A DNA stretch of 10,462 nt, taken from the NCBI GenBank assembly GCA_037387125.1, contig JARRLL010000012.1, positions 63,369 to 73,830 on the forward strand, given 5' to 3'. Shown piece after piece: positions 1 through 10,462 of this stretch. Source of the stretch: Gammaproteobacteria bacterium. GTDB taxonomy: Bacteria > Pseudomonadota > Gammaproteobacteria > Steroidobacterales > GCA-2729495. A program made the position numbers and the translations under genes. The notes under the pieces are model-generated. The model had not been told where the DNA came from. It saw only the letters and a program-made list of their open reading frames with translations, and did no database searches. The stretch's first letter is position 1. Every line of letters begins with the position of its first letter.

Positions 1-16
1 TACCAAGGGCGTTCTC

Positions 17-1144
17 CTACTGCTTGATGCGCACCAGTTCGTTCAGCACGCCGTCCAGACCACCGAAGACCGAGATGTTGCCAACCTTGTCGGCAACCTT
101 CTCCAGTGCCTCCAGCTCCTTCAGGCGCAGAGCGACCGGGTTGCTCTCCATGACCTTCGCGGTGTTCAGCAACGAACGGGTCGCGTTGGTCTCCTCGCGG
201 CGACGGATCACGTTCGCCTGTGCGGCCTTGTCCGCTTCCACCACCTTTGCCAGGATTTCCTTCATATCACCCGGCAGGATGATGTCCTTTACGCCAATGC
301 CGCGCACCTCGACGCCGATCTCGGCCAGCTTGTCGCGCACGTGGTCGAACACCTCACGATCGACGGCGCCCTTATCTTCCAGCAACACGTCTAAAGTGCG
401 GGTACCCACGGCCGCGCGCAAACCAAACAGGATCTCCGAGCGCAGGAAGTCGAGCGGGAGCTTGACTGCCTTAAAGGCCTGCAATGCGTCTACGATGCGA
501 AAGTTAGCGGTCAGGTTGATGCGAATACCCACCTTATCGCGGGTCATAATCTCCTGACCGGTCACCTCCAGCGCGTTGATACGCAGATCCACAAAGTCGA
601 TATCGACATCGCGCTCGAACTTCCAGAACGCGTGCAGACCCGGCTGCAATGCGCCATTCAGCTCACCATCGACAAACAGCAGACCCACGTGGCCGTCCGG
701 CACCTTGCGCGCGAACACTGCGGCCATGATCATCGCGCCCGGGCGCACCAGGGCCTTCGCTACGCGCGGGGTCAGCTCAAAGTCCTCGGCGATATCCACC
801 TTGTCCACGGTGATGTCGATGACATCCTTCCAGAACAGGGCACGACGATCCGGACCCAGAACCTCACCCACCTGGTCGTTGAAGAAAACCAGGGCCACCT
901 CTGCCGGACCAGTCTTCACAACTTCGAACAACTGGTCGACTTCAGCGCGATGCTCCTTCACCAGGAAATCCTGCAGACGGTGCTGGAACAACGGCAGAGC
1001 CAGGTCGAACAACTCAACGTCGATACGACGCAGCGGGTCGACAAAGCGATGCAAGCCCGGCTTCAGGAAGCCGACAAAGTCACCGCGCTTGAACAGCAAG
1101 CCACGCTCGTGCTTACGCACGATAAAAGTACGAATGAATAACAT
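17..1144 (-). CDS. SPFH/band-7 domain protein (stomatin/slipin-like) with an N-terminal partial duplication of the SPFH fold
   Basis: ORF track 17..1171 minus (stop TAG at 17-19). The translation carries the band-7 core (GIRINLTANFRIVDALQAFKAV, LPGDMKEILAKVVEADKAAQANVIRRREETNA, ALRLKELEALEKVA). The N-terminal 140 aa repeat the first SPFH strand motifs (LLFKRGDFVGFLKPGLHRF vs LLFVDGELNGALQPGLHAF). A perfect SD (GGAGGTG) sits 7 nt upstream of the internal ATG beginning MLFIRT, so the real start is probably ~1144 rather than the TTG at 1171 used by the ORF track. Confidence 0.85.
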   Translation of the reverse strand: MLFIRTFIVRKHERGLLFKRGDFVGFLKPGLHRFVDPLRRIDVELFDLALPLFQHRLQDFLVKEHRAEVDQLFEVVKTGPAEVALVFFNDQVGEVLGPDRRALFWKDVIDITVDKVDIAEDFELTPRVAKALVRPGAMIMAAVFARKVPDGHVGLLFVDGELNGALQPGLHAFWKFERDVDIDFVDLRINALEVTGQEIMTRDKVGIRINLTANFRIVDALQAFKAVKLPLDFLRSEILFGLRAAVGTRTLDVLLEDKGAVDREVFDHVRDKLAEIGVEVRGIGVKDIILPGDMKEILAKVVEADKAAQANVIRRREETNATRSLLNTAKVMESNPVALRLKELEALEKVADKVGNISVFGGLDGVLNELVRIKQ

Positions 1145-1575
1145 TTTGATCACCTCCATTTCTTGCATCAATAACGGTCAAGTTCACGTGCCATGCACGA
1201 ACCAGCGACTGCCAGCTCGTAAAGCGACGCAACGTTTTGACCATGAACCGGGTCACCCCGGTACAACAGACTTCGTTGTTCGGCGCGTTCTTACAGACAT
1301 CCAGAGGAAAAAATTGCGGTGACGGCCACACTGTCGGGCGGGAGCACCGGCCCTGCAACGGCGGGTCCGTGTCGGCCTGGCAATCAGACTTCGCGCGCAC
1401 AGCCTCCGTGCAGGCACGCAACAAACTCTCTTGCACATGGAGAACATGAACTGGACGCAGCAGGGGAACGCTGAACCGGCCCGAACGAGTGCCGAGGCAA
1501 ATCCGTCAGCCGGATCGCTTATGCGACCGCTAAATAGTTTCACCTCCGGCCGCCCCGCGACGAATGAAACCGTCA

Positions 1576-1636
1576 TTCACGGGTGGATTCGAACCACGGG
1601 CTTACGCCCTTCCCATTGGATCAACTTAGCAGGTTG
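1576..1636 (-). pseudogene. tRNA-like remnant (T-arm GGTTCGAATCC consensus plus short hairpins, no recognisable anticodon arm)
   Basis: The reverse complement reads AAGTTGATCCAATGGGAAGGGCGTAAGCCCGTGGTTCGAATCCACCCGTGAATGACGG. It has a canonical T-loop but no D or anticodon arm that I can fold, and it is followed by a 7-bp hairpin (CGAATGAcggtTCATTCG). Confidence 0.3.
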
Positions 1637-1709
1637 ATGGAAACGCAGGAGTCGAACCTGCGACCGACAGATTCATGGTCTGTTGCTCTACCCTCTGAGC
1701 TAGATTCCA
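1637..1709 (-). tRNA. noncanonical tRNA; anticodon loop CCAUGAA (C33; formal anticodon AUG, possibly Met/Ile-like CAU shifted); no encoded CCA (trailer U-CAA)
   Basis: rc = TGGAATC TA GCTC AGAGGGTA GAGC A ACAGA CCATGAA TCTGT CGGTC GCAGG TTCGACT CCTGC GTTTCCA T. The acceptor pairs 6/7, and the D, anticodon and T stems are perfect. Position 33 is C and position 34 is A. Confidence 0.5.
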
Positions 1710-1925
1710 GTGGAGTTGGGTTTTACGAGCCGCTCGACACACACCGTGCGATGGATAGCGTTGGTGCGCCGGCCGGGTATACAGAACCCGCACCGCTGAA
1801 CGTCGTTCTGGCCCCAACCTTGGTTGACAATGCCGGGCATCAGGCACCGGCGTTGCCGTCCAGCCACGCTGACACGTTGCTGGTAAAACGGGACTCTGGA
1901 TGTCTGTCACGGACTACTCGATAAC

Positions 1926-2001
1926 TGGCGCGGCCCGAGGGATTCGAACCCCCATCTGCGACGTACGCACTGTCGTGCTCTTCCACTTAAGCTAGAACCG
2001 C
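1926..2001 (-). tRNA. tRNA, anticodon loop GUGCGUA -> GCG (Arg-like), CCA encoded; 31-39 A.C mismatch, U37
   Basis: rc = GCGGTTC TA GCTT AAGTGGAA GAGC A CGACA GTGCGTA CGTCG CAGAT GGGGG TTCGAAT CCCTC GGGCCGC G CCA. The acceptor has two G-U pairs. Confidence 0.5.
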
Positions 2002-2008
2002 ATAAAAC

Positions 2009-2084
2009 TGGCGCGACCCGAGGGATTTGAACCCCCATCTTCTGCCCTACCACGGCCTTGCTCTGCCAGTTGAGCTAGAGTCGC
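2009..2084 (-). tRNA. tRNA, anticodon loop GUGGUAG -> GGU (Thr-like), CCA encoded; anticodon stem only 3 WC pairs plus tandem A.G/G.A
   Basis: rc = GCGACTC TA GCTC AACTGGCA GAGC A AGGCC GTGGTAG GGCAG AAGAT GGGGG TTCAAAT CCCTC GGGTCGC G CCA. The T-arm and acceptor are nearly identical to the neighbouring tRNA at 1926-2001, suggesting tandem duplication with a diverged anticodon region. Confidence 0.5.
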
Positions 2085-2089
2085 ATTGA

Positions 2090-2160
2090 CAACCCGGGAC
2101 GGATTCGAACCGTCGTCTTCACTTCTGGAAGGTGACGTTCTGCCACTGAACTACCGGGAT
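2090..2160 (-). tRNA. tRNA-Trp (anticodon CCA); no encoded 3' CCA (trailer G-UCAA)
   Basis: rc = ATCCCGG TA GTTC AGTGGCA GAAC G TCACC TTCCAGA AGTGA AGAC GACGG TTCGAAT CCGTC CCGGGTT G. The D and T stems are perfect. The anticodon loop has U33 and CCA. There is a 31-39 C.A mismatch and a 2-71 U.U mismatch. Confidence 0.65.
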
Positions 2161-2177
2161 TCTGTTTCAAGAAATCG

Positions 2178-2261
2178 CATCCCGGGACGGAGTCGAACCG
2201 TGGTCTGCGCGTTCGGAAGTTACTGTTCGCAAGCACTATTCTGCCATTGAACTTTCGGAAC
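2178..2261 (-). pseudogene. 84-nt tRNA-like element related to the adjacent tRNA-Trp (same D-arm and T-arm/acceptor) with a disrupted or expanded anticodon region; pseudogene or unusual class-II-length tRNA
   Basis: rc = GTTCCGA AA GTTC AATGGCA GAAT A GTGCTTGCGAACAGTAAC TTCCGAA CGCGCAGAC CACGG TTCGACT CCGTC CCGGGAT G. The 5' acceptor strand does not pair with the 3' strand. It retains a TTCCGAA motif resembling the Trp anticodon loop TTCCAGA. I could not fold a canonical anticodon arm. Confidence 0.35.
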
Positions 2262-2319
2262 ATGGAAACAGGTAACGCCTGCGGCGTTCGTTACTTGCGT
2301 GTTTAAGTACACGCAAATT

Positions 2320-2394
2320 TGGTGGACCGTGAAGGACTTGAACCTTCATCTCGCCGGGTAAGAGCCGGGTGCTCTGCCATTAAGCTAACGATCC
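2320..2394 (-). tRNA. tRNA-Lys (anticodon CUU), CCA encoded
   Basis: rc = GGATCGT TA GCTT AATGGCA GAGC A CCCGG CTCTTAC CCGGG CGAGAT GAAGG TTCAAGT CCTTC ACGGTCC A CCA. All stems are canonical and U33 and A37 are present. Confidence 0.8.
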
Positions 2395-2400
2395 GTAATA

Positions 2401-2480
2401 TGGTTGAGGTAAACGACGAGAGTCGAACTCGTATCATCCGGGGTCACCTCCCGGGGTCTTGCCGTTAGACCACGTTTACC
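2401..2480 (-). tRNA. tRNA-His (anticodon GUG) with G-1:C73; anticodon loop AGGUGAC has G33; 3' end reads C73-UCAACCA
   Basis: rc = G GTAAACG TG GTCT AACGGCA AGAC C CCGGG AGGTGAC CCCGG ATGAT ACGAG TTCGACT CTCGT CGTTTAC C TCAACCA. The 8-bp acceptor with the extra 5' G is the His identity element. Four extra nucleotides (UCAA) lie between C73 and the CCA. Confidence 0.7.
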
Positions 2481-2482
2481 AT

Positions 2483-2558
2483 TGGTGCCTTGCATGAGAC
2501 TCGAACTCACATCTGTGGAGTGGCGCTCCACTGCTCTACCGCTTTGAACTAACAAGGC
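2483..2558 (-). tRNA. tRNA-Gly-like (anticodon GCC) with C33 instead of U33, CCA encoded
   Basis: rc = GCCTTGT TA GTTC AAAGCGGTA GAGC A GTGGA GCGCCAC TCCAC AGAT GTGAG TTCGAGT CTCAT GCAAGGC A CCA. Confidence 0.6.
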
Positions 2559-2575
2559 ATGTACATCAACGATTA

Positions 2576-2649
2576 TCAGGGCGGCTGGATTCGAACCAGC
2601 GGCTTCACGGATCCGGGCCGCGCGCTCTGCCAGACTGAGCTACACCCTG
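2576..2649 (-). tRNA. tRNA-Pro-like (anticodon CGG) with C33, no encoded CCA
   Basis: rc = CAGGGTG TA GCTC AGTCTGGCA GAGC G CGCGG CCCGGAT CCGTG AAGCC GCTGG TTCGAAT CCAGC CGCCCTG A. The D and T stems are perfect, and the anticodon stem has one G-U pair. Confidence 0.6.
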
Positions 2650-2657
2650 TTTGAATA

Positions 2658-2723
2658 TGGAGGTAATCGGAATCGAACCGATCTGCTCTGGCATGCAAAA
2701 CCGCTGCTTTCCCAGAAACCCCC
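2658..2723 (-). pseudogene. truncated tRNA-like element: acceptor stem plus perfect T-arm (ATCGG TTCGATT CCGAT) but no D-arm and no canonical anticodon arm; no CCA
   Basis: rc = GGGGGTT TC TGGGAAAGCAGCGGTTTTGCATGCCAGAGCAG ATCGG TTCGATT CCGAT TACCTCC A. Only a TCTGG/CCAGA 5-bp stem enclosing 20 nt could be drawn in the middle. Confidence 0.4.
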
Positions 2724-2725
2724 GT

Positions 2726-3005
2726 AAAGAATACGCGCCGCTATCGCGGCTTCTTAATTTGCGAGTACAAATACTCGCTTTCTGCCTCCGGCGGTGCTCT
2801 GCACGCCTTCACTCGCTAGCGCGCGTGAAGAGTTCCGAGCATGAGTGCCGCTATCGCGGCGTCTCAATTTGCGAGTAGAAATACTCGCAACTCTGCGCTT
2901 CACTTGGTGCTCTGCGCGCCTGCAATCGCTAATGCGATCGCAGAGCTCCGAGCATGTGAAACGCCTGCGGCGTTCATTATTTGCGAGTACAAATACTCGC
3001 AAATT
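2726..3005 (-). repeat. 2.5 tandem ~115-bp units, each ending in a small hairpin (GCCGC-TAT-CGCGGC or AACGCC-TGC-GGCGTT) plus a 22-26-bp perfect palindrome ATTTGCGAGTA-NAAA-TACTCGCAAAT
   Basis: Unit boundaries are marked by GAG(T/C)TCCGAGCATG at 2831-2844 and 2944-2957. The palindromes are at 2757-2778, 2866-2890 and 2979-3004, with a degenerate copy at 2295-2316 directly 3' of tRNA-Lys and another at about 6577-6603. The units contain GCAGAGCAC-type D-arm-like remnants, so they may be decayed tRNA genes that kept their 3' hairpin module. Confidence 0.6.
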
Positions 3006-3125
3006 TGGCTCCGGTCGCAGGGCTCGAACCTGCATCTGACCGATTAACAATCGGGAACTCTGAGATATCGAAACTTCGCCTCCTGGTCTTCAACCAGGCG
3101 CTCTGCCGTCTGAGCTACCGATACA
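3006..3125 (-). pseudogene. chimeric tRNA locus: 5' half of a tRNA-Phe (GAA) joined by a 26-nt linker to the 3' two-thirds of a tRNA-Asn (GUU) ending in CCA
   Basis: rc = GTATCGG TA GCTC AGACGGCA GAGC G CCTGG TTGAAGA CCAGG | AGGCGAAGTTTCGATATCTCAGAGTT | CCCGA TTGTTAA TCGGT CAGAT GCAGG TTCGAGC CCTGC GACCGGA G CCA. The 5' Phe acceptor (GTATCGG) is not complementary to the 3' acceptor (GACCGGA). Confidence 0.45.
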
Positions 3126-3276
3126 TTGGGCGGCGTTAACCACCAGCCCAGCGGGCAGCGCGTCGTCGCAAACGCACCTTGGCCTTGGCCTGCACGCCGG
3201 AACGCGCTGCCCGCATCGAGTAATCCGCATTGTTAAAGAACGCAAAAACAGTTCGCTACAACGCGTTCGACCGGGC

Positions 3277-3312
3277 ATAAAAAAACCCCGGTTGAACGAA
3301 ATCCAACCGGGG
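3277..3312 (-). terminator. rho-independent terminator on the minus strand (9-bp stem CCCCGGTTG/CAACCGGGG, 9-nt loop, then T7 on minus)
   Basis: Plus strand reads aaaaaaa-ccccggttg-aacgaaatc-caaccgggg. Confidence 0.6.
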
Positions 3313-3530
3313 CTATGTCCCTGGTCGGAAGGCTTGTTGCAGCAGCCTTCCGACATGTATTCGAAAGGCTAGGTAATCAATCCACTATGCTCGTAATTCA
3401 TTTCTTCAGGCCGAGCGTCGCCGTTGTCGCCGACCGGATTATTGGCCTGGCAAACGTTCGCCGCTTCACTACCTACGTAAGGCACCGGCCTATGTCGGCC
3501 CGCACTCACGCATTGGTTAAGCAAAATATT
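3277..3530 (-). ncRNA. candidate small RNA ending at a double hairpin (11-bp hairpin 3324-3354 followed by the intrinsic terminator 3277-3312); AT-rich promoter-like region upstream at 3520-3650
   Basis: No ORF longer than 10 codons on the minus strand here. The two adjacent strong hairpins plus U-run are typical of sRNA 3' ends. The AT-rich stretch (gcaaaatattttttgcacatatattcataa...) would supply the promoter. Only the 3' end is well defined. Confidence 0.25.
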
Positions 3531-3797
3531 TTTTGCACATATATTCATAAGGGCGCGGACTTTACTCCTCTACTTTTAAGTAGTCAAAGAAATATTTGTT
3601 ATAAGAACGTTCAGGCAAACAATAAAAACGGGCGAGAAAAAAACAGGAATCAAACTGTGCGCTTTCACCTGCGCTGATCGTCGATCACCTATCGGATCGC
3701 GACGGGTCCGCGAGAAGGCCAGAAAGTCTTCACCCTGCAAACGCTGCCGGTCAGCACCAGCTGGCCGGTGGGTGATTAGACGTTTGCTATCCGCACC

Positions 3798-3943
3798 CAA
3801 TGCGGCGGCCGGCTGCGCGTCATCGCCAGCATCGAATCGCCGGCGGTCATCGAGCGGATTCTCAAGCACCTTGGCCGGGAGGCCGTGCCGGTCGATCCTG
3901 CGCATCCGAGCCGGGCACCGCCCCGGTCAGATCGGCTGATCTG
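3798..3943 (+). pseudogene. C-terminal remnant (~48 codons) of an IS91-family transposase gene
   Basis: The frame opens just after an in-frame stop at the left edge of the repeat and ends at TGA 3941-3943. There is no upstream coding continuation. Confidence 0.45.
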
Positions 3944-4188
3944 ATTCTCTCGCCGATGCCCACGCCGCCCGGCCCCCGCGCCGGGAGGTGCGTGTGTTGA
4001 CCGGCGGCTTTGCCGGTTGGCATTTCCGGGTGAAAGGGGAAGATTCACGGACCCAACGACGTCGCCCGGGTGAGGCTCCGCCTGCATCGCGGCGTTCAAC
4101 CTGCCATCAACACCCCGATTGCAACATGCCTCTACCAATTCGAGTGAATCGGCTGCTCAAACATAGGTGGCTTATACTTCCTATTCGC
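3798..4188 (+). mobile_element. copy 1 of a ~390-bp IS91/ISCR-like 3'-end (oriIS-side) remnant: transposase C-terminal tail plus conserved non-coding region ending AACATAGGTGGCTTATACTTCCTATTCGC
   Basis: About 90% identical to 6819-7187, with a 26-bp insertion at about 4046-4071. The frame reads CGGRLRVIASIESPAVIERILKHLGREAVPVDPAHPSRAPPRSDRLI*, a C-terminal motif I recall from IS91-family HUH-Y2 transposases. The terminus (A)AACTTCCTAT(T)C matches the oriIS consensus of IS91/IS801/IS1294/ISCR as I remember it. Confidence 0.55.
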
Positions 4189-4212
4189 GATAGTCACAAT
4201 GCAGGTCTTGAT

Positions 4213-4256
4213 GTAGCCCAGCATCGGGCAGCGGATGCTGGGCTACGTTGTTTTTA
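4213..4256 (+). terminator. intrinsic terminator, plus-strand orientation (13-bp stem GTAGCCCAGCATC/GATGCTGGGCTAC, loop GGGCAGCG, then GTTGTTTTTAT)
   Basis: Perfect 13-bp inverted repeat followed by a T-run. It abuts the stop codon of the minus-strand lipoprotein gene (4257-4259), so the hairpin may also stabilise that transcript's 3' end. Confidence 0.55.
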
Positions 4257-5123
4257 TCACTGATTGCGGAAGGCTTCGATCGAGAAGATGACACTGCCGC
4301 TATCGATTTGGAAAAATATGGAATCCCGTTCTTGCGGTTTTTCGTCAATATAGATTAGCCCGCCGTATGCGCCGCCCAAGCTCGGGCCACAGTTTTCCGA
4401 GCTGAGTTCGACGCTCATATTGTAAAGATTCCTGTCGGAGCTACCCTCGATGTCGCTTATAGAGCCGGTCCACGTGCAGGCGCTGCCAGTTGAATCGAGT
4501 AAGTCGCCATTAAACGTGCCATCCGGGTTAAAGGTCAGAGTCACGCCTTGACCTGGAACCTGGCTATTCCAGATTCCAGAGAAGTCTTCTATTGCAGTGT
4601 TTCTATCGTAAAGCGGGTTGAAAAGTGTTTCGAACACGATTATATCCGGCTCCTGGTCGGCATCGTCTCCATCGTCGCATACGAACGAGCCTTGCAGTGC
4701 CGACTTTTCATCAAACTTTCCTTCCTCCGTTCGTTTATCAAAAGTGCCATCAACAGCGCAGTTGCTGGTAACTATGTCATCACCGATAGAAAAATCTTGC
4801 GAAGTGAAACGCGTGACGTCACCTGAAAGCTCAAGCCCTAAAACATCTGTGGAAGCTCCGCCCGACGCCTGAACTGAGTACTGCAGAGTAAAGACTCGCA
4901 TTTCCCCGGTATCTCCGATAATCGGTTCGGTCGTCAGAATGATGACGTTCTGATCTGTAGCGGAGTTGCCATCGGTCAGCGTGCCGTCCCAGATTCCACC
5001 CAATTGTATATCTGTCGGTGGTTGGTCTTTGCCAGGGCCATCGAAACCGCTATCACTGCCACCGCCGCAGGAGGCTAATGCGGCCGCAACTGCGGCAGAC
5101 AGCGCTGTATTTCTCTTAATCAT
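4257..5123 (-). CDS. hypothetical lipoprotein (signal peptide with lipobox LASC)
   Basis: The N-terminus MIKRNTALSAAVAAALASCGGG is a classic SPII lipobox. The mature part is rich in D/G/S/T. GC content is clearly lower than in the flanking DNA. No family is recognised. Confidence 0.7.
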   Translation of the reverse strand: MIKRNTALSAAVAAALASCGGGSDSGFDGPGKDQPPTDIQLGGIWDGTLTDGNSATDQNVIILTTEPIIGDTGEMRVFTLQYSVQASGGASTDVLGLELSGDVTRFTSQDFSIGDDIVTSNCAVDGTFDKRTEEGKFDEKSALQGSFVCDDGDDADQEPDIIVFETLFNPLYDRNTAIEDFSGIWNSQVPGQGVTLTFNPDGTFNGDLLDSTGSACTWTGSISDIEGSSDRNLYNMSVELSSENCGPSLGGAYGGLIYIDEKPQERDSIFFQIDSGSVIFSIEAFRNQ

Positions 5124-5268
5124 GAGGCTAATTCTATCGTATCGCTGTTATTTCTTTATTCTAACCGGTTCAAAATATGGTTATCTGGAATCTGACATAA
5201 GCAGACCTTCCGGCCGCTATACTGTAGACAGGTATTGTGCCAACACATTTGTTGGCGGGAGAGGGGCG
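5124..5268. promoter_or_regulatory. AT-rich divergent intergenic region between the lipoprotein gene (minus) and the 2TM gene (plus); presumed divergent promoters
   Basis: 145 bp, AT-rich (ttatttctttattctaacc...). GGAGAGGGG sits 6 nt before the ATG at 5269. Confidence 0.3.
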
Positions 5269-5547
5269 ATGACTGAGGTGGACACCAAGCAATTAACTGA
5301 TGCTTACAAAAAGGTTCTCAAAAAGGAGAAGTTCAAGGCCTTTTACATCCATCTGGCAGCATATTTAATTGTCAACACGGCACTATTTATTACCAATATC
5401 GAAACTAACCCCACTGTATTTTGGGGTTGTTTCCTCGGCTGGGGGTCGGGCGTTCTAGCAATTGTGGTCTTCAAGATTTTGCCTATGGACAAGCAGCTCG
5501 AAGAGCAGCGTATCGAAGTCGAGGCGATGGCAGCTGGTTATGAATAG
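5269..5547 (+). CDS. small membrane protein with 2TM domain (two TM helices; FYIHL...N...W...GWG motif)
   Basis: MTEVDTKQLTDAYKKVLKKEKFKAFYIHLAAYLIVNTALFITNIETNPTVFWGCFLGWGSGVLAIVVFKILPMDKQLEEQRIEVEAMAAGYE. It has a strong RBS. The ORF-track entry 4966..5547 carries an N-terminal extension antisense to the lipoprotein gene, which I reject. Confidence 0.7.
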   Translation: MTEVDTKQLTDAYKKVLKKEKFKAFYIHLAAYLIVNTALFITNIETNPTVFWGCFLGWGSGVLAIVVFKILPMDKQLEEQRIEVEAMAAGYE

Positions 5548-5729
5548 GTGCGGGGGTTGTGCGCTAAGGACGCTGTAATCTGCAACCTAATGACTAGGGG
5601 TGCTCTAAGGTGCCTCTGTGGTTCGGCTAATCTGAAGGCCTGTCGGAATGTCTTGGGCCAGGGGCTTGCTCGGGAGTTGGCCCTGAGCCGGCAATCGAAA
5701 ACAACTGCGCAGGATAAATTCAGAATGAC

Positions 5730-6557
5730 ATGCTGAAAATTTTCTTCGTCGTCGCTGCCTGTTACATTTTGCTAGCCGCTGTCGTGTATTTTGCGCAGGC
5801 TCGTATACTTTACCTTCCAGACCTGCCCGGGCGAGCGCTGACCGCGACGCCGGCTGATGTCGGGATGGACTATGAAGACGTCTTCATCGAAACAACTGAT
5901 GGAGTGATGCTGCACGGCTGGTTTATCAAGGGTCATTCGTCTCAGGTGCTGCTGTTCTTTCACGGCAATGCAGGAAACATCTCACATCGTCTTGACTCAA
6001 TACGGCAGTTTCAAGAACTGGGTTTGTCAGTATTGATTCTTGATTATCGGGGTTACGGTCGGAGCGATGGCCGAACTACCGAAAGGGGGGTCTATCGCGA
6101 TGCAGATGCAGCGTGGCAATATCTCATCGTGGATCGCGGTTTAGCGGCCAGCGATATTATTGTTTTCGGACGTTCCTTGGGAGGCTCGGTCGCAGCGCGG
6201 CTAGCCGGCTTGCAACAACCACTGGGGCTAATCGTAGAATCGTCGTTCACGTCCGTCCCTGACATTGCTCAGGACCTCTATCCATGGCTCCCCGTGCGCT
6301 GGTTGAGTCGCCTTCGTCACGCGACAGGTGAATACGTGCGGGACGTCAAATGCCCCATACTTGTCATTCATAGCCGCGACGACGAGATAATCGCGTTTCG
6401 CCATGGCGAAGCAATCTTTGCAGCGGCGAACGAGCCTCGTACCCTGCTGGCGATTTGGGGCACTCATAACGACGCATTCTTGAGTGATGCGCGTGCCTAT
6501 CTTGACGGACTTCGAGCATTTTTGACTGGACTGAGCGCGCCCGCTTTGACTCGTTAG
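5730..6557 (+). CDS. membrane-anchored alpha/beta hydrolase (BEM46/ABHD-like; HGNAGN motif, nucleophile elbow GRSLGG, Asp in HSRDDEII, His in GTHND)
   Basis: The 275-aa ORF has an N-terminal TM helix (IFFVVAACYILLAAVVYF) and the ordered catalytic triad motifs of alpha/beta hydrolases. Confidence 0.85.
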   Translation: MLKIFFVVAACYILLAAVVYFAQARILYLPDLPGRALTATPADVGMDYEDVFIETTDGVMLHGWFIKGHSSQVLLFFHGNAGNISHRLDSIRQFQELGLSVLILDYRGYGRSDGRTTERGVYRDADAAWQYLIVDRGLAASDIIVFGRSLGGSVAARLAGLQQPLGLIVESSFTSVPDIAQDLYPWLPVRWLSRLRHATGEYVRDVKCPILVIHSRDDEIIAFRHGEAIFAAANEPRTLLAIWGTHNDAFLSDARAYLDGLRAFLTGLSAPALTR

Positions 6558-6748
6558 TGCGGTTCTGGGTGGCGGAATTTGCGAGTATTCGGATACACTA
6601 TTAAGGCGCCGCACAGCAACGCAAGACCAGCGGAAGGATTGACTCAATCGCTGCCGCTAAACGCGTGTGTCGCTTCGTGAACCTCCTGACTTACTCGGAT
6701 CGACCGACAGGTTCGAACCAAGACCTCCTAGAGTTCGACAAATAAAAA

Positions 6749-6776
6749 GGGCCAGCCTAAATCGGCTGACCCTGTT
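6749..6776 (+). other. hairpin (GGGCCAGCC-taaatc-GGCTGACCC) preceded by AAATAAAAA and followed by TGTT; possible weak terminator for the hydrolase gene
   Basis: Inverted repeat with one mismatch, lying 190 bp after the hydrolase stop. Confidence 0.3.
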
Positions 6777-6818
6777 AGTCGCATGACTGGTTTGCGCGAC
6801 CCTTAGACTCGCGAGCCG

Positions 6819-6966
6819 CCAATGCGGCGGCCGGCTGCGCGTCATCGCCAGCATCGAATCGCCGGCGGTCATTGAGCGGATTCTCAAGCACCTTGGCGGA
6901 GAGGCCGTGCCGGTCGATCCTGCGCATCCGAGCCGGGCACCGCCCCGGTCAGATCGGCTGATCTGA
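6819..6966 (+). pseudogene. C-terminal remnant of an IS91-family transposase gene (copy 2)
   Basis: Same frame as copy 1, with stop TGA at 6964-6966. The frame opens after a TGA within 40 nt upstream. Confidence 0.45.
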
Positions 6967-7187
6967 CTCCCTCGCCGATGCCCGCACCGCCCGGCCCCCG
7001 CGCCGGGACGGGCGCGTGTTGCCCGCCGGCTTTGCCTGTTGGCATTTCCGGGTGAAAGGGGAAGATTCACGGGCCGCCACCTGCATCGCGGCGTTCAACC
7101 TGCCATCAACACCCCGATTGCAACACGCCTCTACCGGTTCGATCGAGTCCGCTGCTCAAACAAAGGCAGCTTAAACTTCCTATTCGC
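6819..7187 (+). mobile_element. copy 2 of the IS91/ISCR-like 3'-end remnant (transposase tail ...CGGRLRVIASIESPAVIERILKHLGGEAVPVDPAHPSRAPPRSDRLI*, oriIS-like end AAACAAAGGCAGCTTAAACTTCCTATTCGC)
   Basis: See copy 1. It sits in the convergent gap between the hydrolase gene (plus) and the outer-membrane protein gene (minus). Confidence 0.55.
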
Positions 7188-7299
7188 CCCGGGTCAGACG
7201 GTTCAAGCCCTCTGCCGGTCACCCTGTAACAACGGGCCCTAATGGCGAGAACCTGGCTCGGACCGTGCATGCCTTCGGCTAGCCCGCTTCCGCCCCCGG

Positions 7300-8427
7300 T
7301 CAACCCGCAAACTCCCAGTTGATACCCAGCAGGACCAGCGTCTGGGTTGTCCGCAAGACATCGTCGGGCTCGTCGGCAAAACCCGCATCACCGCTGGAAC
7401 GGTCATGGCGCGCCTCGAACGTGCCGACGAGGCGTTGCGACCCTAGCAACAACTGGTACTTGACGGTTCCCGTCAGTCCGAGCAGCCTCTGCTGCCCCCC
7501 GGTAACCAGTCCGTCATCATCGAGGTGGAACTCGGGTCGCACCGCGAAGCTCAGTCGCTCGTTTGCCGCCCAGACCAGCCAGACCGCACCGGTCGTCCAC
7601 TGGAAGCGGGGCTGCCCAGGCTGGTCCGCCTGCTTTTCGGTGCCATAGTCGAGTGAAGCGGCCAACCGCCAGGGGCCGCGCTGCCATTCGACAATGGAAT
7701 TACTGAAAAACCGCCAGTACTCCAGATCGGTATTGTCCTGATCCGAGCCGTAATAGAGGTTTTGGATGAACTTCGCGTTGTCACTGAGCGAGAACCCGGC
7801 CGAGAAACCGAGGCTCGGTATGTCATTGGGATTCGTCAGGTAGTTATAGCCATTGACGAGGTAAAAACCGAGATCCACCGAATCACTGACATCCCAGAGC
7901 AATTCCCCGCCGAAAAGAAAATACGGCACGGTATCGCTCAGGTAGGCGCGCGTGTAGTTCGGGTTGTCGATCGAAAGATAGGATTCGTAGCCGATGTAGC
8001 TGTTGATCAGCCCGGCAGTGAGCCTGACTTTACCGTCGTTACCGAAAAGGTAAGACACGTTCGCCCGGTAAAGATGGCGCCAGTCATCCGCGTTAGCGAT
8101 TGGCTCGTTGGCTGCCGGCGGCGGCGACGTAACCAGGCGCTTCGAATCGTCGCCGGCTTGCAGGCCGAATTCGAAGCCCCAGCGTGAGCCTACATTAGCT
8201 TCGCGGGACAGGTTGAACATCGCCTCGTTCAGTTCCAACTGGTTAAGCGTCGCCGCGGACGATTTACCCTGCCAGTTGTCATCGGAGGGGTCGCGATTGC
8301 TGCCGACGTAGCCGACGTCGAGGTAGGCTCTAACCTGCAGCGGAACGTCATCGGCCGCCAGAACATCCCTGGAAAGCAACGCGACTAATCCAACTCGCAC
8401 GAACGAGTTGCGAAACTGTCTTGGCAT
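7300..8427 (-). CDS. outer-membrane beta-barrel protein (putative porin-like OMP), signal peptide ...LLSRDVLA|ADD
   Basis: The ORF track gives 7300..8436 with a GTG start; the ATG at MPRQFRNSFVRVGLVALLS is more likely. It has alternating amphipathic beta-strand character, many Y/G/N/D, and a C-terminal ...GINWEFAG with aromatic residues near the end. Confidence 0.7.
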   Translation of the reverse strand: MPRQFRNSFVRVGLVALLSRDVLAADDVPLQVRAYLDVGYVGSNRDPSDDNWQGKSSAATLNQLELNEAMFNLSREANVGSRWGFEFGLQAGDDSKRLVTSPPPAANEPIANADDWRHLYRANVSYLFGNDGKVRLTAGLINSYIGYESYLSIDNPNYTRAYLSDTVPYFLFGGELLWDVSDSVDLGFYLVNGYNYLTNPNDIPSLGFSAGFSLSDNAKFIQNLYYGSDQDNTDLEYWRFFSNSIVEWQRGPWRLAASLDYGTEKQADQPGQPRFQWTTGAVWLVWAANERLSFAVRPEFHLDDDGLVTGGQQRLLGLTGTVKYQLLLGSQRLVGTFEARHDRSSGDAGFADEPDDVLRTTQTLVLLGINWEFAG

Positions 8428-8584
8428 GCGTATCACTCTGTTGCGTCGCGCGTTGATTCTTCAATACAAACCCATACAGAGTATGCGGCGCATTACCGCA
8501 ACTATCCAGACTGCCCACAAGGCTCGCTGGCCACGGCCCACAAATTCGTCATGATGGGTTTTTTATTTGGCTGCACCAAATACG

Positions 8585-9523
8585 CTAGTGACACTCAGCG
8601 TCGCACTCCGAATCAAAAGCAGAGTCAGTTCCAGCGAACTGGGCTCCGCTGTTTGTTTCGCCGGTCAGGGTAAGCTCTGTGTCGGCGCAGCCGACGCCGG
8701 TGTCCCCGGTCAGGAAATGGAACTTGGCATCCAGGAAACCGTCGTTGTCAAAGTCGGTATTTAATTCAGTGGTCGATGACGGATCGAGGCCGGCACCAGC
8801 AGGCCCGAAACTTAAGGTGGAACCGACAATATTGCCAGCGACCAGGTTGACAGGGTCGCCCGCGCTGGTGGTTGAGGTGAATACGATCACCTCGATGACA
8901 TCATTGAGCCCGCCGGGAGCGGAGGCACTGCCGTCGTGATCCGGATGGACCGCCCGATTAGGCGCTGCCGTGTCGATATCGATCTCAGCGGGCAGTACGC
9001 CCGCCGGCGCCACAACGATATCGTCGAAGAAAAAGCCGGTCAGGCTATTGGTGTGCGCGACCAGAAACACCTCGACGTTGGTGAGGTTGGTCCAGCTACT
9101 GTCAAAATCCACGGTCAGCTCGCCAGGGATAGCGATGCCCTCGAAGTTGCTCGCATAAGTCACTAGCGAGGCCGTCTGATAAATATAGCCCCCGCCGTCA
9201 ATTTTGCCCCGGAACGTGATACCACCGACCGCGTAGACGGGCTGGTTGCCAATCAACCGTATCGACATCTGCTTCAACGTGAACGGATCCGTGTTGGTTT
9301 GGAACATATTGAACGAGTAATAACCGCTCAAGGCCCAGATTTGGTAATCCGGCGTGATGCCTAGCACGGTGGCATCACTGGTGGTAAACCGATAGCCACG
9401 ACTGTCGAATGACGCCGTGGTACCCGTCGAATCCTCGAAATCAATTACGGTATCGGCTGCGAAAGCAGGCGCAGACGCCAGGCAAACGCTGAGCAACCAT
9501 GACCGGTGCTTAAATATTGACAT
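8585..9523 (-). CDS. hypothetical secreted protein (SPI signal peptide MSIFKHRSWLLSVCLASAPAFA|AD), D/T/G-rich, C-terminal Cys cluster CADTE...SECDAECH
   Basis: 312-aa ORF, co-directional with and 150 bp upstream of the OMP gene (probable operon). No family is recognised by eye. Confidence 0.65.
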   Translation of the reverse strand: MSIFKHRSWLLSVCLASAPAFAADTVIDFEDSTGTTASFDSRGYRFTTSDATVLGITPDYQIWALSGYYSFNMFQTNTDPFTLKQMSIRLIGNQPVYAVGGITFRGKIDGGGYIYQTASLVTYASNFEGIAIPGELTVDFDSSWTNLTNVEVFLVAHTNSLTGFFFDDIVVAPAGVLPAEIDIDTAAPNRAVHPDHDGSASAPGGLNDVIEVIVFTSTTSAGDPVNLVAGNIVGSTLSFGPAGAGLDPSSTTELNTDFDNDGFLDAKFHFLTGDTGVGCADTELTLTGETNSGAQFAGTDSAFDSECDAECH

Positions 9524-9532
9524 GACAATCCC

Positions 9533-9737
9533 CCCGCACCGCTCTGGTGCCGCTTAAGGCCGCCGGGACGGGCGCGTGTTGACCGGCGGCTTTCCCGGTT
9601 GGCATTTCCGGGTGAAACGGGAAGGTTCACGGGCATCGCAGCGTTCAACCTGCCATCAAAACCCCGATTTTAACACGCCTCTACCGGTTCGATCGAGTCC
9701 GCTGCTCAAACAAAGGCAGCTTAAACTTCCTATTCGC
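9533..9737 (+). mobile_element. copy 3 (5'-truncated, ~205 bp) of the IS91/ISCR-like element: non-coding part plus oriIS-like end only
   Basis: Aligns to copy 2 from CCCGCACCGC onward and ends ...GCAGCTTAAACTTCCTATTCGC. It begins 10 nt upstream of the secreted-protein start codon (9523) and ends 24 nt before the ZnuA-like stop (9761). Confidence 0.5.
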
Positions 9738-9760
9738 CGCCTAGGCCGGTTGCAGCAGGA

Positions 9761-10462
9761 CTATGGCAGCGACCGATGAAGTCGTTCTACGTTATCGTGC
9801 ATCACGCTGAGGAAGTCGCCCTCTTCCGGAGCGTTCGCGACCGTCCGAAAAGGCACGCTGACGATGCCTGCCTTGGCGAGGCCGATTCGTGTTTCTTCCA
9901 GCGGCTCAGACTCCCAGACCATGATCGTCGCCGGGTGCGTGACGAGTATCTGTTGCAATTCAATCCAGTCAAATGTCGAGGGTGCCTCGTCCGTTTCCCA
10001 GTGCACACTCTCGCCGTTAATACCGTAGCGACTCTCGAGATACTGGTACACGGGATGCGAGAACAGGACAGGCCTACCATCGAGCTGTGCGAATGCATCC
10101 GCAAGGCGCGCATCGAGTTCAGTAAGCTCCCGCTCCAGGTTTGCAAGGTTGTCACGGAACCGCGTTTCGCCCGCTGGTACCAGATCGATAAGTAAGTTGG
10201 CGAGGACCCTGGCCTGCGCAATGGCAATCTGTGGGTCCAGCCAGGTCGTGAAGGCGGTCCGCTGGTGAGAGTGCTCACCCTCCGGGCCGTGCTGATGCTG
10301 GACAGAATCGTCGAGCGGAATGAGTCTGTCCACGACAATAGCTGACGTATCAACAAGGCGACGCCGATCGAGCGAAATCATGTTGAGCCAGGACTCAGCG
10401 CCGGCGCCGTTGAGTAAAATGACGTCGGCCGACTGCAAGAGCTGAACCTGTTCCTCACTCGG
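9761..10462 (-). CDS. znuA: metal (Zn/Mn) ABC transporter substrate-binding protein, ZnuA/TroA family; 5'-partial (N-terminus beyond window)
   Basis: His-rich loop (HQHGPEGEHSHQ), a W-L-D-P motif (TAFTTWLDPQIAIA), and VLFSHPVYQYLESRYGI matching the ZnuA FVFHDAYGYF region. The frame stays open to the window edge. Confidence 0.8.
   Translation of the reverse strand, partial: PSEEQVQLLQSADVILLNGAGAESWLNMISLDRRRLVDTSAIVVDRLIPLDDSVQHQHGPEGEHSHQRTAFTTWLDPQIAIAQARVLANLLIDLVPAGETRFRDNLANLERELTELDARLADAFAQLDGRPVLFSHPVYQYLESRYGINGESVHWETDEAPSTFDWIELQQILVTHPATIMVWESEPLEETRIGLAKAGIVSVPFRTVANAPEEGDFLSVMHDNVERLHRSLP

Follow-up and report, generated by a model that had tools for sequence, protein, structure and literature searches.

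The tRNA cluster on the minus strand of the window (the whole stretch of DNA analyzed here, 10,462 nucleotides) makes up the leading half of a bacterial unit that is widespread, has hardly been studied, and usually adjoins the gene for the RNA ligase RtcB. The unit is arranged on one strand as a leader, a tRNA array, a structured RNA of ~110 nt (here called UE), the Band-7-associated tRNA-like RNA (b7a-tRNA), and a gene for a soluble Band-7/SPFH protein. The window probably holds the tRNA-array half of this conserved proteobacterial unit, a partly eroded set of stress-response spare tRNAs tied to RNA repair. The first-pass annotation had recognized a real, dense array but not the conserved Band-7/b7a-tRNA/UE unit linked to RtcB.

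The Band-7 gene and its two small RNAs

The Band-7/SPFH gene (slipin family; positions 17 to 1171, minus strand) is an intact open reading frame of 383 to 384 amino acids and supplies the unit with its protein partner. The N-terminal ~150 amino acids gave no Pfam match, and no long hydrophobic stretch was seen when the protein sequence was read by eye. Our genome set comprised 82 Band-7-homologue loci, 80 from a genome scan (47 to 69% amino acid identity) plus L087 and L088. A tRNA-like gene lay 160 to 670 nt upstream on the same strand in 70 of the 82 loci; ~30 of them carried arrays of 5 to 18 tRNAs, 30 carried RtcB, 21 an HNH endonuclease, and 13 RtcR, and Pfam confirmed the linked protein families. 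As an independent test, metagenomes were scanned with the UE motif alone, which yielded 110 loci. A tRNA-like gene followed UE by ≤60 nt in 100 of the 104 metagenome loci with downstream room, and Band-7 followed UE in 55 of the 56 with enough room. The order in ~190 related loci is array, UE, b7a-tRNA, Band-7, often with another array, an HNH endonuclease, and RtcB beyond it; loci of Pseudomonas and enterobacteria pair the unit with RtcR, RtcB, the nucleotidyltransferase RlaP, and RtcA.

The b7a-tRNA (1636 to 1709, minus strand; 59.1 bits) lies 465 nt upstream of the Band-7/SPFH gene and folds into a full cloverleaf without an encoded CCA. RNAs of this kind were predicted beside Band-7 and RtcB by Burroughs and Aravind in 2016, as cited in bioRxiv 10.1101/312249, which describes them as never experimentally validated. 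Among 149 distinct sequences, entropy was 1.96, 1.82, and 1.50 bits at positions 34, 35, and 36 and ~0 in the T-loop, and anticodon loops of relatives were 6 to 8 nt long. Hypervariability is confined to the anticodon loop, and b7a-tRNA clearly has no conserved anticodon. A CCA was encoded in 11 to 36% of b7a-tRNAs versus 90 to 95% of array tRNAs. ARAGORN labeled the window's b7a-tRNA "His(AUG)," which for one member bears out the earlier expectation that standard finders would mis-score some of these genes.

UE (1711 to 1819, minus strand) is conserved, shows covariation, and occurs once per locus and always immediately 5′ of b7a-tRNA. Inside the long closing stem of UE (GGUUGGG/CCCAACU, then ACGA/UCGU and CGUUC/GAGCG) sit two hairpins, one T-arm-like (CGGG-loop-CCCG) and one formed by GCGCAC...GUGUGU, and the 3′ end of UE is CCA. 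Ninety-seven percent of cells in the UE alignment were paired and 9 of 20 pairs showed compensatory change; the observed values were reached by 0 of 500 shuffles. The outer stem had a mean energy of −17.5 kcal/mol with its own partner, compared to −12.8 kcal/mol with partners from other loci. UE matched no Rfam family. The Rfam YrlA model did not match UE either: its top hit in the region, at 25 bits where the gathering score is 69, lay over array tRNAs.

At the other end of the array, a conserved leader (3200 to 3333, minus strand) is a candidate promoter or operator region. Within it lie a terminator-like hairpin of 14 pairs (3314 to 3284), with a T run after it, and a block of 23 nt (3242 to 3220) that is identical in L007 and L008. 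The leader is ~77% identical over ~130 nt to the array-upstream stretches of six other loci (L163, L138, L183, L180, L089, and L186). No clear sigma-70 match was found in 3200 to 3333.

The tRNA genes of the array

ARAGORN at default settings called 8 tRNA genes in the 10.5-kb window, all on the minus strand between 1636 and 2649, and no further tRNA gene in the rest of it. Rfam RF00005 recovered these 8 plus 3064 to 3124, with scores of 34.5 to 61.8 bits (E values of 2e-12 to 6e-5). The dense minus-strand array with noncanonical members described from the letters alone is thus real, with 8 or 9 tRNAs in 1636 to 3124, and both programs placed the anticodon loops where that description had placed them. 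All features below are on the minus strand and are given in order from the leader.

The leader-proximal element (3006 to 3124) consists of the 5′ 62 nt of tRNA-Phe(GAA) (3063 to 3124; matched by Rfam at 34.5 bits as a tRNA without a T-arm) and the 3′ 57 nt of tRNA-Asn(GUU) (3006 to 3062; anticodon arm, T-arm, acceptor 3′ strand, G73, and CCA). It had been read as a chimera; it is the product of a 120-bp deletion that joined Phe nucleotides 1 to 62 to Asn nucleotides 19 to 75. The loci L001 and L002 have intact Phe-GAA (L001 7321 to 7395), Ile-GAU, and Asn-GUU genes, the extra 120 bp being L001 7214 to 7333. Missing from the window's contig, which comes from a JGI metagenome, are tRNA-Ile(GAU) and the terminal parts of Phe and Asn; sister contigs from other samples, 99.9% identical, carry 11 tRNAs. 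Repeat comparison resolved the following stretch (2650 to 3005) into three tandem spacer units of ~110 to 130 nt, seen in the window's lineage only, each opening with the hairpin TTGCGAGTAnnnnTACTCGCAA and continuing with another G+C hairpin. A T-arm and CCA remnant (2659 to 2747; ARAGORN score of 93.4 at a lowered threshold) closes the last of the three.

tRNA-Pro(CGG) (2576 to 2649; 57 bits) has C1-G72 and A73 without an encoded CCA and is 87% identical to the Pro-CGG genes of L007 and L008. It is followed by tRNA-Gly(GCC) (2483 to 2558; 47.5 bits), with an encoded CCA, and by tRNA-His(GUG) (2406 to 2480; 48 bits), with an 8-bp acceptor stem, G-1:C73, and no CCA. tRNA-Lys(CUU) (2320 to 2394; 61.8 bits) has U33, A73, an encoded CCA, and a C27.C43 mismatch and is 84% identical to its L007 and L008 counterparts. 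A hairpin-pair spacer (2274 to 2322) resembling the one after Asn precedes a degenerate tRNA-Trp copy (2177 to 2261; ARAGORN score of 83.5 at a lowered threshold), which is 76% identical to Trp over 51 nt; its broken anticodon arm and its relation to Trp had been noted at first reading. tRNA-Trp(CCA) itself (2090 to 2160; 56.7 bits) is near-canonical, with A1-U72 and G73, and shows both the C31.A39 mismatch and the missing CCA reported for it. tRNA-Thr(GGU) (2009 to 2084; 44.3 bits) is the member said to have a 3-bp anticodon stem, and we find three Watson-Crick pairs plus tandem A.G/G.A. The adjoining tRNA-Arg(GCG) (1926 to 2001; 41.5 bits; loop GUGCGUA, with U33 but U37, and an A31.C39 mismatch) is its paralogue. 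The two are 78% identical over 81 nt and differ in the anticodon arm; the proposed in-array duplication and anticodon-arm divergence holds for this pair and also for Trp and its degenerate copy.

Four of the eight ARAGORN genes (AUG-loop b7a-tRNA, Trp, His, and Pro) lack an encoded CCA, the number first counted. The window genes retain what we take to be identity elements: His has G-1:C73, Pro has C1-G72 with A73, Trp has A1-U72 with G73, and Lys has A73. Downstream of b7a-tRNA, a supposed member without a D-arm (1576 to 1625) does contain a T-arm-like repeat, 88% identical to the Pro T-arm, but as a tRNA it is weakly supported. Like 2659 to 2747, it was called by ARAGORN only after the thresholds were lowered, a setting prone to false positives, and both remnants are recognized mainly by their T-arm-like repeats.

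Position 33 and erosion of the window's copy

Both ARAGORN and Rfam reproduced the non-U33 members of the first-pass annotation, with C33 in the AUG-loop b7a-tRNA (CCAUGAA), Gly-GCC (GCGCCAC), and Pro-CGG (CCCGGAU) and G33 in His-GUG (AGGUGAC). In none of these four loops is either of the first two positions a U, so no alternative register gives U33. By the general rule that U33 is nearly invariant in tRNAs, C33 is probably specific to the arrays. Non-U33 loops occurred in 33 of 351 array tRNAs in the genome set and 68 of 544 in the metagenome set and were concentrated in His-GUG (10/24 and 22/39, respectively), Gly-GCC (5/8 and 9/22), and Pro-CGG (2/3 and 5/8; the L007 and L008 genes likewise have C33). 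The window shares its Gly loop with L020, L034, and L040, and 15 of 18 pairs in the His family show compensatory changes. Recurrence of the unusual loops in related genomes shows that they are not artifacts of folding; non-U33 recurs by isoacceptor, in His, Gly-GCC, and Pro-CGG, in distantly related arrays that keep the cloverleaf.

Some decay of the window's copy is real, as seen in the deletion variant, in four or five remnants (among them 2177 to 2261, 2659 to 2747, and ~1576 to 1625), and in the loss of neighbor genes. Degradation seems further advanced in this copy than in relatives: stem mismatches per tRNA are 2.0 versus 1.24, CCA is encoded in 7 of 10 tRNAs versus 90%, and 3 of 10 array tRNAs are non-U33 versus ~10%. 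An IS91 transposase and repeats flank it. Neither the window nor L001 (a 14.8-kb locus on a 29-kb sister contig) contains an RtcB, HNH, regulator, or RlaP gene, so that for this copy the functional link to repair is one of homology only. Poor expression has been reported for arrays in other bacteria (PMC8421152). Even so, it is unlikely that the cluster is the defunct remainder of an array gained by horizontal transfer, with oddities that are all neutral degradation. Such pseudogene decay accounts for the remnants but not for the loops, which are isoacceptor specific, common to intact arrays in distant genomes, and, for Gly, identical in four loci. Compensatory changes keep the stems, the presumed identity elements fit the anticodons, and the Band-7 reading frame, b7a-tRNA, and UE are intact and 80 to 88% identical to those of relatives.

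Proposed function and comparison with known systems

In the spare-tRNA reading that we favor, the array would encode supernumerary tRNAs switched on upon translation damage, as in the Anabaena trn array, and these would replenish or protect the tRNA pool during religation of cut RNAs by RtcB. U33-to-C/G changes could make some spare tRNAs poor substrates for anticodon-loop nucleases; we infer such resistance by analogy with phage tRNAs, for which nuclease evasion through loop changes has been proposed (PMC10264068). On the model of Ro60 and Y RNAs, the Band-7 protein may use the b7a-tRNA and UE as RNA cofactors or baits.

It is very improbable that the whole array produces only non-translational RNAs, either decoys or sponges for tRNA-cutting toxins or ligands of a damage sensor. 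U33 matters for the anticodon U-turn, so C33 and G33 species may decode poorly, and b7a-tRNA clearly keeps no anticodon; against this, the window retains its presumed identity elements, and ~90% of the relatives' array tRNAs have fully canonical loops and an encoded CCA, with a near-complete anticodon repertoire. A sponge role has been raised for Anabaena array tRNAs, but 23 of 26 of them are aminoacylated in vivo (PMC8421152).

HNH endonucleases accompany related arrays, and tRNA arrays are known in phages and an Acidithiobacillus ICE (PMC4758250, PMC6409571), but a phage- or integrative-element-borne cluster (serving codon usage or defense escape) now left as a prophage or ICE remnant is highly doubtful: the window had no DNA match in phage or plasmid collections, the Band-7 protein had none in the phage collection, the UE motif matched no viral contig, no integrase, capsid, or conjugation gene was seen in the window, base composition does not shift at the array in the way suggested as a sign of mobile origin, and relatives are chromosomal and adjoin the cellular repair genes RtcB/RtcR. 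The L001 locus does adjoin the IS91 transposase and lies a few kilobases from ssrA/smpB. That site is a classic one for island insertion.

The spare-tRNA unit resembles the Band-7/b7a-tRNA RNA-repair systems of Burroughs and Aravind (2016), as described in bioRxiv 10.1101/312249, and the locus of PaFlo8, a Pseudomonas aeruginosa SPFH protein that sits within the rtc locus (PMC13086221). The Band-7 protein is of the same subfamily, and a tRNA-like gene lies immediately upstream of it on the same strand. RtcB, RtcR, RlaP, and RtcA are present in homologous loci, whereas the window's copy has no nearby RtcB and carries a full tRNA array and a second structured RNA ahead of its b7a-tRNA.

In Anabaena, the TrcR regulon comprises the trn array, rtcB, the HNH gene all8564, and the slipin gene alr0740 (PMC10272220), and the array is induced by translational stress (PMC8421152). 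Both systems have co-oriented, tightly spaced supernumerary tRNA genes, including pseudogenes, and both associate HNH endonuclease, RtcB, and slipin, by co-regulation in Anabaena, where slipin and rtcB lie elsewhere in the genome, and by physical linkage in the window's relatives. They differ in phylum, in size (8 to 11 genes in the window's lineage versus 26 to 43 in Anabaena-type arrays), and in regulator (an HTH protein or RtcR in the relatives versus the RHH protein TrcR). The arrays of Acidithiobacillus ICEs and of Firmicutes or Mycobacterium (PMC4758250, PMC5966550) are likewise dense in tRNA genes, contain noncanonical or tRNA-like members, and appear to have spread horizontally; the window falls below their 20-gene threshold and shows no ICE or phage backbone, and the defining neighbors of the present unit are Band-7, b7a-tRNA, and RtcB. 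Recurrent C33/G33 was not found by a term search of the tRNA-array literature compared. Phage tRNAs proposed to evade anticodon nucleases through altered loops (PMC10264068), and T5 tRNA-Lys versus PARIS (PMC11464382), are likewise supernumerary, with off-norm anticodon loops in an RNA-damage setting; the window's genes are chromosomal and changed at position 33, and their nuclease resistance is putative.

Finally, the Salmonella rsr-yrlBA-rtcBA operon of Ro60 and Y RNA/YrlA (bioRxiv 10.1101/312249) also places two small structured RNAs, one tRNA-like, between a scaffold-protein gene and RtcB. UE resembles a Y RNA in its long closing stem bearing a structured module; it differs from YrlA in ending in an acceptor-like stem with CCA, and its protein is Band-7 rather than Ro60.

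tRNA genes and anticodon loops of the window

ARAGORN at default settings called 8 tRNA genes in the 10.5 kb, all of them minus-strand and confined to 1636-2649. Rfam RF00005 gave nine matches, ARAGORN's eight plus 3064-3124, with scores of 34.5 to 61.8 bits that exceed its gathering score of 29 bits. Together, these calls establish the minus-strand tRNA cluster described in the first-pass annotation. Two members, at ~1576-1625 and 2659-2747, were seen only at lowered ARAGORN thresholds, where false positives are frequent, and are the weakest of the cluster.

ARAGORN structures and Infernal alignments placed four loops exactly as they had been read by hand: CCAUGAA at 1636-1709, GCGCCAC in Gly-GCC, CCCGGAU in Pro-CGG, and AGGUGAC in His-GUG, with C33 in the first three and G33 in His. 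The ARAGORN run recovered U33 in none of them, and since positions 1 and 2 of these loops hold no U, a shift of register cannot give it back. A canonical elongator loop (7 nt, U33, and a purine at 37) is present in Lys, Trp, and Thr but not in these four genes or in Arg-GCG, which has U37 and an A31.C39 mismatch that had escaped earlier notice. Further irregularities reported before were also found here: the Thr-GGU anticodon stem consists of three Watson-Crick pairs plus A.G/G.A, Trp has C31.A39 and no encoded CCA, CCA is absent from four of the eight genes, and the element at 2177-2261 is a degenerate Trp copy. Arg-GCG and Thr-GGU, proposed to be duplicates, are 78% identical over 81 nt including flanks and differ chiefly in the anticodon arm. 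Read from the sequence against established identity rules, the identity elements are retained (His G-1:C73, Pro C1-G72/A73, Trp G73, and Lys A73) and agree with the anticodons of the window genes.

One protein encoded in the window also occurs on JGI metagenome contigs from several samples. Two sister contigs, L002 and L001 (the latter taken from a contig of 29 kb), match the window at 99.9% identity and carry 120 additional bases at 3062/3063 (L001 7214-7333), whose absence costs the window a tRNA-Ile plus the ends of Phe and Asn. With these bases, ARAGORN called intact Asn-GUU, Ile-GAU, and Phe-GAA in L001, each with U33, a canonical elongator loop, and CCA. The first-pass annotation had described an Asn-GUU surviving as the 3′ part of a chimera. 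Only the 3′ Asn part is indeed present in the window, but because the L001 and L002 bases yield three intact genes, we reinterpret the chimera as a deletion product in which Phe nt 1-62 is joined to Asn nt 19-75. A search for microhomology turned up an 8-nt repeat, TTCCCGAT, close to each breakpoint; being offset by ~5 nt from the junction, it does not account for the deletion. The 120-bp difference between the contigs reflects either variation among strains or a difference in assembly.

With 8 genes in the window and 11 in L001 (~5 to 7 per kb), the cluster reaches the density of the tRNA array unit of Tran et al. 2016, defined as ≥20 tRNA genes at ≥2 per kb (PMC4758250), but has too few genes in either contig. 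It has the layout of an L-array as described by Santamaria-Gomez et al. 2021, with co-oriented minus-strand genes, spacers of 2 to 360 nt that are short enough for co-transcription, and a non-periodic order. Gene order is partly common to the arrays of two related loci, L007 and L034 (Phe-Asn ... Pro-His-Lys). Between Asn and Pro, tandem spacer units of ~110 nt (2650-3005, minus strand) each contain a perfect 9- to 11-bp hairpin, TTGCGAGTA-loop-TACTCGCAA, and further G+C hairpins, and a similar hairpin pair follows Lys at 2274-2322 (minus strand). The spacer hairpin motif TTGCGNGTANNNNTACNCGCAA was found only in L001 and L002 and is thus lineage specific. Upstream of the array, a leader of ~130 nt (3200-3333, minus strand) that is ~77% conserved in many related loci contains a strong terminator-like hairpin (3314-3284) and a 23-nt block identical in L007 and L008. 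The leader probably holds the end of a lost upstream regulator gene and the array promoter or operator; upstream of the array, a search yielded no promoter with a sigma-70 consensus, and reading the sequence showed no sigma-54 consensus. A repeat family of up to ~390 bp, which may be a small mobile element, occurs in three copies (3797-4188, 6819-7187, and 9561-9738) at ~88% identity, one of them only partial; one copy sits where related loci carry an HTH regulator gene.

A Band-7 gene with two small RNAs upstream

Adjoining the array, the minus-strand gene at 17-1171 encodes a Band-7/SPFH protein (Band_7 Pfam E value of 2.5e-30). A scan of 185,579 species genomes gave 80 loci with homologues at 47 to 69% identity, in Woeseiaceae, Granulosicoccaceae, Azotimanducaceae, Thiotrichaceae, Burkholderiales, and Pseudomonas; two loci from a plasmid collection, L087 and L088, completed a genome set of 82. 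A tRNA or tRNA-like gene lies 160 to 670 nt upstream of Band-7 on the same strand in 70 of the 82 loci, and the window shares this arrangement, its tRNA-like gene lying 465 nt upstream. This gene is the last member of an array of 5 to 18 tRNAs in ~30 of the 82 loci, and a second array often starts ~50 nt past the Band-7 stop codon.

Neighboring ORFs were clustered, and representatives were scanned against Pfam. RtcB was found in 30 of the 82 loci, an HNH endonuclease in 21, RtcR in 13, the RlaP nucleotidyltransferase in 13, and RtcA in 7, and 11 loci have a small HTH protein upstream of their arrays. A Citrobacter record shows rtcR divergent from a "slipin family protein" and a nucleotidyltransferase. 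In the 14.8 kb of L001, tblastn found no RtcB, RtcR, RlaP, or RtcA, leaving no RNA ligase gene adjacent there, and the HNH and regulator genes are also absent. A linked HNH endonuclease is among the traits given for L-arrays, as are induction by translational stress and a supernumerary, horizontally acquired gene set. Among the compared locus sets, no relative was closer than L007 (~75% DNA identity in Band-7). In the enterobacterial loci L087 and L088, which carry slipin and RlaP (with RtcR in L088 only), neither ARAGORN nor Rfam detected a tRNA-like gene; either the upstream element is not universal, then, or it has diverged too far in these loci. A Nostoc flagelliforme plasmid match (71% over 80 amino acids) proved to be an isolated Band-7 fragment with no tRNAs nearby and was set aside. 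No long hydrophobic segment was seen on reading the Band-7 protein, which may therefore be soluble, unlike most SPFH proteins. By reading, its N-terminal ~150 amino acids resemble a partial duplicate of the first SPFH-domain strands (IVRKHERGLLFKRGDFVGFLKPGLHRF versus KVPDGHVGLLFVDGELNGALQPGLHAF). A conserved protein of ~313 amino acids, for which Pfam gave no match, is an uncharacterized member of the unit; it is found alongside HNH and RtcB in 8 loci, including L014, L020, L025 (11952-12893), L027, L031, L039, and L047.

The supposed spacer between Arg-GCG and the tRNA-like gene (1711-1819, minus strand) is a conserved RNA of about 110 nt, 75 to 88% identical to the sequence directly 5′ of that gene in over 40 loci. 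RNAalifold and the folding of single sequences gave the same structure, in which two hairpins, a T-arm-like CGGG-loop-CCCG and GCGCAC...GUGUGU, are enclosed by a long closing stem. Over 20 core pairs, 97.1% of cells are paired, with compensatory changes at 9 pairs; none of 500 shuffles reached the observed values, and slid controls were 24 to 50% paired. The sequence of the outer stem varies by locus, and each strand pairs better with its own partner than with those of other loci (mean of -17.5 versus -12.8 kcal/mol). By eye, about two-thirds of 34 aligned copies have an N-CCA end after an acceptor-like 7-bp stem. A model (HMM) of the core found one copy per locus, at a constant position, in 46 of the 82 loci. 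A metagenome scan with the 110-nt RNA motif alone returned 110 loci; where the contig left room, a tRNA-like gene followed within 60 nt in 100 of 104 and Band-7 lay downstream in 55 of 56. The motif had no match in viral contigs, and no Rfam 15 family matched the RNA. YrlA (RF02553, gathering score of 69 bits) gave no match over 1711-1819 at E values up to 10, and no Ro60 (rsr) gene was found among the neighbors, so that the element does not qualify as a Y RNA or YrlA. With clear covariation and a fixed genomic partner, the 110-nt RNA is a candidate for a new RNA family, linked to Band-7 and the tRNA-like gene. It is absent from the Pseudomonas and betaproteobacterial loci, in which two tandem tRNA-like genes upstream of Band-7 replace it and its neighbor (L053, L056, L057, L060, L061, L064, L065, L072, L074 to L076, L079, L081, L083, and L084). 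These lie at ~9440-9790 in full-length loci, at 165-312 in L053, and at 1380-1526 in L057, and the first of the two often has a 6-nt loop.

The AUG-loop tRNA of the first-pass annotation (1636-1709) is the window's b7a-tRNA, the Band-7-associated tRNA-like RNA: it sits at the b7a position and most closely resembles the b7a elements found at other loci (82 to 83% identity), whatever their "anticodon." It is not a one-base-shifted Met/Ile CAU tRNA, as a 5-bp stem fixes the 7-nt loop and the loops of relatives are unrelated. In a comparison of 149 distinct b7a sequences, the body proved conserved and the T-loop nearly invariant, while entropy at positions 34 to 36 is 1.96, 1.82, and 1.50 bits and anticodon loops have 6, 7, or 8 nt. 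CCA is encoded by 11 to 36% of b7a elements versus 90 to 95% of array tRNAs. Given the hypervariable loop and rare CCA across the set, C33 and the missing CCA are family traits and not defects of a tRNA-His. The b7a-tRNA is thus shaped like a tRNA but has no conserved anticodon, and its loop may be under diversifying pressure. Pipeline labels such as "tRNA-His(AUG)," "tRNA-Pro," and "tRNA-Met" assign it decoding functions that are probably absent. In L176, the b7a-tRNA just after the 110-nt RNA (start at 8503) has the "anticodon" UUA, matching the stop codon UAA; annotation could mistake this element, and b7a-tRNAs with 8-nt loops, for suppressor or frameshift tRNAs.

Taken together, tRNA arrays and Band-7/b7a-tRNA/RtcB parts are physically joined in roughly 190 loci from marine and soil proteobacteria, and the architecture of this unit is conserved.

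Origin of the position-33 variants and of the array

In related arrays, 33 of 351 tRNAs in the genome set and 68 of 544 in the metagenome set lack U33, a frequency far above expectation from established tRNA biology. The variants fall in His-GUG (10/24 in the genome set and 22/39 in the metagenome set), Gly-GCC (5/8 and 9/22), Pro-CGG (2/3 and 5/8), Gln-CUG (0/7 and 8/14), and Glu-UUC (4/12 and 2/7), while most other isoacceptors have zero or one. The window's three deviating array tRNAs (His, Gly, and Pro) all belong to these isoacceptors. The window shares its Gly loop GCGCCAC unchanged with L020, L034, and L040, and Pro-CGG of L007 and L008 likewise has C33. In the His family, compensatory changes at 15 of 18 pairs and C73-CCA ends accompany a cloverleaf that is kept. 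Shared isoacceptor-specific loops, the preserved His cloverleaf, and matching identity elements argue that the non-U33 loops are old and inherited, tolerated or favored, and not recent damage.

Pseudogene decay, which the first-pass annotation had named as the alternative, would make the odd loops products of erosion. Pure decay fits the remnants but leaves the shared, isoacceptor-specific loops unexplained. The window copy is more worn than its relatives, with 2.0 versus 1.24 stem mismatches per tRNA, CCA encoded by 7 of 10 array tRNAs versus 90%, U37 in Arg, remnants, the deletion, and the loss of RtcB, HNH, and regulator genes seen in L001.

An origin of the array from a phage or ICE fares less well. 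Past mobility is conceivable given the ssrA/IS91 neighborhood and the HNH gene of relatives, but similarity searches and gene content lend no support: the whole window had no megablast match in phage and plasmid collections, the Band-7 protein had no tblastn match in phages, and the window genes (Band-7, lipoprotein, hydrolase, porin, and metal-binding protein) include no phage or conjugative backbone. The patchy spread across Gamma- and Betaproteobacteria is only suggestive of horizontal acquisition. In L001, smpB, ssrA (tmRNA), and an IS91-family transposase lie a few kb past the Band-7 gene. At 1728-2480 and 2295-3248, ssrA (tag ANDDNYALAA) and a second, overlapping tmRNA-like call are followed by the transposase (Y2_Tnp), and this stretch is 1 to 2 kb from Band-7. 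It could mark the insertion of an island at ssrA, with displacement of the part of the unit that holds RtcB and HNH. That all array members serve only as decoys is unlikely, because most relatives are canonical and CCA-tailed.

Possible functions and known systems

By analogy with Anabaena and from the RtcB linkage, the array would supply spare tRNAs under translational damage. C33 or G33 may blunt nucleases that cut the anticodon loop, as in a comparable proposal for phage tRNAs (PMC10264068), and the variants would then be nuclease-resistant spares. By analogy with Ro60 and Y RNA, b7a-tRNA and the 110-nt RNA may partner the Band-7 protein, acting as its cofactors or as baits. Cleavage by HEPN anticodon nucleases, PrrC among them, falls immediately 3′ of U33, and the enzyme that inserts queuine requires U33-G34-U35; through either process, position 33 of tRNA-His could come under selection.

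More speculatively, and with considerable doubt on our part, the unit might be a chromosomal countermeasure against tRNA-cutting toxins, composed of a hardened C33/G33 array, a diversifying b7a bait, and a Y-RNA-like RNA with a soluble Band-7 cage. The b7a-tRNA loop would diversify in an arms race with nuclease specificities, the 110-nt RNA would present an acceptor stem and CCA at its end, and both would join the Band-7 cage and sense damage or pass cut RNAs to RtcB. The Band-7 protein matched no PADLOC defense family at E values up to 0.01. These three RNA parts are not known to have been described together.

Singly, tRNA gene arrays, b7a-tRNA, and an rtc-linked SPFH protein are already known or predicted. 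Band-7/b7a-tRNA/RtcB repair systems are given as predicted in 2016 and b7a-tRNA as unvalidated as of 2018 (bioRxiv 10.1101/312249). As far as checked, four findings are new: array, b7a-tRNA, and SPFH gene are physically fused in many proteobacteria, position-33 variants recur, the b7a loop is hypervariable by measurement, and a structured RNA lies at 1711-1819. Part of this may be contained in the 2016 prediction. PaFlo8 of P. aeruginosa is an SPFH protein within an rtc locus (PMC13086221). In Anabaena, the TrcR repressor controls a 26-gene trn array, rtcB, the HNH gene all8564, and the slipin gene alr0740 (PMC10272220); translational stress induces the array, and 23 of its tRNAs are charged (PMC8421152). 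The proteobacterial loci hold the same parts as this regulon, but side by side, and so join two lines of research, that on long tRNA arrays, stress induced in one cyanobacterium, and that on the Band-7/b7a-tRNA/RtcB systems predicted in 2016.

Follow-up and report, generated by a model that had tools for sequence, protein, structure and literature searches.

In Escherichia coli, the tyrT/tyrV locus contains three 178-bp repeats, which carry the annotated sRNA rttR and the tpr ORF; the last repeat overlaps with the 3' end of the tRNA. It is the trailer that repeats and not the tRNA; the trailer yields a stable processed RNA (RttR), and the units are 95% alike and hold 19 nt of tRNA-Tyr. The 3' external transcribed spacer of E. 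coli glyW-cysT-leuZ acts as an sRNA sponge, and the tRNA cluster of phage T4 has two stable RNAs; for both, abundance or function has been measured. REP and BIME sequences of Gammaproteobacteria are short stable intergenic palindromes at gene 3' ends, often clustered, that protect upstream RNA from 3' exonucleases; REP copies are dispersed, number tens to hundreds and have a conserved GTAG head that is recognised by a RAYT transposase. Dense tRNA arrays (L-arrays, or tRNA array units) are defined in PMC4758250 as at least 20 tRNA genes at no fewer than 2 per kb. Hairpins or palindromes in the spacers are not mentioned in the full text of PMC8421152 (word search).

The DNA analysed here, referred to as the window, is a stretch of 10,462 nt from an uncultured gammaproteobacterium. 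Upstream of a slipin gene it contains an array of accessory tRNA genes, all of them on the minus strand, which is the tRNA-sense strand. The sibling contig L001 has 11 recognised tRNA genes in ~1.6 kb, together with 3-4 degenerate ones; ssrA is adjacent to the array, and ~3.5 kb away there is a gene for an IS91-type transposase. The dense supernumerary tRNA genes, odd anticodons, pseudogenes, variable neighbourhood, ssrA and IS91 resemble the L-arrays of PMC4758250 and PMC8421152. The density is that of an L-array, whereas the 11 recognised genes fall below 20.

Set into this array is a cassette of hairpins, the arrangement of which recurs unchanged in three independent assemblies of other samples. 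One unit of ~110 nt comprises three hairpins: P, which is palindromic and flanked by AU; H2, a short GC hairpin; and H3, which is long and bipartite. Downstream of tRNA-Asn there are 2.5 head-to-tail units, followed along the array by intact tRNA genes for Pro, Gly, His, Lys, Trp, Thr and Arg. The elements are as follows.

2979..3004, minus strand: P1, a perfect 26-bp palindrome with 11-bp arms and a 4-nt centre
2960..2974, minus strand: H2 type a, AACGCC-GCA-GGCGTT on the sense strand; fold -8.1 kcal/mol
2908..2954, minus strand: H3 of unit 1, a bipartite long hairpin; fold -28.8 kcal/mol, z = -4.7
2869..2890, minus strand: P2, with 9-bp arms and 0 mismatches, opening tandem unit 2; fold -11.8 kcal/mol
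2847..2860, minus strand: H2 type b, GCCGC-GAUA-GCGGC; fold -10.7 kcal/mol
2795..2841, minus strand: H3 of unit 2, with the architecture of unit 1; fold -23.7 kcal/mol
2761..2778, minus strand: P3, a 7-bp-arm core opening the partial third unit; fold -9.8 kcal/mol
2737..2750, minus strand: third H2 copy, type b (repeat comparison), followed by 20 nt and then an Ala-like tRNA remnant
2293..2318, minus strand: P4, a variant palindrome (ACUUGCGUGU / ACACGCAAAU) directly after the tRNA-Lys CCA (2320)
2274..2288, minus strand: H2 type a, the copy after tRNA-Lys (repeat comparison)

The palindrome TTGCGAGTA-N4-TACTCGCAA occurs in four copies on the tRNA-sense (minus) strand, with a chance expectation of 0.01. 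Searched as TTGCGAGTAnnnnTACTCGCAA, it is matched at 2295, 2759, 2869 and 2981 with 3, 2, 0 and 0 mismatches, respectively; shuffled sequences gave an expectation of 0.01 matches and 0/200 shuffles reached four. P1 begins 1 nt after the CCA of tRNA-Asn (3006) and its RNA folds with -13.8 kcal/mol (z = -6.8), and P4 forms 10 pairs, including one G.U on the sense strand, with -12.9 kcal/mol (z = -5.5). Both share the junction CCA|AATTTGCG and are followed downstream by AACGCCTGCGGCGTT (2960-2974 and 2274-2288), so that the earlier description of a two-hairpin module directly after the CCA of tRNA-Lys and tRNA-Asn is confirmed. The 49-nt segments 2274-2322 and 2960-3008 are 86% identical. The two mismatches of P3 are both in the outer arm, and outer pairs are eroded in P2 and P3, which suggests decay.

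Each palindrome copy is followed by H2. The earlier note placed the same GC hairpin in every unit; a GC hairpin is present, but the two downstream units (2847-2860 and 2737-2750) carry the type b sequence GCCGCGATAGCGGC. Types a and b have their 5' arm sequence in common, with the pairing register shifted. H3, one domain of ~47 nt per full unit, was absent from that description of the module; in unit 1 it has an outer helix, UGCUC/GAGCA, and then a 13-pair inner helix. The tandem amplification itself holds, with a period of 110-112 bp rather than 115: the palindrome starts are 112 and 110 bp apart and the repeat-family spacing of the same array is 110 and 113. Tandem Repeats Finder did not call the array, and the likeness from unit to unit, estimated from alignments, is roughly 75-80%. 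An apparent higher-order periodicity of 686 bp is an artefact, as the similarity at that offset comprises only a tRNA 3' part plus trailer.

The hairpins change in sequence while their structure is kept. All hairpins gave better folds than shuffled sequences (z = -4.1 to -6.8 for P, and -2.2 and -4.7 for the two H3). Between the H3 of unit 1 and unit 2, 17/18 pairs are kept with 97% of cells paired; relative to unit 1, unit 2 has three pairs altered on both sides, one G.U changed to A-U and one broken pair. When the 13 H3 differences are placed at random, the probability of at least three compensated pairs is 0.004 and that of at most one broken pair 0.002; in a weaker control, 57/500 shuffles reach the observed values, and the comparison covers just two full units and four copies of P. 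The Lys copy P4 has a compensatory A-U to U-A change relative to the other P copies. Since the substitutions in H3 are compensatory, H3 appears to have been selected as a hairpin without neutral decay. The G.U pairs are located on the tRNA-sense strand, which is slightly more stable than the antisense strand in 12/14 segments (a difference of 0.3-1.7 kcal/mol per hairpin). The preservation of all three hairpins by compensatory or register-shifting changes supports a putative role in RNA structure or processing, and structure-preserving changes in a palindrome can alternatively stem from DNA-level hairpin-templated repair.

Homologous tRNA arrays are found in four relatives (L103, L104, L105 and L100), in which the homology covers the leader, the tRNA order and the slipin gene; the slipin neighbour is 67-69% identical. 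L103 has 18 recognised tRNA genes and 2 non-canonical ones. Comparison with these arrays and with sibling contigs defines the following features.

3006..3124, minus strand: "chimera", a Phe-Asn fusion with a 120-bp deletion at 3062/3063
2725..3005, minus strand: insert 1, the 281-nt block of 2.5 units, missing between tRNA-Asn and the Ala-like tRNA in relatives
2650..2716, minus strand: pseudoA, a degenerate Ala-like tRNA with a G3:U70 acceptor and without CCA
2219..2319, minus strand: insert 2, consisting of P4, H2 and ~55 nt of tRNA 5'-half-like sequence, missing after tRNA-Lys in relatives
2161..2265, minus strand: pseudoB, a degenerate tRNA whose 3' half has diverged from a copy of the tRNA-Trp next to it
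6577..6590, plus strand: AATTTGCGAGTATT, a 14-nt exact match to the palindrome, 20 nt after the hydrolase stop codon

The alignments of the relatives reach the Asn and Lys CCA ends and restart beyond the inserts. Around insert 1, those of L103, L104 and L105 end at 3005/3006 and restart at 2724/2723; around insert 2, the alignments end at 2317-2320 and restart at 2218. The relatives' arrays contain no sequence similar to the inserts. In the four relatives, 0 or 5-11 nt lie between Asn-CCA and the next gene (the Ala-like tRNA), in at least one relative a single nucleotide follows Lys-CCA, and L105 has an unrelated 340-nt insert at this same site. Because the alignments bridge both sites, the cassette is a lineage-specific insertion or amplification and not the remains of ancestral tRNAs, and any function that it may have is dispensable, since the arrays of relatives do without it. 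The insert boundaries (3005|2725 and 2319|2219) have neither a target-site duplication nor a terminal inverted repeat. A MITE or transposon-derived insert was rejected on these grounds, as terminal inverted repeats and a duplicated flank are both missing.

PseudoA is orthologous to GGGGGTG...CCTCCACCA in L103, L104 and L105. PseudoB compares with tRNA-Trp at z = 13.6 and has a score of 13 bits. All sequence directly after a P-H2 module (unit 1, unit 2, pseudoA and pseudoB) is degenerate. The chimera consists of the 5' part of a tRNA-Phe joined to the 3' part of a tRNA-Asn; it arises by a 120-bp deletion that is present only in this window and not in four sibling contigs, three of which span the site while the fourth stops inside the extra 120 bp. 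At this position L001 carries intact tRNA-Phe, tRNA-Ile and tRNA-Asn genes, and a truncated AAATTTGTGTATT follows its tRNA-Ile.

Searches for further copies and families extended these comparisons. The exact palindrome gave 5 chance-level matches in 185,579 genomes, none of them near a tRNA, and 72 matches in JGI metagenomes, nearly all to one AT-rich marine coding sequence; the remaining few are unrelated isolated palindromes. Among viral contigs there were 3 matches, one of which is the contig of a marine metagenome match. These exact scans require both 9-nt arms to match, so that diverged copies such as the Lys type escape, and the metagenome collection evidently lacks the source samples. 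Full copies of the palindrome occur only in the array within the 17 kb read of the 29-kb source contig. With the whole window as query, megablast matched nothing among phages and plasmids, and distant blastn of 2161-3005 against the same sets found tRNA genes only, never units or trailers. No Rfam family fits the units at a permissive threshold; 5S rRNA (17 bits, E = 0.49) and YrlA (25 bits against a 69-bit threshold) were rejected as identities of the units, these scores being due to chance or driven by the T-arm. The Lys-trailer sequence after H2 is not significantly similar to the units (p = 0.07 and 0.30). An integron attC site was likewise rejected: H2 type a, AAUGAAC...GUUUCAC, fits neither core (RYYYAAC ... 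GTTRRRY), and no integrase was found in the contig.

Taken together, the reading that we prefer, and to which we would give an even chance, is that the cassette is a lineage-specific, tyrT-like amplified tRNA trailer serving as structured RNA punctuation. A unit would first have come to lie immediately behind the CCA of both tRNA-Asn and tRNA-Lys, and the unit after Asn would then have been amplified to 2.5 head-to-tail copies. The cassette would work as RNA on the tRNA-sense strand, its hairpins keeping the tRNA domains apart in a polycistronic precursor and exposing the single-stranded AU-rich junctions CCAA|AUUU and GCAA|AUU for RNase E. Single-stranded AU-rich sites are RNase E targets, and RN|WUU is the RNase E-like cleavage consensus; RN|WUU motifs are found at the CCA/P junctions and on the 3' side of P2 and P3. 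The hairpins may also protect the released ends from 3' exonucleases, and a stable spacer RNA of ~110 nt is a possible by-product. We infer from sequence both transcription through the cassette and its putative RNase E cleavage and protective role. Processing by RNase III was rejected for P, the stem of which has only 7-11 bp.

As at tyrT-tyrV, about three head-to-tail repeats on the tRNA-sense strand begin at a tRNA gene's 3' end, P1 starting 1 nt after the Asn CCA with the next units at 112 and 110 bp, and again it is the trailer and not the tRNA that repeats. The 13 nt before P3, CCGGAGGCAGAAA, and the Asn 3' end plus trailer start, CCGGAGCCAAATT, are identical at 9/13 positions, so the end of unit 2 possibly holds a scrap of the Asn 3' end, comparable to the tRNA-Tyr segment in the tyrT units; the sequence before P2 is a poor match to the Asn 3' end. 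The two loci are not similar in sequence. The units here measure 110-112 nt, are less alike than the E. coli repeats and consist of three hairpins that show compensatory changes; no recognisable tRNA 3' end and CCA stands at the start of units 2 and 3, and a second, non-tandem copy stands after another tRNA (Lys). A tyrT-like origin is plausible. Simple tandem duplication leaves unexplained both the near-identical trailers after Asn and Lys, ~686 bp apart, and the truncated element after tRNA-Ile in L001. As in glyW-cysT-leuZ and phage T4, the precursor has a structured RNA between tRNAs or behind them that would be freed by tRNA-processing nucleases; those RNAs and the cassette show no sequence or Rfam similarity.

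The main rival treats P-H2(-H3) as a mobile element, small, palindromic and non-autonomous in the manner of REP, MITE or PATE sequences, that inserts just after CCA; insertion next to itself would give tandem copies. We consider this rather improbable. The junction CCA|AATTTG(C/T)G follows three tRNAs (Asn, Lys and, in truncated form, Ile), the inserts are missing from the arrays of the four relatives with borders that are sharp at CCA, an IS91-type transposase gene is close by, and the unrelated insert in L105 indicates that the spacers tolerate insertions. A 14-nt partial copy also lies 3' of an unrelated gene. However, this degenerate copy near 6577, the basis for calling the module dispersed, is weak evidence (E = 0.056), with a fold that is no better than shuffles (z = +0.39). 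The inserts also lack target-site duplications and terminal inverted repeats, no copy related to the exact palindrome turned up in the genomes, metagenomes and viral contigs searched, full copies are confined to the array within the part of the source contig that was read, and neither a RAYT nor an IS200/IS605 transposase was seen. In being short, stable, intergenic and clustered at gene 3' ends the palindromes are like REP and BIME sequences, but the 17 kb that was read yielded four copies at a single locus and one 14-nt fragment, no RAYT-like gene was found among the contig's genes, and there is no GTAG head: the 5' flank is AAAUUU or variable, and GTAG/GTAC occurs only inside the stem. We judge it unlikely that the 110-nt three-hairpin unit is a new CCA-linked element, either a stable, functional spacer RNA or a CCA-targeting mobile cassette. 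If it were, it would represent a spacer RNA excised from a stress-inducible tRNA array, or a palindromic cassette spreading between tRNA genes.

The units could also be tandemly duplicated tRNA genes with their trailer, the tRNA part having decayed or collapsed into H3, as in the earlier view of them as tRNA ghosts. The 110-112-nt unit is about the length of a tRNA plus a 45-nt trailer, and decayed tRNAs (pseudoA and pseudoB) do exist in the array. The D-arm-like remnants that had been noted are real to the extent that the 10-mer GCAGAGCACC is present in both units and identical to tRNA-Lys, and in gapped alignments unit 1 resembles the opening 27 nt of tRNA-Lys and also tRNA-Phe at positions 12-42 (z about 2.9-3.0). 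Otherwise the flanking similarity is weak; the resemblance is confined to one conserved motif and is not significant once 22 comparisons are allowed for. Moreover, in 2725-3005 the Rfam tRNA model (RF00005) has no match even at E <= 10 and ARAGORN finds no tRNA; in the relatives these positions are free of tRNA genes and almost without spacer, which means that no ancestral tRNA genes were deleted at the insert sites; and the compensatory H3 substitutions indicate selection of a hairpin and not neutral decay. Nor are the units a simple duplication of a gene plus its trailer. This reading is quite unlikely, and the ghost interpretation in its original form lacks support.

A weak intrinsic terminator or insulator that divides the array into expression blocks is very doubtful. 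Here H2 and the T-rich P arm would stop plus-strand transcription, and P plus H2 would damp sense read-through, in line with the degeneracy of everything right after P-H2. A consensus scan (a GC-rich stem-loop and, directly behind it on the transcribed strand, 5 or more U in 8 nt) flagged H2 on the plus strand at 2737-2750, followed by TTCTTAATTT, and at 2960-2974, followed by CATTATTT, and one H2 on the minus strand at 2750-2737. The scan total of 4 sites compares with 2.4 expected in shuffles, however, and the stems have only 5-6 bp. P was never flagged: in the sense direction its tails, AUAAUGAA, AUUGAGAC, AUUAAGAA and GUAACGAA, form no U-tract, which counts against the earlier suggestion of a canonical terminator. 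The intact tRNA genes downstream need read-through, and the plus strand has no gene facing the array. Because P lacks a sense U-tract and a boxA-like antitermination motif precedes the array, internal termination is unlikely.

Finally, a DNA operator or centromere-like site for a dimeric protein, which the perfect dyad symmetry with 9-11-bp half-sites and the regular spacing of three copies 110 and 112 bp apart had suggested, is highly improbable, as the variant copy changes both half-sites complementarily (expected under hairpin selection but not under independent half-site drift), the preserved structures of H2 and H3 would lack a role, no promoter-like site lies in or beside the units, the gene survey of the contig shows no regulator or partition gene adjacent to the array, and the spacings are non-integral helical turns.

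The array is part of a conserved module that comprises a promoter, a leader ORF, alternative hairpins, a terminator and a boxA-like motif along with the tRNA array itself and the slipin gene. A conserved candidate leader-peptide attenuator is located upstream of the array, and both this window and the four relatives have the boxA-like TCTTTAACA ahead of it. The leader looks like a ribosome-sensing attenuator.

The cassette is a fairly ordinary structured spacer that matters little alone. It adds a further example, after E. coli tyrT, of trailers and spacers of bacterial tRNA operons that are amplified and kept as structured RNA, and it illustrates that the spacers of accessory tRNA arrays acquire lineage-specific inserts. 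It also calls for caution in annotation, where apparent tRNA "ghosts" and a "chimera" are misleading. The leader-array-slipin module in which the cassette resides merits more follow-up than the cassette; if the leader is indeed an attenuator, it would explain in concrete mechanistic terms how translational stress could turn accessory tRNA arrays on.

The hairpin module that the earlier note had described at tRNA 3' ends is real, as its pattern TTGCGAGTAnnnnTACTCGCAA matched at positions 2295, 2759, 2869 and 2981, with 0.01 matches in shuffled sequences. The minus strand carries every tRNA gene of the window and the cassette must therefore be read on that strand, in the order tRNA, CCA, palindrome (P), GC hairpin (H2) and more sequence. 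P1 (2979-3004) is a perfect 26-bp palindrome that starts one base past the CCA of tRNA-Asn; P4 is placed likewise past the CCA of tRNA-Lys, and the H2 sequence AACGCC-GCA-GGCGTT stands behind both. The spacer behind tRNA-Ile in the sibling contig L001 also opens with CCAAATTTGTGTATT, and is then cut off by tRNA-Asn. The units are tandemly repeated as first proposed, with a period of 110-112 bp from the palindrome starts rather than 115 bp; Tandem Repeats Finder did not call the array. Since three assemblies from other samples contain the identical 2.5 units, these are not an assembly artefact. A second hairpin does recur in the module, but its sequence is not constant, units 2 and 3 having GCCGC-GAUA-GCGGC. 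Each full unit further contains H3, a hairpin domain longer than the other two and absent from the earlier note, and the 'copy' reported at 6577 is just a 14-nt exact match (E = 0.056) that does not fold. The cassette is a real, well delimited element of an ordinary kind, a tRNA trailer rich in hairpins that is specific to the lineage and has been amplified in tandem.

Parts of one unit, in order on the tRNA-sense strand (z values are against shuffles).
P, sense strand: stem of 7-11 bp, loop UUUG or UUUC, AU-rich flanks; -9.8 to -13.8 kcal/mol, z -4.1 to -6.8.
H2, sense strand: GC stem of 5-6 bp; -7.4 to -10.7 kcal/mol, z -2.1 to -4.3.
Next sequence, sense strand: CAUGCUCGGARCUC.
H3, sense strand: 13-pair helix inside an outer helix UGCUC/GAGCA; -23.7 and -28.8 kcal/mol, z -2.2 and -4.7.
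Unit end behind H3, sense strand: GCAGAGCACC and ~15 nt.

The copies diverge in sequence and retain their pairing. The H3 domains of units 1 and 2 show 13 differences, with three pairs altered on both sides (G-C/A-U, G-C/U-A and A-U/C-G), one G.U replaced by A-U and 1 of 18 pairs broken. When the same number of substitutions was randomly placed in H3, at least three compensated pairs arose in 0.4% of trials and at most one broken pair in 0.2%; a separate shuffle control, in which 57 of 500 cases reached the observed values, is not decisive. The P copy after tRNA-Lys carries a compensatory A-U to U-A change, and the two versions of H2 use different pairing registers on one 5' arm. Of 14 segments, 12 fold slightly better as sense than as antisense. 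Because the copies differ yet stay paired, with G.U pairs sitting on the tRNA-sense strand, we conclude from these two to four copies, and with modest statistics, that hairpin formation on this strand is probably what is maintained.

Via slipin homologues (67-69% identity) we reached four related contigs whose slipin gene has a tRNA array immediately upstream; these arrays contain 18 (L103), 16 (L105), 12 (L104) and 5 (L100) recognised tRNAs. Homology of the arrays to that of the window extends over the leader, the order of tRNAs (Phe, Asn, Ala-like, ..., Pro, His, Lys, ...) and a conserved ~200-nt non-tRNA spacer. The alignments break off precisely at 3005/3006 (Asn CCA) and pick up at 2724 (Ala-like tRNA), then break off again at ~2317-2320 (Lys CCA) and pick up at 2218; the intervening 281 nt and ~100 nt are without counterpart in the relatives' arrays. 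In L103, L104 and L105, 5-11 nt separate Asn CCA from the Ala-like tRNA, and in L103 a single nt separates Lys CCA from tRNA-Gly. The cassette thus goes back to insertion or amplification in this lineage, without loss of ancestral tRNA genes at its positions.

Other structured sequences occur in these arrays. Two hairpins behind the Ala-like tRNA (L104 4510-4615, L105 2385-2475) are kept between both contigs with base changes that preserve pairing, and are unrelated in sequence to the cassette. L105 holds an unrelated 340-nt insert (2886-3225) at the site corresponding to the window's insert after Lys CCA; it contains a hydrophobic ORF of 32 codons (MNIMTKLVHNIAIYLFGMAVGVAFVAALRVIV) and a strong, GC-rich hairpin of 13-14 bp. 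As the relatives hold other, unrelated hairpins in other spacers, array spacers repeatedly take up structured inserts. The ~200-nt spacer (window 1710-1925, minus strand; L103 5385-5596), kept in L103, L104 and L105 at 72-76% identity, contains GTTCAGCGG...ACGCTATCCATCGCACGGTGTGT, has no Rfam match and may be an unrecognised structured RNA. Non-canonical tRNA-like genes missed by ARAGORN lie at 2650-2716 (minus strand) and in L103 at 4280-4348 and 4844-4913. One is Ala-like, its acceptor containing G3:U70 and its anticodon loop UGC; the L103 gene is intact and carries its CCA, that of the window (2650-2716) is degenerate. Another, found in L103, is Met-like, with ACCA behind a perfect 7-bp acceptor stem.

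The Phe/Asn fusion tRNA is present in the window, but the apparent chimera results from a 120-bp deletion at 3062/3063 that is peculiar to it. Of four sibling contigs, three read across the site and contain the extra 120 bp, and the fourth ends inside it. The deletion, with no microhomology at its junction, takes out the 3' end of tRNA-Phe, the whole of tRNA-Ile and the 5' end of tRNA-Asn; L001 has these three tRNAs intact at this site.

The structured, tandemly amplified elements that sit at tRNA 3' ends on the sense strand are best read as a trailer processed within the tRNA precursor, a reading to which we give about an even chance. The cassette would be transcribed as part of a polycistronic precursor. 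RNase E prefers the consensus RN|WUU, which the AU-rich junctions located at CCAA|AUUU and GCAA|AUU would fit. The hairpins may guard the ends against 3' exonucleases, and a ~110-nt spacer RNA may accumulate, like RttR in E. coli. The main rival, a small mobile palindromic element targeting the position behind CCA, best accounts for the same trailer and the same junction behind different tRNAs; with no transposase, no target-site duplications or terminal inverted repeats, and no further copies in the sequences searched, it is nevertheless unlikely. Palindrome scans, which diverged copies would escape because exact arms were demanded, gave five matches in the genome contigs (chance level, none near a tRNA), 72 in JGI metagenome contigs (almost all from a single AT-rich coding sequence of marine origin, the few others isolated, unrelated palindromes) and three in viral contigs, one of them a contig already among the marine metagenome matches. 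A search of phages and plasmids matched tRNA genes only.

Descent of the units from decayed duplicates of a tRNA plus its trailer is less probable still. They are not decayed whole tRNA genes, the ghosts that had been suspected: the relatives have no tRNA genes there, and with a cut-off as loose as E <= 10 the Rfam tRNA model matched nothing in 2725-3005. When the units were locally aligned to the array's 11 tRNAs, they shared the D-arm 10-mer GCAGAGCACC, with weak gapped similarity beyond it (z ~3, 22 comparisons), and the 13 nt ahead of P3 are like the Asn 3' end and trailer start at 9 of 13 positions. Like the tyrT repeats of E. coli, the units may thus retain fragments of tRNA ends. In E. 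coli NC_000913, checked directly, three 178-bp repeats of 95% identity follow tyrV; the last of them extends over the 3' end of the tRNA, and the annotation places the sRNA rttR and the ORF tpr inside the repeats. A weak or bidirectional terminator is slightly more doubtful again, there being no U-tract behind P, and the intact tRNA genes downstream of the cassette require read-through. A protein operator, which the earlier note had also offered for the palindrome, is very improbable beside pairing that appears to be kept on the sense strand.

The window matches JGI metagenome contig 3300056866 Ga0568847_0000105 (28,963 bp) at 99.9% identity, the two being near-identical variants, and the slipin (Band_7) protein beside the array is 100% identical to NCBI MEJ2138825.1 ('MAG: Gammaproteobacteria bacterium'). 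Since smpB, an acyl-CoA dehydrogenase gene, the tmRNA gene and an IS91-type transposase follow past the slipin gene on the contig, the array sits in a variable region adjoining ssrA. The slipin (SPFH/Band_7) gene (17-1168) and the array directly upstream (1580-3124) form a pair kept in L100, L103, L104 and L105; genes on the opposite side vary. In L100 the array adjoins the gene of the RNA ligase RtcB. The tRNA at 1636-1709 (minus strand), called 'His (ATG)', has an unusual anticodon loop, CCAUGAA, and its L103 orthologue (5597-5670), with the same body and another anticodon arm, is called Arg (GCG). An intergenic repeat of 180-390 bp and 88-95% identity, without Rfam match, occurs in three copies between minus-strand genes (3797-4189, 6819-7188, 9561-9738). 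Two copies are overlapped by a called 109-aa 'gene' (3576-3905) and an uncalled 137-aa ORF (6657-7070), both of which may be spurious.

The array is preceded by a conserved leader (3590-3125, minus strand; L103 3490-3946, L104 3760-4206, L105 1500-1966, L100 8510-8995).

Leader features common to the five aligned loci (window coordinates).
3587-3559, minus strand: promoter, TTGACx-17-TAnnGT with a GC-rich discriminator.
3548-3369, minus strand: ORF, ATG ~8-10 nt past the -10 element, 54-66 codons across loci.
3370-3362, minus strand: arm A, TAGCCTTYCG.
3352-3344, minus strand: arm A', CGGAAGGCU.
3334-3324, minus strand: arm A'', AGCCUUCCGAC.
3314-3284, minus strand: intrinsic terminator, then a boxA-like motif.

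The boxA-like motif, TCTTTAACA, is conserved in all five arrays, past the terminator of the leader and ahead of the first tRNA (window 3239-3231, minus strand; L103 3850-3858, L104 4094-4102, L105 1862-1870, L100 8866-8874). The sequence behind it is GTTTGGATGAC in L100 and ATGCGGATTAC in the window and the other three relatives. The motif resembles the antitermination boxA of rRNA operons, which in E. coli rrn reads UGCUCUUUAACAA.

The ORF is poorly conserved in sequence, and its in-frame end always falls at an invariant TAG, the first three bases of arm A. RNAfold predicts A:A' and an antiterminator, CCGACCAGGG paired with CCCCGGUUGG, for the nascent leader RNA of four of the five loci (not L100), and A':A'' with the terminator for the full leader or with arm A masked. 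In L100 both helices formed with A'' compensate for a single substitution in that arm, a covariation that supports the alternative pairings. The leader looks like a trp-type ribosome-mediated attenuator, in which efficient translation would close the array and stalled translation would open it. Such a mechanism would agree with what is seen in Anabaena, whose tRNA array is induced by translational stress. Its control has been ascribed to promoter repeats, and tRNA-gene regulation was termed largely unknown (PMC8421152).

Follow-up and report, generated by a model that had tools for sequence, protein, structure and literature searches.

The tRNA array and its genomic surroundings

The window, as we call the whole 10,462-nt stretch of DNA analysed here, carries on its minus strand a cluster of tRNA genes which, judged from its sequence, is an accessory array belonging to an uncultured gammaproteobacterium. 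Genes flanking the array code for a lipoprotein, a BBP2 porin, an alpha/beta-hydrolase, a ZnuA-like protein and an SPFH/Band_7 protein, and it is because of this gene content that the window is regarded as bacterial chromosome and not as phage; a megablast search of the window against phages gave no match. The features of the array are listed below in the direction of the minus strand, where L001 is a sister metagenome contig carrying an intact allele and the slash in the junction marks the join.

3284..3314, minus strand, strong intrinsic terminator with a 14-bp stem and a U run (terminator scan), 160 nt upstream of the Phe 5' end
3063..3124, minus strand, 5' 62 nt of a tRNA-Phe(GAA) gene, identical to L001 7388-7449
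3062..3063, minus strand, putative deletion junction …UUCGAUAUCU/CAGAGUUCCCG…, with 120 bp missing relative to all other copies
3006..3062, minus strand, 3' 57 nt of a tRNA-Asn(GUU/GTT) gene, identical to L001 7570-7626
2960..3005, minus strand, double hairpin right after the Asn CCA end, UUGCGAGUA-UUUG-UACUCGCAA followed by AACGCC-GCA-GGCGUU (repeat families D3/D6, inverted repeats I1-I3)
1636..2649, minus strand, rest of the tRNA array: Pro(CGG), Gly(GCC), His(GUG), Lys(CUU), Trp(CCA), Thr(GGU), Arg(GCG) and 'His'(AUG) (ARAGORN; Rfam 41.5-61.8 bits)

By ARAGORN and Rfam, 11 tRNA genes make up the intact array, all on the same strand in a stretch of 1.6 kb (L001 7388-8996); their spacers range from 2 to ~360 nt, and the window retains eight of the genes. 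The intact allele thus shows the many same-orientation tRNA genes at operon-like spacing by which long tRNA arrays, or L-arrays, are recognized (PMC8421152). As the terminator at 3284..3314 ends the preceding transcription unit, the promoter of the array should lie between 3283 and 3125, an interval in which no sigma-70 consensus was found.

On the other side of the array, the region 0.2-4.3 kb beyond window position 1 (L001 10824-14920) holds an IS91-family (Y2) transposase gene, a tmRNA gene with the tag ANDDNYALAA, an acyl-CoA dehydrogenase gene and the gene for SmpB. The transposase gene is located between the tmRNA gene and the array, 2.5 kb from the latter, and a 66-nt stretch in the 109-aa ORF adjoining the array is 86% identical to a part of it (L001 6779-6844 vs 11635-11700). 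The SmpB of L001 is 77% identical to that of MAG LOGT_bin.0117 and 60-71% identical to those of Woeseiaceae/Steroidobacteraceae MAGs, which places the organism among the uncultured Gammaproteobacteria. None of the 20 related MAG loci has a tRNA array near SmpB/tmRNA, and synteny with them is limited to SNF-SmpB-tmRNA; because even the nearest relative is only 77% identical in SmpB, the loss of synteny carries little weight. In the relatives the tmRNA gene directly follows SmpB, whereas in L001 the acyl-CoA dehydrogenase gene stands between them.

Hairpins, repeats and relics within the array

The double hairpin behind the Asn CCA end is kept in both alleles and is one of four copies in the array (minus strand ~3003-2960, 2891-2850, 2779-2737 and 2316-2274), each situated 3' of a tRNA or tRNA-like end. 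The first hairpin of these copies has the form UUGCGAGUA-UUUG/UUUC-UACUCGCAA, and the second is GC-rich, either AACGCC-GCA-GGCGUU or GCCGC-GAUA-GCGGC; in the copy after tRNA-Lys, compensatory changes preserve the stem (UUGCGUGU…ACACGCAA). There is no U run behind these hairpins, no Rfam family matched them and the motif was not found in viral contigs. They may be processing signals or REP-like elements.

Two tandem units of ~110 nt, 77% identical to each other, occupy the minus strand at 2960-2850 and 2850-2737, between tRNA-Asn and tRNA-Pro. Within them the sequence of an internal hairpin varies such that the pairing is kept (GCGAUCGC…GCGAUUGC vs CUUCAC…GUGAAG), and the hairpin is flanked by GCUCUGC…GCAGAGC. 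No Rfam match rose above noise for these units, which may represent a structured RNA of a new kind or very decayed tRNA genes.

Decayed remains of tRNA genes are also present, all on the minus strand. The relic at 2722-2657 has an acceptor stem, a T arm and CCA with no D arm, is called a 'D-loop Ala' by the mitochondrial mode of ARAGORN and falls in a sub-threshold Rfam match to YrlA (25 bits; L001 7925-8039). The one at 2261-2177 is a decayed paralogue of the adjoining tRNA-Trp with an expanded anticodon region (repeats D7 and D11), and a T-arm fragment is found at 1656-1584, behind the last tRNA. The standard tools made no call at these relics, and since they occur in both alleles they reflect an older decay of the array. 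Several of the genes that are called have atypical features as well: the 'tRNA-His' at 1636-1709 (minus strand) has the anticodon AUG and C33 in place of U33; the tRNA-Trp at 2090-2160 (minus strand) has a U-U mismatch in the acceptor stem and no encoded CCA; and in the tRNA-Phe of the intact array (L001 7388-7462) U53-U61 replaces the near-universal G53-C61. In the tRNA-Gly at 2483-2558 (minus strand), the window has a G6-C67 pair vs an A-C mismatch in L001 (SNP 2553; 47.5 vs 41.9 bits).

Outside the array, an intergenic repeat of ~390 nt is found at 3797-4188 and 6819-7187 (88% identical), with a partial third copy at 9561-9738. Eight clustered SNPs that set L001 apart from all other contigs lie inside the first copy, which suggests gene conversion or assembly mixing between copies.

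Two tRNA genes joined at 3062/3063

Read on the minus strand, positions 3006-3125 lead from the acceptor 5' strand, D arm and anticodon arm of a Phe(GAA)-type tRNA through 26 nt into an Asn(GUU)-type part with an anticodon arm, variable loop, T arm, acceptor 3' strand and CCA. The initial annotation had described the locus as such a fusion of a Phe(GAA) 5' part to an Asn(GUU) 3' part, and the sequence does read so. Its limits need the correction of a single base: the element is where it was placed, but base 3125 is only a flanking U, and the chimeric element proper runs from 3124 to 3006 (119 nt).

The alignment to intact tRNA-Phe and tRNA-Asn genes that had been proposed as a check could be made with the genes of the sister contigs L001 and L002, and both pieces proved fully identical to them. 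The segment 3124..3063 corresponds to nt 1-62 of the intact tRNA-Phe, and 3062..3006 to nt 19-75 of the intact tRNA-Asn, an agreement that is, letter by letter, far beyond chance. The Phe piece keeps the acceptor 5' strand, the D arm, the anticodon arm, a 4-nt variable loop, the T-stem 5' strand, the T-loop and three of the five nucleotides of the T-stem 3' strand, and has no acceptor 3' strand, discriminator or CCA. The Asn piece keeps the last 2 nt of the D-loop, the D-stem 3' strand, the anticodon arm, the variable loop, the T arm, the acceptor 3' strand, G73 and CCA, and has neither the acceptor 5' strand nor the D-stem 5' strand.

With this correspondence, the 26 nt first taken for a linker dissolve into parts of the two genes. 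On the Phe side they consist of the variable loop AGGC, the T-stem 5' strand GAAGU, the T-loop UUCGAUA and UCU, the 3 nt left of the T-stem 3' strand; on the Asn side, of CA from the end of the D-loop, GAGU as the D-stem 3' strand and U at nt 26. The two outer acceptor strands, GUAUCGG and GACCGGA, form no in-register 7-bp stem, in agreement with the early observation that they are not complementary. An 8-bp outer stem, GUAUCGGU/ACCGGAGC, can be drawn by eye; it has one mismatch, leaves only a 'CA' tail and engages U8 in pairing, and we discarded it as chance.

Intact alleles in sister contigs

An exact look-up of the 288-aa lipoprotein of the window led to the sister JGI metagenome contigs L001 (28,963 nt), L002 and L003, and a second look-up with the 109-aa ORF adjoining the array led to further contigs. 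By BLAST, the window is ~99.9% identical to L001 and L002 outside a 120-nt gap, its two parts 1-3062 and 3063-10462 mapping to blocks of L001 that are exactly 120 nt apart. A three-way alignment gave one clean 120-nt gap with identical flanks; the extra bases of the intact allele are L001 7450-7569 and fall between window positions 3063 and 3062. ARAGORN calls the same three tRNA genes at this place in L001 and L002:

L001 7388-7462, tRNA-Phe(GAA), intact, 75 nt (ARAGORN; Rfam tRNA 60.1 bits)
L001 7465-7539, tRNA-Ile(GAT), intact, 75 nt (ARAGORN; Rfam tRNA 59.2 bits)
L001 7552-7626, tRNA-Asn(GUU), intact, 75 nt (ARAGORN; Rfam tRNA 58.3 bits)

The 120 bp missing from the window can therefore be itemized. 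Phe lacks 13 nt, namely the final 2 nt of its T-stem together with the acceptor 3' strand, A73 and CCA; then follow a spacer of 2 nt, the whole tRNA-Ile(GAT) gene (75 nt) and a spacer of 12 nt; and Asn lacks 18 nt, made up of its acceptor 5' strand, U8-A9, its D-stem 5' strand and 5 D-loop nucleotides. The eight array genes at 1636..2649 are untouched. A search of the window for the missing 120 nt, including the absent Phe 3' and Asn 5' parts, found no second copy, and only generic D- and T-arm words matched other tRNA genes. The reciprocal halves, which the initial annotation had suggested looking for elsewhere, are thus not in the window; they went together with tRNA-Ile(GAT). The same comparison disposes of a split or permuted gene arrangement, as the intact allele has the two halves in two normal genes and no partner halves are present in the window.

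When all loci were typed by diagnostic words, the intact arrangement was found in four independent metagenome samples (3300056866, 3300056864, 3300056894 and 3300056971), whose contigs are ~99.9% identical to the window, and the window alone has the deletion junction. In the SNP table each contig shows a few private differences, and the haplotypes nearest to the window, L005 (2 SNPs in 4.1 kb) and L006 (1 SNP in 1.9 kb), carry the intact allele; by this comparison of haplotypes the deletion is recent, at the level of a strain or population. Exact look-up of the Band_7 protein variant of the window gave no match, a shared 24-mer was not found in metagenome, viral and genome collections, and an Asn-side 27-mer was not found in metagenomes. 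The contig L006, from sample 3300056971, ends at 1971, 71 nt into the 120-nt interval and inside tRNA-Ile, which could be a graph bubble from both alleles coexisting in the sample or could simply come from low coverage.

The nature of the join

In the intact allele the left breakpoint is ATATCT/TCCCGA and the right one CAATGG/CAGAGT (slash at the cut); they have no base in common, so that the join, …TTTCGATATCT/CAGAGTTCCCG… in its wider context, is blunt and without microhomology. From this blunt join with no shared bases we infer an illegitimate, non-homologous deletion, and not site-specific or homologous recombination. Among spontaneous bacterial deletions, a total lack of microhomology is slightly unusual. 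An 8-nt repeat, TTCCCGAT, does occur close to the breakpoints, at -1 on the left and +5 on the right, but not in register with the join; shuffles contain a shared word of 8 nt or more in ~2.7% of cases. We considered slippage on TTCCCGAT and rejected it: slippage predicts a 126-nt deletion with loss of CAGAG, and the observed product differs. The opposite polarity, in which the intact allele would have come from an insertion into an ancestral chimera, is implausible, since a 120-nt insert would have had to complete two tRNAs exactly and add a third.

A different account of the join is that no cell carries it and that it came from an assembly error, a consensus or polishing error, or the loss of 120 bases in file handling. 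No k-mer is common to the two sides of the join, and therefore a de Bruijn-graph assembler could not have made it without reads containing it; a collapsed repeat should lie within TAGCTCA/GGCAGAG, the D-arm word that is shared, and not where a T-stem meets a D-loop. An artefact would fit the restriction of the join to one sequence while four other samples have the intact allele, and the contig of the window was not found in the collections searched; the window, the deletion aside, is essentially free of private differences from its closest haplotypes. It would also fit the round number of 120 nt, equal to two 60-column FASTA lines, but, counted in window coordinates, the junction at 3062/3063 does not fall on a multiple of 60. 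On balance, we regard an artefactual join as unlikely.

tRNA models and folding of the chimeric segment

The initial annotation had left room for the whole 120 nt folding in a covariance-model search as one class-II tRNA with a long variable arm. No such fold was obtained, and the observation of a two-gene chimera stands. Neither Rfam nor ARAGORN with its intron option, nor relaxed thresholds, gave a single class-II or intron-containing tRNA over the 120 nt, the would-be variable region of a single-tRNA reading being 48 nt. The 120-nt RNA has a predicted energy of -38.9 kcal/mol with z = -1.0 against shuffles, and its minimum free energy fold does not form a cloverleaf. The idea of a single tRNA that has an intron or a long variable arm was accordingly rejected: no tool folds the 120 nt in this way, and the stability is no better than that of shuffles.

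Part of the element does score as a tRNA. Rfam RF00005 matches 3064-3124 (61 nt) with 34.5 bits, above the gathering threshold of 29, compared with 60.1 bits for the intact Phe gene. In the alignment, 13 T-arm positions of the model are replaced by 2 nt, and UCGAUAU is taken as the acceptor 3' strand, paired to GUAUCGG; the Asn piece has no Rfam tRNA match in the window. Standard ARAGORN makes no call at 3006-3124, with or without the intron option. In its metazoan-mitochondrial mode it reports a TV-loop (T-armless) Phe and a D-loop (D-armless) Asn that overlap by 10 nt, the common segment being UUUCGAUAU.

These calls invite the reading of the element as a functional non-canonical RNA, be it as two armless tRNAs that overlap in UUUCGAUAU, as a tRNA that is split or permuted, or as a single tRNA with an intron or a giant variable arm. 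We consider this very unlikely. The supposed acceptor 3' strand, UCGAUAU, is shown by the intact allele to be T-loop and T-stem of the Phe gene, and on this ground two functional armless tRNAs were rejected. The Phe T-loop/T-stem sequence UUCGAUAU is a chance complement of the Phe acceptor 5' strand, and it is this mimicry of an acceptor strand that produces both the 34.5-bit match and the mitochondrial-mode calls. The acceptor stem of the D-loop Asn model can be drawn only with an A-C mismatch and two G-U pairs. The silence of standard ARAGORN and a stability no better than that of shuffles also speak against a functional RNA, and the arrangement is not conserved, being missing from every other copy. 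Armless tRNAs are not known to work with the bacterial translation machinery.

Discussion

The element at 3124..3006 is, with high probability, a hybrid tRNA pseudogene, the remnant of one 120-bp deletion within an accessory array of tRNA genes. The ancestral state, kept in the sister populations, would have been tRNA-Phe(GAA), a 2-nt spacer, tRNA-Ile(GAT), a 12-nt spacer and tRNA-Asn(GUU). The deletion would have extended from inside the T-stem 3' strand of Phe to inside the D-loop of Asn, such that Phe nt 1-62 became joined to Asn nt 19-75 and tRNA-Ile was wholly lost. The array is probably made as one precursor transcript from a promoter expected downstream of the terminator at 3314-3284 and ahead of the Phe 5' end, and if the array is co-transcribed, the chimeric segment would be transcribed too. 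The chimera is predicted to be unable to form an acceptor stem together with a T arm; lacking a pairable acceptor stem with a joined T arm, it would be expected to give no aminoacylatable tRNA through RNase P and 3'-end maturation, and by the established requirements of tRNA processing the chimeric RNA would be degraded. A non-functional hybrid pseudogene is, by those same requirements, the most likely product, and the net effect would be the loss of three presumably supernumerary tRNA genes. It is likely that this loss could be tolerated because the array is an accessory one, with other decayed tRNA relics already in it.

There is only a slight chance that matters went otherwise, either with the chimeric transcript processed to a stable tRNA-like RNA (T-armless Phe-like and D-armless Asn-like forms sharing UUUCGAUAU, or a decoy for tRNA-targeting nucleases or processing enzymes), or with the deletion selected for removing the Phe, Ile and Asn tRNAs of the array.

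The initial annotation had read the locus as a recombination junction at a tRNA array, mediated by an integrase or by homology. A true junction of two genes and the footprint of a rearrangement it is, but the mechanism finds no counterpart in the sequence, which contains neither an integrase nor an att-like duplication and has no homology at the join. That the join is an attL/attR-type scar of integrase or homologous recombination, bordering a mobile element whose far border has the reciprocal halves, is hardly credible. While tRNA genes are classic integration sites, and an IS91-family transposase gene and a tmRNA gene lie 1-4 kb beyond the window start, what sets the sister contigs apart is 120 nt of tRNA sequence and not an insertion. 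Neither the ORFs of the window nor 16 kb of L001 gave an integrase or recombinase domain, the window has no duplicate of the Phe 3' or Asn 5' parts, and the breakpoints fall at non-homologous positions (T-stem and D-loop) with no shared bases. A genomic island at the tmRNA gene was rejected as well, the tmRNA 3' end not being repeated. As in the attL/attR tRNA-fragment repeats of genomic islands and prophages, a partial tRNA gene adjoins other DNA; unlike them, the locus has no integrase, inserted element or duplicated 3' tRNA segment, and the fragment is fused to another tRNA gene and not to island DNA.

For the hybrid pseudogene, the closest setting is that of the accessory long tRNA arrays, which are horizontally acquired and often cryptic, and between related members of which insertions, duplications and deletions are frequent (PMC8421152). 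Like the L-arrays of PMC8421152, the locus has a dense same-strand tRNA cluster, perhaps of patchy distribution, a transposase gene nearby, and atypical tRNAs together with relics; unlike them, the array is shorter, with 11 canonical genes when intact and eight in the window. An array of the same kind, with 20 tRNA genes, is found on the megaplasmid pBASL58 of Pseudomonas sp. Leaf58. The phage and plasmid arrays searched showed neither array-level homology nor a common gene order with the locus, distant BLAST giving only matches of single tRNAs or two tRNAs.

Hybrid genes are also known from the tandem tRNA genes of E. coli, where near-identical genes recombine at homologous positions, through deletion or unequal exchange, and a functional tRNA results. 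The locus resembles them in that an upstream tRNA gene contributes the 5' part and a downstream one the 3' part, with the interval lost. It differs in that the breakpoints are at non-equivalent positions (T-stem and D-loop), the tRNAs are unrelated isoacceptors and there is no homology; with breakpoints so placed and without homology, the chimera would not be able to fold as a tRNA. Split and permuted tRNA genes occur in Nanoarchaeum equitans and Cyanidioschyzon merolae, and armless tRNAs in mitochondria. The likeness to these is superficial, consisting of halves that do not pair and of the mitochondrial-mode TV-loop and D-loop calls; unlike split or permuted tRNA genes, the element has no complementary leader and trailer, no partner halves and no conservation, and its halves come from ordinary contiguous genes.

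The locus shows that an above-threshold tRNA covariance match (34.5 bits), together with 'armless tRNA' calls, can stem from a deletion scar. The event itself would be an ordinary one in a known kind of locus, of little importance beyond annotation. For the biology of such arrays it would offer a clean and dated case of decay, in which three genes of an accessory tRNA array were removed by one blunt 120-bp deletion on a background otherwise identical to the intact alleles of neighbouring samples.

Follow-up and report, generated by a model that had tools for sequence, protein, structure and literature searches.

The three direct repeats in the analysed window (the whole 10,462-nt stretch of DNA) are decayed, 5'-truncated, non-autonomous copies of an unnamed ISCR-group insertion sequence (IS91 superfamily, HUH rolling-circle), an identification that we regard as almost certain. 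Each copy retains a complete oriIS end, while terIS and most or all of the transposase gene have been lost. The element is a new ISCR-group insertion sequence, previously without a name, and its remnants are an ordinary kind of mobile-DNA debris. We assign a probability of roughly 0.55 to the whole explanation developed below, in which this identity is combined with a mechanism of oriIS-anchored events and insertion into spacers.

The repeats lie at 3797/3798-4188 (copy A), 6815-7187 (copy B) and 9561-9737 (copy C), all on the same strand as originally predicted, and are 84-96% identical depending on the segment compared. In three successive segments (the first 182 nt, the following 74 nt and the final 110 nt), copies A and B are 96.2%, 90.5% and 89.1% identical (92.7% at aligned positions overall, plus a 23-nt indel), B and C share 91.9% and 94.5% over two common segments, and A and C share 90.5% and 83.6%, again in two segments. 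A tail peptide quoted in the original prediction, CGGRLRVIASIESPAVIERILKHLG(R/G)EAVPVDPAHPSRAPPRSDRLI, is indeed encoded in A (codons 3801-3941) and B (6823-6963), followed by stop codons at 3942-3944 and 6964-6966. The expectation that every copy starts with such a coding tail holds for A and B and fails for C, which lies wholly 3' of the stop codon and whose alignment begins only at 9561, not at 9533.

Model positions refer to an element model of 1798 positions, and the copies were compared with an intact master copy in a related uncultured gammaproteobacterium (L009). Copy A extends beyond the predicted 3798-4188, as an internal transposase-gene fragment of ~30 codons (…SITYRIATGPREGQKVFTLQTLP…) is present on the plus strand at 3668..3766 (model positions 865-949). 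This fragment is 90% identical to L009 3460-3557 by blastn, with additional nhmmer and alignment support, and matches residues 5-34 of the tail-bearing protein P0059 by tblastn. Alignments place a 31-nt filler (3767..3797, +), ending in GCTATCCGC and unrelated to the master at that position, at the junction of an internal deletion in which ~443 bp of the master (L009 3558-4000) is gone. The second part of copy A comprises the last 48 transposase codons plus the stop in translation (3798..3944, +), with no start codon and an in-frame stop just upstream, and is followed by a non-coding oriIS arm of 244 bp (3945..4188, +) that ends …AGGTGGCTTATACTTCCTATTCGC. Copy B consists of a coding tail of the last ~48 transposase codons and stop (6815..6966, +), with its 5' junction inside GCCGCCAATG, and a 221-bp oriIS arm (6967..7187, +) that is 23 nt shorter than that of A and ends …AGGCAGCTTAAACTTCCTATTCGC. 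Copy C is an oriIS arm only, with no coding part (9561..9737, +, model positions 1588-1797). The right termini are therefore at 4188, 7187 and 9737. A terminal string predicted for each copy, GCAGCTTAAACTTCCTATTCGC, is present in B and C, while A features GGTGGCTTATACTTCCTATTCGC instead. No intact tnpA exists within the window, as predicted, but a fourth copy in the same orientation is represented on the source contig (L067) by its 5' two-thirds (L067 2223-3149), which end ~1 kb left of the window start (L067 4152).

The tail of copy A continues into an intact 491-aa ORF in L009 (2672-4147), and the DNA of this copy is 94.7% identical to L009 4001-4393. The ORF features both Zn_Tnp_IS91 (PF14319, 65.4 bits against a cut-off of 26.3) and Y2_Tnp (PF04986, 119.7 bits against a cut-off of 20.9) domains, and alignment revealed VHFHLL as its HUH motif and, as with ISCR1 and ISVsa3, only one tyrosine in the corresponding motif (RYVARP). 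An intact transposase gene is likewise continuous with the repeat DNA in L026, L023 and L032, and Y2_Tnp is found directly upstream of the same tail in P0059 and P0195. The window tail also matches annotated IS91-family transposase C-termini (50% identity, E = 6e-6, 2100 plasmid records), in agreement with the predicted IS91/ISCR oriIS-end remnant. Intact relatives of 491-496 aa and 73-87% identity form dozens of clusters in metagenomes, given which this ISCR lineage is apparently alive.

The right end of the element is sharp across 41 copies, and the sequence beyond it is unrelated. This conserved end finishes in CCGC or TCGC, and the next four bases have nothing in common among the 41 termini (GATA, CCCG and CGCC after A, B and C, respectively). 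Its predicted resemblance to IS91/ISCR ori ends was confirmed against reference ends read from plasmids for ISCR1 (L109), ISVsa3 (L108) and a third ISCR-type element (L073). Over its last 28 nt, the master agrees with the ISCR1 oriIS end at 25 nucleotides (AAAAAGGTGGTTTATACTTCCTATACCC vs AAAAAGGTGGCTTATACTTCCTATTCGC), and it equals copy A over the last 24 nt. The repeats contain the …TTTATACTTCCTATAC… type of motif that ISCR elements have ~230 nt after the stop codon, and the distance from stop to terminus is 244 nt in A and the master and 221 nt in B, compared with 232 nt in ISCR1, 235 nt in ISVsa3 and 230 nt in the third element. The ISCR1 distance agrees with its published oriIS arm of 232 bp (PMC6218425), to which the arms of 221-244 bp here are similar. 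The GTTC/CTTG target tetranucleotide that the original prediction proposed to look for is absent beside oriIS in all 41 termini examined. There is no inverted repeat of the oriIS end in the window, no target duplication was seen at junctions whose flanks were inspected by eye, and no promoter-like site was found in the oriIS arms of the window copies. A candidate hairpin is present upstream in L026 and L032, on the left-end (terIS) side.

These features place the element amongst known ISCR-type sequences. The master transposase is 61-63% identical over ~95% of its length to that of ISVsa3 (NCBI 'IS91-like element ISVsa3 family'), which we take to be ISCR2. The two have the same domain order, HUH motif, single tyrosine (RYISRP in ISVsa3, RYVARP here) and a C-terminal CxxCGG…VIAxIE…ILxHL…RAPP tail, and the ISVsa3 oriIS end, TTTATTCTTCCTATAC, lies 235 nt after the stop codon. 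In typical ISCR2 contexts, cargo genes are flanked by co-oriented full and truncated copies. The proteins nevertheless diverge by ~38%, the terminus reads TATTCGC or TATCCGC here and TATACGT in ISVsa3, and no DNA-level match was found among 72,556 plasmids. ISCR2 is also carried by clinical plasmids and integrative elements, whereas the element described here is found in uncultured sediment Gammaproteobacteria and is not accompanied by resistance genes. ISCR1, the common region of complex class 1 integrons, has a transposase that is 55.6% identical over 98% of its length. It is tied to the class 1 integron 3' conserved segment, and its outward promoters drive downstream genes (PMC6218425), whereas the arms here lack a promoter-like site and the right-hand genes are convergent on the minus strand. 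IS91, IS801 and IS1294 likewise feature an HUH rolling-circle transposase with Zn_Tnp_IS91 and Y2_Tnp domains, no observed target duplication, and a constant oriIS end opposite a variable end. They also have two unlike ends without inverted repeats, a trait that the element described here probably shares. In contrast, orf121 is absent here, as is the GTTC/CTTG target whose presence beside oriIS is essential in IS91 (PMC13181058). The catalytic tyrosines of IS91 are Y249 and Y253, in YxxxY spacing (PMC5714925); the second has no counterpart in the RYVARPP of the master, which was aligned with the RYISRPA of ISCR1 and ISVsa3, with IS91 placed by its published positions.

A tail-motif scan of 185,579 species genomes identified 58 loci, with at most three per chromosome-length record, so the repeat is not a genome-wide high-copy sequence. 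The element is carried by uncultured Gammaproteobacteria from sediments, among them Woeseiaceae and relatives. Fourteen related loci carry two or more fragments, and the 17 additional fragments at these loci without exception share the strand of their neighbors. The 3' end is constant among copies and the 5' extent is variable, with left ends anywhere from model position 142 to 1623, but visual inspection placed at least ten left junctions in an interval of ~25 nt around ACCTGCC, and these represent three sub-lineages and have differing flanks. A uniform spread of end points would give fewer than one in such an interval (hand estimate ~0.8), a comparison to be read with the fact that most loci were found via a peptide just 3' of this hotspot, which forces their 5' ends upstream of the peptide. 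Copy B and the second segment of copy A have their left junctions at the same hotspot, which recurs at unrelated loci. For a miniature (MITE-like) derivative, expected as many one-size copies that share both ends in unrelated contexts, the picture is mixed: the right end is common to all copies and these left ends cluster, but other left ends scatter, and copies that start at the hotspot show just 85-91% identity. In L013, L019 and L020, adjacent copies are 98.8-99.7% identical to each other, and the L013 and L019 pairs have different 5' ends while keeping exact oriIS ends in both copies. The clustering of 5' ends at one site hints at abortive rolling-circle copying, although it could alternatively stem from deletions beside a short palindromic insertion, whose target position is the same in other copies.

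We therefore favor an origin in separate oriIS-anchored events, in which early termination is inferred as the cause of truncation. Copying would begin at oriIS, where the transposase nicks, and would halt early inside the element, often at a preferred site just upstream of the CGG codons. The short product would reinsert nearby with its orientation unchanged, and the copies would later undergo deletion and divergence. Under this scheme, B and C would be plain insertions into non-coding spacers of a pre-existing minus-strand znuA-secreted protein-porin unit, which looks like one continuous unit. From the znuA stop to the start of the following minus-strand gene, the spacer measures 237 nt, of which copy C accounts for 177 nt while leaving the ribosome-binding site of that gene intact. 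Copy B lies between the porin (BBP2) stop codon at 7300 and a strong minus-strand terminator-like hairpin with a T-run (6748..6773, -, consensus match). This hairpin is likely the predicted porin terminator, split from the stop codon by B, in a window where a terminator scan found no more terminators than in shuffled sequence. Another hairpin, with a 17-bp stem and a T-run (4209..4250, +), starts 21 nt past the end of copy A and is considered to be outside the element because it is absent after the end of the master in L009. To the right of every copy is a minus-strand gene that points toward it. Searches found neither an empty site nor a transported module, and the positions of B and C argue for plain insertion.

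The original prediction had instead proposed serial gene capture, where the repeats partition imported modules. In such a scenario, gene blocks arrived by one-ended rolling-circle transposition with an ISCR copy, the oriIS ends mark their borders and the transposase genes were lost later. The analysis did not support this scenario, which we consider possible but on balance unlikely. The co-oriented arrays of full and truncated copies in the 14 related loci, one to three genes apart, are compatible with capture, as is the position of the repeats in a variable accessory-gene region that starts just downstream of ssrA. This gene is a classic site for islands and occupies L067 1728-2089, with the first ISCR fragment immediately after it. 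Genes lying between the copies are patchy and scarce or found in variable contexts: relatives of the hydrolase, 83-88% identical, occur in unrelated contexts, and a search of 5.8 billion proteins gave only 11 homologues of the secreted protein. Together with a drop in GC to 0.47-0.50 in 4250-5750, this would also fit imported DNA. A 2.27-kb unit duplicated in tandem in L012 includes 1.36 kb of adjacent DNA along with the ISCR 3' part, and for IS91 and IS1294 the documented frequency of readthrough past terIS is 1-14% (PMC13181058). However, the prediction placed cargo after oriIS, whereas the accepted model mobilizes DNA from the terIS (upstream) side (PMC13181058, PMC5714925), so each captured unit should keep terIS and tnpA between its cargo and oriIS. 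Here, the cargo would instead adjoin the last 48 codons in B and non-coding DNA in C, and the fusion point of B and of the second segment of A is the hotspot known from unrelated loci. Furthermore, B and C sit within spacers of the apparently continuous znuA-secreted protein-porin unit, and no block was found joined to an ISCR end elsewhere.

A further possibility is that one ISCR remnant was multiplied by local segmental duplication or unequal homologous recombination and later scrambled, with no transposition of truncated copies; this appears improbable. The L012 tandem duplication provides a precedent that includes the ISCR 3' part. In addition, L067 and window positions 3063-10462 differ at ten sites, eight of them in a single 100-bp patch of copy A where L067 is similar to copy C, a pattern suggestive of cross-talk during assembly or of exchange between copies. 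Duplication would be difficult to reconcile with three different left junctions, unrelated flanks on both sides, a divergence of 4-16% between copies and the fact that nothing in the window is repeated outside the element itself. Finally, an intergenic repeat family apart from insertion sequences (REP-like or a structured RNA) with a coincidental tail has practically no likelihood: the tail mostly retrieves short orphan ORFs (43-84 aa) from protein databases, but Rfam gave no match, no consensus structure was found, folding energies were no better than those of shuffled sequence, and the continuity of the same DNA with intact transposase ORFs at four loci and the oriIS-end match refute this reading.

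Within the favored origin by oriIS-anchored insertion, a rather speculative extension is that the hotspot, which lies immediately upstream of ACCTGCCG…TGCGG, represents an internal pseudo-terIS, where frequent termination would free a ~390-bp mini-element that reinserts nearby in the same orientation. If this is true, then B, the second segment of A and the near-identical neighbor pairs elsewhere would be natural products of ISCR transposition, and the location of termination recognition would be indicated. The transposition of any ISCR element has had no experimental demonstration (PMC6218425).

The repeats are the debris of a mobile element in a variable region linked to ssrA, and gene annotation of them should be avoided. 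Orphan 'hypothetical proteins' of 50-80 aa, encountered in many metagenomes, represent this same ISCR debris. ISCR elements are known mainly from clinical resistance plasmids, while this window belongs to a diverse and apparently live ISCR lineage of uncultured sediment Gammaproteobacteria. The oriIS-end fragments of this lineage show three regularities, a constant right end, co-oriented neighbors and clustered left ends, which constitute a natural record for reading the rules of initiation and termination and could guide a transposition assay.

The repeat finder and alignment confirmed the presence of the three same-strand repeats, namely copy A (3797-4188), copy B (6815/6819-7187) and copy C (9561-9737). 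Copies A and B are 96.2%, 90.5% and 89.1% identical across successive segments, the last two of which are separated by a 23-nt indel, while identities across two segments each are 91.9% and 94.5% for B versus C and 90.5% and 83.6% for A versus C. The quoted tail peptide is indeed encoded by both A (stop codon 3942-3944) and B (6964-6966), where each frame has an in-frame stop directly upstream and lacks a start codon. The original prediction had copy C begin at 9533 and gave every copy a coding tail. The alignment supports copy C from 9561 only, which is 3' of the stop-codon position, and this copy therefore has no coding part. Copy C was ruled out as an A/B mosaic, an impression that stemmed from L067, the source contig that reaches left of the window (JGI 3300056866), whose copy A features a C-like patch. 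This 100-bp patch (window 3945-4043) holds 8 of the 10 differences between the window and L067 over window 3063-10462, and across it L067 shares 98.6% identity with copy C. Either gene conversion has taken place between copies in the population, or the assembler confused the repeats with one another.

Among plasmids, the 48-residue tail matches annotated IS91-family transposases at their C-termini, in 2100 records (50% identity, E = 6e-6). A search of copy A DNA against 72,556 plasmids returned zero matches, and judged by sequence its link to known elements is at the protein level only. All 56 tail matches in a large protein collection were short orphan ORFs of 32-84 aa. An exhaustive profile search with the tail returned 9085 representative proteins, where the best matches were mostly fragments with some longer pieces, and the longer proteins feature a Pfam Y2_Tnp domain followed by the same tail. 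Scanning one genome per species for the tail yielded 58 loci, nearly all from uncultured Gammaproteobacteria and Woeseiaceae. One of these, L009 (contig CALNYJ010000002.1), encodes an intact 491-aa ORF (2672-4147) whose Zn_Tnp_IS91 and Y2_Tnp domains both exceed curated cut-offs. Its tail is 98% identical to that of the window, and its DNA from the tail through the element end is 94.7% identical to copy A; we refer to this element as the master. Another intact ORF is present in L026, with additional full-length copies in L023 and L032.

The L009 transposase is 61-63% identical to the "IS91-like element ISVsa3 family" and 55.6% identical to "ISCR1 family" transposases, in both cases over 95-98% of its length. 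We take ISVsa3 to be ISCR2. In alignment, the HUH motif, a single tyrosine (RYVARP in the master versus RYISRP) and the C-terminal tail are common to all. The plasmid records show that ISCR1, ISVsa3 and a third ISCR-type element have 3' ends of the form …TTTAT(A/T)CTTCCTATAC…, 230-235 nt past the stop codon, and the published stop-to-end distance of 232 bp for ISCR1 agrees with this (PMC6218425). The oriIS terminus of the element reads …CTATTCGC; the master and copy A end in …GGCTTATACTTCCTATTCGC at 244 nt past the stop, and copy B ends at 221 nt. Of 28 terminal positions in ISCR1, 25 are the same in the master. Similarity breaks off sharply after …CTAT(C/T)CGC in 41 copies, and the flanks past this end are unrelated. 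In IS91, IS801 and IS1294, a GTTC/CTTG target abuts oriIS (PMC13181058), but the expected tetranucleotide is absent from the termini here. The identification of the repeats as ISCR/IS91-type oriIS-end remnants was correct. Transposase identity, shared motifs, the ISCR-type end and the missing GTTC/CTTG together place the element, as a new member, in the ISCR group and outside the IS91 family sensu stricto. By sequence comparison it is a new ISCR relative with ~62% protein identity to ISCR2.

Across 20 copies, the oriIS arm showed zero consensus base pairs, and its folding energies were mostly inside the range of shuffled sequences. The sole recurring structure found in the arm was a short imperfect palindrome, ATAAGG…CCTTAT, immediately before the terminus. 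The Rfam matches in the window were all tRNAs, and five related loci had no match at all. The oriIS end of L023 has its last 12 nt (GCACTATCCGCC) duplicated in tandem (2685-2708). Upstream of the copies of one sub-lineage (L026 1638-2079, L032 116-574 and L049 3085-3274) is a conserved segment of ~450 non-coding nt, which in L049 adjoins a copy truncated at position 1016 of the element model. This segment showed no frame-specific conservation and no tmRNA, tRNA or Rfam match, and its candidacy as a tmRNA was checked and rejected; the element may have an extended left arm of which this is the sequence.

Further regularities came from running a nucleotide profile of the element on all fetched loci. 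The right end is constant, while the left end ranges over model positions 142 to 1623. At least 10 left junctions, checked by eye, fall within ~25 nt around ATCGAGACCTGCC, just before CGG codons, although most loci were found via a peptide just 3' of this hotspot. The hotspot junctions come from three sub-lineages with unrelated flanks and include those of copy B and the second segment of copy A, and in L019, L029 and L043 the left break is at the identical base. At the 14 loci with at least two separate fragments, all 17 extra fragments are on the same strand. Neighbouring pairs in L013, L019 and L020 are 98.8-99.7% identical, and in L013 and L019 the left ends of the pair differ while both right ends are exact. 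As rolling-circle transposition begins at oriIS and passes the transposase gene toward terIS (PMC13181058, PMC5714925), we infer that the simplest reading of the copies' origin is early termination followed by nearby reinsertion: copying from oriIS would terminate inside the element and the short product would reinsert close by. An alternative source of the hotspot is deletion adjoining a small palindromic insert that sits at this site in other copies. This insert of ~70-75 bp, which contains GGGCACAGGGA(C/T)GTGCCCG, is found within ISCR copies at two positions, one of them the hotspot (L011 ~880-960; L012 ~3930-4000 and ~6200-6270; L014; L021; L008 ~7225-7290; L020; L030), and looks like a separate small MITE- or REP-like element. 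In a bolder and less probable reading, the hotspot would mark an internal termination site and the fragments would be natural products of ISCR transposition.

Two further ideas were discarded. The presence of GCTATCCGC before the second segment of copy A and CCTTAGACTCGCGAGCCGC before copy B had suggested that truncated copies insert beside mimics of the oriIS terminus, but a weight matrix built from 22 distinct termini and scored on 85 left junctions gave near-null results, with copy B the sole outlier (p about 0.001 before correction), so this was rejected as a general rule. A link between co-orientation and replication direction was unsupported, with flank GC skew, which is noisy over 8 kb, negative at 28 loci and positive at 23 (p = 0.58).

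The original prediction also held that the gene modules arose by serial ISCR capture, which the positions of copies B and C do not support. The minus-strand gene that follows znuA starts with an ATG at 9523 and has an intact ribosome-binding site; a 237-nt spacer separates it from the znuA stop codon (9761-9763). Copy C makes up 177 nt of this spacer, which would be 60 nt long without it. Copy B has the BBP2 porin gene, with its stop codon at 7300, on one side and a minus-strand hairpin (6773-6748; 10-bp stem and T-run) on the other. No terminator or promoter was predicted in the B and C arms. The arrangement resembles a single minus-strand unit of znuA, secreted-protein and porin genes, into whose spacers two copies have inserted in antisense orientation. 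Capture of accessory blocks by ISCR copies would account for genes between the copies that are rare or in variable contexts, for the low GC content of window 4250-5750 (0.47-0.50 versus 0.55-0.65 on either side), which covers the lipoprotein and 2TM genes, and for a 2.27-kb direct duplication in L012 (3775-5758 and 6045-8015; 95.6% identical) that comprises the ISCR 3' part and 1.36 kb of downstream DNA. However, with B and C inside the spacers of an apparent single unit, we consider capture unlikely. Searches of synteny and of hydrolase, porin and secreted-protein relatives revealed neither an empty site nor a gene block that moves together with an ISCR end. Relatives of the hydrolase (83-88% identity) have no neighbour in common with the window and scarcely any with one another, all contigs with an identical porin retain the arrangement unchanged, and the few secreted-protein relatives are in different contexts. 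For the 312-aa secreted protein itself (8585-9523, minus strand), a set of 5.8 billion proteins yielded just 11 homologues. The gene for a distant relative, P0206, adjoins a TonB-dependent receptor gene, and the next gene has a faint CbiX match; these are hints of a role in metal uptake, which would fit the neighbouring znuA.

Copy A is composite. Positions 3668-3766 derive from the interior of the transposase gene, with 90% identity to L009 3460-3557; 31 nt of filler follow before the gene resumes at 3798, with ~443 bp missing between. Left of the window, L067 1-3960 encodes, in order, smpB, an acyl-CoA dehydrogenase and ssrA (tmRNA, 1728-2089), and to the right of ssrA lies a fourth, co-oriented ISCR copy (2223-3149) comprising the 5' two-thirds of the element. 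At its 3' break, the reading frame of this copy continues into a PEP-CTERM-like tail, and a 159-aa ORF between it and the window start also ends with a PEP-CTERM-like motif. The fourth copy and the first piece of copy A are only ~89% identical where they overlap, so they are different copies, which rules out a single copy split by insertion. A dense minus-strand tRNA array (window 1636-3124; L067 5787-7395) is interspersed with repeated hairpin units (families D5-D7). ARAGORN predicted eight genes in the window, and Rfam added another at 3064-3124. In L067, which comes from another sample, the array comprises 11 tRNAs and has an additional 120 bp at window position 3062/3063. One tRNA-His of the array has the unusual anticodon ATG. 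The whole stretch is an ssrA-linked variable region strewn with ISCR fragments.

Elsewhere, P0075, P0077 and P0199 are chimeric gene calls that join a host gene (PKD domain, DUF1214, TPP enzyme) in one reading frame with the ISCR tail, the frames running either into or out of it, and many metagenomic "hypothetical proteins" of 50-80 aa are this same tail. Intact relatives of 491-496 aa form dozens of clusters in metagenomes, at 73-87% identity. The copies in the window are thus the debris of a lineage that is still alive.
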